A DNA stretch of 60,929 nucleotides, counting the filler. It is 4 parts of 4 records of this genome, joined end to end, with 100 filler letters (N's around TTAATTAATTAA, not from the genome) between each part and the next. Parts side by side here need not be neighbours in the genome. Positions count along the whole stretch, not along the records: positions 14,899 to 36,819 come from SRR31156797_1576; 3 more parts are not named here. One strand, 5' to 3'. Below the pieces are notes generated by a model. That model saw only the letters and a program-made list of their open reading frames with translations. It was not told the DNA's origin and did no database searches. Of this stretch, positions 1-60,929 are shown piece by piece. Every line of letters begins with the position of its first letter. The stretch's first letter is position 1. The position numbers and the translations under genes are program-made.

Positions 1-707
1 ACAATGGGGACCGAAACCTTGCATGCCTCCGCGGCCCTAACAAGAAAAGAAAGGTTTTTCCTCGGCTCAAGGGTTCCCACAAACAGAAAATACGCATCCG
101 GCAACCCTAGATCCCTGATGACCGCGCGAACCTTTACCGGGTCCCTTGGATAAAAAAACGGGCTGGGAGCTAAGGGAACAGCAGTGACCTTTTCCTGTCC
201 AATGAGCAATTCGCGGCACACTTCGGAACGGATATAATCGGAAATGGTTATGATGTGGGCTGCATACTTCATGCGGCGCCTAAAAAACAGGTCTGAAAAC
301 CAGGTCCGGGACCTGGGATGCCGATCCCTATATTTCAAAAGGGATAAATCGTAAATGGTAAAAACCTGTGGAACATCCTTCATGGCCGAAACCACATAGT
401 TTGTTTCGTGGTACACATGATATTCATTGGCCCTGACAAACCGCCGCAACTTATGTTCGTATGACAGCCAACCGATGCTCCGCAGCCCAAATGCCACAAC
501 CTCCGGGAGCTTTCGTTGCCACGAGGTATTTCTGAGCCAGGTTTCGGATTTTACGTTAACCGGCATCACCTGTGCACTTGAATGTCCCGAAAAATAATGA
601 ACCCTTACCCCTGAAATCCTTTCCATCTCCAGATAAAGGTTCCTAACGTACCGTGAAATACCGGTGGCAAGACCCTCTAATGGAATCACATCAACCAGGA
701 TATTCAT
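1..707 (-). CDS. GT4 family glycosyltransferase (partial; 3' end runs off the window)
   Basis: Manual minus-strand translation from ATG at 707 gives MNILVDVIPLEGLATGISRYVRNL...VYHETNY...FTIYDL...FLFVGTLEPRKNL, which are typical GT4 motifs. The ORF track misses it because there is no stop in the window. Confidence 0.85.
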   Translation of the reverse strand, partial: MNILVDVIPLEGLATGISRYVRNLYLEMERISGVRVHYFSGHSSAQVMPVNVKSETWLRNTSWQRKLPEVVAFGLRSIGWLSYEHKLRRFVRANEYHVYHETNYVVSAMKDVPQVFTIYDLSLLKYRDRHPRSRTWFSDLFFRRRMKYAAHIITISDYIRSEVCRELLIGQEKVTAVPLAPSPFFYPRDPVKVRAVIRDLGLPDAYFLFVGTLEPRKNLSFLVRAAEACKVSVPI

Positions 708-886
708 ACAGGAATCTCCGATGCTTCCCCACCGGGCCGTTTATGTTGAAAAAATTTTTCATATCTCTGCGCATCTGAACAAAACATAGGCCGATTTGAA
801 AATAGAGTTTTTATACTCAAGCCCTGTTTTGCTTGTTGTATTAGGACAGGATTCAATTCTTGCCGGTTGTTGTCATCCACGTTCAT
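704..886 (-). CDS. small hypothetical protein
   Basis: 60-aa ORF filling the gap between two GT genes, with a 4-bp ATGA overlap with the downstream GT4 start. No recognisable motif. Confidence 0.3.
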   Translation of the reverse strand: MNVDDNNRQELNPVLIQQAKQGLSIKTLFSNRPMFCSDAQRYEKFFQHKRPGGEASEIPV

Positions 887-901
887 GGGCTGAATCGGAG
901 C

Positions 902-2272
902 TTAGCAAGCTGCTCGGATTCCGGGGACTGCTTCAAAAACTTTGGTATAAAAACTGACAACACTTTCTTCCCAGGTCAAAATCGGCATATTGTCAAATGA
1001 TCGATTAAGGGCAAGGCTTCCCGCCTCAATATTTTCGATTTTTTCAGCCAAATCATATCTATTCTCTATGTCAAAATAAGCGATTTTATCTCCTCCTATC
1101 TCCCTATGCACGGGGATATCGCTGGCAAGCACAGCTAAATTATGCTGCAGGCTTTCTACGATAGGCAGCCCAAACCCTTCTACCACTGATGGGTATATGA
1201 ACACTTTCGATTTAGAGTAACAGTAGTCAAGTTCAGAGTCATTGACATCATTGAACATAAATAAATTTTTATCGTATAACTTATGCTCTTTGATTCTTTT
1301 AACTGTGTCTTCGGCTTTCCATCCAATTTTCCCAACAATACATAAAACAACATCAATATTCCTACTCCATAGGATATCAAAAGCATCAATTAAGTATTTA
1401 TGATTTTTTCTCGGTTCAATGGTGGAAACCGTCAGATAAACCGACTTTTTTTTGTCAAAAATATCTTGTAAAATTTTATTTTTTACGGGCTGATTATTTG
1501 TGATATCTGAACCGAGAAAATTATATGTTAAAATATAGTTATATTTATTTTTTGCATTTGTTTCTATATAATTAGCCATATCATTATTAACAGTTTCTGA
1601 AATAGCAATATACATGTCATAATAATCCAATGTACGTAGAAGCCATTTATTGAACGGTTCAGCGATATCATCATTGAAAAATTGTGGATAATTTAAGGGT
1701 ATTAGGTCATAAATAATACCCGCTATAATACCGCCTCGTTTTTTAAATTTTTCCATATAGGCCCACTGGTCCAAGGCCCATCCGGCATCAATAAAAACCA
1801 AAATATCACCATCTTTGGTATGCAAAATCTGTTTCTTTTCAGATGAGCCTAATAACATTCTTCTTGTGTTTCTGAAAAATAAACTACAATTTTCGGACCT
1901 CTTTATATTGCAATTACCGGCTCTATTTATTGATAGAAAATATTCTGCACTCAACATCTCTTCATTGTCAATTACAACAGGGACTACCGGTACTTTTAAA
2001 ACATCCGATACTCTTTTCATATAAAGCAAGTGTTTATTTACGACCCGCTGTATACCGCTATTTGCATCTGTTTGCACATAGTGGGACACATCCACAAAAA
2101 TTACATTTTTTCTTTTTTGGAGAAAAAAATATTCTTTTTCAGTTAATGGGGTTTGTCCTTCGAAAATGAATCTGGATACAAATTTTGCAAATAATTCATA
2201 ATGAACCAGAGGGTTCATTTTTGAAAAAAGAACATCATTGTATTTTTCAATAATGAACTTAAAAACTTTCAT
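902..2272 (-). CDS. GT4 family glycosyltransferase
   Basis: Motifs SGIQRV, IYDLIP, VSTIEPRKNH, YPSVVEGFGLP and ASDIPVHRE. Start moved to ATG 2272 (MKVFK), which overlaps the upstream stop by 14 bp. Confidence 0.88.
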   Translation of the reverse strand: MKVFKFIIEKYNDVLFSKMNPLVHYELFAKFVSRFIFEGQTPLTEKEYFFLQKRKNVIFVDVSHYVQTDANSGIQRVVNKHLLYMKRVSDVLKVPVVPVVIDNEEMLSAEYFLSINRAGNCNIKRSENCSLFFRNTRRMLLGSSEKKQILHTKDGDILVFIDAGWALDQWAYMEKFKKRGGIIAGIIYDLIPLNYPQFFNDDIAEPFNKWLLRTLDYYDMYIAISETVNNDMANYIETNAKNKYNYILTYNFLGSDITNNQPVKNKILQDIFDKKKSVYLTVSTIEPRKNHKYLIDAFDILWSRNIDVVLCIVGKIGWKAEDTVKRIKEHKLYDKNLFMFNDVNDSELDYCYSKSKVFIYPSVVEGFGLPIVESLQHNLAVLASDIPVHREIGGDKIAYFDIENRYDLAEKIENIEAGSLALNRSFDNMPILTWEESVVSFYTKVFEAVPGIRAAC

Positions 2273-5200
2273 TTTCTTTAAAATATTCAACACTCTTAAA
2301 ATACCTTCGAGCAATCTCTTTCTCCTTGCTAAAAAGCATACCATCAATATATTTCCCGTATAAATCATGATATAGATGAATTGTCTTTTCCGCCGTATTT
2401 TCCCAGGTGAATCTCTTAACCCTTTCAAACCCTTTTCCAATGAGTCTATTTCTATACTGAACATTTGTACAAACTGAAAAAATGCTTTCAGCCAGTAAAT
2501 TCACATTCGTGGCATCAGTCAAGCATGCTGCATCCCCCAATATTTCGGGAATAGAAGTTTTATCTGAGGCGACAACGGGTATACCGCAGGCCATGGCCTC
2601 TAAAGGAGGAAGGCCGAATCCCTCATACAGAGAAGGGTAAACACATAAATCCGCTGAATTATAAAAGGCAACGATGTCATCTTCATCAATTTCGCCTAAG
2701 AAAATTATGTCCCTAACCAGATTGTTTGTTTTTGATAACTTAATAATCTCCTTTTCTATTCCGGAATCAATTATGTTACCCGACAAAACAAGCTGATGTG
2801 GTAAATCGGTATTCTTCTTAAGATCGATATAGGCCAATACGAGGTTTTTTAAATTCTTATGGGGAAAGTGATTTCCAAGATAAAACATAAACCTTTCAGC
2901 AACTTTGTACTTATTTTTTATTTTCAAAAGGCGTTTGGAATCATCGACCCTTTTGAATTTTTTATCTATACCGAGGTATATCACCTCAATTTTTTCCGGT
3001 GCAACCCCCAGATTTTCCACAATGTCATTTTTGGTAAATTCTGAAATGGCTGTAATTTTGTCTGCCCATGAACAAGCCATTTGGAGCTGATCCACCACCT
3101 GTTTATGTCCAGCAGGAGAGTCTCCGGTTAAATTCTTAAATAAAATCAGATCTAGCACTTGTACTATACTTATGGGAGCCAAAGCAAAAAGTGATGTGTA
3201 AATAGCACCTTCAGGACAATGAAATGGGTGAACTGAATGAAAAATATCGATACAAGGTTTATCCGAATTAAGATTTTCAAGGCTTACGACATCGCTTAAC
3301 CTATCAATATATTTCATAACATATTCATTTTTAGAGCTGTTTCCTCCTATTTTTTGTCCTCTTTCAACATAAACCGTATAATCATTAATTCTATCGGACT
3401 CCAGTATGTTATAAAATGTATTATATGAAACTCTTGATGTTCCATCTATCCCGTTAATTTGAACACCATTATAACCAATACGTATAGGTTTATATTTTCG
3501 TTTATTAAAATATGTACAGCATAATTTGTTTAACAAACTATTATCTATATCGTAGTTAGGTTCATTTACAGGTATATTTATATTATAAAAAGGATCATTT
3601 TTTAAAAATTTTTCCCAACGTTTATGAAATAATGTTTTCTCATTCTTAAGGCGTGCCACTCTTTTAAATGACATATTCTCGTAATGATAAAGCTCTGCAT
3701 AAGGAGTAAAAACAATATATTTACCAAGATCATTATATAATCTTAAACAATAGTCAACGTCATTATATTCAGTTGCATATACTTCATCAAAGCCTTCAAT
3801 TTTTTCGAAATATACCTTATTCAGGATCATACATGCGCCTGTTACCGAAGAATAATTACGTATAATATGCGTATAATTATGTTTTGAAACATAATCTTTA
3901 TCCTTTTTACGGAATACGTGAAATATTGTATTGAATACACCTCCTACCATCCCGGCATGCTGTATTGTATCATTTCCATAATACAATTTTGCCCCGGCAC
4001 AACCTACATCCTTTAAATGAATCGCTTCGACCAAAGCTGTTAACCAACCACTGTTAATAACTTCCATATCGTCATTTAGAAGTACGAACAGATTTGTCGT
4101 CACATGTTTTACGGCGAAATTAACCTTTTTAGAAAAGTTAAAGACCTCCGATTCTTCTTTATAATTTATAGCCCTATATTTATATGACTTTAAATATTCA
4201 CGGGTAATATCCGTAATTTTATCATCAAAAACGATCAGGATTTCATAATTTGGATATGTAGTTCTTTCTGCGATGCTTTTCACAAAATTACACAGTATAT
4301 TTGGGGCACTGCGGGTACGCGCTTTGGCCATATTGTCATTGGTCAAAATTACCAACGTAACCTTTGGGGCATGGGTTATATCCGGCCGCAGACGATGGAC
4401 ACCCAAAAATGATCCATTTTCAATCTTGTGTTTTGGATATTGTTCCTGCAAAAGTCTTTTCATTCTATCAAAAACATATGGTTTCGCATCAGCTTTATCA
4501 GCGGCGGATCCCTCAATCTTACGCCACAGATACAAAATTTTGGGAATATGCACTATCCTGGAAGCTAATTTTACAGCCCGTAAGGTAAGATCATAATCCT
4601 GACATCCATCATATTCCTTTCTAAACCACCCTATCCTATCAAGTAGTGTTTTTTTAATCGTTATCATATGAAGGATATACATACATGATGATATATGGTG
4701 AGGGGACCAGTCTGGCTTTAAATAGGGATCACAGATATTGCCGTCGTAATCAAGTTTTGCCTCATCCGTATAAATAAAATCCGCATCGGGTGTTTTATTT
4801 ATAACATTTACAACCTCGTAAAGGGCGTTCGGCATTAATTCATCATCATGATCAAGGAACGAAACATATTCACCCGATGCAATCCCCAACGCATAATTGC
4901 TGGCTGTCGAAATATTTCCATTTTTTTTGGAATACACAATTTTAATTCTACTGTCCAAGAAGGCAAAATGATCAAGAATGATTCTTATTTCAGGATCTGT
5001 GGAAAAGTCATCACAAATACACAATTCCCAATTAGTGTAAATTTGATTTATTACGGAAAAGATACACTTTTTCAACCATTTTATTTCTACATTATATATT
5101 GGAACAATTATTGATATAAGTGGCCGATATTTTATCAGACCCATCCTATCTTTAATTTTTTTTAGTTCATTTTGTATATTAACATCCAACAATATTTCTT

Positions 5201-5450
5201 CATTTTCTATTACTGGTTTCGAATGAAGATATAAAAGTATTCTTTTATAGATTTGTTGTTTTATTTTTTCATTTAGCGTTGAAGATAAAGGCAAAATATC
5301 GATAAGTTTGTTCCCAAATTTTGATAATTTATCATTTTTCAATACCTTAGCCATTAAAGATGGGGCTAATATATTTTCATGCCGCGCATATTTTTTCCGA
5401 CATGTTATAAAATTATAAATATTTTCTATATTATATTTAAATTTTTTCAT
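2259..5450 (-). CDS. multidomain glycosyltransferase (GT2-GT2-GT4 fusion), surface polysaccharide biosynthesis
   Basis: GT2 domain 1 ([20 protein letters not shown]), GT2 domain 2 ([26 protein letters not shown]) and a C-terminal GT4 ([19 protein letters not shown]). Start is ATG 5450 or TTG 5459. Confidence 0.9.
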
Positions 5451-5990
5451 TATATTCAATTTTTTTGAATTTATATAATTCGGTTTTGAACCCTTTTTTT
5501 ATCTTAAGGTCTCAATTCGCAAGACGGAAACCACATATGGCTCCGCACTTTCACTTACATGCCGAAGCACTTGTCAAAGTGAATTGATTATGAAAAACAT
5601 GTCCATTTATATTCGGACTTACTGTTAACGGATAGAACCCTTGAAGTCAACTACGAAGAGGAGCTTCATTTTCCTGAAGGTATATTCCCTATCTTGGCCG
5701 CTTTTTTTCAGAGTTTTCCGTTGACTTCACAGATATTTAAAAGCAAGGCTTTACCGGAAAGCGATTTTCCCACTTTGCTCCTTATAACAGGCTCAGCCCG
5801 ATAGTCCGGTGATGTGCCGATCCTTTGATCAGCCCGGAGACGGAATCTATTTTATCTGACACACCGTATTCTTTCAAAATTATTGATAATACTAAAAATA
5901 TAGATTTTAATATTCTGACAATTCAGGGGTGTAATTGCAAGGTCTTTCAAAAATAAGGGCAGGGCATAATGTGAGATGATTGTTAATCTT

Positions 5991-6209
5991 TTTCCACGCA
6001 AAGCCCAAAGGAAATAGAAATAAACCGAAATCATCAAAACGGGAGCATCCGCAGTTTCTGACAGAACAAGTATCACGCGTGTGTTGTGCGAATGAATTCG
6101 CACCTACCGGTATATTTCGCTATTGGAAAACCAATTGTAGGTGCGGCTTTAGCCGCATTTGTCAGAAGCTGCGGATGCTCCCCATCAAAACCTTTCGCTT
6201 TGCGCGAAA
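5991..6209. repeat. nested palindromic element: pair of GTAG-type REP-like units inside a CGCAAAG/CTTTGCG inverted repeat
   Basis: 6086-6107 (- strand) GTAGGTGCGAATTCATTCGCAC and 6137-6158 (+ strand) GTAGGTGCGGCTTTAGCCGCAT. Outer arms are 5991-6011 TTTCCACGCAAAGCCCAAAGG and 6191-6209 CCTTTCGCTTTGCGCGAAA. Confidence 0.65.
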
Positions 6210-6270
6210 TATTTACTGGATCCATCTCAAAAAGCAGTTTTTTTTGGTTTCCATTAATAAGGGTTGGAAA

Positions 6271-7422
6271 CTAGATAGACACTTCAGACCTTATACCTTC
6301 ACCGATTTTATCCACAACATAGTCCTGCATTTCACGGGTCAACTCGGGGTATACCGGCAGAGCGAGCGTGTGCTGGGCGGCATATTCGCTGTTGGGAAAA
6401 TCCCCTTCCCCATAGCCAAGATCCTTGAAGCAGGCCTGCATGTGAAAGGAGACCGGGTAGTAGATTTCGGTGTTAATGTCGTTGTCAGCCAGGAATCGCC
6501 TTAACCGGTCCCTTTTTTCCGGGACCGATATCACGTACTGGTTGTAGATATGACAATCCCTTTCGTAGGCGACGAGCGGAGTTTTGACACCCATATCTCT
6601 CAATTGTTCATCATAGTAAGCGGCATTTTGCCGGCGCATTTTATGCCATTGATCCAGGTGTGGCAGTTTTACCGAAAGGACCGCCGCCTGTATGGGGTCA
6701 AGACGGAAATTACCGCCGATCATGGCGTGATAGTATTTGGGTTGGGCACCGTGGTTCCTGAGCATTTTGAGCTTATCATTCAGTTTCGGATCATTGGTGA
6801 CCACCATGCCGCCGTCTCCAATACCGCCCAGATTTTTGCTGGGGAAAAAGGAAAAGCAACCGATTGCTCCCATGCTCCCCGCCTTTTTAAGACCGGATAC
6901 GGATGGATATTGGGCGCCGATGGCCTGGGCCGCATCTTCAACAATTGGAATACCGCGCGCTTCGGCCAGCTCACAGATGGGATCCATATGGGCGCATTGG
7001 CCATAGAGATGAACGGGAATGATGGCTTTGACGCGGTGCGCTTCTTCGGGATGGGTTTCAAACCATTCTTTTAGAGCATCCGGGCTCATATTATAGGTGT
7101 CGGGATCGATATCCACAAACACCGGTTTCGCATTCAATCTGGCGATGACGCCGGCGGTGGCGAAAAAGGAGAAGGGTGTGGTGATCACCAGATCCCCGGG
7201 TTTAATGTCCAGGGCCATGAGGGAAACCAGGAGTGCATCGGTACCGGATGAAACACCTGTGCCGTATTTAACACCCGTATAGGAAGCGATTTCCTTCTCC
7301 AGTGCCTCCACTTTGGGTCCCATGATGTAGCGGGTGGAATCGATGACTTCCATGACGGCGTTTTTGATGTCTTTTTCAATTGTTTTGAGTTGTGCATTGA
7401 GATCAAGGAGCGGGATTTTCAT
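6271..7422 (-). CDS. DegT/DnrJ/EryC1/StrS family PLP-dependent sugar aminotransferase
   Basis: Motifs SSGTDAL, PVHLYGQ, EDAAQA and FSFFPSKNLG (PLP lysine). Confidence 0.95.
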   Translation of the reverse strand: MKIPLLDLNAQLKTIEKDIKNAVMEVIDSTRYIMGPKVEALEKEIASYTGVKYGTGVSSGTDALLVSLMALDIKPGDLVITTPFSFFATAGVIARLNAKPVFVDIDPDTYNMSPDALKEWFETHPEEAHRVKAIIPVHLYGQCAHMDPICELAEARGIPIVEDAAQAIGAQYPSVSGLKKAGSMGAIGCFSFFPSKNLGGIGDGGMVVTNDPKLNDKLKMLRNHGAQPKYYHAMIGGNFRLDPIQAAVLSVKLPHLDQWHKMRRQNAAYYDEQLRDMGVKTPLVAYERDCHIYNQYVISVPEKRDRLRRFLADNDINTEIYYPVSFHMQACFKDLGYGEGDFPNSEYAAQHTLALPVYPELTREMQDYVVDKIGEGIRSEVSI

Positions 7423-7480
7423 ATTGTTTTCCTTTATGGGGATGACTGACCGGGGGCAGTCACAATTTAAACCGATGGCT

Positions 7481-7537
7481 CACGCAAAGCAACAGGGGCC
7501 AAAGATCAGTGATTTTGTGTTTCTTTGCGTCTTAGCG
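7481..7537. repeat. CACGCAAAG...CTTTGCGT intergenic inverted repeat
   Basis: ACGCAAAG (7482-7489) pairs with CTTTGCGT (7523-7530). Same core as the outer arms at 5991-6209. Confidence 0.5.
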
Positions 7538-7555
7538 ATTTTTCATGAAAAACAT

Positions 7556-8323
7556 TCAATCCTGATTAACCCGGCTTCCGATGTATCCGGGGCGTTCACA
7601 AATGAGGGCGTCGATTTTCGAGCTTTTCTCGCTCATGAAACGCATCATACGTTCTGATTTGGCTCTTAAAAGGGTCTTATCCTGCTGTTCAATATCCCTA
7701 CCTTTGATGAGCATGTCATTTTCAAACAAAAAGGCTACAATGGCATCATCGGCGTCAAGCTGCACATCAAATTCCTTTTGCAGATAGGTCAGCCAATAAC
7801 CATACTCATGGGGGTGCTCCAGGTGTTCCCCGGGGATGCCCACATCAAAGCTAAGGGGTTTTGCCAGCCCTGGCATGAGTTTAGAACCACCCAGGTAGTC
7901 CAGCACGTGGGCCATTTGGTGAATGAGGGCGCTGTCGCTGATTTCGGGGGAGACGGCCAGATAGAGATGGTCCGGATCGCTAATTTTAGTTTTGAATATA
8001 TTGATGAGAACCCCGCCGGTCCCGGTTCCGTCCTTTTCGGAGCGCCGGGCATCCGCCAGATCGAGATCCTTATAGGCGGCCAGATCAATGAATTTGACAC
8101 CGGCTGAAGATCCCGTGAGTTTTTTGATGTCCAACCCTTCCAGCATCTCCCGGGAGCGGCCGTAGGAAACCTCCGGCAAGCCCGTTATGCGTGCGCTGTC
8201 CCCGGGGGAAAATTCACCGGCGATGGTTTCCTGGGTCAATTGGTCTTCTTTGCCGAGATGGCAACGTTTGAATTTTTTGCCGCTGCCGCAGGGGCAGGGA
8301 TCGTTTCTACCAATTTTAGTCAT
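7556..8323 (-). CDS. SEC-C motif-containing protein
   Basis: N-terminal [20 protein letters not shown] motif. Central HQMAH and HLEHPHE His-rich motifs. Confidence 0.85.
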
Positions 8324-8331
8324 GGAATTCC

Positions 8332-8601
8332 TTAATCCTCAATAATCCGATCCTTCAGGGCATCATAAGACCAACAGGGCAGCGGACTTCTCTTGCCCGT
8401 TTGCGGGTTAACGCTGTTTCGGTAAGAGGCTGTGATCTCCTGGGTTTTCATCATGTGGTCCCAGCCCCTTTGAAAGTAGGCACAGTCATCATTAAAGCAT
8501 ACCCACAAAAATTCGCTTCCCCATGTGGAATCGGGGGGCACGGTCCATTTTTTCATCTCGCTGTCACAGTGGTGACATTTGGGTGTTTCCTGGTCAGTCA
8601 T
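8332..8601 (-). CDS. small Cys-rich (zinc-ribbon-like) protein
   Basis: CHHC...CFNDDC pattern. ATG 8601 is preceded by a GGAGAGG RBS. Confidence 0.75.
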
Positions 8602-8696
8602 GGTCCTCTCCGTAAAAAAAAAGAAAACCAAACCCCCAAAAAAACAATCCTGCCGGGGATTTGGTTTTGTATGTTATCTTAAAGTGTTCCCGGCAA

Positions 8697-9575
8697 TCAA
8701 CCGATGGCAGCCTGGATCACACCTTCCGGTGGAATGACATTGTAATTGAGTGCAGCATCTTTTTTCATATCCATTCCGAAGGCGATGGCCATCAACTGGG
8801 TCAGGTAAAGGATGGGCACATCAAAATTGGTACCGTATTTATCGTTAATCCTTCCCTGGTACAGTTCCAGGTTCATGGCACACATGGGACAGACCGTGGA
8901 AATGATGTCGGCGCCGTGGTTGAGCGCATCTTCCAGAATATTCTTGACCAGCTCCATGCAGTAGTCCATCTCCGGCAGAAAGATACCGGACCCGCAACAC
9001 TTGATCTTATTGGGGAAGGGCACCGCTTCAGCCCCCAGGGCCTCTATGAGGCGATCCTGAACCACCGGCTTGTTGACGCTGTCATATTCACCGTATGGCC
9101 TGACCGACTGGCAGCCCACATAACCGGCAACCTTAAGCCCGTTTAAGGGTTTGACCACCTTTTCCTTGATTTTGTCCACACCGATGTCATTATAGAGAAC
9201 GTCCTGAAGGTGACGCACGTTCAGGTTACCATTATATTTGAGATCCCCTTCAGACAAACAGGCGTTCACCTCGTCCAGTAGTTTGGGGGTCTCCTTGATC
9301 TCGTGGTTCACCTTGATCATCTGGATATAGCACGAACTACAGGGGGCCACCACATCATAACCGCCCTCGGCTTCGGCAATGGCCAGATTCCGCGCGTTGA
9401 GCACCTTGATGGCCAGATCTCCGGCGCCCGCATAGGACACGCTGGCGCCACAGCAGTTCCAGTCTTCTATCTCCAGGAATTCTATTCCAAGCGCTTCACA
9501 GGGAGGCTTCAGGGAAACCAGAAAATTGGCGCCGCTTCCTTCAAGGCTGCATCCCCAATAGAGAAAATATTTCAT
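8697..9575 (-). CDS. hdrB: heterodisulfide reductase subunit B-like (two CCG domains)
   Basis: Motifs YWGCSL, WNCCGA, CSSC, YVGCQ, KCCGSG and CPMC. ATGA overlap with hdrC. Confidence 0.92.
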   Translation of the reverse strand: MKYFLYWGCSLEGSGANFLVSLKPPCEALGIEFLEIEDWNCCGASVSYAGAGDLAIKVLNARNLAIAEAEGGYDVVAPCSSCYIQMIKVNHEIKETPKLLDEVNACLSEGDLKYNGNLNVRHLQDVLYNDIGVDKIKEKVVKPLNGLKVAGYVGCQSVRPYGEYDSVNKPVVQDRLIEALGAEAVPFPNKIKCCGSGIFLPEMDYCMELVKNILEDALNHGADIISTVCPMCAMNLELYQGRINDKYGTNFDVPILYLTQLMAIAFGMDMKKDAALNYNVIPPEGVIQAAIG

Positions 9576-10162
9576 CGTACGGCACCTCCCTTCTCCAGCA
9601 TTTCAGCCTTATCCAGCATCTTCTTAAGGGATTTAATCCCTTTGATTTTTCTCTCTGGCAGCAGTTTCATGCGATGATGAAGCAGCAATTTAATGCCGAT
9701 ATCCATGAAGTTGAGCGTTGCTTTGATCCCTTCCATAAAGCCACCGGCAAAAAACACCCGCCTAGGCAGGTCCTTTTCATCTACACGGCCAATCCGATAC
9801 ACCTGGTTCCAGAATTCCTTTCCGAACCTGGCCGTTTCGACCCGCGGCATATATCCCTTTGTGAGGGCATAGTGGGCCAACCCATGCATGACATCGATCA
9901 CGGGGATAGACCTGGGGCACTTGACCGCACAAGTATAACAGGATGTACACAACATGATAGCCTTGCTGCCGAGCACCACTTCTCTCTTTCCCGCTCGAAT
10001 GAGCGAAAAGACCTGCCTGGGCGGATAGTCCATGTGTTCCCGCAAGGGGCAGGATGCCGCGCAGACGCCGCAATTCATGCACATTTTGATTTCATCCCCA
10101 GAATGCACATTCTGGAAGACCTCCTCGGCAAAGGAGGGATTGTAGCCCACTGTATTTTCCAT
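9572..10162 (-). CDS. hdrC: heterodisulfide reductase subunit C-like 2x[4Fe-4S] protein
   Basis: CMNCGVCAASCP and CTSCYTCAVKCP. Soluble, with no cytochrome b membrane domain, so not QmoC. Confidence 0.9.
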   Translation of the reverse strand: MENTVGYNPSFAEEVFQNVHSGDEIKMCMNCGVCAASCPLREHMDYPPRQVFSLIRAGKREVVLGSKAIMLCTSCYTCAVKCPRSIPVIDVMHGLAHYALTKGYMPRVETARFGKEFWNQVYRIGRVDEKDLPRRVFFAGGFMEGIKATLNFMDIGIKLLLHHRMKLLPERKIKGIKSLKKMLDKAEMLEKGGAVR

Positions 10163-10176
10163 AGACGAGCCCCTTA

Positions 10177-10243
10177 TTAGGTTTAAGGTGTTAGGTATAA
10201 GGTTTTATTTATAAGGTGTTAGGTTTTGGGCTAACACCTTATA
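10177..10243. repeat. heptamer tandem repeat (TWAGGTN) with a 13-bp hairpin
   Basis: ttaggtt-taaggtg-ttaggta-taaggtt-ttattta-taaggtg-ttaggtt. TATAAGGTGTTAG (10210-10222) pairs perfectly with CTAACACCTTATA (10231-10243). Confidence 0.75.
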
Positions 10244-10252
10244 GCAAGTTGT

Positions 10253-12484
10253 CTACCAGCCTTTGTATGGGTTCGGGCCCACTTCTTCGATGGTTTCCAT
10301 GAAATCATCGATGATCTGGGGGATTTCTCCATAATCCGTAATGCCCACTTCAACAAATTTTACCCGTTCCGATTCCAGGGCCAGACGGTCAAGGGTTTCA
10401 GCCACTTTGCCCAGACGCGTATTGGCCAGTTCACTGCCCTTAACGAAATGGCACTGGTAATCGTCCCCGTGCCGGCATCCCATGAGGAGGATACCGTCAA
10501 TACCCCGTGACAGGGAGTCAGCAATCCACACCAGGTTCATGGAACCCAGGCACCGCATGGAGACGAACCGCACATAGGGGCTCCACTTCATGCGCTTGAT
10601 GCCTGCCATATCCAAAGCCGGCAAAGCGTCGTTTTCACAGATAAGACAGATAACCCTCGGTTTTTCCTCATCCTCTTCGGGAACATTGACGGATTTGATC
10701 ATGTTGCCGATCATCCCCACGGAGTAGTTCTTAAAGGAGATGATCCTCTCGGGGCAAGCCCCCATGCAAACGCCGCAGCGGCGGCACCGGGTGGGATTGG
10801 GGAGCGGATTGGCTTTCTCATCTTCGTTGATGGCCCCGAAGGGACACTCTTCCGTACACCGTTTACACTGGGTGCACCGGTTCATGTTGAATTCCGGGTA
10901 GGTCATGTCCCCGGCCCTGGGGTGAACCGCCTTCCCTTCCGCGGTCAGTTCGGAACACTGGATGGCTTTCATGGCGGCGCCGGCCGCATCATCCAAAACC
11001 TTGGCCGTTTCCATGGGCCTTTTCACGCATCCGGCGCTGTAAATGCCGGTCCTCCGCGTTTCATAGGGAAAACAGATGAAGTGAGAATCGGGGAAACCGT
11101 ATTTCAGGGTGGGGAGCTCCGGACCCTGTCGATACTCCAGGTTCAGGGCGGAGTTGGCAAAGAAACCGGAATCGGGCAGCACTTCCAGCATACCGTCCTC
11201 ATCCGCCCCTTCCGCATCGGCAGGGGCCTTAATTTTAGGGGTCACTTCCGGTTTTGAAGCGGGTACCATGCCCACTGCCAGGACCACCAGGTCCAACTCT
11301 TCAATCTTGACCTTCTCTCCCAGAAGTTCATCATCCGCTTCCACAAAGAGCTTTCCACCGGCCTCTCCCACTTCAGTGGCCGCCCCGCGAATGAAGATGT
11401 TGCCGTCTTCCTGGGCTTTCCGGTAAAAATCTTCCGCCTGGCCCACGGTACGAACATCCTTATACAGGACGTAGTTCACCGCTTCCGGATCCTGCTCCTT
11501 CACGTAGGTGGCCTGCTTCATGGAAACCAGGCAGCACGCGCCCGAACAATAGGGGAGATGTTCTTGGTCCCTGGAGCCGGCACACTGGATAAAGAGTACA
11601 TTTTTCGCCGGGCTTCCATCGGAGGGCCGGGTAATTTTACCGGCCGCTGCCATCTCTTCCATTTCAACATTGGTTATGACATCTTTGAAATTGCCGTAAC
11701 CCAAATGACCCAGCTTGTTGGCATCGTAAGGAACCCATCCCGTGGCCTGTACGACGGATCCTGCCCGTTCATTGACCACATTACCTTCGTTTTTGATAGC
11801 CACGTCAAACAGGCCGGGGGCACCGGTAATCTTCTCAACCGTTGAAGCGGTGTAGACCTTGATCTTGTCTTCCGCTTCCACTGCCTGGATGAGTTCTTCC
11901 GCGCCGGTATCCGAAAGTTCTTTGTAAGGAAGTGTGACGGTCTTCTTCATTTTCCCCAGGAAACCGCCTAAGCTATCTTCCTTCTCCACCAGGATGGCAT
12001 TGGAACCGGCTTTGGCCGCCTCAAGGGCCGCCGTCATACCGGCCAGGCCACCGCCCACCACCAACACGTCCTTGGAATATTCCTCTTCCGCCTTGAACGG
12101 TTCCGGCGGTAGGCTATCCTTGGCTTTGGAACATCCCATGCGCAGGTTGTCTTCCGCCAGTTCCTGGGTGTTTTCCTCTTTGGGAGGCATGACCCAAGCC
12201 ACCTGCTCTCTCAGGTTGACCCGCTCAACCACCACATTCAGGCCAAAGTTGAATACATCGTAATTGACCCGGTAGGAACAGGCTCCGATGATCACGGTGT
12301 TAATCCCCTCATCGGCAATATCTTTCTTGATCAACTCAGCACCCTCGGCGCTGCACAGGCAGGGATGATCCTTTGAGACATCAATCTCGAAGTCTTCAGT
12401 CCCTTCCTCCTTGAGCTGTTCAATATCCAGGGCATCTCCAATGCCGCACCCGGTGCATAAATAAACTGCTGTCTTCTTGTCCAT
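10253..12484 (-). CDS. qmoB: quinone-interacting membrane-bound oxidoreductase subunit B (HdrA-like + ferredoxin + MvhD domain)
   Basis: GGGLAG FAD motif, QCAGSRD..HLPYCS, YRQGPELP..YGFPDSHFICFPYETRRTG, two CxxCxxCxxxCP motifs and a C-terminal MvhD domain. Located after qmoA. Confidence 0.95.
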   Translation of the reverse strand: MDKKTAVYLCTGCGIGDALDIEQLKEEGTEDFEIDVSKDHPCLCSAEGAELIKKDIADEGINTVIIGACSYRVNYDVFNFGLNVVVERVNLREQVAWVMPPKEENTQELAEDNLRMGCSKAKDSLPPEPFKAEEEYSKDVLVVGGGLAGMTAALEAAKAGSNAILVEKEDSLGGFLGKMKKTVTLPYKELSDTGAEELIQAVEAEDKIKVYTASTVEKITGAPGLFDVAIKNEGNVVNERAGSVVQATGWVPYDANKLGHLGYGNFKDVITNVEMEEMAAAGKITRPSDGSPAKNVLFIQCAGSRDQEHLPYCSGACCLVSMKQATYVKEQDPEAVNYVLYKDVRTVGQAEDFYRKAQEDGNIFIRGAATEVGEAGGKLFVEADDELLGEKVKIEELDLVVLAVGMVPASKPEVTPKIKAPADAEGADEDGMLEVLPDSGFFANSALNLEYRQGPELPTLKYGFPDSHFICFPYETRRTGIYSAGCVKRPMETAKVLDDAAGAAMKAIQCSELTAEGKAVHPRAGDMTYPEFNMNRCTQCKRCTEECPFGAINEDEKANPLPNPTRCRRCGVCMGACPERIISFKNYSVGMIGNMIKSVNVPEEDEEKPRVICLICENDALPALDMAGIKRMKWSPYVRFVSMRCLGSMNLVWIADSLSRGIDGILLMGCRHGDDYQCHFVKGSELANTRLGKVAETLDRLALESERVKFVEVGITDYGEIPQIIDDFMETIEEVGPNPYKGW

Positions 12485-12488
12485 CGAG

Positions 12489-13757
12489 TTACCTCCTCGC
12501 GATTGATTGGATAGCCTTCAAAGCGGATGACGTGGCGTCCTGCACGGATGTAGCCACATCCGTGGGTCTCCTGACACAACCGGCACCGTAGATGCCCTTC
12601 TTTTCCGGATCATTGACCACGAAACCATATTCGTCCGCCGCCACATCGGGTGCGCCGGCTATGTCGATCTTGTTGGGAACCATACCGGTGGCCAGAACCA
12701 CCATGTCAAAGGTCATGCGGAGTTGCTCGCCGGTCCGGGTATTTTCACCCTCCAGCAGCAGGTCGCCCGTTTCTTCATCCTCTGAGATGTTTGCAATTTT
12801 GCTTTTGATGAATTCTATTTTTTCATCTTCCTGTACCTTGGTGTAAAAGTCTTCCAGCCGATCCAGTGCTCGGATATCAATAAAAAAGATGCTGATGTCA
12901 CAGTCCGGGTGTCGCTCCCGCACATAGGTGGCCTGCTTCATGGAAGCCAGGCAGCAAATGCCGGAACAGTAGGGGAGATGATTTTCATCCCTGGATCCCG
13001 CGCACTGAACAAAGGCGATGTTTTTGACTTCTTTGCCGTCCGAAGGCCTGAGAATCTTGCCGTTCGTAGGGCCACCGGGAGCGGCCATGCGCTCCATCAT
13101 CACATTGGTGATTACATTATTGTATTCGCCGAACCCGTAATAATCGACGACTTCCGCATCATACGGATCCCAGCCGGCAGCCCAGACCACGGCGCCCACA
13201 TTCAGATCAAAGGTGGACTCCGCCATATCCAGCTCAACAGCGCCATACTCACAGGCTTCCAGGCACTTCTTACCGTCTTCGGTTTCCACAATGGAAGGAT
13301 CAATCACATACCGCATGGGGAATGCGAATTCATGGGGCAGGTAGGCGGCCTTCATCTTGTCCATACCGAAATTGAACGGATTTTCGATTTCCGCCTCACA
13401 GGCGTCACTGCACTTACCGCAGCAGGTACATTTATCATTCACATACCGGGGCGACAGTTTGATGGTCACATTGTAATTACCTTCGGCTCCCGAGATATTT
13501 GCCACTTCCGCCATGGTGAAAAAACGGATTTTCGAATTCTGTCGCATGCGCCGGAAATTGATTTCAAGACCGCAATTGGGCGGGCACAGCTTGGGAAAAT
13601 ACTGATACAACTGGGTCACACGCCCACCCAGGTAGGGATTCTTTTCAACCAGCACCACGTCATAACCGGCCTCGGCCGCTTCCAGGGCGGACGTAATCCC
13701 GCTCATGCCTCCGCCAACCACCAGTATACTCTGGTTTGTCGTTTGTACATCTGCCAT
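12489..13757 (-). CDS. qmoA: quinone-interacting membrane-bound oxidoreductase subunit A
   Basis: VVGGGMSG, YFPKLCPPNCGLEIN and QCAGSRDENHLPYCS. Directly downstream of aprA. Confidence 0.95.
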   Translation of the reverse strand: MADVQTTNQSILVVGGGMSGITSALEAAEAGYDVVLVEKNPYLGGRVTQLYQYFPKLCPPNCGLEINFRRMRQNSKIRFFTMAEVANISGAEGNYNVTIKLSPRYVNDKCTCCGKCSDACEAEIENPFNFGMDKMKAAYLPHEFAFPMRYVIDPSIVETEDGKKCLEACEYGAVELDMAESTFDLNVGAVVWAAGWDPYDAEVVDYYGFGEYNNVITNVMMERMAAPGGPTNGKILRPSDGKEVKNIAFVQCAGSRDENHLPYCSGICCLASMKQATYVRERHPDCDISIFFIDIRALDRLEDFYTKVQEDEKIEFIKSKIANISEDEETGDLLLEGENTRTGEQLRMTFDMVVLATGMVPNKIDIAGAPDVAADEYGFVVNDPEKKGIYGAGCVRRPTDVATSVQDATSSALKAIQSIARR

Positions 13758-13784
13758 TGTCTCCTCCAGCGTTATTGATTTCTA

Positions 13785-13819
13785 AGCTGTCAGCTATTAG
13801 CCGTTAGCTATTAGCTAAA
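13785..13819. repeat. heptamer tandem repeat (AGCYRTY)x5
   Basis: agctgtc-agctatt-agccgtt-agctatt-agctaaa, upstream of qmoA. Confidence 0.65.
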
Positions 13820-13897
13820 CTCTTTACATATCTCGTCACTGACCATTTCCCTAAGGGTACCGGAAAATGGGCATTGACCAGATACGGATCGGCAATT

Positions 13898-13936
13898 AAC
13901 AAAATGCTCCAGGCATCAAAAAAGACGCCTGGAGCA
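13898..13936 (-). terminator. rho-independent terminator after aprA
   Basis: Minus strand TGCTCCAGGCGTC-TTTTTT-GATGCCTGGAGCA followed by TTTTGTT, about 20 nt after the aprA stop. Confidence 0.75.
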
Positions 13937-13957
13937 GAGGTTAACAAAAGTTAATGA

Positions 13958-14798
13958 TTATACACCGGGGATGTTCCACACATCTTTCTTGGACATTTCC
14001 CATTCGCCGGTTGCAGGATCAAATCTGCAATTGGCGAAGCAGTGCCAGTTTTCTTCGTCCATGGTGGGTTTATCAGCGCGGAAGTAGTATCCAGGCCAAC
14101 GGGTCTCTTCACGGAACAGCATGGTGCGCACATGGGCTTCCGCCTGTGCCATGCGGTGCATATTCTCCCAGCACCTTTCCAGCTCGTAGATACCCTCGGC
14201 AGCCAGTTTTTCGGCATCTTCCTGCAGATACACGAACAGCTCCATGGCCCTGTCAAGATTCGATACACTGGTCTTGAAAGCCGCGGTTACGCCGCCTGCA
14301 TACTCATCCATGATCTTCTGCATACGATCCATGAAGGGGCGCCACAGGATGTAGTTGGGGTTGACGGTGGGTTCGGTGGTAAAGTTGCAGAATTCCTGGT
14401 AGCGATCCAGAGGCGCCAGGATCTTGGCTTTCAGATCTTCCACCACGGCCGCATCCACATTGGGCTCCGCACCCTTTTCCACGATGTACTTGATGGCGGA
14501 TTTACCGGTAATACGGCCTTCCGCATGGGAACCGGAGGAGAACTTATGGCTGGAGGCGCCGGAGGCGTCGCCGGCCGCAAACAGTGCGTCCACCGTCGTC
14601 ATCTGGGCGTATCCCCATTTGTAGGGGGTGTCCAGATCTTCAGGACCGCTCACCCATGCACCGGAAGCACCGGAGTGGGAACCGATGAAGTAAGGCTCAC
14701 AAGCGGCGATTTCGGAGTGTTTCTCTTCGGGTTTGACATTCAGGGCAGCCCAGAGATGGGCCTGGGAAATGGTCATATCCAGGAAGTCTTCCCATGCT
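13958..14798 (-). CDS. aprA: adenylylsulfate reductase alpha subunit (C-terminal part, truncated by contig end)
   Basis: WEDFLDMTISQAHLWA, EPYFIGSHSGASGAW, HKFSSGSHAEGR and REETRWPGYYFRAD. Confidence 0.95.
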
Positions 14799-14898
14799 NN
14801 NNNNNNNNNNNNNNNNNNNNNNNNNNNNNNNNNNNNNNNNNNTTAATTAATTAANNNNNNNNNNNNNNNNNNNNNNNNNNNNNNNNNNNNNNNNNNNN
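14799..14898. other. artificial contig linker
   Basis: 44 N + TTAATTAATTAA (stops in all six frames) + 44 N. Confidence 0.99.
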
Positions 14899-15500
14899 CT
14901 GCAAAAGGTTTAGAGTGGGATAGTGTAACCATAGCAGATGATTTTACCGATTTTGCTGATCTGATAGTAGACTTTGGATGTGAGAGTTTAGAAGAGTTTT
15001 TAAGTGAGCAAAACCATTTACCAAATCAAGAACTTATAGATGAATTCAATCTCTTTTATGTAGCTATTACAAGAGCAAAGAAGATCCTTTTAAAAGATAG
15101 TGAGAATTTTCACTATCTGATGGCAAAAGATATCCATAAACTAGTAGATAGTAGAATAAAAGATGCAAAAGCAAATCTTGAAGCAGTGCAGTCAGGTAAA
15201 AAACAAAAAGCTTCGAAGATGGAAGCAGAAGATAAACTTCTTGTAAGACAACAGAAAAACCTCGAAGAGGGTAAAGCAAAAAATACAGGGCTTAAATGGA
15301 ATCTAGAAGATAAGATACAAGCAAGAAGTATGTATAAAAAAGATAAAACTATAGGGCAGATAGCTCAAAAACTAGAGCGAACTACAGGATCAATAATAGG
15401 AGAGCTTCATAAAAGTGAAGTGATAAGTAAATCTGAACAGTTGAAATTAGCAGAGCTTTTAAAAACTGATCCCTCAAATGCAAGGAAAAATGGGCTTTAA
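14899..15500 (+). CDS. UvrD-like SF1 helicase, C-terminal part (partial) with an HTH-like tail
   Basis: Frame from 14901 reads AKGLEWDSVTIADDF...FNLFYVAITRAKK (SF1 motifs V/VI) and is in frame with ORF 15120-15500. Confidence 0.85.
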
Positions 15501-15501
15501 A

Positions 15502-16008
15502 ATGGGTACTATAAATATAAGCTATTATAGAAAATATGGATTTGATCTTATCCTTGGAACTTATGACAAAAAACTTTGTCTTCTAGGGTTTATGGGAAGT
15601 AAGCATAGAGAAAAACAAGATAAAAAAATACAACATGATCTAGATGCAAAGTTTAAAGAGTGTGAAGATGAGCTGTTAGAACAAATAAAAAAAGAGCTTG
15701 ATGAGTATTTTGAGGAAAAAAGAAAAAGTTTTACCATCCCACTTTTGATGGTTGGAACTGAGTTTCAAAAAAGTGTATGGAAAGCTTTACAAAAAATACC
15801 TTATGGAGAAACTTCCACTTATAAAAAACAAGCTAGTATGATAGATAATGAAAAAGCGATACGAGCCGTAGCCAATGCCAATGGAGCAAACCCTATCTCC
15901 ATCATAGTTCCATGTCATAGGATCATAGGAAGTGATGGAACTTTGACAGGTTTTGGTGGTGGATTGGATTTAAAACAAAAGTTACTAGATCTTGAAAAAG
16001 GAGTATAG
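15502..16008 (+). CDS. ogt: methylated-DNA--protein-cysteine methyltransferase
   Basis: GTEFQKSVW..IPYGET, RAVANANGAN and the active-site PCHR. Confidence 0.95.
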   Translation: MGTINISYYRKYGFDLILGTYDKKLCLLGFMGSKHREKQDKKIQHDLDAKFKECEDELLEQIKKELDEYFEEKRKSFTIPLLMVGTEFQKSVWKALQKIPYGETSTYKKQASMIDNEKAIRAVANANGANPISIIVPCHRIIGSDGTLTGFGGGLDLKQKLLDLEKGV

Positions 16009-16452
16009 ATGCTAATACAAAAAGCTACCATAGAAAATATACCAAAACTTTGTGAACTTTTAGAGCAACTTTTCTCTTTAGAAGTAGAATTTAGTCCAAA
16101 TAAAGAGTTACAAAAAAAAGGACTAAAAGAGATTATACAAAGTGAGCATTTAGGTGATATATTTGTAGCAATAAAAGATGATGAAATAGTTGCTATGCTT
16201 AATATCCTTTATAGTTATTCTACAGCTTTGGGAGCACCTGTAGCACTTTTAGAAGATATGATAGTTGATAAGAACCATAGAGGAGAGCAGATAGCTACAC
16301 GATTGGTGGAATATGTAAAAAGTTATCTAAAAGAGCATGGATTTGAGAGGGTTACACTACTTACAGATAATGATAATGTAAATGCGCAAAAGTTTTATAA
16401 AAAAATTGGCTTTAAACACTCTTCGATGATCCCTTTTCGATTGGAGTTGTAG
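16009..16452 (+). CDS. GNAT family N-acetyltransferase
   Basis: LEDMIVDKNHRGEQIATRL and N..AQKFYKKIGF motifs. Confidence 0.9.
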   Translation: MLIQKATIENIPKLCELLEQLFSLEVEFSPNKELQKKGLKEIIQSEHLGDIFVAIKDDEIVAMLNILYSYSTALGAPVALLEDMIVDKNHRGEQIATRLVEYVKSYLKEHGFERVTLLTDNDNVNAQKFYKKIGFKHSSMIPFRLEL

Positions 16453-16479
16453 TTAGATTTGATATAATAACAAATCTAA
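16453..16479 (+). promoter_or_regulatory. extended -10 promoter (TGnTATAAT) enclosed by a 9-bp inverted repeat, upstream of pxpA
   Basis: TTAGATTTG-ATATAATAA-CAAATCTAA, with TGATATAAT at 16460-16468. Confidence 0.5.
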
Positions 16480-16498
16480 AAAAAGAGAGTTTGAAAAA

Positions 16499-17227
16499 AT
16501 GATACGATTAAATTGTGATATGGGTGAGAGCTTTGGGATTTTAAAGATGGGGGAAGATGAAAAAATTATGCCCCATATCCATATGGCAAATCTAGCTTGC
16601 GGCTTTCATGCTTCAGACTCTCTTACTATGAGTAAATCAGTAAAATTAGCAAAACAACATAATGTGATAATAGGAGCTCACCCTTCCTATCAAGATCTAG
16701 TAGGTTTTGGAAGAAGAAGTATAGAGTGTAGTGAAGAGGAGATAATCGCAAAGATTCTTTATCAATTAGGAGCACTCAGTGCATTTTGTAAAGCAAATGG
16801 TACGAAAGTCTCCTATCTAAAACCACATGGGGCACTTTATAATGATATGATGAAAGACGAAACCATCTTTGAAGCTATAGTAAAAGCGATCGCTTCTTTT
16901 GATACAAATATAAAACTTATGATCCTCTCTCTACCAGATCCTAAAAATTTTCAAGATCTTGCTTCCAAATATAATATAAAACTACTTTATGAAGTATTTG
17001 CTGATAGAAACTACAATGATGATGGGACTTTAGTATCAAGACAAGAAAAAAATGCAGTGGTAAAAGATGAAAAAGAGGTGATAAAAAGAGTTGAAAAATT
17101 ATCACAAAAAGGATATATCAAAAGTATCAATGGAAAAAAACTTTTTTTAAAAGCCGATACGATTTGTGTCCATGGAGATGGAGAAAATGCACACTCTTTT
17201 ATAAAAGCTTTGAAAAAAGTATTGTAA
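16499..17227 (+). CDS. pxpA: 5-oxoprolinase subunit A (LamB/YcsF)
   Basis: LNCDMGESFG, ANLACGFHA, GAHPSY.D..GFGRR, KPHGALYN and CVHGD. Confidence 0.95.
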   Translation: MIRLNCDMGESFGILKMGEDEKIMPHIHMANLACGFHASDSLTMSKSVKLAKQHNVIIGAHPSYQDLVGFGRRSIECSEEEIIAKILYQLGALSAFCKANGTKVSYLKPHGALYNDMMKDETIFEAIVKAIASFDTNIKLMILSLPDPKNFQDLASKYNIKLLYEVFADRNYNDDGTLVSRQEKNAVVKDEKEVIKRVEKLSQKGYIKSINGKKLFLKADTICVHGDGENAHSFIKALKKVL

Positions 17228-17913
17228 TGCTTGATATAAAAGTAGCTTCTGTTGATTCTGTAATTATCTACTTTAGTGATACTATTTCAAAAAAGAGTTC
17301 AAATAGGGTTAAATCAGCGTATAAACTATTAAAAGAGTTAGATGAAAAAGCCTTTATTGAGATCGTACCATCTTACACTTCTATCTTAATCACCTATAAT
17401 ATTTTTATCTATGATTTTAATGTTATAAAAAATCTATTACAAAAGTTATTAAAGAATTTACAAGTAGAAGAGAAAGAGAGTGGAGAACTTATCACTATAG
17501 ATGTATATTATGGTGAAGAAGTGGGTTTTGATCTTCAAAGAATAGCAAAAAAAGCTAATATATCTATTAAAGAAGTGATAGAGACCCATAGCTCAAAAAT
17601 CTATGATGTCTATGCAATAGGTTTTTTACCAGGCTTTGCTTATCTTGCTGAAGTTGATAAAAAGATCATAACACCAAGGCTAGAATCACCAAGAACTAAG
17701 ATACCAAAAGGCTCAGTAGCCATAGCAGATACTCAAACTGCGATCTATCCTCAAAACTCTCCTGGAGGTTGGAATATCCTAGGAAGAACCACTTATGAGC
17801 TTTTTGATAAAAGTTTGAAGAGTTTATCCCCAATCACTATTGAGTCAAAGATTAAATTTAATCCTATCTCTAAAGAAGAGTTTATAAACCAAGGTGGAAC
17901 ACTTGAGCTTTGA
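17227..17913 (+). CDS. pxpB: 5-oxoprolinase subunit B
   Basis: IGFLPGFAYL, GSVAIA..QTAIYP..SPGGWNILGRT. Start is ATG 17227, overlapping the pxpA stop. Confidence 0.92.
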   Translation: MLDIKVASVDSVIIYFSDTISKKSSNRVKSAYKLLKELDEKAFIEIVPSYTSILITYNIFIYDFNVIKNLLQKLLKNLQVEEKESGELITIDVYYGEEVGFDLQRIAKKANISIKEVIETHSSKIYDVYAIGFLPGFAYLAEVDKKIITPRLESPRTKIPKGSVAIADTQTAIYPQNSPGGWNILGRTTYELFDKSLKSLSPITIESKIKFNPISKEEFINQGGTLEL

Positions 17914-18823
17914 AGTAATAAAAGCAGGTCTTTTTACAACCTTACAAGATAGAGGAAGGTTTGGCTTTACTCATCTAGGAGTAACAAACTCTGGAGTAAT
18001 GGATGAATATGCTGCATTAGCTGCACATAAACTTCTTAGTAATGATTTTGATACAAATATTTTAGAGATCACTTTTGTAAATGTAGAGCTAAAAGCAACG
18101 AGTGAAACCTATATCTGTAGCACAGGAGCATATTGTGAATTTTATATTAATAATGAGCTTAAAACTATATGGCAAGTATATAAAATAGAAAAAAATGATC
18201 ATATAAAAATAGGTAAAATATTTAGTGGCCAAAGAGTATATTTAGCTATAAAAGATGGCTTTGATATACCAAAAGAGTTTAGAAGTAACTCTACAACTAT
18301 AAAAGAATCTTTAGGTGGTATAAGTGGGAATGTAATAAAAACAGGAGATATACTCCCTTTTAAAAATAATACGAACGTTCCTTTAAAAAGGTGGCAGAAA
18401 AGAAACTTACCTAAATATACAGATGAACTTACTTTACGAGTAGTATTATCTTATCAAGAGAAAAATTTCTCTAAAGAGCAAAAAAAGAAGTTTTTTCATT
18501 CAAGCTATACTATAACAAAAGATTTTAATAGAATGGCATGTAAATTAAGTGGTGAAAAGATAGAGTCATCTTTAGATGGGATCATCTCCGAAGCTATTAC
18601 ATTTGGTAGTATTCAGATCCCAAAAGATGGACAACCAATCATTCTACTAAAAGAGAGACAAACCATAGGAGGATATCCAAAAATAGGAAGTGTACTTAGT
18701 ATCGATTGTTTTAAATTAGCCCAAATGAAAATAGGTGGAAAGGTACGATTTAAAGAAATAAGTTTACAAGAAGCACAAGAAAAAGTGAAACTTTTTTATA
18801 GTAGTTTTTATGAAAGTAATTAG
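17894..18823 (+). CDS. pxpC: 5-oxoprolinase subunit C
   Basis: TTLQDRGRFG...GVMD and GSIQIP.DGQPIILL.ERQTIGGYPKIG. Confidence 0.92.
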   Translation: MEHLSFEVIKAGLFTTLQDRGRFGFTHLGVTNSGVMDEYAALAAHKLLSNDFDTNILEITFVNVELKATSETYICSTGAYCEFYINNELKTIWQVYKIEKNDHIKIGKIFSGQRVYLAIKDGFDIPKEFRSNSTTIKESLGGISGNVIKTGDILPFKNNTNVPLKRWQKRNLPKYTDELTLRVVLSYQEKNFSKEQKKKFFHSSYTITKDFNRMACKLSGEKIESSLDGIISEAITFGSIQIPKDGQPIILLKERQTIGGYPKIGSVLSIDCFKLAQMKIGGKVRFKEISLQEAQEKVKLFYSSFYESN

Positions 18824-19613
18824 AACCATGGAAAAAAATATCATCTATACAATTTATCAAAAACTATTTGCAGAATATGGATCACAAGGCTGGTGGCCTT
18901 TTAAAGGTGTAGGTTATCATCCAAATGATTATAGCTATCCAAAAAACAGCGATCAAACCTTTGAAGTAGCCCTAGGCTCAATCCTTACTCAAAATACCAC
19001 ATTTATCTCAGTACAAAAAGCACTTGATAATCTAGAAAAACTAAATGCTTTGACTCCAAAAGCTATAAAAGAGCTAGATATAGATGAACTGAAACTAGCT
19101 ATAAAACCAGCAGGGTATTTTAATCAAAAAGCGAACTATATCTTACATTTTATAGAGTCTTTTGAAAAGCTAGAGGGCAAAACTCCAAGTAGAGAGGAAC
19201 TTTTAAAAGTAAAAGGGGTAGGGGAAGAAACAGCTGATTCTATTTTACTTTATGGATATAATGAAGATCAGTTTAAAGTAGATGCTTATACGAAAAGGTT
19301 ATTGTGTGAACTTGGGATTATAGGTGAGAAAACAAAATATAAAGAGATCAAGAAGCTTTTTGAAGATGCTTTAGAAAAAGAGATACTTGATAAAGAACAA
19401 AGAAGAAAAATATATCAAGAGTATCATGCTTTGATTGTGGAGCATGGGAAAAGGTATTATTCTAAGAAGCCTTATGGCATTGGGTGTTTTTTGAAAGAGT
19501 TTAGCAAATGGGAAAATGGAGCTAAATTGGCTTTAAAAGATAAAAGTTATATGGAGTTTTTAGAGCAAACAAGTGATAATATTGATGATATTTATAAATA
19601 TGACAATAAGTAA
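18810..19613 (+). CDS. HhH-GPD / endonuclease III-related DNA glycosylase with an antitoxin-derived C-terminal tail
   Basis: GWWP, GSILTQNT, IKPAGYFNQKA, HhH LLKVKGVGEETADSILLY, VDAYTKR and EYHALIVEHGK. No Fe-S Cys motif. Confidence 0.88.
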   Translation: MKVIRTMEKNIIYTIYQKLFAEYGSQGWWPFKGVGYHPNDYSYPKNSDQTFEVALGSILTQNTTFISVQKALDNLEKLNALTPKAIKELDIDELKLAIKPAGYFNQKANYILHFIESFEKLEGKTPSREELLKVKGVGEETADSILLYGYNEDQFKVDAYTKRLLCELGIIGEKTKYKEIKKLFEDALEKEILDKEQRRKIYQEYHALIVEHGKRYYSKKPYGIGCFLKEFSKWENGAKLALKDKSYMEFLEQTSDNIDDIYKYDNK

Positions 19614-19625
19614 GGTAAGTGATAA

Positions 19626-19988
19626 ATGGGAAAAGATTTGATTGATAAAAAAGAGTTTTATGATTCTATAAAATCTATTCTTCAAACTGCAAGAGATAAA
19701 GCATATAAATCAGTGAACTTTATTATGGTAGAAGCTTATTGGAATATAAGAGCTCAAATAGTTGAAGATAGAGCAAAATACGGTACATACCTTATTAAAG
19801 AGCTTTCAAAACAATTAACCCAAGAGTTCGGGAAAGGTTTTAGTCAACAAAATCTTAGAAATATGAAACAGTTTTATAAGAGTTTTCCAATTTGCTCTAC
19901 ACTGTGTAGCGAATTGAGCTGGAGTATAAGGGCACTTGAAAGGGATGTTTTAGAAGTTAAGATGAGGAGGGAAAGTTGTAATGAATAA
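19626..19988 (+). pseudogene. truncated DUF1016/YhcG-family gene (N-terminal region only)
   Basis: VN..MVEAYWNI, YG..LIKELS..LT.EFGKGFS..NLRNMKQFY..F and LSWS match the DUF1016 N-terminus. The ORF ends at 120 aa without the PD-(D/E)XK domain. Confidence 0.75.
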
Positions 19989-22900
19989 TATAATTAATAC
20001 AGAATCGTCTGCAAGTAGTGCAGGATATAAATATCAGGATATTGTTGCTTTAAATAGTGTTGTTAACTTGTTAACTGATAATACTTTAAAAAAAGTTATT
20101 ATTGATAAAGATAATACTCCTCATATTGAAGATGTTGTTTTAGAATATATAGATAAGGTTGAGTATTTACAAGTCAAGCATTCAAATAGTGAAATCCAAG
20201 AAACATTTAAAAATAGTGATTTATTTTGTAAAGAAAAATCTCTCTTTTCTAAAACTTTTATCGGGTGGCAACATGAAAAAACTAAATTTGATACTATTAA
20301 AATAGTTCTTTTAGTAAATAAAACAGTTTCAACTCAAAAATCTAAAGGTTTTTTTTCTACTAAAAAGATTGTTGAAAGTATTAATTACACTAGAGATAAA
20401 AAAAGTGCTATAGATAAATTAATCTTAGAAAAGATGCAGTCTGATTTAAAAGATAATGGAGTTAAATTTACAATTACAGATATAAAACTATTTTTAAAAG
20501 ATTTATATTTTAAATTTAATAATCCACCTATGGAAGAATTACTAAAAAATATAGAAGAAAAATTAAAAGGTATAATTCAAACACCTAACATAATAAATCA
20601 TTTAAATACATTATATAAAGAAGTTTCTTTAGATGCTACAGCTAATAGTGTATCAAAGAGAACATATACTAAAGAAAAAGTTGAAAGAATTTTAGATTTA
20701 AATAAAAAGCAAAAATTTACACATTTTTATGATATACCAAAAAATTATATTGATATAGAAAATAATTTTTCAAATTTATATCGATCCTATAAAGAGCTTT
20801 CAAAAGGGTATATATTTTTCAAAGGTAAGGCAGGTTCTGGAAAAACATCATTTATTACTAAATTTTTATCTGAAATTGAAAAAGAAGATGATATTGCTGT
20901 TTTAAGATATTATTTATTTCATTTTGATGATAAGTCTAATGAAGATTCAAGTGAGAGGGTAATTAAAAACTATTTTTACTATGATTTATCTATACAACTA
21001 AGAAACTATTTAAGTAGTGACTTTGTGGGTGAAATATATTTAAATGAAGAATCAAATAATTATGAACTGTTTTGGAATAATCTAGAAGTTTTAGCTAGAA
21101 AATTTAAAAAAGTAATAATTGTAGTTGATGGTATTGATCATGCAATAAGAGCCAAAAGAGATATAAGTACATTTTTTGATGGCTTAAAATTACCAAATCA
21201 AATTATCAATAATGTTATATGTATTTTATCCGGTCAATCAAACTGGAAGGGTTACCCTAGTTGGCTAAAAAAAGAAGATAATAGTGAATATTTTAAGTCT
21301 GTTGAAATAGAACCTTTTCCTATGGAATTATGTAAACAATATATAGAGTCTTTAGATTATTGGTCTGATGGTAATCTTGTTGATTTTTTATCTTATCGAT
21401 CTTATGAAATAACAAAAGGTTACCCTTTAAATTTAAAAATATTTATTGATACTTTGAAAAATATTAATTCAATAGAGGAGATTGAAAAATATCTACAAAG
21501 TAATAACTATTTTGATAATTTTGAAAACTTGGAAGTGTATTATGATTTATTGTTTGAAGATGTTAAGTTAAAATACTTTGAAAATAATGGAAGTGAATTA
21601 CTTAAATTTCAGGCTTTACTTTGTTTATTAAAAGAGCCAATTAATGCTGAAACTATAGAAGCAATATTTAGTGAAATAGATATTTACAAATATAGTGAAA
21701 TAATAAGTAAAATAAAACCAATTTTATTACAAAAGAATGATGGGAATTATGAATTATTTCATAACGATATTAGGGTTTATCTTCATAGTAAAATTGATAT
21801 AAGTATTAGAAAAGATATGATAAGAAGGATAGCTAATTATTATATGGATAATATTGAGAGTAAATTTTCTCAAAAGTATTTAATTAAGTATTTATATGAT
21901 TTAAAAGATTATGAAAGTATAAAAAAGCTTTTAACTTTTGATAGGCTTGATTTAAAGTATAAGTTACTAAGAACACATCAAGAGATTATTAATGAACTTA
22001 ACATTGGAATAAAAGTAGCAAAAGAGCAAAAAGATCCATATTACTTATTGGAAATGGAATTAGTAAGTCATCAACATAATATGGTCATAAATAATTTAGA
22101 GGGTAGTGGAGAATTTGATTTTGACTTAGAGGCGAAAAAAGTGCCAAATTTATATTCTTTTATTGCCCCGTCAAAAGAAGATATCTCATATAGTGCAATA
22201 AATAAAAGAAAAACATTTTTTAATATTTTTTCAAAACTAGAATTAGAATCTTTAGAAACTAAAAAATACTTTTTTTATAAATTTTCATTTAATATTATTG
22301 AATATTTAAAAGATATAGATGATATTGGAGTTCATCAAGAAGATTCAAAAGAGTTTTTTTATCAATATTTTTATACCTATCTTCAAATAGATAAAGAATC
22401 CTCTATAAATGAATTCAAAGAAATTCAAGATTTATATGAAGTAAAAGATAATTTTTCATATATAAGAGATTGTTTTTTCTATGCTATACATGATCTATTT
22501 GAACTTGACTTAGAACAAATTAATTATTTTAGAAGTATTAAAATCAGTGTTTCTATAAAATCAGTAGTTAGTGCCTGTTATTATTTTTATAAAAATAGTG
22601 AATTTAAAAAATTAGAAAATATATTAAAAGCATTAATCGAAAATGGGTTTCTTTCTAATAATACTATATACATTGCTTATATAAGTGGATTAAAAGATTT
22701 ATTACCTTCCGATTATGAGATAAAATCTGTTTCTGATGAATTTGCAAACAATACAATGAACTATAGAAATAAAGTATTTAAATGGGCATATATAAGTACA
22801 AATAAATATGAATATAAAAATATATCGAATCTCTTTAGTAAGTTTAAATTTAGTCGGTTTGATAGTGAAGTTTATAAAGCAAATATATTTTTAGGATATT

Positions 22901-25449
22901 TATCTGCTAAAAATTTTTTATCAGTATCTGATATTGATGAGTTGTTCTTTTTTATTGATAATCAAAAACACTTTAACTTTTCTCAAATTACTGAATCAGT
23001 ACAAAAGTTTTTAGAGATAGTAAAAAATAATGATATAAAAATACATTTACTTAATACTTTTGCTGCTATTGAAGAAAGAATAAAAGATTATGATGAATTT
23101 ATATTTGCTTTTTATAAATGGTGTGAAGAATATAATTTTAATACTGATAAGTTTACTTTGAGAAAACTAGAAAATGATTTGAAAAATAGTATACATGGAT
23201 TAGAAACTTATTATAGGCAAGAAAGAGTTCATACTCTTATAAACATAAAGAAACATCTTCATGAAGATGTTTCTGAATATCAATATTTTTTACGAAAATA
23301 TTCTTTAGGATATGGATTTAGAAAAGATTATCAATCTGAATATTTTATGGCATATTTTACTAATCTACTTAAAAAAGATTATAATAGATATATTGATATT
23401 ATTTATGAGTTTTTGTTTATTGAACAATTTAAACAAAACGAACAGACAGAAAAAACTACTACATTAGAACAAGTATTAGAAGAAATATTATTAATAGTAG
23501 CTATAAATTCAAAAGCTGATTTATTCAATATATTAGAATACTTTTTTAAAGAAAATAATGGACTAGAGATACCAACTGAACTTTTTTTAAGGATTATCCC
23601 AAATACTATACAAAATGAAGAAGATGCTATAACGGCATTTTCACTTTTTAAAATGGGTACGACTTTTTCACAATATAATAATTTTAGAATTAGTGATGAA
23701 AAGATTATTGAAAATTTATCTAATGAACTTAAAAAATTTGATATTAGCTGTATAAATATTTTTAAAGATAATATTGTAAATGGGGATAACTATAATACTA
23801 AGGAATACAATAAAATTATAGAACGGAAATTTATAGAATTAATGAATAAATTGGTTAAAGATGGACGATTGACTTATAGATATTGGAATGAAGAAACAGC
23901 ATTATTATTTTATAATATCCAATTTCATGCTGATTTGTATTTTGAAAAAGTCTGTGAATCAAATCAAAGTTTTGGAATAGAAGCAATTCTAGAAGTGTTA
24001 CCTTTTATGAATGGTATTGATTTAGATAAAATGAACAATTTAGTATTAACGTACCTAGATAATTTATATAGTAATGTTAATGAAGATATAGAAACAATTC
24101 AAAAAAAGTATGCAACTTTTAATATAGAGATTTTATTAAACTTTTTAACAAAATATTTGTACTGTATAAATCCTAATGCTGTTGTTTCTGCAATACAATC
24201 ATATATACAAATAGGTGAATTTTTTATTGATGAAGTAGTCGAGTTTATTTTTAATAGTATCGATTTTAATAAGTTGTTTCACTGTAAATTATGGTTAGAT
24301 ATTTTAATTGAGTTACCATTAAATAAATATTCTAATTTAGATGATTTAAAAAGAAAAATTGTTGAATTTAGTAAAAAATCTAATTATGTATACTTAGATT
24401 ATAGTATAAAAAAACTATTTAATATTTTAAATATGGAGTATAAAAAAGATTACTCTTATTTTACTTTAGATTTACCATCAAGTATTATTGTAGAAAAAGA
24501 TAGAGAAGTTGGAAATTATAAAGACTTTTTTTTAAGTACAGAATATAAAACAGTTAAAAGTTTTATTCTTAAGGTCAATAAAATAACAAGTTTAAGTGAA
24601 AAATTTATATTTGAAAAAATTAACTTTTTTAAGGAAACTAAAAAGGTTGAAGTTTCATATTATAGAAATTGTTCAAAGGATATAATGTTATTGGGTTTTG
24701 ATAGTTCATTTTATAAATCGGAACTTGTGCAGTATTTATATGAAGAAAATTATATAAAGAAAATACAAAAAGATTATTTGATGCAAATAATTCAAGGATA
24801 TGACTTAAATGTAGTTAGACAGGAAAACTATAAGCCTTTTTATATTAAGAACTTCCCTAATGTAGATATTCAAGAAGAACTCGATACTTATATTGAAAGA
24901 CTTAAAATTGAGGATATAATAACAGATGTTTCCAAAGTTTTTTCTGGAAACTGGGAAGAAAAATTAGAAAGAGATTATATTATTAGGTGTGATATTAATA
25001 CATTTATTTTAAAAGATATATTATTTAAATCATTAAAAGGGAATCTTGATATATTAGAAAAATTTTATTTTAATTTTGGAGTTGATAGCTATTATTTAAA
25101 AGATAAGAATCCTTACCATGTATCTATTTCTACACTTAATCCAATTTCTTTAACAATAAAGTCATCAACAAAATGTTTTAGTAATACAAGTTTTCAAAAT
25201 TCGCAATTAATTTATATCCCTAATAATTCAGTAGAAACAAATTTAATAAGATGGAATTATGGGAATTCTTACTCTAGTGATTACCATCAATTGCATTATC
25301 AAGGTTTTGGACAAATTAATGAATTAGCTTCTGAAGTTAAAATTCAAAAAGATGAAGTAATGATCAAAATTTGTGAATTGGAAATATTTCACAAAGAGAA
25401 TAATGAAAAAATCAGCAGAGTATTTTTACTAAAGGAGAAGCAAGTATGA
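19981..25449 (+). CDS. Avs-like antiviral STAND protein: Cap4/DUF4297-type PD-(D/E)XK nuclease + NACHT-like NTPase + long helical sensor region
   Basis: N-terminal AGYKYQD...IEDVV...YLQVKH, Walker A GKAGSGKT, Walker B IIVVDGIDH, GYPL, FHND and about 1200 aa of C-terminal sequence. Confidence 0.8.
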   Translation: MNNIINTESSASSAGYKYQDIVALNSVVNLLTDNTLKKVIIDKDNTPHIEDVVLEYIDKVEYLQVKHSNSEIQETFKNSDLFCKEKSLFSKTFIGWQHEKTKFDTIKIVLLVNKTVSTQKSKGFFSTKKIVESINYTRDKKSAIDKLILEKMQSDLKDNGVKFTITDIKLFLKDLYFKFNNPPMEELLKNIEEKLKGIIQTPNIINHLNTLYKEVSLDATANSVSKRTYTKEKVERILDLNKKQKFTHFYDIPKNYIDIENNFSNLYRSYKELSKGYIFFKGKAGSGKTSFITKFLSEIEKEDDIAVLRYYLFHFDDKSNEDSSERVIKNYFYYDLSIQLRNYLSSDFVGEIYLNEESNNYELFWNNLEVLARKFKKVIIVVDGIDHAIRAKRDISTFFDGLKLPNQIINNVICILSGQSNWKGYPSWLKKEDNSEYFKSVEIEPFPMELCKQYIESLDYWSDGNLVDFLSYRSYEITKGYPLNLKIFIDTLKNINSIEEIEKYLQSNNYFDNFENLEVYYDLLFEDVKLKYFENNGSELLKFQALLCLLKEPINAETIEAIFSEIDIYKYSEIISKIKPILLQKNDGNYELFHNDIRVYLHSKIDISIRKDMIRRIANYYMDNIESKFSQKYLIKYLYDLKDYESIKKLLTFDRLDLKYKLLRTHQEIINELNIGIKVAKEQKDPYYLLEMELVSHQHNMVINNLEGSGEFDFDLEAKKVPNLYSFIAPSKEDISYSAINKRKTFFNIFSKLELESLETKKYFFYKFSFNIIEYLKDIDDIGVHQEDSKEFFYQYFYTYLQIDKESSINEFKEIQDLYEVKDNFSYIRDCFFYAIHDLFELDLEQINYFRSIKISVSIKSVVSACYYFYKNSEFKKLENILKALIENGFLSNNTIYIAYISGLKDLLPSDYEIKSVSDEFANNTMNYRNKVFKWAYISTNKYEYKNISNLFSKFKFSRFDSEVYKANIFLGYLSAKNFLSVSDIDELFFFIDNQKHFNFSQITESVQKFLEIVKNNDIKIHLLNTFAAIEERIKDYDEFIFAFYKWCEEYNFNTDKFTLRKLENDLKNSIHGLETYYRQERVHTLINIKKHLHEDVSEYQYFLRKYSLGYGFRKDYQSEYFMAYFTNLLKKDYNRYIDIIYEFLFIEQFKQNEQTEKTTTLEQVLEEILLIVAINSKADLFNILEYFFKENNGLEIPTELFLRIIPNTIQNEEDAITAFSLFKMGTTFSQYNNFRISDEKIIENLSNELKKFDISCINIFKDNIVNGDNYNTKEYNKIIERKFIELMNKLVKDGRLTYRYWNEETALLFYNIQFHADLYFEKVCESNQSFGIEAILEVLPFMNGIDLDKMNNLVLTYLDNLYSNVNEDIETIQKKYATFNIEILLNFLTKYLYCINPNAVVSAIQSYIQIGEFFIDEVVEFIFNSIDFNKLFHCKLWLDILIELPLNKYSNLDDLKRKIVEFSKKSNYVYLDYSIKKLFNILNMEYKKDYSYFTLDLPSSIIVEKDREVGNYKDFFLSTEYKTVKSFILKVNKITSLSEKFIFEKINFFKETKKVEVSYYRNCSKDIMLLGFDSSFYKSELVQYLYEENYIKKIQKDYLMQIIQGYDLNVVRQENYKPFYIKNFPNVDIQEELDTYIERLKIEDIITDVSKVFSGNWEEKLERDYIIRCDINTFILKDILFKSLKGNLDILEKFYFNFGVDSYYLKDKNPYHVSISTLNPISLTIKSSTKCFSNTSFQNSQLIYIPNNSVETNLIRWNYGNSYSSDYHQLHYQGFGQINELASEVKIQKDEVMIKICELEIFHKENNEKISRVFLLKEKQV

Positions 25450-26513
25450 CCCCATTTATCCCAAAAAACTTACCCCTACCACAAAATATAGAAACAACAA
25501 AAGTACTAAAAAAGTCAATTAGTGCAAATAAAGCATTAGCTAGACTTAACGGTGTGGCAAAAATTATACCAAATAGCAATATTCTGATAAACTCATTGGT
25601 GCTTCAAGAGGCAAAAGACAGTTCAGAGATAGAGAATATTATTACCACTCACGATGAGCTATATCGTGCGGGTATAGATATATCAAGTGTAACACGTGAG
25701 GCTAAAGAAGTCCAAAACTATAAGCAGGCTTTGCTTTTGGGGTATGAGCTTGTAAAAGAGCATAAACTTTTATTAAAAAAGCATATTATAGCTATACAGC
25801 AAGAACTAGAGCAAAATAGTGCGGGGGTTAGAAAACAAAGCGGTACGAATCTAAAAAATGCAGTTACGGGGGAAGTGATATATACACCGCCCCAAGATTA
25901 TGAAACTATACAAGATCTTTTATCAAATCTTGAAAACTATATAAATGAATCCAATGATATAGATCCGCTTGTAAATATGGCGATTATCCATTATCAGTTC
26001 GAGTCTATTCATCCATTTTATGACGGTAACGGTAGGACGGGGAGGATCATAAATATCTTGTATCTTATTTTAAAAGATGTTTTGGATATACCTATTTTGT
26101 ATCTTAGCCGTTATATTATCCAAAATAAAAGTGATTATTATAGGTTATTACAAGAAGTAAGAACAGAAGATAAAATGGAAGAGTGGATCTTATATATGCT
26201 TGATGGAGTTGAAAAAACTTCTATAGAAACAGTTGAACTTATTGAAAATATAAAAGAATTAATGGATAAAATAACGGAAGAGTTAAAAGAAAAATTGCCA
26301 AAGATTTATAGTAAAGATTTAGTAGAAATACTTTTTATGCATCCATATACCAAGATAGATTTTTTGGTAGATATATTAGGATTGCATAGGCAGACAGCTT
26401 CAACATATTTAAAAGAGTTGGAAAAATTAGGAATATTAAAAACCATTAAGTTAGGGAGAAGTAAATATTTTATTAATTTGGAGCTTTTTAATATGTTAAA
26501 AAAAGGGATATAA
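25446..26513 (+). CDS. Fic family AMPylase (class II, SoFic-like) with C-terminal HTH
   Basis: Intact HPFYDGNGRTGR catalytic motif, SSEIENI inhibitory motif and HTH LGLHRQTASTYLKELEKLGIL. Confidence 0.93.
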   Translation: MTPFIPKNLPLPQNIETTKVLKKSISANKALARLNGVAKIIPNSNILINSLVLQEAKDSSEIENIITTHDELYRAGIDISSVTREAKEVQNYKQALLLGYELVKEHKLLLKKHIIAIQQELEQNSAGVRKQSGTNLKNAVTGEVIYTPPQDYETIQDLLSNLENYINESNDIDPLVNMAIIHYQFESIHPFYDGNGRTGRIINILYLILKDVLDIPILYLSRYIIQNKSDYYRLLQEVRTEDKMEEWILYMLDGVEKTSIETVELIENIKELMDKITEELKEKLPKIYSKDLVEILFMHPYTKIDFLVDILGLHRQTASTYLKELEKLGILKTIKLGRSKYFINLELFNMLKKGI

Positions 26514-26610
26514 ATCGACATATTAAAATTATATGTCGAAAAAACAAAATAATTTCGACATATTTTACTGATATGTTAAAAAAATCAAAAAATTTTTACA
26601 TATATAAAGA
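26491..26610. repeat. 3 x 40-bp tandem array of palindromic half-sites
   Basis: ATATGTYRAA recurs at 26491, 26531 and 26571. Its complement TYKACATAT recurs at 26515, 26555 and 26595. Confidence 0.85.
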
Positions 26611-26616
26611 GAAACA

Positions 26617-28590
26617 TTGACCCAAACCCAAAAATACTACGCCTACGACATAGAAACTTTTCCAAATGTTTTCTCCTGTACTATCCAAAATATAGAAATA
26701 GGTACAATCAAAGTATTTGAAATAAGCACTAGAAAAAATGACAGCGTAAAGTTTTATAAAACACTTCTTTGGCTAAGCCAAGCTCAAAAAATACTTGTAG
26801 GGTACAATAACTTAGGCTTTGATTATCCCGTGATACGATATTTTTCTTCTATTTTTGATAAAAACCTAGATGGAGGAACAATAGCTCAAAAGCTTTATGA
26901 ATACGCCAATAGTATTATAAAAGATAGAGCAAATATTGTCTATGAAAAAAAAAGTATCTCTATCTTACAATTAGACCTTATGAAAGTACACCATTTTGAT
27001 AATAAGGCAAAAAGAGTAAGTCTCAAAGTACTTGAATTTAACATGCGTTCAAAAAATATTGAAGATCTTCCTTTTAAGCCTGGGACAAAACTAGATGAAA
27101 ACGACATAGATACTTTGATAAAGTACAATATCCATGATGTAAAAGAGACGGTGAAGTTTTTTCATCACTCCATTGATGCTATACGATTTCGAGAAGAACT
27201 GAGTGAAAAGTATAAAGAAAATATGATGAACTACAGCGATATGAAGATCGGCAAGCAGTTTTTTATCCGTAATCTTGAAGAGAAGTTAGGGAGTGATATC
27301 TGTTTTAAAGATGGTAAGCCTAGGCAGACTATAAGAAACTATATAGATTTTTCAAAGATCATCTTTGAGTGCGTAGAGTTTCAAACGAAGCCATTTATAT
27401 TACTCAAAGAGTATCTTTCAAAGCAGTTTACCAATGATACGAAAAAAGTATTTGTCAATATCTCTAAAGAGGAGTTAGGAGGACTATCTGAGCATATGGA
27501 TATCACAAAAGGTGGCATTGCCCACTCATTACATCTGATCTATAAAGATTTTATCTTTTACTTTGGGACAGGTGGACTTCATGGGAGTGTGGAGAGTTGT
27601 TATTATGAAGAAGATAGGGAGTATTGTATCTATGATGTGGATGTGGCAAGTTATTATCCTAGTATTGTAGTTCATAATAAGTTATATCCTGAACATTTAG
27701 GAGTAGAGTTTGCCGATATTTATAATGAGATTAGAGCGCTACGTTTTAGTTACTCTAAAGGGACACCTGAAAATAAGATGTTAAAACTAGCACTTAACGC
27801 CGCAGGGTTTGGAGATACCAATAATCAGTATAGCCCATTTTATGATTATCAGATGACTATCACTATCACTTTAAACGGTCAGTTGATGTTATGTATGCTT
27901 TCCGAGATGCTTTTTCTAGGAATTGAATCTATGTCACTTATCCAAGCAAATACCGATGGTCTAACAGTTCGATTTAAAAAAGAGAATAAGGAGCAGTTTT
28001 TTGGTATCTTAAAGCAGTGGGAACAAAAGACAGGGATGGAGCTAGAAAAGACAGAATACACCCATATGTGGATAAGAGATGTCAATAACTACATCGCAAA
28101 AAGTAGTGATGGAAAAGTAAAACAAATAGGAGCTTATAAAGCTGATCTTGAATGGCACCAAAATCACTCAGCACTTGTAGTACCAAAAGCTGTAACTGCG
28201 TATTTGATAGAGGGTATAGAAGTAGAAGAGTTTATTAAAAGTCACCAAGATAAATTTAACTTTTTTATCAACTACAAAGCCCCAAGAGGCTCACGTCTAG
28301 TATTAGAAGAGATACAAGGGAATAGAAAAGTATATAAAGAGCTTCAAAATACTATTCGATACTATATATCAAAAGAAGGAGCTCCTTTAAAAAAACTAAT
28401 GTCACCGATTAAAGACAATACCGAGGAGAGAGTGATCGGTATCAATGTGGGATATAATATCAAAGTATGCAATGATGCAGATCAGTTTGATTTTGATGAT
28501 TTGCATTATGAGTGGTATATTAGTGAAGCGAAAAAATTGATTGAACCTCTATTTGGGAGTAAGGCTAGGAGTCTTTTTGATTTTGTTTAG
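26617..28590 (+). CDS. phage-type family B DNA polymerase with 3'-5' exonuclease domain
   Basis: ExoI YDIET, ExoII GYNNLGFDYP, ExoIII YNIHDV. Motif A DVDVASYYP, motif B KLALNAAGFG, motif C QANTDG, then RDVNNYIA. Confidence 0.9.
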   Translation: MTQTQKYYAYDIETFPNVFSCTIQNIEIGTIKVFEISTRKNDSVKFYKTLLWLSQAQKILVGYNNLGFDYPVIRYFSSIFDKNLDGGTIAQKLYEYANSIIKDRANIVYEKKSISILQLDLMKVHHFDNKAKRVSLKVLEFNMRSKNIEDLPFKPGTKLDENDIDTLIKYNIHDVKETVKFFHHSIDAIRFREELSEKYKENMMNYSDMKIGKQFFIRNLEEKLGSDICFKDGKPRQTIRNYIDFSKIIFECVEFQTKPFILLKEYLSKQFTNDTKKVFVNISKEELGGLSEHMDITKGGIAHSLHLIYKDFIFYFGTGGLHGSVESCYYEEDREYCIYDVDVASYYPSIVVHNKLYPEHLGVEFADIYNEIRALRFSYSKGTPENKMLKLALNAAGFGDTNNQYSPFYDYQMTITITLNGQLMLCMLSEMLFLGIESMSLIQANTDGLTVRFKKENKEQFFGILKQWEQKTGMELEKTEYTHMWIRDVNNYIAKSSDGKVKQIGAYKADLEWHQNHSALVVPKAVTAYLIEGIEVEEFIKSHQDKFNFFINYKAPRGSRLVLEEIQGNRKVYKELQNTIRYYISKEGAPLKKLMSPIKDNTEERVIGINVGYNIKVCNDADQFDFDDLHYEWYISEAKKLIEPLFGSKARSLFDFV

Positions 28591-29386
28591 TGAAATGCTC
28601 AAGTAAGTATTTTGTACTATATTTATAAAACTTTTTCTCTATAAGTTTTAAGTCTCTTATATCACCTTTGAACCTATTAAAATCATCTAAAAAAGTTTCA
28701 AAGTTCGTATTTTTTAATGCTTTATTATCTGAAAATAAAAATTGATGAAAATTATCAAAGGTTTCTTTTTTATTGATAATCCTATAGGTTTTATTTGGAT
28801 ATTTTTCCAAGATATATTTTTTGATTTTTGGATATAAAATATCTTGGGTAAATTTCATCCTAAACTTACTAAACTCTTCTAATTCTTTCTCTTTTCCATA
28901 AGCTTTTGTTGTAGTTTCTAAAGTTGAAGTTTTTTTGTCTTCATTTTGTATAAATTTATACTTTGTAGTATGTGGATATAGATTGGATTCAAATTTATAC
29001 AATCTATCAAGTACTTTATCAAAAATATAACCGTGGAGTGAAAATATCTCGCCGTAAATCAGTTTTTTCTTCTCAATTAATCTACACCAATCTCCAAAGA
29101 GATAGAGTTTATACTTTTTGTCAAGGTGTGTTTGTCCATGTTGAAGTTGGTATTTATAGTTTGCTTTATCCCATTGTTTTAAGTTTTTAAATTTTGATAA
29201 ATCTTCATTTGTACCATACTTTACAATTCTAATTTTATTTTTACCAAAACCAACTTTCTTTTGATGTTTCAAAAATATTGTATATTTTTCATAGTCACTT
29301 AAAAGTGCCCAGAGTTCATCTTTTTGTTTTTGATTGAGATTTTTATAAAATGATATTTTCTCTTTTAGTATGCTTTCTATTGACAT
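28565..29386 (-). CDS. hypothetical protein (Lys-rich, 273 aa)
   Basis: Long ORF in AT-rich DNA with an AAGG RBS upstream. Co-oriented 29 bp downstream of the antitoxin gene. Confidence 0.75.
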   Translation of the reverse strand: MSIESILKEKISFYKNLNQKQKDELWALLSDYEKYTIFLKHQKKVGFGKNKIRIVKYGTNEDLSKFKNLKQWDKANYKYQLQHGQTHLDKKYKLYLFGDWCRLIEKKKLIYGEIFSLHGYIFDKVLDRLYKFESNLYPHTTKYKFIQNEDKKTSTLETTTKAYGKEKELEEFSKFRMKFTQDILYPKIKKYILEKYPNKTYRIINKKETFDNFHQFLFSDNKALKNTNFETFLDDFNRFKGDIRDLKLIEKKFYKYSTKYLLEHFTKQNQKDS

Positions 29387-29415
29387 TATTTTCCTTAGAC
29401 TTTTGTTTATCTCTA

Positions 29416-29697
29416 TTAGCCTATTTTCTGTATTAGTCTACCTGTTGCATACTGATGAAGTATACTTGATACCAATGTTTGATAAGGCAAGCCTAATTCA
29501 ACAGCATTGGTTTTTAAAGCTTCTAGGTCATGAGCTGATAATCGTATATTTATTCTTTTGTCTTTTTTTAAAGTGTTTTTTGCGATTTCTTGATGAGATT
29601 TTATCTCTTCATCCAAGTTTTTTACCGACTCCCATTCACCACTTTCTATCGATTCTAATAATTCTTGCTCTTCATTATCTAAAGTATAGTTTATCAT
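29416..29697 (-). CDS. CopG/RHH-type antitoxin, partner of the BrnT-like toxin
   Basis: KDKRINIRLS..DL..LK..A...GLPYQTL..SILH. ATGA overlap with the toxin gene. Confidence 0.85.
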   Translation of the reverse strand: MINYTLDNEEQELLESIESGEWESVKNLDEEIKSHQEIAKNTLKKDKRINIRLSAHDLEALKTNAVELGLPYQTLVSSILHQYATGRLIQKIG

Positions 29698-29972
29698 TTT
29701 CGACCTCCTAAATATTTTTTTGTTAATTGTCTATTTGGAATAATGGTTTTTAAAAATCTTTCATTTTTATTTTCAACAAATGGTATTGCATAAATATAGT
29801 TCTTGATATTGACCACTAATATTTTCTGATTAGCGTATTTTTCACTGTTAGGATGTTGGATAATATCTAATAAGTCACCTTGTTCAATATGCATAACAAC
29901 TTGCTCAAAACTAATATCTCTAGTTTGTTTTAATAAAAGGTTTTTTTCTTTATTCCAATTGTATGTAATCAT
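29694..29972 (-). CDS. BrnT-like type II toxin (toxin-first pair)
   Basis: WNKEKN..LK..R.ISFE and FLKTIIP.R..TKKY pattern, 92 aa. Confidence 0.82.
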   Translation of the reverse strand: MITYNWNKEKNLLLKQTRDISFEQVVMHIEQGDLLDIIQHPNSEKYANQKILVVNIKNYIYAIPFVENKNERFLKTIIPNRQLTKKYLGGRK

Positions 29973-29978
29973 GTAATG

Positions 29979-30007
29979 ATTTTAGCTTAATGTGTGCCTT
30001 TTGTCAA
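29979..30007 (-). promoter_or_regulatory. sigma70 promoter of the BrnT-like operon (probably leaderless)
   Basis: Minus strand TTGACA (30007-30002), 17 nt, then TAAAAT (29984-29979). The ATG starts at 29972. Confidence 0.65.
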
Positions 30008-30072
30008 TAAATAAATTGTATGAGTTCACAATATATTACATCTATTTAATTCATATTATAATTAGTATACAA

Positions 30073-30101
30073 TTGACAGAGAAAAAATATTGTTATATAA
30101 T
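30073..30101 (+). promoter_or_regulatory. consensus sigma70 promoter of the antitoxin-mazF-STAND operon
   Basis: TTGACA (30073-30078), 17 nt, then TATAAT (30096-30101). Confidence 0.75.
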
Positions 30102-30125
30102 AAGATAAAAAATAAGGGAAATAAT

Positions 30126-30380
30126 ATGGTACAATCATTACAAAAATCTGAAAAAGTAACTATCACTATTCCTCATGAACTAAAAGAGAAACTAAAAGCC
30201 TTAAAAGATGAGTTTCAAACTACAACTTCTTCTATTTATAAAGAAGCCTTAGAAAACTATATAGATCAAAAAGAGATGGAAAAATGGCAAAAAGGTGCAA
30301 AACTAGCTTCAGAAGATAAAGAGTATATCTCTTTTGTAAATGAGCTTAGTAATGATAAAGGCGATATCTATGAATATTAA
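30126..30380 (+). CDS. ribbon-helix-helix antitoxin
   Basis: KVTITIPHELKEKL...SSIYKEALENYI RHH pattern. AAGGG RBS before ATG 30126. Overlaps the toxin start. Confidence 0.82.
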   Translation: MVQSLQKSEKVTITIPHELKEKLKALKDEFQTTTSSIYKEALENYIDQKEMEKWQKGAKLASEDKEYISFVNELSNDKGDIYEY

Positions 30381-30729
30381 TCAAGGGGAGATATGGGAGG
30401 TTGAGTTTTTTCCACAAGTTGGAAGTGAGATAGGTAAAAAACGACCAGCTCTTGTGGTAAGTCATGATATGATTGGAAAGCTTCCTTTAAAAACTATAGT
30501 ACCAATAACTGGATGGAATAAGAACTATAGTAATTATCCTTGGATGATTAAGATTACAAATGATGAACTTAATAGCCTTGATAAAGTATCTACTATAGAT
30601 TGTTTTCAAGTGAGAAATTTTTCTTATAAACGATTTGTGAAAAAAGTTGGAGTGGTTGATGTTGGTACTCTTGTGGATGTACATGAAACTATTTTAAAGA
30701 CTATGAATCCTAAGTATAAGATTTTATGA
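30370..30729 (+). CDS. PemK/MazF family toxin
   Basis: QGEIWEVEF.PQVGSEIGKKRPALVVS, IVPIT and DCFQVR. Confidence 0.92.
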   Translation: MNINQGEIWEVEFFPQVGSEIGKKRPALVVSHDMIGKLPLKTIVPITGWNKNYSNYPWMIKITNDELNSLDKVSTIDCFQVRNFSYKRFVKKVGVVDVGTLVDVHETILKTMNPKYKIL

Positions 30730-33071
30730 TAGATTATGATTTCTCAACATTAAATGATAAAGAGTTTGAAAATCTATCAATAGAACTTATTTCAAAAGAT
30801 AGGAATAAAAGATTTGAGAGGTTTAAAGCTGGGAAAGATGGTGGAATTGACGGGCGATATTACCATGAAAATGATACTCAAGAGATAGTTCAGTGCAAGC
30901 ATTATCTAAAAACAGGATTTGATGGACTTCTAAGATCATTAAAGAAAAAAAATGATAAAGGAATCAATGAAATAGATAAAGTTAATAGCTTAGATCCATC
31001 TAAATATATTTTTATCACATCATTACCTTTATCAGCTGAAAATAAAAAAACTATAAAAAAACTTTTTGATCCATATATTAACAATGACAACGATATTTAT
31101 GGACAAGAAGATTTAAATCAAATACTTGCAGAGTATACAGATATTGAAAAACGATACTATAAACTTTGGTTAAGTAGTACAGTTGTATTAGATAGAATCT
31201 TTAATAATGCTATTGAAAGTAGAAGTGAGTTTCTACTTGAAGATATAAAAGAAAATGCAAAATATTATGTAATAACTGAAAATCACAATAAAGCAATAGA
31301 AAAACTTGAGAGTTCTCATATTATTATTATTGCAGGTGAACCAGGAATTGGTAAAACTACGCTTGCAGAACATATAGCACTTTGGTATGTAGAAAAAGAT
31401 TTTAAATTTTATAATATTGAAAATTCAATAAATGAAGCTGAGAATGTTTATAAAAGAGATGAAAAACAGATATTTTATTTTGATGATTTTTTAGGTGCAA
31501 ACTATTTAAATGCAATAGAGGATAAAAAAGATTCTCATATTGTCAAATTTATGGAGAGAATTAAAAAAGATAAAACAAAAAGATTTATTTTAACTAGCAG
31601 AACAAATATCTTTAATCAGGGATTAGCTTTAAGTGATACTTTTAAAAGTAAGAATATAGAAAGTGAAGAGTTTTTAATACAAATAGAATCTTTGAAAGAT
31701 ATAGATAAGGCAATGATACTTTATAATCATATTTGGCATAGTAGTTTAGATGAAAAGTTTATAGATGAGATTTATTTTGATCAACGTTATTATAAAATAA
31801 TTTATCATAAAAATTTTAATCCACGTCTAATAGCTTTTATTACGGATAATCAAAAGCTACAAAAAGAAAATGTAAAGGAAATTGATTATTGGGGTTATAT
31901 AGTTGAAAAATTAGATAACCCACAAGATATTTGGAAAAATACTTTTGATAAACAATGTGATGAATTTACTCGTATTATAGTTTCTCTTGTTGTTTTTAAT
32001 GGAAATAGAATATCAGAAAAAGAACTTCAAAATGCTTATATGAAATATATAAAATTAGTGGTTGTTCATTATAGTTCTCATATGTCAAAAGACTTTGATA
32101 GTATAGAAGAAGTTGTAAAGTATTTTTTAAATAGATATAAAAGGCGTATAGGTTTAAAAACGTCAAATCGATATCCTTTTGATAAAAAAAAAGATATTAT
32201 TGAATATACTTTATTTAATCCTTCAATTGCCGATTTTGTAATTAATAAGTATATAAATAATTCCCAGACAGTATTCAAAAGTTTTATATCCTTAAGAACA
32301 GTTAGTTCTCTAGAAAATTTAGAAAGTTTATTTAAAAATAAAAAACTTAGTAGAGATATTTATAAAAGTATTATGCAGTATCTTTATAATGACATGGATA
32401 TTTCAATTACAAAAGGAGTAGATTATAATATACAACTTACTTATATGATTATAGTTAATAGTCCTTTATTAAAATTTGATACTAAAAAAATTTATTTGTT
32501 CTATCAAGATTGTATTGATAGTCCTAGAGTGTTTTCATATTTAGATAAGTTCATTACAACAATATGTAGATTGAAGAAAAAATCATTTAATATTAAAAGT
32601 TATGATTTTATTCATCAAATAATGGATAATGTTTTACATTTTGCTAATGAATTTAATTCTATCAATAAACTAATAGAATTAGTAGATTATTTTAAAATTA
32701 ACGATAAATATATTAATAGAGATATTAGTGAATTTATTGAATCCACATTAATTAGTGAATTATATTTTGAGCTAGATGATTTAACGAGTGATTCTTTTGA
32801 TATGGAAATAGATTATAATGGGGAAGTATATTCTATAACAAATCAGTTAGAAGAATATGCAAAACGATCTTATGATGAGTTAATAGAAAAAATTAGTTTA
32901 ATAGATGGAATCGATGTGAATCAAAGCTATGTTTTGGATAATTTAGAGATATATCATCATGAGGATAGAATTATTACTGAATATTATGAAAGTAGTATGA
33001 ACGAAGAAAATAATATTAATAATACATTTAAATATAACCAAAATAATATTGCTGATTTATTTGAGAGATAA
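30726..33071 (+). CDS. Mrr-like restriction endonuclease + STAND NTPase (nSTAND3-like), putative anti-phage protein
   Basis: EFENL...FERFKAGKDGGIDGR...VQCKHY nuclease, Walker A GEPGIGKTT, Walker B FYFDDFLG, ILTSR, ILYNH and FNPRLI. Confidence 0.82.
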   Translation: MIDYDFSTLNDKEFENLSIELISKDRNKRFERFKAGKDGGIDGRYYHENDTQEIVQCKHYLKTGFDGLLRSLKKKNDKGINEIDKVNSLDPSKYIFITSLPLSAENKKTIKKLFDPYINNDNDIYGQEDLNQILAEYTDIEKRYYKLWLSSTVVLDRIFNNAIESRSEFLLEDIKENAKYYVITENHNKAIEKLESSHIIIIAGEPGIGKTTLAEHIALWYVEKDFKFYNIENSINEAENVYKRDEKQIFYFDDFLGANYLNAIEDKKDSHIVKFMERIKKDKTKRFILTSRTNIFNQGLALSDTFKSKNIESEEFLIQIESLKDIDKAMILYNHIWHSSLDEKFIDEIYFDQRYYKIIYHKNFNPRLIAFITDNQKLQKENVKEIDYWGYIVEKLDNPQDIWKNTFDKQCDEFTRIIVSLVVFNGNRISEKELQNAYMKYIKLVVVHYSSHMSKDFDSIEEVVKYFLNRYKRRIGLKTSNRYPFDKKKDIIEYTLFNPSIADFVINKYINNSQTVFKSFISLRTVSSLENLESLFKNKKLSRDIYKSIMQYLYNDMDISITKGVDYNIQLTYMIIVNSPLLKFDTKKIYLFYQDCIDSPRVFSYLDKFITTICRLKKKSFNIKSYDFIHQIMDNVLHFANEFNSINKLIELVDYFKINDKYINRDISEFIESTLISELYFELDDLTSDSFDMEIDYNGEVYSITNQLEEYAKRSYDELIEKISLIDGIDVNQSYVLDNLEIYHHEDRIITEYYESSMNEENNINNTFKYNQNNIADLFER

Positions 33072-33073
33072 TA

Positions 33074-34252
33074 GTGAATATAAAACTTTTAAACAAAAAC
33101 AAAAACTCAAATATCCTCCTAGCAGGAATCCTAAGCATTATAGTAGGAGTAGGTGTAGCGCGTTTTGCTTTTACTACACTTTTACCTCCTATGCTAGAAG
33201 ATTTCTTAAGTGTAAAATACGCTGGGCTTTTTGCTTCGGTAAATTATGCAGGGTATTTAAGTGGCGCAGTGTTTAGTGTTTTTTTACAAGATATAAATGC
33301 CAAGGTAAAGTTCTTTCGTATAGGGATAGTTCTTAGTATCTTGACCACACTTATCTTAGCTACAACTACCAATGAGACTTTATGGTTTATCTCTCGTATC
33401 TTAGCAGGGTTTGGAAGTGCTATGGTTCTTATAGTTGGTGGAGCTATTGTGATGGTGAAGTTAAATTATGAAGACAAGACCAAAGCGATGGGGATACATT
33501 TTACGGGGATCGGATTTGCTATCACTATTAGTGAGTTGATCTCACAAGGGACTATGGCGTATGGAAGTTGGAGGGATGCTTGGATGGTGTTGACTCTTTT
33601 TGCTTTTGTAGTTTCGTTTTATATTGTGTATATCCTTTCTTTTGATAAGGAGCTAAAACAAAGTGCTTCAAAACATAAGGTATCAAAATCTATGTTTACT
33701 CCTTATGTGATCTTACTTATCTTAGCGTATTTTACTGCAGGGGTTAGCTTTGTCGTTCAAGCGACATTTTTTCCTGATATTATCAATTCACTTGAAGGGT
33801 TAGAGGGATATGGTAGTTTAGGGTGGTTGATGGTTGGTCTTGCTGGTATCCCTTCGGCTATTATTTGGATGCGATTAGCTCATCGGTTTAATACTGTAGA
33901 TGTGATCATTATCACTTTTATATTACAGATAGTGGGTATTCTTATCCCAACACTTACCAATGATATCTATCTAAACCTTCTAAGTGGAGCATTGTATGGA
34001 AGTACCTTTATCGCTCATGTGGCTTTATTTATGAACTATGGTGGAAAGTTAGCGGGGAAAAATCCTGTGATATTTATGGGTGCGATGACTGCTGCGTATG
34101 GGATAGGGCAGGTAGCAGCACCTCTTTATAGTGTCTACTTTTTTGAGAAGTTTGGAAACTATGATATGGCACTTTATATTACTGCTTTGATCGCTTTTAT
34201 AGGGATACTCTTTTTACTTTTTGCAAAGAGACTAACGCCTAAGAGCCTTTAA
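33074..34252 (+). CDS. YbfB/YjiJ family MFS transporter
   Basis: GVARFAFTTLLP.M, ASVNYAGYLSGA and about 12 hydrophobic segments. Confidence 0.9.
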   Translation: MNIKLLNKNKNSNILLAGILSIIVGVGVARFAFTTLLPPMLEDFLSVKYAGLFASVNYAGYLSGAVFSVFLQDINAKVKFFRIGIVLSILTTLILATTTNETLWFISRILAGFGSAMVLIVGGAIVMVKLNYEDKTKAMGIHFTGIGFAITISELISQGTMAYGSWRDAWMVLTLFAFVVSFYIVYILSFDKELKQSASKHKVSKSMFTPYVILLILAYFTAGVSFVVQATFFPDIINSLEGLEGYGSLGWLMVGLAGIPSAIIWMRLAHRFNTVDVIIITFILQIVGILIPTLTNDIYLNLLSGALYGSTFIAHVALFMNYGGKLAGKNPVIFMGAMTAAYGIGQVAAPLYSVYFFEKFGNYDMALYITALIAFIGILFLLFAKRLTPKSL

Positions 34253-34873
34253 AATATCATCTTTATAGGCTTGTGCCACAAAATCATATGAGAGTATCTC
34301 TTCGATAAGTTTTTCATCACTTGGTGGCTTATGAAGATAGACACTCATATCATACATTGGGATATTTGTAAGTCTCTGCTTTAAAACCATTGGGTTTTTA
34401 CTATCTATTGTTCCACTTTTAAGTATCTTTACATACCATCCTGTAGCATGGTTTCTTACTATATATTTATTGATCTCTTTATCAAAAATCACACCGATTT
34501 TCCAGCATGGTTGCCTTGGTTGGGTGACTTGTATCTCAACTTCACCTATAGTGTAGATATCTCCTACACAGATATCTTTTTCATCAAAGGAGTCGATAAA
34601 GATATTGCACCCAAAACTTAGCTTATCAAGAGGAGTTTCCGAGTTGTCTTGAAACCTTTGAAAGTGAAGAGCTGATCCTATATGGATCGCTTTTTCTTCC
34701 CCTCCATGGAACCTTTTATCCACTTGAAAATCCCCTTTGAGTCCTAGGGCATTTACTTCTATAGAGTCAAAAAATTGATCTTTTTTATAAGCACTTTCAA
34801 ACTCTTCATTTTTTGATTTTCTGAAATATGGTTTGGCTTTACCTGTTGCTATACTAATAATATTTGCTTCCAT
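34232..34873 (-). CDS. MOSC domain protein (YiiM-like)
   Basis: GD.QVDKRFHGG.EKA, QPRQPCWK and TGWY. Confidence 0.9.
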   Translation of the reverse strand: MEANIISIATGKAKPYFRKSKNEEFESAYKKDQFFDSIEVNALGLKGDFQVDKRFHGGEEKAIHIGSALHFQRFQDNSETPLDKLSFGCNIFIDSFDEKDICVGDIYTIGEVEIQVTQPRQPCWKIGVIFDKEINKYIVRNHATGWYVKILKSGTIDSKNPMVLKQRLTNIPMYDMSVYLHKPPSDEKLIEEILSYDFVAQAYKDDILKALRR

Positions 34874-34876
34874 TTT

Positions 34877-35506
34877 TTACCTTTGTATAAATAGTAGTTT
34901 AAGTCCTAGTCCAAGAAGAACAAAGGAGGTCAAGAGATTGAGTTTTGAAACGATTGCAGGGTTTTGACGAAGTTTTAGGCTTAGTCTATTTCCCATGTAA
35001 GCAATCATTGAAAATGTAATTATAGTACTTATTATAAATATTATTCCTAAAATGATCATTTGAAAAGAGATATTTCCAAGATTTGGATTTACAAATTGTG
35101 GTAATAAGGCTAGAAAAAATAAAGCAACTTTAGGATTTAAAAGATTCATAAAAAAACCTTTTATATAAAGTCTCTTTAGATGAATAGAAGAGTTTTTACC
35201 TTCTAAGTCAAGTTTTTCATCTTTATGTTTAAAAGCTTGATAGGCTAGATAGATAAGATATAAAGCTCCTAAGTATTTTACTATATCAAAGGCAAGTTCA
35301 GAGGTTTGAAAGATGATAGATATCCCAAAAGTTGCTCCAAGGGTATGAATAATAATCCCTGTACATAATCCAAGAATTGTAATAAAAGCAGTTTTAAATC
35401 GATTGGTTATACTAAGAGTGAGTATATAAATATTATCAGGTCCTGGAGCTAAAGCTAAAAGAAAAGAACTTATGGTAAAAAGAAAAATTAAGTTGATATC
35501 TAACAT
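34877..35506 (-). CDS. LysE/RhtB family translocator
   Basis: PGPDN, KYLGALYLIYL and NLLNPKVALFFLA.LPQF. Confidence 0.92.
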   Translation of the reverse strand: MLDINLIFLFTISSFLLALAPGPDNIYILTLSITNRFKTAFITILGLCTGIIIHTLGATFGISIIFQTSELAFDIVKYLGALYLIYLAYQAFKHKDEKLDLEGKNSSIHLKRLYIKGFFMNLLNPKVALFFLALLPQFVNPNLGNISFQMIILGIIFIISTIITFSMIAYMGNRLSLKLRQNPAIVSKLNLLTSFVLLGLGLKLLFIQR

Positions 35507-35549
35507 AGTATTGTTATTGTAACAAAACTGAACTACAAAAGGAGTAAAG

Positions 35550-36647
35550 ATGAAACTATTACAGATTATAACTTTTTTGCTGATGAGTATAAATATACTA
35601 GGTGCTGTTGAATATAAATTGACAAAAATAGTATCAGGGTTAAATGCCCCTTGGGGGATGGCATTTTTAGATGAAAAGGTGATGCTTATTACAGGAAAAT
35701 ATGGAGATATCTCTTTATTAGATATGAAGAATAATTCAATAACAGCTTTAAAAAATACTCCAAAGATCTTTCAAAAAGGGCAAGGGGGACTTTTAGATAT
35801 TCAGCTCTCACCCAATTATAAAAATGATGGCTGGATATATGTTACTTATGTAAAAGAACAAAGTAGACAAGGGGTTACAGTCCTTTCTCGAGGAAAATTA
35901 AAAGATGATAGTTTTTATAATTGGCAAGAGCTTTTAGTCACAAAGTCTGCTACTGATACTGGAGTACATTTTGGAAGTAGAATTACCTTTGATAAAGATG
36001 GGTTTCTTTATTTTGGAGTAGGAGATCGTGGTCATCGTCCAAATGGACAACATACTTCTACTCATGCGGGAACTATTATGAGACTTCACCTTGATGGAAC
36101 TGTTCCAAAAGACAATCCTTTTGTAGGAAGTGATGGACTAGATGAGATATATAGCTATGGGCATAGAAACCCACAGGGTTTAGTGTATGATAAGACAAGA
36201 GATATCCTCTTTGAATGTGAACATGGTCCTCGTGGTGGAGATGAGATCAATATTATTCAAAAAGGGAAAAATTATGGTTGGGCGAGAGTTTCCCATGGGA
36301 AAGAGTATTGGAATTTTTCAGATGTGGGAGAAGCAAAAAGTTTAAAAGGGATGGAGGATCCTATAAAAATCTATATCCCATCTATTGCACCAAGTTCTTT
36401 GATGGTGTATAGTGGTAAACTCTTTCCACAGTGGAAAGGGGATCTTTTTTTAGGAGCTTTAGCTTTAAAACATTTAAACCATATAGTTTTAGATGAGAAG
36501 CTACAAGTAAAAGAAGAAAAAAGATATTTTGAAGACCTTGATAAAAGGATTCGAAATGTAGTTGAATCACCTAAAGGATATATCTATTTTGCAACAGATA
36601 GTGGAGAGATATATAAAATCTCTCCTACCACTCAAACTGAAAAGTAG
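35550..36647 (+). CDS. PQQ-dependent sugar dehydrogenase (YliI-like)
   Basis: Signal peptide, GQGGLLD, HFGSRI, SYGHRNPQG and EHGPRGGDEIN. Confidence 0.92.
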   Translation: MKLLQIITFLLMSINILGAVEYKLTKIVSGLNAPWGMAFLDEKVMLITGKYGDISLLDMKNNSITALKNTPKIFQKGQGGLLDIQLSPNYKNDGWIYVTYVKEQSRQGVTVLSRGKLKDDSFYNWQELLVTKSATDTGVHFGSRITFDKDGFLYFGVGDRGHRPNGQHTSTHAGTIMRLHLDGTVPKDNPFVGSDGLDEIYSYGHRNPQGLVYDKTRDILFECEHGPRGGDEINIIQKGKNYGWARVSHGKEYWNFSDVGEAKSLKGMEDPIKIYIPSIAPSSLMVYSGKLFPQWKGDLFLGALALKHLNHIVLDEKLQVKEEKRYFEDLDKRIRNVVESPKGYIYFATDSGEIYKISPTTQTEK

Positions 36648-36819
36648 TGTGGACTATCTTATACTTCTCTTTTAGATCATGATTGATCTCAGATAAAAGT
36701 TTCTCATAGTTATCAAGGGAACTTTTATCGATCTTCACATGAGCTGTCATATTATACATATCCCCAGTAATCTCCCAGATATGTACATCGTGAAGTTCTA
36801 TCACTTCCTCATGCTTTTC
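36625..36819 (-). CDS. cation diffusion facilitator (CzcD/ZitB-like), C-terminal part (partial)
   Basis: Manual translation EKHEEVIELHDVHIWEITGDMYNMTAHV...YKIVHTTFQFEW*. Confidence 0.8.
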   Translation of the reverse strand, partial: EKHEEVIELHDVHIWEITGDMYNMTAHVKIDKSSLDNYEKLLSEINHDLKEKYKIVHTTFQFEW

Positions 36820-36919
36820 NNNNNNNNNNNNNNNNNNNNNNNNNNNNNNNNNNNNNNNNNNNNTTAATTAATTAANNNNNNNNNNNNNNNNNNNNNNNNN
36901 NNNNNNNNNNNNNNNNNNN
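36820..36919. other. artificial contig linker
   Basis: 44 N + TTAATTAATTAA + 44 N. Confidence 0.99.
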
Positions 36920-36940
36920 AACCAACCCGACAAGTGGCTG

Positions 36941-38083
36941 TCAGCACGACGGAGAAGCCATTACGTTGAATCGTGTCAGGGCTTCTTCCGTTAACGTTGT
37001 TCCCGCCCCACTTAGCCTTGGTTTCTTCAAACACCCATCGACAATGGTCACCGGATCGACAAAACAATCGCGCATCCACGGAAGGTTTTCCAACATGCTC
37101 ACTCCTGGGTGAGAAATGCTGAGATGGGCGTGAACCTGCATCATGTCTCCGCTATGCGAACACACAGGCAACCCGTTGGCATGCGCGAGATCAGCAACGT
37201 GGAGCCATTCCGTGATGCCAGCCAATCTTACCGCATCGGGCTGGACGTAATGAACAGCTCCAGCCCCGATGAATTCACGAAAGTGATTCAAGAGATAGAG
37301 TTGTTCGCCAAGCGCAATGGGAATTCCCTGTGACCGAGCCAGTCTTGCATGCCCTTCAAGGTTGTCAAACCAAAGCGGCTCCTCGATCCAGGTTATGTCC
37401 AAATCACGAATTTCCCGGCAAAACCGTAGCGCGGTAGGAAAATCCCAGCGACCGTTGCCATCGATCATCAACATAATATCGGGTGAGATCGCCTTGCGAA
37501 CGGCAGTGATCCTTTTGACATCGTCCAACGGATCCGGACTACCGAATTTGATCTTCACTCCCTTGAATCCATGTTCGGCGATTCCGGCCAACGCATCGTC
37601 GATCATTTGTTCGACCGACCAGTTCAGCCATCCAGCGTCGGTATTGTAGATTGCCACTTTCTTGTCTCCGCCGCCCAGCAATTGCCATAGCGGCTGATCG
37701 GCAGCCTTGGCCTTGATGTCCCATAACGCGATATCCACGGCAGCCAGTGCCAAATGCATGATGCCGCCGCGCCCGACATACTGCAGTGGCGGATAGTGAA
37801 ACAGATCCTGCCAGATTTGCCGCACCTCGTCAGGATTGCGCCCCAGGATCAACGGTCCATAACAATTTTCGATGGCTTCAATGATCAGGCGGTCGCTTTC
37901 GAGATGGCCCTGCGTTCCCGTGAATCCGTAGCCTGTCACCCCATCGTCGGTGTGCAGGATCACACCAGGCGCCGAACGATGGGTCACCGAGAAAGTGCTG
38001 TCAGTGATGCGCCCCCGCGTCACGGGAACGTGCAGGACAAACGTCTCGATCCTTTCGATCTTCATATCCGTGGTCCTTACCAT
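36941..38083 (-). CDS. mandelate racemase/muconate lactonizing enzyme (enolase superfamily) protein
   Basis: AVDIALWD, KIK, DGNG, EEP, GEQ, QPD and terminal His ligand pattern. Confidence 0.92.
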   Translation of the reverse strand: MVRTTDMKIERIETFVLHVPVTRGRITDSTFSVTHRSAPGVILHTDDGVTGYGFTGTQGHLESDRLIIEAIENCYGPLILGRNPDEVRQIWQDLFHYPPLQYVGRGGIMHLALAAVDIALWDIKAKAADQPLWQLLGGGDKKVAIYNTDAGWLNWSVEQMIDDALAGIAEHGFKGVKIKFGSPDPLDDVKRITAVRKAISPDIMLMIDGNGRWDFPTALRFCREIRDLDITWIEEPLWFDNLEGHARLARSQGIPIALGEQLYLLNHFREFIGAGAVHYVQPDAVRLAGITEWLHVADLAHANGLPVCSHSGDMMQVHAHLSISHPGVSMLENLPWMRDCFVDPVTIVDGCLKKPRLSGAGTTLTEEALTRFNVMASPSC

Positions 38084-38152
38084 TTCTTCACCACGTGAGA
38101 CGCGGGAAGGAGTGGGGTCTTCGTCCGCATTCGGGTCGACCGGAATGAAATG

Positions 38153-38560
38153 CTATTCGGGGGCCTTTTCACGAAGTTCAACCGATACGCCGCGCATTGA
38201 TTTCGGATGCAGGAACGCCGCCAGACCATGCGGGCTGCTCCATGCCGTTCGATCTACTAGGCGCATCCCCAGGTCAGCCAGGCGACCCAATTCCTTCTGA
38301 ATATCCTTCACCTCAAGACAAATATGGAGGATTCCCTCGCCTCTCTTTTCGATGACGCGATGCAGTGGACAGTCGTCTGCAATCGGCTGGATGAGTTCTA
38401 CTTCGTCGTTGCCGACTCTAAGAAACTGCACTCGAACGCCCTGATCAGGCAGGTCGGTGGGCTCGCCAACCACTTCGAACCCAAGACCGAGATAAAGGCC
38501 CCGAGCCTCCTCCAAGTCGGTTACGACGATTCCGACGTGATCGATTCCCAGCACTGACAT
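38153..38560 (-). CDS. methylmalonyl-CoA epimerase-like VOC protein
   Basis: IDHVGIVV, ELIQP, GEGILHIC and FLHPKS..GV.VEL. Start ATG 38560 has a GGAG RBS. Confidence 0.88.
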   Translation of the reverse strand: MSVLGIDHVGIVVTDLEEARGLYLGLGFEVVGEPTDLPDQGVRVQFLRVGNDEVELIQPIADDCPLHRVIEKRGEGILHICLEVKDIQKELGRLADLGMRLVDRTAWSSPHGLAAFLHPKSMRGVSVELREKAPE

Positions 38561-38626
38561 TAGCTTCCTCCATCTCACCCCTAAATCCACAGCTTGGCAG
38601 GCTGCCGATAAACTCTGAAGAGGCCG

Positions 38627-39439
38627 CTAGGCCCGAATCAGCATTTGATGACGGTCGATTTTCTCGCGGATCAAAAGCAGATCCTCCGACCTAGGTTCAG
38701 GTGTTGTCTTGACCGTATCCGGAATGACCGGCGTGAATGCCATCAGATCGCAGACCTCCTCGCGGGTGACGCCGGGGTGCAGGCTTTGAAGACGCATCCT
38801 TTTGGATTGTCCATCGAAGTCGAAGACCGCTTTGTCGGTGACGACGGCCCACGGCCCGGGCCCGGGAAGGCCCCAATCCTCTCTGGCACGTTCGCCGCCA
38901 CCGTGGCCAACGCTGGTTATGTAGTCGACCCGTTCGACAAATGTTCGTCGATTCAGGTCGCAGATGATGATCGGGTGTCGCACAAAGGCCAGATGTTCAG
39001 GTTGGGCAAGGCAGCCAACCAAGCGAACTTTCGGATGCGCCTGGTCGCCGATCAACGTGATGTTGAGATTGCCGAACTGGTCAACCTGAGCGGCCGACTC
39101 AAAGGACACGTCGAAATCGCCCCGCATCAGCATGTCGAGCTTCTGCCCGGTGTCGGAGAGGGCTGCGGCGGCCGGCCAGCGCGTATAGGTGTCCTGGAGA
39201 GAACTTTCCGGAATATCGTCGAGGTCCGGACTGAGGAGATTGCCCCAATAGATAGTGAAATCCGGGGCGTGTCGCATTTGGGCAAGTCGCGCCGCAACGA
39301 TGGGAATGCCGACGGCAAGCGTGAACGCTCGCCCGGCGGTACCGATCCCAACGAATCCGAGCTCATCGTTCCTGAGCATCCCGGATACGGTCGCCGCCAT
39401 AAGTTCGTTAAGGGTGTAGTCCGCTATCTTGCCGCTCAT
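38627..39439 (-). CDS. family I CoA-transferase-like beta subunit (GctB-like)
   Basis: FVGIG, AQVDQFGNLN, FVERVDYITS and VVTDKAVFDF. The canonical ESG site reads YWG. Confidence 0.85.
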   Translation of the reverse strand: MSGKIADYTLNELMAATVSGMLRNDELGFVGIGTAGRAFTLAVGIPIVAARLAQMRHAPDFTIYWGNLLSPDLDDIPESSLQDTYTRWPAAAALSDTGQKLDMLMRGDFDVSFESAAQVDQFGNLNITLIGDQAHPKVRLVGCLAQPEHLAFVRHPIIICDLNRRTFVERVDYITSVGHGGGERAREDWGLPGPGPWAVVTDKAVFDFDGQSKRMRLQSLHPGVTREEVCDLMAFTPVIPDTVKTTPEPRSEDLLLIREKIDRHQMLIRA

Positions 39440-40344
39440 GACACCGTCTCCCCGACGCGCAATTGTTCGAGCCGGCGGATCCCGCCGATGCTTTCGAGAT
39501 ATTCTTCGTGGGAAGCAGGTTCCCGAACATATCGGTCGAGATACGCACCGAAGGCTTTTTCGTCGCGTGCCGCCTCCAGATACATCTCCAGATGCGCCAC
39601 ATCCTCGTCGTAAAATCCGTCACAAGCGCAGGGATGGGCGCCATAGGGCGCCTCGACGATAGCGTCCACCCAGACATGAGGAATCAGGGTCAACGTCGGG
39701 TTGGCCATAATTTCTTCGTGGGGAACGATCCTTTCCACCGAGGCGATCACCTTTTGGCCAGCCTTCGCCATCATTTGATCAATGTCGTCGCTATCGCGCG
39801 TTACCGGAATTTGGATGTTCCCGTATTTGTCGCCTACATATCCGTGGACGAGAGCAAAATCGGCCCGTGCCGCCGGCACGGCATGGTAACGCTCGCCGGT
39901 GAACGGGCAGGCTATTTCGCGCACCTGATCGGGATTGAGGCGGGCCATATCGGTTCCCAACATGGTTTTGAGCGGAAGAAAGCTCGTTCCCGCACCGGCG
40001 GCCCTCAATCGCACCACCATGCCCGATTCCGGATAGTCGCGAACCTCGATGCGGCCTTGTTCCGCGGCACGGCGGAAATTCGGCGCCATCCCGTGGCCGA
40101 AGAAGCCAAAATAGATTCCTTCCACCCGCTTGAGCGCCCCCGCCGCCGCAAGCATGTCGACCGGTGTGCTGGAGGCGAATGTGTACAAGGTCAGATCATC
40201 AATTCCCTGACGAATGATTTCACGGATGAAAGCGTTAGGTTGACGCCGTAATAGATTTCCGCCCATGGCGATCGTGCTCCCCGAGGGGATTCGGCGTACG
40301 GCATCGACAAGGGAAGTCAGTTTCTCCCGCATCTCGGTTTCCAT
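39436..40344 (-). CDS. family I CoA-transferase-like alpha subunit (GctA-like)
   Basis: MAPNFRRA, FLP...LGTD, CPFTG, D.YGN and EAPYGAHP. Confidence 0.88.
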   Translation of the reverse strand: METEMREKLTSLVDAVRRIPSGSTIAMGGNLLRRQPNAFIREIIRQGIDDLTLYTFASSTPVDMLAAAGALKRVEGIYFGFFGHGMAPNFRRAAEQGRIEVRDYPESGMVVRLRAAGAGTSFLPLKTMLGTDMARLNPDQVREIACPFTGERYHAVPAARADFALVHGYVGDKYGNIQIPVTRDSDDIDQMMAKAGQKVIASVERIVPHEEIMANPTLTLIPHVWVDAIVEAPYGAHPCACDGFYDEDVAHLEMYLEAARDEKAFGAYLDRYVREPASHEEYLESIGGIRRLEQLRVGETVS

Positions 40345-40382
40345 TTCCTTCTTGTTTCAATTTATCGGATGGCCAATGAAAT

Positions 40383-41285
40383 CTAGGCAATTAGGCCCGT
40401 TCCCCATCCGGCGGCTGTCATTTGGCCCCGTGCGTTTTCGAACCAAACCTCCACTTCCACTTCCCGCGCCCCATCATTCTCGCGTATGTCGATGACCACC
40501 CCCTTGCACGTAAGAACATCCTTCGCGAATACGGGATTGACGAACGACACCTTGTACCAGCCGTTGGAGAGCCAGTTTTTTCCGAACACGCGGGTCAGAT
40601 ACTCCGACGTCCAGCAGGCTTCCATCATCCCCTGGGCGATGGTGTCCGGGAAACCCGCGTCCTGGGCGATCAGGAGATTCGTATGGATGTTCTGCCGATG
40701 CCATTCGGCACCGGAAAATACGGAAATCTGATCCTGGTTGGCGACCTTGACCATCGGAGCGATCGGCGTCCCCACCGATATGTCTGATTGGACCGTATCG
40801 ACGGGTTGGCGATCCCGAGGCCAAATACCGGCGACCCGGCGTTCAGGTACCGCCGAAGCTGTTCCCAATTCAACACCGTCGGGTATGCGCATGACTTCAA
40901 TGCTTTGCTGGCTCATCACCAAGTCGCCAGCTTCGTCGCGGGCTTCGGCGTTGAGAACGACATATCCCTTGCCGCGCTTGTGGTATTTATCCACGTACTC
41001 GCCGGTCAGCGTCAGACGACTTCCCGGCATCACCGGCTTAAAGCACCTGGCCTCCTCTTTTTGATGAAGTCCGACGATCCTGTTGCAATCGTACTTGCTG
41101 ATGAACACCAACATCAGTTCCTTGACAATGGCACCGGCCGGGACCGGCGTGTCATCGGTCAGGAATCCGTAGTCATCGATGGAAAAGGCGTAGGATTTCA
41201 GAAAATGGTCGTCTAATTCCAGATCGATCGGGCCAAATCGTTCGCCTGTCTCGACCTCCTCGAATACCGGCTCCTTCAATCCCAT
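40383..41285 (-). CDS. double hot-dog MaoC-family dehydratase
   Basis: Two hot-dog repeats, with NIH.....A..AGF...IAQG and F..PV...D. Start ATG 41285 has a GGAGG RBS. Confidence 0.82.
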   Translation of the reverse strand: MGLKEPVFEEVETGERFGPIDLELDDHFLKSYAFSIDDYGFLTDDTPVPAGAIVKELMLVFISKYDCNRIVGLHQKEEARCFKPVMPGSRLTLTGEYVDKYHKRGKGYVVLNAEARDEAGDLVMSQQSIEVMRIPDGVELGTASAVPERRVAGIWPRDRQPVDTVQSDISVGTPIAPMVKVANQDQISVFSGAEWHRQNIHTNLLIAQDAGFPDTIAQGMMEACWTSEYLTRVFGKNWLSNGWYKVSFVNPVFAKDVLTCKGVVIDIRENDGAREVEVEVWFENARGQMTAAGWGTGLIA

Positions 41286-41287
41286 CG

Positions 41288-42589
41288 TCAACCTCCGAAT
41301 AAAAGACGCGGCAGGAATAGAACCACTTCCGGAAAAATCGCCGACAGGAAACACACAAACAGCAATGCTGCTATGAAAGGCCATAGAACCTTGAAGGACT
41401 CCGACAGACGAATTCCGGCGATGCCGCAATTCAAGATTAGAAGCACGCCCACCGGCGGCGTAACGGACCCAATCAGGGTGGTCATGACAACCACCACACC
41501 AAAATGAATCGGATCGAAACCAAGCCGGACACCGAGAACCGCCAGCGAAGCTCCGAACATGATCAGGATGGGCGTTACATCGATAAAAAACCCAAGCATG
41601 AACAGAAACGCCATGATGATGAACAACTGAACCATGTGGTCCGTGGCCAGCATGCTTAGGAATTGCAGCATTTCCGTCTGGAAGTGGGCGCGCGTCAGGA
41701 TATTGGCGAAAATCGCCGACACCCCGAGAATGAGCATAACAACGGTTGTGGTCACCGCGGCGTCGACGAACGCCTCCTCGATCAGACGCCAGTCCAGAGA
41801 GTGATAGACCAGACCGCCGATCAGAAACACGCTGGCCGCTGCCACCACACCTGCTTCGGTCGGCGTGAAGACACCGCCAACGATGCCTCCGACGATAATC
41901 ACCGGGATTACCAGCGCTAGGCCGGAATGGCGAAAGGCTTCTCCCAACTCCTGCAGGTAGGTCTTGCCGCTATCCTCGGTTTTGAAACGGTACCCACGCC
42001 GTACCGCCACCATGTGGGCAACCGCCATCAATGCAAAACCGATCAAGAGACCCGGGATGGCCCCACCAAGGAACAATCGGCCGATGGACTGCTCCGCTTG
42101 GAACCCATAGATGATCATGACGATGCTGGGCGGGATAAGAGCGCCGATGGTCGATGACGTGGCGGTCACCGCAACGCAATAGTCCTTGTCAAATCCCGCT
42201 TTGGCCATCCCCGGTATCAAAAGGGATCCCATAGCCGAGCTGTCTGCAACGACCGACCCCGATATCCCCGCGAAAATCATACTGGCGACGATGTTCACGT
42301 GGGCCAATCCAGCCCTTACCCGGTGACCGACAACCGCGTTCGCCAGCTTGATGATCCGTTCGGTGATGCCGCATGCATTGGCCAGGGTACCGGTAAGGAC
42401 GAAGAACGGGATCGCCATCAAGGGAAAGGAATCCATCCCGGCGAATATCTTCGAGACAACGATACTGATCGGCAAACGTCCCTCGAAAAGAATAACGCCC
42501 AGCGATGACACGCCAATCGCGAAAGCGATCGGAATGCCGGTAAACAGCAGGATGAAAAACAGAACGAACAGAAAGATGGTAATGGCCAG
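41288..42589 (-). CDS. dctM: TRAP transporter large permease
   Basis: DSFPLMAIPFF, FAGISGS.VAD, IPPSI, FTPTEA, DPIHFG and TPPVG. Start uncertain (CTG 42589 or ATG 42658). Confidence 0.92.
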   Translation of the reverse strand: MAITIFLFVLFFILLFTGIPIAFAIGVSSLGVILFEGRLPISIVVSKIFAGMDSFPLMAIPFFVLTGTLANACGITERIIKLANAVVGHRVRAGLAHVNIVASMIFAGISGSVVADSSAMGSLLIPGMAKAGFDKDYCVAVTATSSTIGALIPPSIVMIIYGFQAEQSIGRLFLGGAIPGLLIGFALMAVAHMVAVRRGYRFKTEDSGKTYLQELGEAFRHSGLALVIPVIIVGGIVGGVFTPTEAGVVAAASVFLIGGLVYHSLDWRLIEEAFVDAAVTTTVVMLILGVSAIFANILTRAHFQTEMLQFLSMLATDHMVQLFIIMAFLFMLGFFIDVTPILIMFGASLAVLGVRLGFDPIHFGVVVVMTTLIGSVTPPVGVLLILNCGIAGIRLSESFKVLWPFIAALLFVCFLSAIFPEVVLFLPRLLFGG

Positions 42590-42632
42590 AAACTCCTCTA
42601 GGTTGTTCGGGAAACTCCGAGAGAGTCCGCAA

Positions 42633-43127
42633 TCAATGGGCGGTCCGGGCGCGGACATGCGCCCATAAATCCCGGCCTGTCTCGTACGCCATGAACAAAC
42701 CACCGACGGGGATTGCCGCGAAGGGCAACGACATGGGCATTTCCAACGCGGGCGACATCTGTTCAATATTATTGACGGTCATAACGACGCCGTAAAAGAT
42801 CAATATCCACTCAAAGGCGAACACCAGTAATTGTCCGACAAGTGTGACGACCCATCGCACCTCGTACGGCAAAATGCCGACGAATATGTCGACTCCCAAA
42901 TGGACCCCTCTTCTGAGTCCGATCGCCGCCGCGACGAACACCATCCAGATGCTTGTGTACCGCGTGACCTCTTCCGCCCACGTCAAGCCCGGAAGAAACG
43001 GCGCATATCTGAAAACCGTCGCCACAAAAGTCGTGAGAAACATCACAAAAAGGAAGACAAAGACGAGCCGCCTCAGAAAATACACATAGAGGTCGTCCAT
43101 TTTTCTGAAGGCGGCTCGCAATTCCAT
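42633..43127 (-). CDS. dctQ: TRAP transporter small permease
   Basis: Four TM segments, WAEEVTRY..IW.VF, H.GVD and SPAL. Confidence 0.9.
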   Translation of the reverse strand: MELRAAFRKMDDLYVYFLRRLVFVFLFVMFLTTFVATVFRYAPFLPGLTWAEEVTRYTSIWMVFVAAAIGLRRGVHLGVDIFVGILPYEVRWVVTLVGQLLVFAFEWILIFYGVVMTVNNIEQMSPALEMPMSLPFAAIPVGGLFMAYETGRDLWAHVRARTAH

Positions 43128-43176
43128 GTTTCAAATCCTTGTTACCGGATCGATTAGCAGGGAGGTTTTTTTAGAA

Positions 43177-44184
43177 TTACTTTCCCGAAAGCTTCATGGC
43201 TTCCTTGTAAACCGCGTATGCATCTTCGCCACGGCTCTTTGCATGCTGATCGTTGAAGCCCAAAGAAGCCTTTTGAAACTTCTCGATATCCGGCACTTCA
43301 ATGATCTCAACGCCTTCCTTTTTCAAAGCATCGAGGCTGAGTTGAACCTGGCGCTTGTTTTCCTGGGCTTGCAGGGGCCCCATTTCGGCACCGGCCTCCA
43401 TCAAAGCCTGTTGGATATCGGCCGGCAATCCATCGAAGAACTTCTTGTTGATCACCACGTACTGCACGTGGAAGATATGCCGGGTTAACGTGAAGTATTT
43501 CGCAACTTCATAGAACCGTTGCTTGTGCACGGTATCGGCCCCACCCTCCATCGCTTCGACAATGCCGGTTTGCAGGGAGGTATAGACCTCCGTGAAGGCC
43601 ACCGGAGTTGGTGCCGCCCCCATGGCTTTGGCCATACCCACATAGAGTGGCGATTCCGGAACGCGGAGTTTCAGGTTCTTAAAATCTTCGAATTTGCGAA
43701 GCGACTTGACCGAAACCGTGCTGCGCGGTCCCATGTACTGAAAACCAATGCTGTGAAAACCCTTGTCGTTCAGCATCTTCTGCATCTTCGGCAACAACGC
43801 CGACGCGATGCGGTTGAGTTCGTCCATGTTCTTGTACAGATACGGCAGTTCGAGAACATCGAGTCCCGGGACATAGAGGCCAATTCCGGATAGCCCGCTA
43901 GAGGTCATTTCAATTGAACCGTTTTTCACCATTTCGGCGTTTTCACGCTCGGTCCCCAATTCGGCGTTTAGAAACAGATCGATTTCCACCCGACCGTTCG
44001 TCTTCTCCTTCACCAGTCTGGCCAATGTTTTCATGCCAAACCCGATCGAATGATTTTCGTTGAAAATCGAGGCCGCTCGAATGTTGAATTCCGCAGCGAA
44101 TGCGCTACCGGAAACGCTCAGCGCCAAAACGCACGCAGTCAATCCTGCCAACGTCCGTCCTTTAAAACGTGCCATAGCTCCCAT
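43177..44184 (-). CDS. dctP: TRAP transporter substrate-binding protein
   Basis: Signal peptide, LKLRVP (carboxylate-binding Arg) and FTEVYTSLQTG. Confidence 0.92.
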   Translation of the reverse strand: MGAMARFKGRTLAGLTACVLALSVSGSAFAAEFNIRAASIFNENHSIGFGMKTLARLVKEKTNGRVEIDLFLNAELGTERENAEMVKNGSIEMTSSGLSGIGLYVPGLDVLELPYLYKNMDELNRIASALLPKMQKMLNDKGFHSIGFQYMGPRSTVSVKSLRKFEDFKNLKLRVPESPLYVGMAKAMGAAPTPVAFTEVYTSLQTGIVEAMEGGADTVHKQRFYEVAKYFTLTRHIFHVQYVVINKKFFDGLPADIQQALMEAGAEMGPLQAQENKRQVQLSLDALKKEGVEIIEVPDIEKFQKASLGFNDQHAKSRGEDAYAVYKEAMKLSGK

Positions 44185-44318
44185 TCTCCTTCACAATTTC
44201 TTGCCTCGGGCGCACGTTCACGCATTCCGGAAATCAGAACACTGTCAATAACAGGTTGATCAAAACGGTCGCCCTTGAATTGTCCCGATTGCGCCTTCGA
44301 GACGCATTTTTGATTTTA

Positions 44319-44369
44319 TGGAAACGTTTTTCGAAAACGATTTTATAAACTTATTCAAAAGCCCGTCAA
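44319..44369 (-). promoter_or_regulatory. promoter with tandem LacI-type operators (dctP side)
   Basis: TGGAAACGTTTTTC and CGAAAACGATTTTA overlap the -10. TTGACG -35 at 44369-44364. Confidence 0.6.
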
Positions 44370-44466
44370 TACCCGTTTTCTTACCCCTCCCCTTTTTTCC
44401 AGACGCCGCGATCCGCCCCGAATGCTGAATTGCGCCCCAGCGCCTGAAGCGGTTGGGACGCGGACC

Positions 44467-44516
44467 TTGACGCAAAGCGGAGACAGATATAAAAACGTTT
44501 TCTGAAATCGTTTCCT
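44467..44516 (+). promoter_or_regulatory. promoter with tandem LacI-type operators (caiB side)
   Basis: TTGACG at 44467, then TAAAAACGTTTTCT and TGAAATCGTTTCCT. Mirror image of the 44319-44346 block. Confidence 0.6.
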
Positions 44517-44690
44517 GATTCGTCGCTTCATTCCCGTCGAATTCGCCCGGGCTCCGACAGCGGCGGCTCCCTTGCAATCGGAAGCGGTTTTTGCTCGATC
44601 GAAATCGCCGGAATCACTTGTTGTCTTCCACAGGGTTTCGGTGAGTCTGTTCGAAAAACATCCGTCCACAAGAAGGATCAGAAGGGCCCC

Positions 44691-45881
44691 ATGTTTGCTC
44701 CATTTGAAGATTTGAAAGTGCTGGACCTGTCGCGCTTTATCGCGGGACCGCATTGTGGAATGCTTCTCGGCGATTTGGGAGCCGACGTCATCAAGGTGGA
44801 GAAACCAGGATCCGGTGAAGAAGCGCGAAGTCTTCCACCATTGGTCGGCGGAGAAAGCCTTTACCTATTGGTATACAACCGCAACAAACGAAGTATCACG
44901 CTTAATTTTCGCGATCGACGCGCTCAGGAAATTCTGCGCGAACTGGTTCGACATGCCGACATACTGATCGAGAATTTCCGACCGGGCACCATGGAAAAGA
45001 TGGGGTGCGGTTGGGAGGAACTCTCCGCCATCAACCCGAAACTCGTCATGACTCGGATATCGGGTTTCGGTCAGGATGGCCCTCTGGCGCAGCGTCCGGG
45101 ATTCGACGGAATCGCTCAAGCACTAAGCGGGCTGATGTCAATCACCGGAGATCCGGACGGCCCGCCTACCCTGTGTGGCACTTTTTTCGTGGACTATGCG
45201 ACGGCTCTTTATTCGACGGTAGCTACTTTGGCGGCGTTGCATGCTCGCGAAAAAACGGGTCGGGGCCAGTTGATCGACATGGCGCTGCTCGACAGCGCCG
45301 TTTCCATGTTGATGACCGCAATTCCGCAGCAGCAAATGCTGGGCCAGACAATGACCCGTTGGGGAAACCGAGACCGCTACTCCTCTCCGGCCAATGCGTT
45401 CGAAGCCAAGGACGGTCGATGGGTTCTGCTGGTCGCCGGCAATGATGTTCATTTTCCAAGGGTCGTTAAGGCATCGGGGCTCGACCACATGCTGGAAGAT
45501 CCGCGGTTCAAGACTCATCAGGCACGCCTTCAAAATGCCGCGGCCGTCGAGGAATTCATCGGCGCCTGGATTAAACAGCACTCCGCCGATGAGGTTGTCG
45601 AGATGATGGGAGATACGGGAGCACCATGCGCAAAGATCGCCACCATCGACGAAATGGTGCAAAACCCGCAGCTGCTCCATCGTCAGCAAATAATCGATAT
45701 CGAACACCCAAAGGCCGGCAAAGTCACCACGCACGGGTTGACCATGAAGCTCTCGGAGACGCCCGCTGCGGTTCGCCGTCCAGCGCCATCATTGGGAGAA
45801 CACACCTTCGAAATACTGTCCGAGTGGCTCGGATACACAGAAAAACAGGTCACGGAATTGAAGAACGAAGGCGTACTTTGA
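44691..45881 (+). CDS. CaiB/BaiF family III CoA-transferase
   Basis: VLDLSRFIAGP...LGDLGADVIKVE, NRNKRS, ENFRPG, SGFGQDGP and catalytic Asp in FFVDY. Confidence 0.95.
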   Translation: MFAPFEDLKVLDLSRFIAGPHCGMLLGDLGADVIKVEKPGSGEEARSLPPLVGGESLYLLVYNRNKRSITLNFRDRRAQEILRELVRHADILIENFRPGTMEKMGCGWEELSAINPKLVMTRISGFGQDGPLAQRPGFDGIAQALSGLMSITGDPDGPPTLCGTFFVDYATALYSTVATLAALHAREKTGRGQLIDMALLDSAVSMLMTAIPQQQMLGQTMTRWGNRDRYSSPANAFEAKDGRWVLLVAGNDVHFPRVVKASGLDHMLEDPRFKTHQARLQNAAAVEEFIGAWIKQHSADEVVEMMGDTGAPCAKIATIDEMVQNPQLLHRQQIIDIEHPKAGKVTTHGLTMKLSETPAAVRRPAPSLGEHTFEILSEWLGYTEKQVTELKNEGVL

Positions 45882-45995
45882 ACCCGATTTCATTGTAGAG
45901 GCGTTCGATTGCCGGTGGCACACGCGGGAAGGGCGTTTTCCGCGTCTACAACCTGATGTTCTAGAGACCAAGATTAACTGGATCGGATATCCGAA

Positions 45996-46927
45996 ATGAG
46001 CGGTTTCCACAGCCTTGTCGCCTGGATAGATCTTAGCCGGTCGAAGGTTGAACTGCGGCCACTTCGGCAAAGCGATACCGACGCATTCGTCGGCGGCGCC
46101 AATCTGGGGGCCTCCCTCCTGGCCCGATTGACCGGGCCGGCAACGGATCCGTTGAACCCGGACAATCCCCTGATATTTATGACCGGTCCCTTCACCGCCA
46201 CCTCGGTTCCATCAGGATCCAGGCACGCTGTTGTTACGCTGTCACCGCTGACTGGAATTTACGGTGAAGCAAATTGTGGCGGATCTTTCGGTTGGTCGCT
46301 CAAACGAACCGGCTTGGATGGCCTGGTTATCACCGGACGTGCCAATAGGCCGACCGTATTGGTCATCAGAGGGCCGGAGGAAATCTCCCTGGAGGACGGC
46401 TCGTTGTTGTGGGGGTGCGATTCCTTCGAAACCGACCAGAACCTAAAGCAAATTCACGGGAATGCCATCGTTACGGCGGTGATCGGCCAATCCGGTGAAA
46501 GACAAGTACCGATGGCCGGTATCGTGCATGGTGGAAGGCACACCCGTATGGCCGGACGCTGCGGGGTTGGTGCGGTAATGGGATCGAAGCAATTGAAAGC
46601 CATCGCTGTTTCGGCGGCCGGCGTCGCGGAAACGCCGGTAAACGATCCAAATGGACTGAAGGAATCGACAAAAAGAACGGTTCCGATAATACGTGAAAAA
46701 CTTACCAATTACTCCAACTTCGGAACCGCAGGCGGAGTTCCGTTATTCGAACGGATCGGCAACATGCCGATCCAGAATTGGCGGGTGGCACGGGATCCGC
46801 AACTGGCTGAAAAGATTTCCGGGCAACGCATCCGCGAGACCATCTTCCTCAAGCGCGCGGGTTGTCGTCGGTGCCCGATAATCTGCGGCGGTATCGCGCA
46901 GGTTGTCGAAGGGGACTATGCAATGGA
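45996..46927 (+). CDS. tungsten aldehyde:ferredoxin oxidoreductase family protein (partial)
   Basis: SPLTG...EANCGG, AGRCGVGAVMGSKQLKAI, FGT and C..CPI.C. Confidence 0.92.
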
Positions 46928-47027
46928 NNNNNNNNNNNNNNNNNNNNNNNNNNNNNNNNNNNNNNNNNNNNTTAATTAATTAANNNNNNNNNNNNNNNNN
47001 NNNNNNNNNNNNNNNNNNNNNNNNNNN
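46928..47027. other. artificial contig linker
   Basis: 44 N + TTAATTAATTAA + 44 N. Confidence 0.99.
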
Positions 47028-47640
47028 CGGCCATCCACCAGTGATCCTGATCCTCCATGAAGCTTCCGTCGGACCAGCGGATCACCACGGCGCAGAGTCT
47101 GTTCTCTCCGGGAACCAGATAATCGCTGATATCGAAGGCGGCGGGGCTGCGCGAGTCCTTGCTGAAGCCGGCCTCCTTCCCGTTGACATAGAGGAAGAAG
47201 GCGCTTTCCACCCCGTCGAAGTGGATCACCGTCCGCCGGTCTTCCCAGCCGGAAGGCAGGGTAAAGCGCCTGTGATAGATGCCGGTGGGATTCTCCTCGG
47301 GAAGCTCGGGAGGCCTGTGCCCGAAGGGCATCTGCACATTCGTATACCAGGGATGGTCGCCCCGGTCTTCCATGGTCCAGTTGGCGGGAACGGGGATCTT
47401 CCGGCTCTCCGCCGGGCAGGCGGCCACGTCGCCGGGCGACAGGGCCTCGGGTTTCTCTTTCAGAAGAAAATCCCACTCCCCGTTCAGGCTCATATACCAG
47501 GGGCTTTTCTCCCTGTCCCTTGTCAGGGCGCTTTCGACGTCGGGAAAGGGATAGAGGGTGGCCCGGGGGGGGAGGGTGTTGATACCGGTTATCTCCGGTC
47601 GTTTCCAGGGGCTGTGGGCTGCCATAGGGGAAAAGGGCAT
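47028..47640 (-). CDS. lacZ: GH2 beta-galactosidase, N-terminal part (partial)
   Basis: SLNGEWDF, VPANW, YTNV..PF, NPTG.Y.R.F, FDGVESAF, SKDSR and RWSDGS..EDQD.W. AAGGAG RBS before ATG 47640. Confidence 0.88.
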
Positions 47641-47785
47641 ATCGTACTCCTTTAAAGTCGGTCTTGAGGGAGGGATATCCTCAAAGACTTTGTCTTCTGG
47701 TATGTTCCGGGAGTCCTTCATTTCAGGACAATCTCCGTTTTTAATCATTCTGATCTTATCTAAACATGGATAAACGGTTGGAAAA

Positions 47786-48748
47786 ATGGTTTGCCTGGTA
47801 TATATAATATGTAAAATGGTAAATGAGAACTATCCGAAGAACCGGAATGGGGAAAAACGATTTGCCCTGTGTCCGAAATCGTCAGCCCGAGATCGGATTA
47901 TCTTTCGATCCCTGGCCGAGGGGGGCGGCGGCAGGCGGGTGGGCTGCGGCTTCATGCGCAAGGAGGGGGCGCGGGTGGACCAGCTGAACATTCGCCCTTC
48001 AAGCTACTCTCTGGTCTATGTGATCAGAGGCCGGGGCCTCTACAGGGACAAGGAGGGGCGCGAATGGCCTCTGGGACCGGGGTCTCTCTTTCAGCGCTAC
48101 CCGGGCCGTCTCCATTCGACCCTTTTAGAGCCGGACAGCGCCTGGAGTGAGTGCTTCATCGATCTGCCTCTCCCTCTCTACGAGGCGCTGATATCCATGC
48201 GGATCATCCGCCCCGGAGAGCCCCCCGGGCGTCTTTCGCCCGGAAGCGGCGCGGATGATGAGATCCGCAGGATCATGTGCCGTCTGGAGGAGGCGAAAGA
48301 GCGGGAAATCCCCCGCTGCGGCATGGAGATCCTGCAGCTGACGGCCTCCCTTCTGGAACGCTCTGAAGGGCGCGTCGATGATGAGGCCGATCCCCTATGG
48401 CATATGGTGGAGAGCAGCTGTCAGGATTTCAGCGTCGGCCTGCACAGACGCCTGGACCTCAAAGAGTACTGCAGGAGCTGGGGATGGGGCTATGAGTCCT
48501 TCCGGAAGATCTTCGCCGAAAAGGTGGGCATGCCCCCGGGGCAGTATATCATCCAAAGGAGGATGGACGAGGCCTGTCGCCTTTTGAGAAGCGGGCATCT
48601 GAGTATAAAGGAAACCTCCCGGCGACTGGGTTACAAAAGCCCTTACGAGTTTTCAGCCCAGTTCCGGCGTATGATCGGATGCTCTCCCACGGTCTACAGG
48701 GCGCCTTTTATTCCTGATTCAGTCTCATCCGATACGGGAGAGAGCTGA
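47786..48748 (+). CDS. AraC family transcriptional regulator
   Basis: Cupin-like N-terminus and C-terminal double HTH (FRKIF..KVG.PPGQY, LGYKSPYEFSAQF). Divergent from the GH2 gene; start uncertain. Confidence 0.9.
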   Translation: MVCLVYIICKMVNENYPKNRNGEKRFALCPKSSARDRIIFRSLAEGGGGRRVGCGFMRKEGARVDQLNIRPSSYSLVYVIRGRGLYRDKEGREWPLGPGSLFQRYPGRLHSTLLEPDSAWSECFIDLPLPLYEALISMRIIRPGEPPGRLSPGSGADDEIRRIMCRLEEAKEREIPRCGMEILQLTASLLERSEGRVDDEADPLWHMVESSCQDFSVGLHRRLDLKEYCRSWGWGYESFRKIFAEKVGMPPGQYIIQRRMDEACRLLRSGHLSIKETSRRLGYKSPYEFSAQFRRMIGCSPTVYRAPFIPDSVSSDTGES

Positions 48749-48779
48749 TTCTTTTTTTAGTATTAGTATTGACTAATAA

Positions 48780-48798
48780 AAGTATAGTTGCTAAACGT
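48780..48798. promoter_or_regulatory. putative MarR operator upstream of marR
   Basis: AAGTATAG-TTG-CTAAACGT, similar to the palindrome at 49285-49303. Confidence 0.55.
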
Positions 48799-48804
48799 TA
48801 CCCT

Positions 48805-49245
48805 ATGGATAAGCTGATAGATGAGCTGACGGATAATCTGGTGGCGGTCATACAGAAGGCCTCTGATTCTGAAAACAGAGCGATGGAGTTCTACCCCGGA
48901 GAGCTGCTCTCCAGATCGGAGATCCATATCATAGATCTGATCGGAAGGACCAGCCATGCTCATGTTTCCGAGATCGCCAGGCGCTTCGGAGTGACCAAAG
49001 GGGCTGCCTCCCAGCTGATAAAAAAGCTGGATCGAAAGGGTTTCGTCGAAAAGAGCAGGGATCCCGAAAATCATACCAGAACGCTGATCGCCCTCAGTGG
49101 GAAGGGCAGGGTCGCCTTTGACAATCATCGTGCCTATCATAGGGAGAGGGACGGCGATTTCTTCCTCTTCCTGGAGAAGCGGAGCGGGGAAGAGCTGGAT
49201 CTGTTCAACGACTTCCTCAAAGAGTTTCTGAAGATGTATCCCTGA
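48805..49245 (+). CDS. MarR family transcriptional regulator
   Basis: EIHIID.IG, VSEIARRFGVTKGAASQLIKKL.RKGFV and L..KG. Confidence 0.92.
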   Translation: MDKLIDELTDNLVAVIQKASDSENRAMEFYPGELLSRSEIHIIDLIGRTSHAHVSEIARRFGVTKGAASQLIKKLDRKGFVEKSRDPENHTRTLIALSGKGRVAFDNHRAYHRERDGDFFLFLEKRSGEELDLFNDFLKEFLKMYP

Positions 49246-49284
49246 CAGAGTGATTTCTCTTTTCAGGAGAAGAGCTGACCCCTG

Positions 49285-49318
49285 ACGTTTAGTGTCTAAA
49301 CGTTTAGTAAGTATACGT
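49285..49318. promoter_or_regulatory. tandem putative MarR operators upstream of the ABC genes
   Basis: Perfect ACGTTTAG-TGT-CTAAACGT (49285-49303) overlapping ACGTTTAG-TAA-GTATACGT (49300-49318). Confidence 0.65.
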
Positions 49319-49338
49319 AATGCCATAGGAGGTATTCA

Positions 49339-51069
49339 ATGAATAGTGATTCAAGGCTGCTCCCGCCGGGAGACCTTCGAAAAGCCGGAACCGCCGGAGT
49401 CCTGACGGTTTTCAGCGTGATCTGCGGAATGGTTCCGTTTCTGTTTGCGATCGATATGATTGAGGCCCTGGGGAATTCGGTCCCCGTTTCCCGCCTGATG
49501 GGGCATATCGGGTGGATCGGAATTTTCGTTCTGCTCAAGGTCGTTTTCAACGGCGCGGGAACGGTTCTTTCCCACCGCATCGCCTACAGCTCGCTGGCGG
49601 ATATCCGGCAAAGGATCATCGCCCATCTCAAGACCCTGTCCATCGGCGATCTCAAGGGGATCAAGAACGGTGAACTTGTACAGGTGCTGAACCATGAGGT
49701 GGAACAGGTTGAGCTCTTTCTGGCCCATGCCCTTCCCGAGCTTATGGTCGCCCTGTCGGTTCCCCTCGTCTGTCTGGGCGTACTCTTTACCCTGAAGCTT
49801 GAGCTGGTCCTGATCCTTGCGGCCGTCATTCCCGCGCTGCTGCTCTACCTGTGCTGGTTCCACAGAGCCTTTTATTCAGATTTCGGAGTCTATGCCGAGA
49901 AGTCCGCCCGCATGGGCAGCGATCTTCTGGAGTATATCAACGGGATCCGGGTGGTAAAGGCCTTCAACAGAGATGAATCCTATACGGATAAACTGCTCCT
50001 GAGAATGGAGGAATATATTCAGTGGGTGGGGAAGATGACCGCCCGCATGACCTTGCCGGGATTCGTCCAGAGCCTGGTGATCGGCACAGGAAGCCTGGCG
50101 GTTATCTGTACGGGGAGCTTCCTGCTGGCATCGGGTGAGCTTTCGGTCAGATCCTTTATCGTTGCCGTCGTGTTCAGCGCTTTTTTCTCCGATGCCATCG
50201 CCAGCCTGATGACCTACACCCATAAGATCATGATCTACGGGCAGTCCAGGAAGAACATCCTCAGACTGCTAAGCCTTGCTCCCGGGGCGGCTCCGGGGGA
50301 AGAAGAGCTTGATGCGGGGGGGGAGATCCGCTTTCGTGACCTCTCTTTTCGTTACGACAGCGGACGGGGCGTGGAGGGGATCGACCTCACGATCCCCGAG
50401 GGCTCTACCACCGCTGTGATCGGTCCCTCGGGCTCAGGAAAGTCAACCCTGGCCCATCTGATCGCCGGCCTGGCGAAAGGCTACTCGGGCTCACTCTCCA
50501 TCGGAGGCTCCCAGATCAGCCGGATAAAGGACGAATCCCTTTCTGCCATGGTCGCCCTGGTTCAGCAGGATGTGTTTCTGTTCAACACATCCATAAGGGA
50601 GAATATAGGACTGGGAGATCCCGGGGCAGACGACGGACAGATCGAGGACGCGGCGCGGAGAGCGAGGATCCATGGCTTTATAGCCGGACTTCCCGAAGGC
50701 TATCATACTCTGGCGGGGGAGAAGGGCGTGCGTTTCTCGGGAGGCGAGAAACAGAGGATCTCCATCGCCCGCATGCTGCTCAAGGACGCTCCCGTCGTCA
50801 TATTCGATGAAGCGACCTCGGCCGTTGATCCGGGGAACGAGGCCCTGATCGGAGAGGGGATCAAGGCTCTCTCCCGGGGGAGAACGGTTATCGTCATTGC
50901 CCACAACATGGATATGGTGAGAACGGCGGATCAGATCGTTCTTATGAAAGAAGGGAGGATCGAGGCCGTCGGCAGTCATGAGCGGCTGATGGAGGAGAGT
51001 CCTCTGTATCAGGAGATGGTGAGATCCCAGCGGGATGCGGATCAGTGGATGATCAGGGAGGGAGCATGA
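49339..51069 (+). CDS. ABC transporter fused permease/ATPase (IrtA/YbtP-like half)
   Basis: TM domain with SHRIAY, GPSGSGKS, FSGGEKQR and DEATS. Confidence 0.92.
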   Translation: MNSDSRLLPPGDLRKAGTAGVLTVFSVICGMVPFLFAIDMIEALGNSVPVSRLMGHIGWIGIFVLLKVVFNGAGTVLSHRIAYSSLADIRQRIIAHLKTLSIGDLKGIKNGELVQVLNHEVEQVELFLAHALPELMVALSVPLVCLGVLFTLKLELVLILAAVIPALLLYLCWFHRAFYSDFGVYAEKSARMGSDLLEYINGIRVVKAFNRDESYTDKLLLRMEEYIQWVGKMTARMTLPGFVQSLVIGTGSLAVICTGSFLLASGELSVRSFIVAVVFSAFFSDAIASLMTYTHKIMIYGQSRKNILRLLSLAPGAAPGEEELDAGGEIRFRDLSFRYDSGRGVEGIDLTIPEGSTTAVIGPSGSGKSTLAHLIAGLAKGYSGSLSIGGSQISRIKDESLSAMVALVQQDVFLFNTSIRENIGLGDPGADDGQIEDAARRARIHGFIAGLPEGYHTLAGEKGVRFSGGEKQRISIARMLLKDAPVVIFDEATSAVDPGNEALIGEGIKALSRGRTVIVIAHNMDMVRTADQIVLMKEGRIEAVGSHERLMEESPLYQEMVRSQRDADQWMIREGA

Positions 51070-52829
51070 GCGAGTCGGCTGGAAAACAGATATTCAGGGA
51101 TATGAGCGGAAAGGAGAAAGGTATGACCGTACTGGCCTCCCTGATGTTCACCCTGAGCACATTGGCGGGCTGCGGGACCATCGCGGTTGCCCTGAGCCTT
51201 GTACAGCGGATGAAAGAGGGAAGGTTCGCGACAGGGGATCTCCTGCCCTTCTGGGGCCTTCTGGCGGGGCTTCTGGTTCTTAAGGCGGCGGGTGAGGCCG
51301 GGGGGGATCTGATAAAGCACTACCTCGGCTTTACGATCGTCAAGCGGATCAGACAGGCTGTGGCCCTCAGGCTGAAGGGCTTCTCCCTGGGTTTTTTCAA
51401 CTCCGAACGTCTGGGAGAGATCAGCACGATCGTCCACAAGGATGTGGATGCCATGGAGGGCGTTGTGGCCCATATCTGGACCAGAATGTACGCCGGTGCG
51501 GCGGTCTCTTTGATCCTGGGTACCATTCTCTTTATTGTCAACTGGAAGATGGGGCTGGCGATGTTCGTTCCCGTTCCCCTGGCGCTGCTCGCCCTGTGGG
51601 GAGGGACAAAGAAAAACGCGAGGCTTTACAAGGCCAATCGAAACCTTATGGTGGATATGGTGAGTCGTTTTCTGGAATATGCCCGGGGATTGGCGCTGCT
51701 CAAGTCCTTTCAGGCGGATCACAGCTTCGAGGATCGTCTGGACCGGGCGGTTCTGGATTACAAAAAAAGCAGTACCGGCCTGGCGTACTCGCTTACCCTG
51801 ATCTCGGGAAGTTTCCGTCTCATTCTGGAAGCGGGTCTGTTTCTGATCGCGTTTTACGGTCTCGCTCTTATCCGCGAGGGGAGTTTGTCTCTCCCCGGGT
51901 ACCTGATGTTTATCGTATTCTGCGTTGAATTCTATAAACCCTTTTTCAAGGCCGAAGAGTACTGGATCCACTATATAAGCGTACGGGACAGTTACCGCCG
52001 CATCCTGAAGATCACCGATCATCCTGTCATGAAGGACGAGGGTACGCTCTCCCTGAGCTCGGATACAAGCCTGGCCTTCCAACAGGTCGGATTCCGGTAC
52101 GGGGAAGAGGAATTCGGGCTGAGGGATGTGGATTTCAGCGTACCCCGTGGAACGATGACCGCCCTGGTAGGACCGTCGGGGGCCGGGAAATCGACCGTTA
52201 CGGACCTGCTCCTCCGGTTTTACGATCCCGAAGAAGGACGCATTGCCATCGGGGGCCGGGATATCCGCTCCATCCCCTATGATGACCTTCTGGAGAATAT
52301 CAGCGTCGTGATGCAGGACGTGGACCTTTTCTCCGGGACCATCTATGAAAACCTGATGGTCGCCGACAGGCATGCCACTCCCCGGATGGTGGAGGCCGCC
52401 GCCCGGAAGGCCATGATTCATGATTTTATCAGCGCTCTGCCGGATGGGTACGATACCCTGCTGGGAGAGGGCGGTCTGGGGCTGTCGGGAGGTCAGCGAC
52501 AGCGTTTGAGCATTGCCCGGGCGATCCTGAAGGATGCGGACATCATCATCCTGGATGAGGCTACCAGCAGCGTCGACCCCCTGAATGAGAGGATGATCCA
52601 GAAGGCCATCTCCAATCTGGCGAAGGACAGAACCCTGCTGGTGGTGGCCCATCATCTCCATACCATCAGGAATGCCGATCAGATCGTGGTTCTGGAGGAG
52701 GGGAGAGTCACCGGGAAGGGACGCCATCCGGAGCTGTTGGAGAGTCATGAGCTTTACAGGGGCCTCTGGCGTGCCCAGGCGGATACCCTGATCGGCACAG
52801 AGCCGGGGAAGCTTCCCCTGCCTGTCTAG
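51066..52829 (+). CDS. ABC transporter fused permease/ATPase (IrtB/YbtQ-like half)
   Basis: TM domain, GPSGAGKS, LSGGQRQR and DEATSSVDP. ATGA overlap with its partner. Confidence 0.92.
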   Translation: MSESAGKQIFRDMSGKEKGMTVLASLMFTLSTLAGCGTIAVALSLVQRMKEGRFATGDLLPFWGLLAGLLVLKAAGEAGGDLIKHYLGFTIVKRIRQAVALRLKGFSLGFFNSERLGEISTIVHKDVDAMEGVVAHIWTRMYAGAAVSLILGTILFIVNWKMGLAMFVPVPLALLALWGGTKKNARLYKANRNLMVDMVSRFLEYARGLALLKSFQADHSFEDRLDRAVLDYKKSSTGLAYSLTLISGSFRLILEAGLFLIAFYGLALIREGSLSLPGYLMFIVFCVEFYKPFFKAEEYWIHYISVRDSYRRILKITDHPVMKDEGTLSLSSDTSLAFQQVGFRYGEEEFGLRDVDFSVPRGTMTALVGPSGAGKSTVTDLLLRFYDPEEGRIAIGGRDIRSIPYDDLLENISVVMQDVDLFSGTIYENLMVADRHATPRMVEAAARKAMIHDFISALPDGYDTLLGEGGLGLSGGQRQRLSIARAILKDADIIILDEATSSVDPLNERMIQKAISNLAKDRTLLVVAHHLHTIRNADQIVVLEEGRVTGKGRHPELLESHELYRGLWRAQADTLIGTEPGKLPLPV

Positions 52830-52922
52830 CGTCAGACCGCTTCGTCCGGCTCCCCTCAGGGGATCCGGAGCTGCGGGAGAAACCGGACAGAGCTCCGGCG
52901 GATGCCCCGGGTCCGGGGTGTT

Positions 52923-53570
52923 TCAGCTCATGGAGAAACCGGCCAGACCGTGATCGTTCTTATAGTCTGAAAGGAACTCCTGATAGAGGGTTTTCCAGGT
53001 TCGGGTGTCGAAGGCTCCGTCCCTGGGATTCCTGATGCCGGCTATCCTGCATTCCGCTCCCCCCGGGTTGAGTATCCAGGTTCTCATCTTCTCCCTGCCG
53101 TCGCTGTATGTTTTGCCCGTGATCCCTCCCAGGGTCGGCATATGGTTGAAGATCTCTTCTCCCGCCATTACGACGATCTGGGGCTGGAGGCTGAAGAGAA
53201 GCTCCTTGAATACTTCCTGTCCCTCCTTCCACATCTGCTTGCTCGGAGGGGTATAGCCGTCGCTGAGGATGGCCTGAATAAACTGATGGAAGCAGAGGCT
53301 GTTCCAGAACTTCTTACGGTCCAGGCTCATGCCGCCTCCCAGCCCGCTCTTCCAGTGCCGCCCTTCCGCCAGGGTCAGCTCGAGGGTCGTGAAGAAGGTA
53401 TCCTTGGCCCGGCCCTTTATAAGATCGGTGACATAGCTGTTTATAGCCTTGTCCCTGTACCGGGCATCGTAGTAGCTTCTGCCGACCACAAGCAGTTTGA
53501 CGTTCTCCCTTGAACCGTACTGAGAACCGATCCAGGGAGGATAGTTGAAGTTGAACTCCCTATTTTTCAT
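52923..53570 (-). CDS. hypothetical protein, possible uracil-DNA-glycosylase-like fold
   Basis: PWIG..Y...LLVVG.SYY, FW....F.QF.Q and L.P..VV..G pattern. GGAG RBS. Confidence 0.55.
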   Translation of the reverse strand: MKNREFNFNYPPWIGSQYGSRENVKLLVVGRSYYDARYRDKAINSYVTDLIKGRAKDTFFTTLELTLAEGRHWKSGLGGGMSLDRKKFWNSLCFHQFIQAILSDGYTPPSKQMWKEGQEVFKELLFSLQPQIVVMAGEEIFNHMPTLGGITGKTYSDGREKMRTWILNPGGAECRIAGIRNPRDGAFDTRTWKTLYQEFLSDYKNDHGLAGFSMS

Positions 53571-53594
53571 GTCTCTCCACTACCGGGATTCGGA

Positions 53595-53999
53595 TCAGCG
53601 TTCCTCTCCGATAAGCCAGAGAGAGAGCAGTATGACGAGCTGCGGCGTCAGGATGCCCAGCCAGCGCAGGAAGTCGGGTTCCATAAAGTTGGAAAGGAAA
53701 TACTGCAGGATGATATTGACCAGCCAGAAGACGCAGATGATCAGATGGATGATCCGGAACAGGCCGTCGAAGATGGACGTGAACAGATCCACAATCAGAA
53801 CGATGCCGGCGGCCAGCTGGGCAATGCCGAATATGATGGGGAAGAGATTGCCCGACTTCCCCAGCATCTTGTTTAGCCCTCTTACGGCCTCCTGTCCGGC
53901 GGAGTTGTATCCGTTTATAGCCATGATTCCGAAAACGATCAATGCGATTCCCAGCACCAGCTGCAGAAGATAGCGGGTTCCGAAGTCCTTAGCTGTCAT
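53595..53999 (-). CDS. small 4-TM membrane protein
   Basis: Four hydrophobic segments and a GGGGAG RBS. Confidence 0.75.
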   Translation of the reverse strand: MTAKDFGTRYLLQLVLGIALIVFGIMAINGYNSAGQEAVRGLNKMLGKSGNLFPIIFGIAQLAAGIVLIVDLFTSIFDGLFRIIHLIICVFWLVNIILQYFLSNFMEPDFLRWLGILTPQLVILLSLWLIGEER

Positions 54000-54149
54000 T
54001 TCGCTCCCCCTTTCTGATACGATTTCAATTCAAATTGTACTCTAATAGTTTACTTATGGCAAAAAGAAATTCCCCTTTGCGGTTCTCAATCCCCCGGTTT
54101 TAGTGGACTGTCCCTTCTCTCCTTCTTATATTGTAGGTGGAGGTATCTT

Positions 54150-54764
54150 GTGGCAGACAGAAAAATAAAAACGGGCTGGATCGTACTGGCCGTTATCGTT
54201 GTCCTTATTCTTATGGTTTTTTCATCCTTCAGAGGGACCTACAACAGAATGGTCGCCCTGGACGAGGGGGTGCGCGGTTCCTGGAGCCAGGTGGAGAACG
54301 TCTACCAGAGGCGGATGGACCTGATCCCCAATCTGGTCAATACGGTCAAGGCCTACGCGTCCCATGAGAGGGAGACCCTGGCGGCTGTCACCGAGGCCCG
54401 CTCCCGTCTGGGCGGAACCGTACAGGTCTCGGATGAGGTCCTGAACAACCCCGAGAGCTTTCGGCGTTTCCAACAGGCCCAGAGCGAGCTGGGAAGCGCC
54501 CTGCAGCGGCTGATGGTGGTTTCCGAGAACTACCCCCAGCTCAAGGCGGATCAGAATTTCCTGGCCCTCCAGGATCAGCTTGAGGGAACGGAGAACCGCA
54601 TCGCCGTGGAGCGCAAGCGCTTCAACGAGGCCGTTCAGAGCTACAATCTCTACATCCGCCAGTTCCCCCGGGTGATCATAGCCAATATGACGGGATTCCG
54701 AGAGAAGGCCTACTTCCAGGCCTCCGCGGGAGCCGAACAGGCGCCCGATGTGTCCTTCGATTAG
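54150..54764 (+). CDS. lemA: LemA family protein
   Basis: N-terminal TM, YQRR.DLIPNLV.TVK, ENYPQLKA.QNF..LQ.QLEGTENRI. Confidence 0.95.
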   Translation: MADRKIKTGWIVLAVIVVLILMVFSSFRGTYNRMVALDEGVRGSWSQVENVYQRRMDLIPNLVNTVKAYASHERETLAAVTEARSRLGGTVQVSDEVLNNPESFRRFQQAQSELGSALQRLMVVSENYPQLKADQNFLALQDQLEGTENRIAVERKRFNEAVQSYNLYIRQFPRVIIANMTGFREKAYFQASAGAEQAPDVSFD

Positions 54765-54776
54765 GGAGAGGCTCAT

Positions 54777-55451
54777 ATGAAAAAAGCATGGTTCAGCGAG
54801 CAGGAACGGGAGGCCGTGGCGGAAGCGGTCCGCGAGGCCGAGTCGAAAACCTCGGGGGAGATCAGCACGGCCCTGATCGCCGAGAGTTCGGATTACGCCT
54901 TTTACGAACTGAGAGCCGCCGCGGGCTTCGGCATCCTCCTCTATATGATTTTTCTCTTCTTCTATGAAGGGACGGCCGCCTTCGTATCGTCCCTTAGCTG
55001 GAACAGCCCTCCCTGGCAGATCCCTCTGTTTATGGGAATCCTCTCCCTTCTGGGAGGCGGGCTCTTCTACTTCTTCAGCAACATCCCCGCAGTGGACCGG
55101 ATCATCGTTCCCCGCAGGGTGATGGAGAAACGGGTGCGGGCCAGAGCCCTGCGCCATTTCAGCGAGTCCGGGGTCTATGCCACCGCCGGAGGAACGGGAA
55201 TCCTGATCTTCATCTCTCTTTTGGAGAGACGGGTGGAGCTGGTCGCCGACAGGGGGATCAGCGAAAAGATCAGCGGCGAGGAGTGGAACGGTATCGTGGG
55301 AGAGCTGACCGCCTCCATCGGCAGGAATGAGGCGGCCTCCGGTCTGGCCCGGGCCGTCGGGCGCTGCGGCGATCTGCTGAAAGAGCATTTTCCCATAGCC
55401 GATGACGATGTGAACGAGCTCAGCGACGCTCTTGTGATCCTGGAGGAGTAG
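54777..55451 (+). CDS. TPM domain membrane protein
   Basis: AESKTSGEI, GILIFISL.ERRVE..ADRGI and NELSD. Confidence 0.88.
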   Translation: MKKAWFSEQEREAVAEAVREAESKTSGEISTALIAESSDYAFYELRAAAGFGILLYMIFLFFYEGTAAFVSSLSWNSPPWQIPLFMGILSLLGGGLFYFFSNIPAVDRIIVPRRVMEKRVRARALRHFSESGVYATAGGTGILIFISLLERRVELVADRGISEKISGEEWNGIVGELTASIGRNEAASGLARAVGRCGDLLKEHFPIADDDVNELSDALVILEE

Positions 55452-55452
55452 C

Positions 55453-56232
55453 ATGAAAAAACGATATACGGTCCTCGCCCTTCTTCTTGCCCTGCTGGTC
55501 TCCTCCCTCTCCGCCCTGGAGGTCCCCGCCCTGAGGGGACGGATCAACGACGGAGCCGGCGTCTTCAGCTCGTCCGAAATCCGGGCTCTTGAGCAGAAGC
55601 TGGCCTCCCTGGAGGCCTCCGGTGCCGCTCAGATGGCAGTGTTAACGGTGAAGAGTCTGGAAGGAGACAGCCTTGAGGAATTCTCGATCAGGACGGTGGA
55701 GGAGTGGAAGCTCGGGGACGAGGGGAAAGACAACGGCGTTCTTCTTCTCCTGGCTCTGGAGGAGAGAAAGGTCCGCCTCGAGGTCGGTTACGGCCTGGAA
55801 GGGGATCTGACCGATGCGAAAAGCGGTTACATCATCCGCGAGATCATCATCCCCCACTTTTCCAAGGGAGACTATGGTTCAGGTATGGCCGCCGGAATTG
55901 AAGCGGTAGCCTCGGTCGCGGGAGGGGATACCTCCCTCGTGCCGGCTTCGCCCGCGTCCTCTTCCCGCAGGCGGAGCTCACGGAGCTCGGCGCCTGTCAA
56001 TTTCCTCGTGATCCTGTTTATCATCTTCTTTAATTCCTTCGGACGCATGGGGCGCAGAAGGGGCGGGGGGCTTTTCAGCTTCCTTATGCTGAACTCCCTG
56101 CTCGGCGGCTCCCGTCACAGGGGCGGCTGGTCCTCCGGCGGATTCGGCGGCGGAGGAGGATTCGGAAGCGGCGGCGGATTCGGCGGAGGAGGCGGCGGCT
56201 TCGGAGGCGGAGGCGCTTCGGGAGGCTGGTAG
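55453..56232 (+). CDS. TPM domain protein (YgcG-like) with Gly-rich tail
   Basis: Signal peptide, WKLG...DNGVLLL, EVGYGLEG.LTD and GGGGGFGGGGASGGW. Confidence 0.92.
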   Translation: MKKRYTVLALLLALLVSSLSALEVPALRGRINDGAGVFSSSEIRALEQKLASLEASGAAQMAVLTVKSLEGDSLEEFSIRTVEEWKLGDEGKDNGVLLLLALEERKVRLEVGYGLEGDLTDAKSGYIIREIIIPHFSKGDYGSGMAAGIEAVASVAGGDTSLVPASPASSSRRRSSRSSAPVNFLVILFIIFFNSFGRMGRRRGGGLFSFLMLNSLLGGSRHRGGWSSGGFGGGGGFGSGGGFGGGGGGFGGGGASGGW

Positions 56233-56275
56233 TCCCCTTCTGATTATGGCGTGCCGCGGATACCGGACGGTCCGG

Positions 56276-56716
56276 TCAGTCGGGCTCCCAGCCCTCTTCG
56301 CTGTAGTGCACGCCCTTGAGGATACGCTCCAGGGTTCTTCTGATATAGGGGATGGTGTTACCGGGCAGAGCGCCCAGGGGGAACCAGGAGAGGTCGGCGC
56401 ACTTCTCCGGCTCGAGGTTGGCCGGCTCGCCCTCCCAGCGGGAGGCGGTGAAAAACACATCCACCCTGACCGCGTCGTCCGAATTGCGGTGCATCGTATG
56501 GGCGGCTTTTATATCCTCATGCCTGAGGATGAGGCCGCTCTCCTCCCGGGCCTCCCGGATCACCGCCTGAGAGAAGGACTCCCTGTCCTCCACATGGCCG
56601 GCGATGAAGCCGTACTCCCCGTCATGAAAACCCGTGTTTTTCCTTTTCAACAGCAGAACCCGACCGTCCCGGATGGGTACGAGATAGGCCGCCGGCACGT
56701 TGCTGGAGCGGCTCAA
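56276..56716 (-). CDS. NUDIX hydrolase
   Basis: Nudix box GHVE..ES...A..REAREESG and N.EP.KC. TTG start overlaps the upstream stop. Confidence 0.88.
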   Translation of the reverse strand: MSRSSNVPAAYLVPIRDGRVLLLKRKNTGFHDGEYGFIAGHVEDRESFSQAVIREAREESGLILRHEDIKAAHTMHRNSDDAVRVDVFFTASRWEGEPANLEPEKCADLSWFPLGALPGNTIPYIRRTLERILKGVHYSEEGWEPD

Positions 56717-57273
56717 AACAGCACCATCCCCAGGACGGCACCCAGAACCACAAAGACCACGGGATGCCAGTTCCACTTGATGTGGGCGGCTCCCAGGGCA
56801 GCGAAAATGCCCAGGCGGACGGGATCGAACATGTCAGAAATCTCTTTTGTCTCCGCATAGCGGGCCAGGGGGAGGACCGCCACTCCCAGAACCTTCCAGG
56901 CGGCGGTGGCGATCAGTCCCGTTACCGCGGGCCTCAGCCCCGAGAAAGCCGCCTGCACCAGGGGCTTTTCGTTGAAGTGGAGGAACCAGCGGGCCACGAT
57001 CATGATGATGATCAGGGAGGGGGTGACCATCCCCAGGGTGGCGACGAGAGAGCCCCACCAGCCCGCGTTCTGCCAGCCTACGTAGGTGGCCATATTGATG
57101 CCGATGGGACCGGGGGTCGATTCGGAGACCGCCACCATTTGGAAGAAGGTCTCCATGGGGAACCAGCCCTGCCTCAGGGCTTCCGTCTGGAGCAGGGGCA
57201 GGGCGGCCAGCCCCCCGCCTATGGTGAACAGGCCGACCTTGAAGAAGGTCAGGTAGAGGGAGATCAGACTCAT
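56713..57273 (-). CDS. chrA: short-chain chromate transporter
   Basis: FFKVGLFTIGGG, SESTPGPIGIN.AT and GLRP. Confidence 0.9.
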   Translation of the reverse strand: MSLISLYLTFFKVGLFTIGGGLAALPLLQTEALRQGWFPMETFFQMVAVSESTPGPIGINMATYVGWQNAGWWGSLVATLGMVTPSLIIIMIVARWFLHFNEKPLVQAAFSGLRPAVTGLIATAAWKVLGVAVLPLARYAETKEISDMFDPVRLGIFAALGAAHIKWNWHPVVFVVLGAVLGMVLF

Positions 57274-57845
57274 GACTTCCTCCCGCTGACCAGAAAGCTC
57301 AGGAGGCCGATCCCGGCGGACGCGAAGACCACGGTGATCGGCGAGAATCCCAGGAATCCCACCGCAAGAAAGGCGGCGGCGCAGAGCAGCCCCGGCAGCA
57401 GGCCGGTTACTGTTTTTCTGGCAAACTTCCTGAGGGATGAGAGCAACAGAACGGCCACGGCGATATTCACGCCCTCCAGGGCCTTCCGGACCAGGGTGAT
57501 CTCGCTGAAGCGGCCCAGGAGGGAGGCGATCAGGGTGATGATGATCAGGGCGGGGGTCACCATCCCCAGTGTGGCGGCCAGGCCTCCTAAGACCCCTCCG
57601 TTTTTATAGCCCACGAAGGTGGCGGTGTTGACGGCGATGATCCCCGGGGTGGACTGGCCGATGGCGTAGTAGTCCAAAAGCTCGTCTTCCGTGGCCCAGT
57701 CCCGCTTCTCCGTAAGCTCCCGTTCCAGTATGGGGAGCATGGCGTAGCCGCCGCCGAAGGTGACGGTGCCAATGCCGGCGAAGGTCAGATAGAGTTCGCC
57801 CCAAAGGGCTTTCCGAGATTTCAAAGATGTCTCCTTTTCCTGCAC
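57270..57845 (-). CDS. chrA: short-chain chromate transporter
   Basis: TFGGGYAMLP and QSTPG.IAVN.ATFVG. Confidence 0.9.
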   Translation of the reverse strand: MQEKETSLKSRKALWGELYLTFAGIGTVTFGGGYAMLPILERELTEKRDWATEDELLDYYAIGQSTPGIIAVNTATFVGYKNGGVLGGLAATLGMVTPALIIITLIASLLGRFSEITLVRKALEGVNIAVAVLLLSSLRKFARKTVTGLLPGLLCAAAFLAVGFLGFSPITVVFASAGIGLLSFLVSGRKS

Positions 57846-57887
57846 CGGATATCCTTGAGGGAGATTCTCCGGGATAGGGTAATCTGT

Positions 57888-58922
57888 CTAGAACAGCTTG
57901 TACTGATAGGCCAGGGCCAGCCGGTGGAACTCCAGATAGCCCGAGTCGTAGTCTCTGTTCATAAAGTAGTTGTAGTGTACCGTGTCTTCCGTATAGCCCC
58001 TCAGGGTTTTGAACTGGAGCAGCACGGTCAGGCTGTGGTCGTCGTCGAACTTGATATTGGCCAGGGGACCGAAGCGCATGCTGACGAAGTCCGAGCCCCA
58101 TCCCCCCTCTTCGTCCATGGGAGAGATATCGGCCGCCGAGCCAATATACTGCTCCGTCTCCAGCATCAGGGCGACCATGTTCACCTTGAGGGGCATCTGA
58201 TAGCCCAGGACGTAGGTGCCCAGGAACTCCCAGCCGTTGAAGTTTTCGCCGGCGTCGGCTTCCCACTGCCAGGGCTCCTTGTCATCGGCGGCGCTGAAAC
58301 TCATATGCCTGAACTTGGCGTTGGCCAGAATCACCGCATGATTCCATTCCCCCGGGTAGAGGGCGGCCAGGTCGAATTGGAAGGTTCCCCCCAGCCATGC
58401 AGCGGTCACCGCGCCGGGAAAGGAGTCCTCCCTGGGATCTCCGTCTTCGTTCAGGCCTATGCCGTTGAATCCCAGGGCGTGCCATCCCGTGCCGATGGAG
58501 AATCCCGCTTCGAAGTTCAGAAAGGCGATCGGGGTCAGGACGGCCTTCGCCTCCGCAGAGGCGATGACGGGAGCCAGGTTGCCCCGGAAGGCGATCTTCA
58601 GGTTATTCCCTTTGGTCAGGGGGCCCGCGCCTGTGAGCACGGGAAGGGTGATGCTGTGGTCTATAAAGGTCTTGAACTCCACCGCTCCGAAACCGTTTCC
58701 AAGGTCCCTGCCCTCATCCCCGGCGGGGAGGGGGTAGCCCTTCGGCAGGTCCTCGGGGGAGTAGTTGGGGAGTTCGAAGCCGTTGTCGCTTTCCGCGCCT
58801 TCATGATCGTCGAAGTAGTAGGCGAACTGGGCTCCCAGCTTGGTTTCATGTTTGATTTCACGGGCCGGCAGCAGGACCGTTACAAGACAGACGAACAATA
58901 GTGCAGCACTTGCTTTTATCAC
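57888..58922 (-). CDS. putative outer-membrane beta-barrel/exported protein
   Basis: Signal peptide, amphipathic strand-like segments and C-terminal LAYQYKLF ending in Phe. Confidence 0.6.
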   Translation of the reverse strand: MIKASAALLFVCLVTVLLPAREIKHETKLGAQFAYYFDDHEGAESDNGFELPNYSPEDLPKGYPLPAGDEGRDLGNGFGAVEFKTFIDHSITLPVLTGAGPLTKGNNLKIAFRGNLAPVIASAEAKAVLTPIAFLNFEAGFSIGTGWHALGFNGIGLNEDGDPREDSFPGAVTAAWLGGTFQFDLAALYPGEWNHAVILANAKFRHMSFSAADDKEPWQWEADAGENFNGWEFLGTYVLGYQMPLKVNMVALMLETEQYIGSAADISPMDEEGGWGSDFVSMRFGPLANIKFDDDHSLTVLLQFKTLRGYTEDTVHYNYFMNRDYDSGYLEFHRLALAYQYKLF

Positions 58923-59033
58923 GGGGTCATCCTTTATTTTACGGTTTGGCTTCGGGCTTCATGATATACCCTTTTGATCCGGGACGCAAATCGCGGCCCG
59001 CCGGGGGGATGGCCGGGCCCCGCTCGCCCGGGA

Positions 59034-60623
59034 TCAGCCGAATCGGTTCATGATGTATTCGGTCATCTCACTGAGGCTGGATATCTGGCGGGAAGAGTTT
59101 CCCGAGCGTACGAAGAACTTCTCCGTCTTCCCGCTCCCCTTTTCGTTGGAGACCAGGAAGAGGGGCTCGTCGCCCTTGCGGATCTGCACCCGGCAGATCT
59201 CCCGGCCTTCCAGCGCTGGGAAGTCTATCTTGATATGGCTGACGGGATAGGCCACACCGAACATATTGGACAGCAGGGTTCTCAGATGGAGCTCGTAGAA
59301 GTCCGTTCCCCCCTCCTTGAGGCAGCCGTAGTCCTTCTCAAGGCCCAGAATGCCTCCGTCGTCCCGCACCCCGATGAGAAGGGTGCCCCCGTCGCTGTTG
59401 CTGAAGGCCGACACCGACTTCATGATGACCTGCTCCAGGGCCCGGTTGGCCTTTTCCTCTCTGTGATCCCATCTCAGGGAGGACTTGAACTCGCAGTAGA
59501 GATTCTCTCCCAGGGCGATCATACGCCGGACCTTGTCCTCCTCCGTTTCGGTCAGATAGCGGTGGAGAGCAGTTCGGTAATCGCTGATGAGGAAGAAGAA
59601 ATAGAATCCCGCCACGAGGAGCAGCACCAGTCCCAGAACAAGGGCGGGATTGCGGAGCCTGGAGATCAGGAGGGAGTCCTCGGGCGTGTAGCTTCCTATG
59701 ACAAGGGAGGAATCCTGGAATTCGACGGTGGAGAACTGGGTCCACCAGTCCCGGTCGGCCGCATGGATCCTGGCGATGCCGTTGTCGGGGAAGGCTTCCT
59801 TCTCCCGGTAGACGGAAATGGCCTCGATGACCTCCCTGTTCAGGGCCTCGTCGCCTCCGGAGAAGCCGTTCTCGTTTCCGTGAGACAGGATGTCCCTTAT
59901 CCTGTAGCTGACGAATTCGTCATCCTTCGGGAGGATATAGACCACAGAATCGTCGCTGAGGGTCCGGTCGCTCACCATCATGGCCAGATGCTTCAGGGAG
60001 AGGTCGAGCCAGAGGCTGAGGACGCTCTGGTCATCCCCGTAAAGCCGCATGGAAAGGGTGATTCCCAGCTCCCCGTTCTCAGGGATCACATAGGGGCGGC
60101 TGAGCCGCAGGGCGCTCTGTTCTTCCCGTCCCTCCCTGTTCAACGGGCTGTGCAGGGCCATGTAATCTATCCCCGCCTCCTCCCTGTCCCGGTTCAGGGA
60201 ACCCTCTCCTGCGGCTAGGCGCGAGCCGATTCGCCCGCCCCTTTCCTTGAAGACGTCAATCTCGCCGCCCCTTTCGTCTTTGACGGTCATCCCCTCGATA
60301 AGGGGCATGTCCGCGATGAGAGCCTCCATTTCCCGGGCAAAGCTCTCCGCATCGTCTATATGGGTGATCTCTGCGGCGCCGACCCAGAAAGACGAAAGCC
60401 TGAAGGCGTTGATCATGGGCTCGTACAGGTCCGAAGCGGGATTGCGCTTCACCTCTGTGGAGTTGCGGTAGAGCATCTCGTTCAGCTGGAGGCGGCTGTT
60501 CCCGTTGATGATTGCCATCGAGAGGAAAAGGGCCAAAAGGAGTATGACCGCGGGGATGCTGCTCTTCAGCAGCAGCTGCCCCCGGGTGATCTGTTTGCGC
60601 CATTTAAAGCGTATTCTGCTCAT
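59034..60623 (-). CDS. two-TM protein with extracytoplasmic Cache-like domain and C-terminal Schlafen/AlbA_2 domain
   Basis: TM1 (IPAVILLLALFLSMAII), Cache-like PY...GITLS...LWLDLSL, TM2 (LVLGLVLLLVAGFYFFFLI), AlbA_2 GENLYCEFKSS, AFSNSDGGTLLIGV.DDG and FVRSG. Confidence 0.82.
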   Translation of the reverse strand: MSRIRFKWRKQITRGQLLLKSSIPAVILLLALFLSMAIINGNSRLQLNEMLYRNSTEVKRNPASDLYEPMINAFRLSSFWVGAAEITHIDDAESFAREMEALIADMPLIEGMTVKDERGGEIDVFKERGGRIGSRLAAGEGSLNRDREEAGIDYMALHSPLNREGREEQSALRLSRPYVIPENGELGITLSMRLYGDDQSVLSLWLDLSLKHLAMMVSDRTLSDDSVVYILPKDDEFVSYRIRDILSHGNENGFSGGDEALNREVIEAISVYREKEAFPDNGIARIHAADRDWWTQFSTVEFQDSSLVIGSYTPEDSLLISRLRNPALVLGLVLLLVAGFYFFFLISDYRTALHRYLTETEEDKVRRMIALGENLYCEFKSSLRWDHREEKANRALEQVIMKSVSAFSNSDGGTLLIGVRDDGGILGLEKDYGCLKEGGTDFYELHLRTLLSNMFGVAYPVSHIKIDFPALEGREICRVQIRKGDEPLFLVSNEKGSGKTEKFFVRSGNSSRQISSLSEMTEYIMNRFG

Positions 60624-60641
60624 GATTTCATCCTCCGGATC

Positions 60642-60929
60642 TCAGGCGATATAGTGTTCGGGGCGGACCATATCCTCTTCCGGGTGGATCACGTCCTTTA
60701 CCGGTGAGGCCTGGTTCATATCCAGGGCGAGTATGGTGGCCGGGTGAAGATAGGGCGGCGCCCAGAGGCGGGATACGGGCCTCGATTCCAGGATCTTGAG
60801 GATCATCTTGATGATAACCGTATGGGTGATAACCAGGCAGGGCCCGGTCTGTTGTCTCAGATCCTCGATGAAGCCCCGGATCCGCTCCTCCAGATCCTCC
60901 ATGCTCTCGCCCTCGGGGATGCGGCAGTT
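60642..60929 (-). CDS. histidine phosphatase family protein (partial; 5' end off the window)
   Basis: PEGESM.DL..R and LVITH...I motif. Confidence 0.75.
   Translation of the reverse strand, partial: NCRIPEGESMEDLEERIRGFIEDLRQQTGPCLVITHTVIIKMILKILESRPVSRLWAPPYLHPATILALDMNQASPVKDVIHPEEDMVRPEHYIA

Follow-up and report, generated by a model that had tools for sequence, protein, structure and literature searches.

Family B DNA polymerases (PolBs) are rare in bacteria, where they are mostly orthologues of DNA polymerase II (Pol II). Escherichia coli Pol II, which belongs to the G1 group of bacterial PolBs, is a non-essential enzyme with a proofreading exonuclease and a β-clamp motif (PMC12926913). 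In the same survey, Timinskas et al. (2026, PMC12926913) describe minor bacterial B-family groups devoid of an N-terminal domain, whose DnaQ-like proofreader is mostly intact. The PolB2/G2 mutasome combines an inactivated exonuclease with conserved partner genes. The piPolB of pipolins is likewise a family B polymerase found in bacterial chromosomes near defence genes (PMC11551731), and the archaeal B5 PolB, from a T4/Magro-related clade and essential in Halobacterium, has been proposed as a precedent for the uptake of a virus-derived PolB by cells (PMC7544198). Among viral RNA-primed family B polymerases, Kazlauskas and Venclovas (2011, PMC3201878) distinguish a 'PolIIphages' subgroup, which is defined by a motif C reading NTDG. 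Its members, such as the Sashavirus DNA polymerase YP_009787836, have an intact exonuclease and about 650 residues, are encoded in phage replication modules and nearly always stop at the thumb.

The window analyzed here (the whole stretch of 60,929 nucleotides) joins several parts separated by N spacers. The polB gene studied (Table 1) lies on the contig spanning positions 14899-36819 (21.9 kb), whose GC content of 21-36% per kb makes it AT-rich, in contrast to the neighbouring parts. An earlier note made from the sequence alone had proposed that this gene is a domesticated viral polymerase used for repair or defence. The ORF is intact and starts with a TTG codon, as in close relatives of polB, where this codon also follows a similar purine-rich stretch. 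All the exonuclease motifs and polymerase motifs A-C claimed in the note were located in the ORF. D342, K390, N394, D447, D69, Y170 and D174 are conserved in all 49 proteins of the clade described below, as are D11 in 46 and E13 in 47 of them, the remainder being gaps at truncated N-termini. In the AlphaFold model (pLDDT 88.1, pTM 0.81), an exonuclease domain (DnaQ-like, 3'-5') is followed by the palm, fingers and thumb; the exonuclease domain opens the model directly (ExoI at residue 10) without any preceding N-terminal domain, an architecture that fits the minor bacterial groups mentioned above. Pfam and NCBIfam profiles gave no match to the protein and a PDB sequence search gave none even at E 1; PHROG 1252 ('DNA polymerase') matches it over its full length (E 2e-169). 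In a Foldseek search against the PDB, the model matched family B polymerases of archaea and eukaryotes (TM about 0.4-0.5, best E 3.5e-14), the top matches all being B-family, primer-dependent PolBs. By its fold and its catalytic motifs, this protein is a family B polymerase, whose activity is predicted.

Table 1. Features of the contig and of the polB gene (positions in the window).
Feature	Position	Strand	Remarks
UvrD-like helicase, C-terminal part	14901..15500	+	Cut by contig start; syntenic in locus L224
ogt-like O6-alkylguanine methyltransferase	15478..16008	+	Syntenic in loci L001-L003
HhH-GPD glycosylase-family gene	18810..19613	+	Backbone neighbour; adjoins polB directly in L224
1822-aa STAND/NACHT-type NTPase	19981..25449	+	Weak N-terminal endonuclease match; variable cargo of the slot from HhH-GPD to fic
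SoFic-like fic gene	25446..26513	+	Inserted neighbour, only in the window's sub-lineage; no partner of the polymerase
Three 40-nt palindromic units	26491..26608		11-bp arms, 11-bp spacer; perfect unit 26531-26563
polB ORF	26617..28590	+	Family B DNA polymerase, NTDG ('PolIIphages', PHROG 1252) group, 657 aa
Exonuclease motifs I-III	26644..27141	+	D11, E13, D69, Y170, D174; all intact, kept in the clade
ExoI YDIETF	26644-26661	+	Motif read
ExoII GYNNLGFD	26800-26823	+	Motif read
ExoIII YNIHDV	27124-27141	+	Motif read
Polymerase motif A DVDVASYYPS	27634-27663	+	D342, S345-Y347
Motif B KLALNAAGFG	27784-27813	+	One-residue insertion and Tyr-to-Phe; ancestral state of the clade and of its sister lineage
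Motif C NTDG	27949-27960	+	Diagnostic motif of the PolIIphages subgroup
RDVNNY	28075-28092	+	Motif read
C-terminal tail KARSLFDFV	28561..28587	+	Low-confidence part of the model; invariant Leu-Phe; candidate β-clamp-binding motif
Downstream variable block	28565..33071		273-aa orphan, BrnT/BrnA-like pair, MazE/MazF-like pair, Mrr-nSTAND3 (PDC-S73)

The sequences NTDG and RDVNNY, which had been pointed out as phage-like, are both present but nothing special, since they are the norm of the family: NTDG occurs in all the 332 proteins scored and in 49/49 clade proteins. The Sashavirus enzyme is 42-45% identical to the window protein over 97% of its length, and cultured phage relatives (Sashavirus and others), among the best 40 of 957 records, share 40-45% identity with it and are encoded amid primase, helicase, exonuclease and SSB genes. 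In contrast, the closest homologues form a clade of lone chromosomal genes from Arcobacteraceae whose products carry an xxLF(DF) tail, so that this clade belongs to the PolIIphages by sequence but not by context. The protein search retrieved 48 full-length homologues at 56-94% identity (source names: Campylobacterota, Arcobacter and Poseidonibacter) and one partial protein at 58%, after which identity falls to 48% or less; in a library clustered at 50% identity, the top representative scores 1208 bits and the second 734. The nearest genome loci (78-81%) are in chromosomes of Arcobacteraceae MAGs; the host contig of the window polB is itself Arcobacteraceae-like and the hosts of the clade are mostly marine bacteria. 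No clade member was found in four IMG/VR scans and a plasmid collection: among the 71 and 80 IMG/VR loci read, identity to the window protein peaks at 44% (44-45% over all viral matches), and the eight plasmid records matched reach 43.6% at best, none within the clade. A DNA-pattern search of IMG/VR for the motif B form NAAGFG gave 32 matches, none of them in a polymerase, and IMG/VR searches for the sister lineage presented below yielded nothing but phage polymerases, either of the NGVYG type or more distant, the best of the 80 loci read being 44% identical to the window protein.

Among 184 Arcobacteraceae genomes, 25 match the clade alignment and 24 hold a clade member, a number that is a lower bound since many of these genomes are incomplete. 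One genome (G144) has two distant copies (30-32% identity) on phage-like contigs, both outside the clade. In each of the 24 carriers, the frame is open or cut only by the contig end, and no broken copy was seen. In a phylum-wide sample of 401 genomes, there were only two matches, both in Arcobacteraceae. The clade forms one branch amid viral proteins, with an SH-like support of 100 in both a FastTree tree (197 rows; 7 of 71 viral ORFs excluded as under 550 aa) and an IQ-TREE tree (45 chosen rows). Its closest relatives are three proteins from outside Arcobacteraceae (P0050, P0052 and P0156; support 99), which are themselves surrounded by viral sequences. These trees were not rooted by inference; a transfer from phage to cell is deduced from the diversity, which is much greater outside the clade.

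In the 20 genomes where both genes are complete (4 of the 24 carriers being excluded), dN/dS of polB ranges from 0.034 to 0.095 in the 32 closest pairs, compared to 0.022-0.204 for gyrB, and the dN matrices of the two genes are correlated (Mantel test, Spearman rho 0.85; 0/5000 permutations as high). For the window polB, pN to the closest genomes is about 0.13, with saturated synonymous sites, and dN/dS to G087 is 0.085. The GC3 of polB follows that of the host. A gyrB tree was built for 23 carriers and 28 hand-picked non-carriers (51 genomes, four incomplete loci out of 55 being dropped). Carriers are found in both deep and crown branches of this tree; their distribution needs nine changes, at least six of which are forced by strong branches, and fits an early gain followed by repeated losses. 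One genome (G101) carries a copy from another genus-level lineage, a clear case of transfer within the family. Strong purifying selection and mostly vertical descent are thus well supported. Nearest homologues confined to phages or prophages, together with relaxed selection, would have spoken against domestication; we found chromosomal relatives at 56-94%, viral ones at no more than about 45% and low dN/dS. Altogether, the single chromosomal clade, its loci free of phage neighbours (see below) and its mode of evolution make it very probable that the gene is a domesticated viral polymerase, as the earlier note had proposed.

Every member of the clade carries, after the last thumb helix, a short extension, overlooked in the earlier note, with an invariant Leu-Phe followed by Asp (48/49) and then by an aromatic residue. 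In the window protein this tail (residues 646-657) is unstructured in the AlphaFold model (pLDDT below 50) and lacks the Gln of the clade consensus QESLFDF, a residue found in 35 of the 49 proteins. One fixed pattern detects the tail in 49/49 clade proteins versus 4/363 outside (0/71 next-nearest proteins, the partial P0051 being excluded, 0/64 and 0/80 IMG/VR proteins and 4/148 distant representatives), these sets overlapping in ancestry and hence not being independent. However, clamp-like tails exist in some true phage members (QMKLF in L050, QLTLF in L051, QLKLF in P0242), the first two sequences being the ends of the two phage-like copies of G144. Therefore, the tail alone is no proof of domestication, and that of the clade could have been inherited from an unsampled donor rather than gained. 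The published β-clamp consensus motifs are QL(S/D)LF and QxxL(x)F, and the Helicobacter pylori clamp has been crystallized with the bound ligase peptide FIRSLF (PMC4976356). The carriers' own DnaE has an internal xxSLF motif, namely VGSLF, TGSLF or TNSLF, located as expected in 5/5 genomes and without nearby Gln in four of them, and TGSLF stands in the clamp-motif columns for Poseidonibacter parvus DnaE1 in the supplement of the 2026 survey (PMC12926913). Since these host motifs also mostly lack Gln, the Gln-less tail of the window protein fits local usage. From its resemblance to Campylobacterota β-clamp motifs, the tail is most likely a clamp-docking candidate.

The polymerases of the hosts point to an accessory role, since carriers retain DnaE (5/5 tested), Pol I (24/24) and a Y-family polymerase gene (23/24). 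The exonuclease residues of Pol I are intact in the six genomes read, four of which are carriers, and polB as a replacement for DnaE, Pol I, Pol I proofreading or the Y-family enzyme was therefore rejected. Canonical PolB genes are rare in this family: only non-carriers, 3 of the 184 genomes, gave a Pfam DNA_pol_B match, and one of these matches looks spurious. An SOS-type induction like that of Pol II is not supported, since no lexA was found over the cut-off in five carriers and no shared upstream motif was seen in 27 loci of the clade; a promoter scan remained at chance level (20 found versus 16.6 expected).

As trees, genomic context and selection show, a tailed phage's replicative polymerase gene (NTDG group) was captured once, early in Arcobacteraceae, without the phage replication module. 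It has since been kept as a single chromosomal copy that descended mostly vertically, with frequent losses and occasional transfers among relatives. Its intact proofreading and polymerase residues suggest a primer-dependent polymerase with 3'-5' exonuclease activity, and the flexible xxLF tail would dock it on the host β sliding clamp in place of the phage partners. Such a non-essential and fairly accurate accessory polymerase would swap onto clamp-loaded primer ends during gap filling after excision repair or the restart of stalled forks. By analogy, this is the job of E. coli Pol II. We give a probability of roughly 0.6 to this reading, i.e., an anciently domesticated, proofreading, clamp-recruited accessory repair polymerase analogous to Pol II. 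A more precise scenario, in which a phage replicase captured near the root of the family was separated from the phage replisome and connected instead to that of the host through a gained clamp hook, giving an independent Pol II equivalent without LexA control, is more tentative and falls slightly short of even odds. The likeness to Pol II does not reflect orthology: the clade differs by the lack of any PF00136 (DNA_pol_B) match, by its NTDG motif C, by the absence of an N-terminal domain in the model and by hosts of which five were searched for LexA and none was found to have it. It also differs from PolB2/G2 by its intact exonuclease and the lack of a universal partner, and from archaeal B5 by its bacterial hosts and accessory role.

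The contig carries, among the 21 main ORFs covered by Pfam and PHROG scans, a UvrD-like fragment, ogt, GNAT, LamB/YcsF and carboxyltransferase genes, HhH-GPD, a DUF1016 fragment, the 1822-aa STAND NTPase, fic, an orphan, two toxin-antitoxin pairs, Mrr-nSTAND3, MFS, MOSC, LysE and GSDH genes. Both kinds of neighbours reported in the earlier note were thus found, those related to repair (ogt, HhH-GPD and UvrD-like, the latter as a C-terminal fragment) and those related to defence or toxin-antitoxin systems (fic, BrnT/BrnA-like, MazF and two STAND NTPases). Its statement that no prophage surrounds polB also holds, since none of the 21 ORFs encodes an integrase, primase, capsid, terminase or other structural or packaging protein of phages. 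More generally, no neighbour from a phage replication module was detected in 29 cellular loci, compared to seven and three in the two phage-like loci of G144 taken as a control; only a response regulator and a cold-shock protein matched in the cellular loci when neighbouring ORFs were compared with the DNA flanking 76 viral polymerases. The neighbours vary by lineage: ogt and HhH-GPD in the window's group, tesA-like/ABC, msrA, peptidase and helicase genes elsewhere and EamA in a third lineage, TRAP or helicase genes also adjoining polB in some others. No partner gene is common to all loci.

The best surviving alternative, although improbable, is that the polymerase was domesticated for anti-phage defence, acting by its DNA products or by competing for phage primer ends, and was kept in a defence hotspot. 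Its patchy distribution would agree with such a role, as would the slot just upstream of polB in the window's sub-lineage, whose defence-type gene differs from one genome to the next (STAND NTPase, RecQ-UvrD fusion, DRT8-like reverse transcriptase, PDC-S73, LmuB-like or AAA ATPase pair), with a RecQ-UvrD fusion, a DRT8-like RT and PDC-S73 in L001-L003. However, locus L224 shows the backbone order uvrD ... HhH-GPD directly followed by polB ... MFS, MOSC, GSDH, and the downstream variable block is missing between polB and the MFS gene in both L004 and L224. The window has the gene order of L224 with defence-type genes inserted on both sides of polB, which is therefore a stable backbone gene beside an insertion hotspot, the defence genes being variable insertions. 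Moreover, the 16 loci L034-L049 mostly have housekeeping neighbours, polB evolves as slowly as gyrB and tracks it, and PADLOC gave no match for the polymerase. Of the two uses proposed in the earlier note, defence is thus weakly founded, while repair appears plausible, the link of polB with repair genes, behind ogt and HhH-GPD, being limited to the window's sub-lineage.

About as unlikely is a domesticated and functional polymerase whose tail binds a target other than the clamp, or which has a job other than repair, for example recombination of incoming DNA with a helicase. The tail runs on as LFDF(F/L) and also matches a PIP-box-like pattern (QxxLxxFF), but the DnaE of the hosts has the xxSLF form. 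As for a helicase, an SF2 helicase gene adjoins polB in seven loci of one lineage and is present in 11/24 carriers versus 15/160 non-carriers, counts that are not phylogenetically independent, and Pif1-like or UvrD-like helicases lie near other polB copies. However, 13/24 carriers, among them the three nearest to the window, lack the SF2 gene, and it was rejected as an obligatory partner.

The third alternative, somewhat less likely again, is a specialized low-fidelity or lesion-bypass polymerase whose role would depend on its altered motif B. The insertion and the Tyr-to-Phe change reported in the earlier note are real: NAAGFG, found in 18 of the 49 clade proteins, departs from NxxYG by an extra residue and by the loss of a Tyr that, at the equivalent position of RB69-type enzymes, lines the nascent base-pair pocket. 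A literature search on the Y567F motif-B variant found nothing. However, the change of fidelity or substrate use suggested in the note is not supported as an adaptation. NAAGFG is shared by the three sister proteins and by P0018, which branches with the NSAGYG group, and is therefore the ancestral state; the other clade proteins have NSAGYG (n = 6), NSAYG (n = 16), NSTYG (n = 8) or NSAFG (n = 1), the canonical form being regained within the clade. Among 148 distant representatives, 28 have the Phe and four the insertion, and the Phe also occurs in replicative viral copies such as L075. Canonical NSxYG and NSAGYG members show the same low dN/dS as NAAGFG ones, the proofreading residues are intact and the hosts already hold a Y-family gene. 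NAAGFG is thus a tolerated variation of the family and does not signal a new function in the host, although it may have a subtle effect on fidelity.

Last, a decaying prophage remnant or the replicase of a self-synthesizing mobile element (pipolin- or casposon-like), which the phage ancestry of polB, its different chromosomal positions between lineages and the transfer in G101 could suggest, is very improbable and largely refuted by the absence of integrase or mobility genes on the contig, of tRNA genes in 22 regions (21 loci and the window contig), of att-like or terminal repeats among the largest repeats listed for the contig, of clade members in phage, IMG/VR or plasmid collections and of broken copies in the 24 carriers, as well as by strong purifying selection. 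The window polB thus differs from the PolBs of pipolins and casposons in lacking an integrase, a tRNA site and flanking repeats, in belonging to the RNA-primed NTDG group and in lying in a backbone rather than in an island.

The enzyme family is already known but its chromosomal clade in Arcobacteraceae is apparently new. Our literature search found no account of it, the B-family table in the supplement of PMC12926913 aside: the main text of that survey mentions neither Arcobacter, Campylobacter nor a domesticated clade, and the available text of PMC7544198 and PMC11348598 contains no description of it. Standard profiles (Pfam, NCBIfam) miss these proteins, which are therefore annotated as 'hypothetical protein'. 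They constitute a lineage of viral origin, distinct from the Pol II orthologues, which is as tightly conserved as gyrB and whose carriers are estimated at one Arcobacteraceae species in eight. Should the clamp tail work as predicted, it would offer a simple route from a viral replicase to a host enzyme and, if the proposed reading is true, the clade would be a natural experiment in which a viral replicase has turned into a cellular repair polymerase. The clade also gives access, in culturable cells, to the NTDG polymerase group, for which the PDB sequence search found no solved structure; one cultured orthologue is that of Arcobacter roscoffensis (WP_254575884). Its natural NAAGFG, NSAGYG and NSxYG orthologues are material for a direct comparison of motif B and fidelity.

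The palindromic units between fic and polB, the first of which overlaps the last fic codons, were also considered as an operator of polB. This was rejected, since they travel with fic and are missing before polB genes devoid of fic. They were found 3' of fic in 22/30 fic loci, compared to 2/30 upstream control stretches, and polB follows in only three of these 22; the units are therefore not part of the polymerase system. The letters of their arms covary between loci. According to a published report (bioRxiv 10.64898/2026.07.09.737422), SoFic binds as a dimer to its own upstream DNA, and the downstream palindromic units may likewise be Fic sites that influence the transcription of polB.

The slot between the HhH-GPD gene and the fic-polB pair is a hotspot for defence genes, each genome carrying a different gene there. 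The genes found in this slot encode a STAND NTPase, a RecQ-UvrD fusion, a DRT8-like reverse transcriptase and PDC-S73, an Mrr-nSTAND3 protein. Since the latter is encoded downstream of polB in the window and upstream of fic at L003, a locus of the same sub-lineage (66% identity between the two copies), this cargo is able to occupy either side. The coordinates of these and other features are listed below.

Features of the window and of the compared loci
Feature	Location	Strand	Remark
Paired N runs	window 14799-14898, 36820-36919, 46928-47027		
Upstream-slot stretches of the hotspot	window 19626-25449; L001:3871-8733; L002:7210-8826; L003:6437-8794		
Truncated DUF1016 N-terminal fragment, 120 aa	window 19626-19988		
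1822-aa protein with NACHT/NPHP3_N-like NTPase	window 19981-25449		
Palindromic array behind fic	window 26491-26608		
273-aa orphan	window 28565-29386	-	convergent with polB
Mrr-nSTAND3 (PDC-S73)	window 30726-33071; L003:6437-8794		
LmuB-like gene	L223:12-1898		upstream of fic
NTDG-group polymerases of G144	L050:9092-11086; L051:1772-3772		

In the window, the large NTPase shows weak endonuclease matches at its N-terminus and has a long C-terminal region devoid of annotation (GC content of 22%). It looks like an Avs-type defence protein, with no good match among PADLOC models. A fragment similar to the DUF1016 piece of the window is found upstream of polB at locus L222, and these fragments are possibly the scar left by earlier insertions. 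The orphan gene, which overlaps the polB stop by 26 nt, has no match in Pfam, PHROG or PADLOC.

Arcobacteraceae SoFic-like fic genes (window and L233-L262) are followed on their 3′ side by arrays of about two to five palindromic units (11-bp arms, 11-bp spacer, period of 40-41 nt), the first of which often overlaps the fic stop. Such units lie downstream of fic in 22 of the 30 loci L233-L262 but upstream in only two. Their arm letters co-vary (ATATGTCGAAA/TTTCGACATAT, ATATACCGAAA/TTTCGGTATAT, CTATGGGTAAA/TTTACCCATAG). These palindromes could be sites for the Fic wHTH or recombination sites.

Genome G101 (L049) has a polB of the type seen in another lineage, along with a tesA/ABC block and an SF2 helicase gene of that type, and its gyrB groups elsewhere; the block was transferred inside Arcobacteraceae. 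Clade members were also observed on a pair of short contigs, one labelled as Draconibacterium and the other as Erysipelotrichia (L004; P0051). Both nest among Arcobacteraceae copies, L004 also carries the MFS neighbour of polB, and the two contigs are probably misbinned. Within the window itself, the N runs separate contigs of very different GC content (about 30% versus 50-60%), showing that those flanking the polB contig come from other organisms.

Genome G144 includes two phage-like contigs, each encoding a distant NTDG-group polymerase (30-32% identity to the window protein) whose C-terminal end is a canonical clamp-like motif (QMKLF and QLTLF). Two genomes lacking the clade polymerase, G022 and G084, have small contigs (L350, L351) encoding PolBs of the canonical DTDS type, about 850 aa in length, and L351 appears T4-like.
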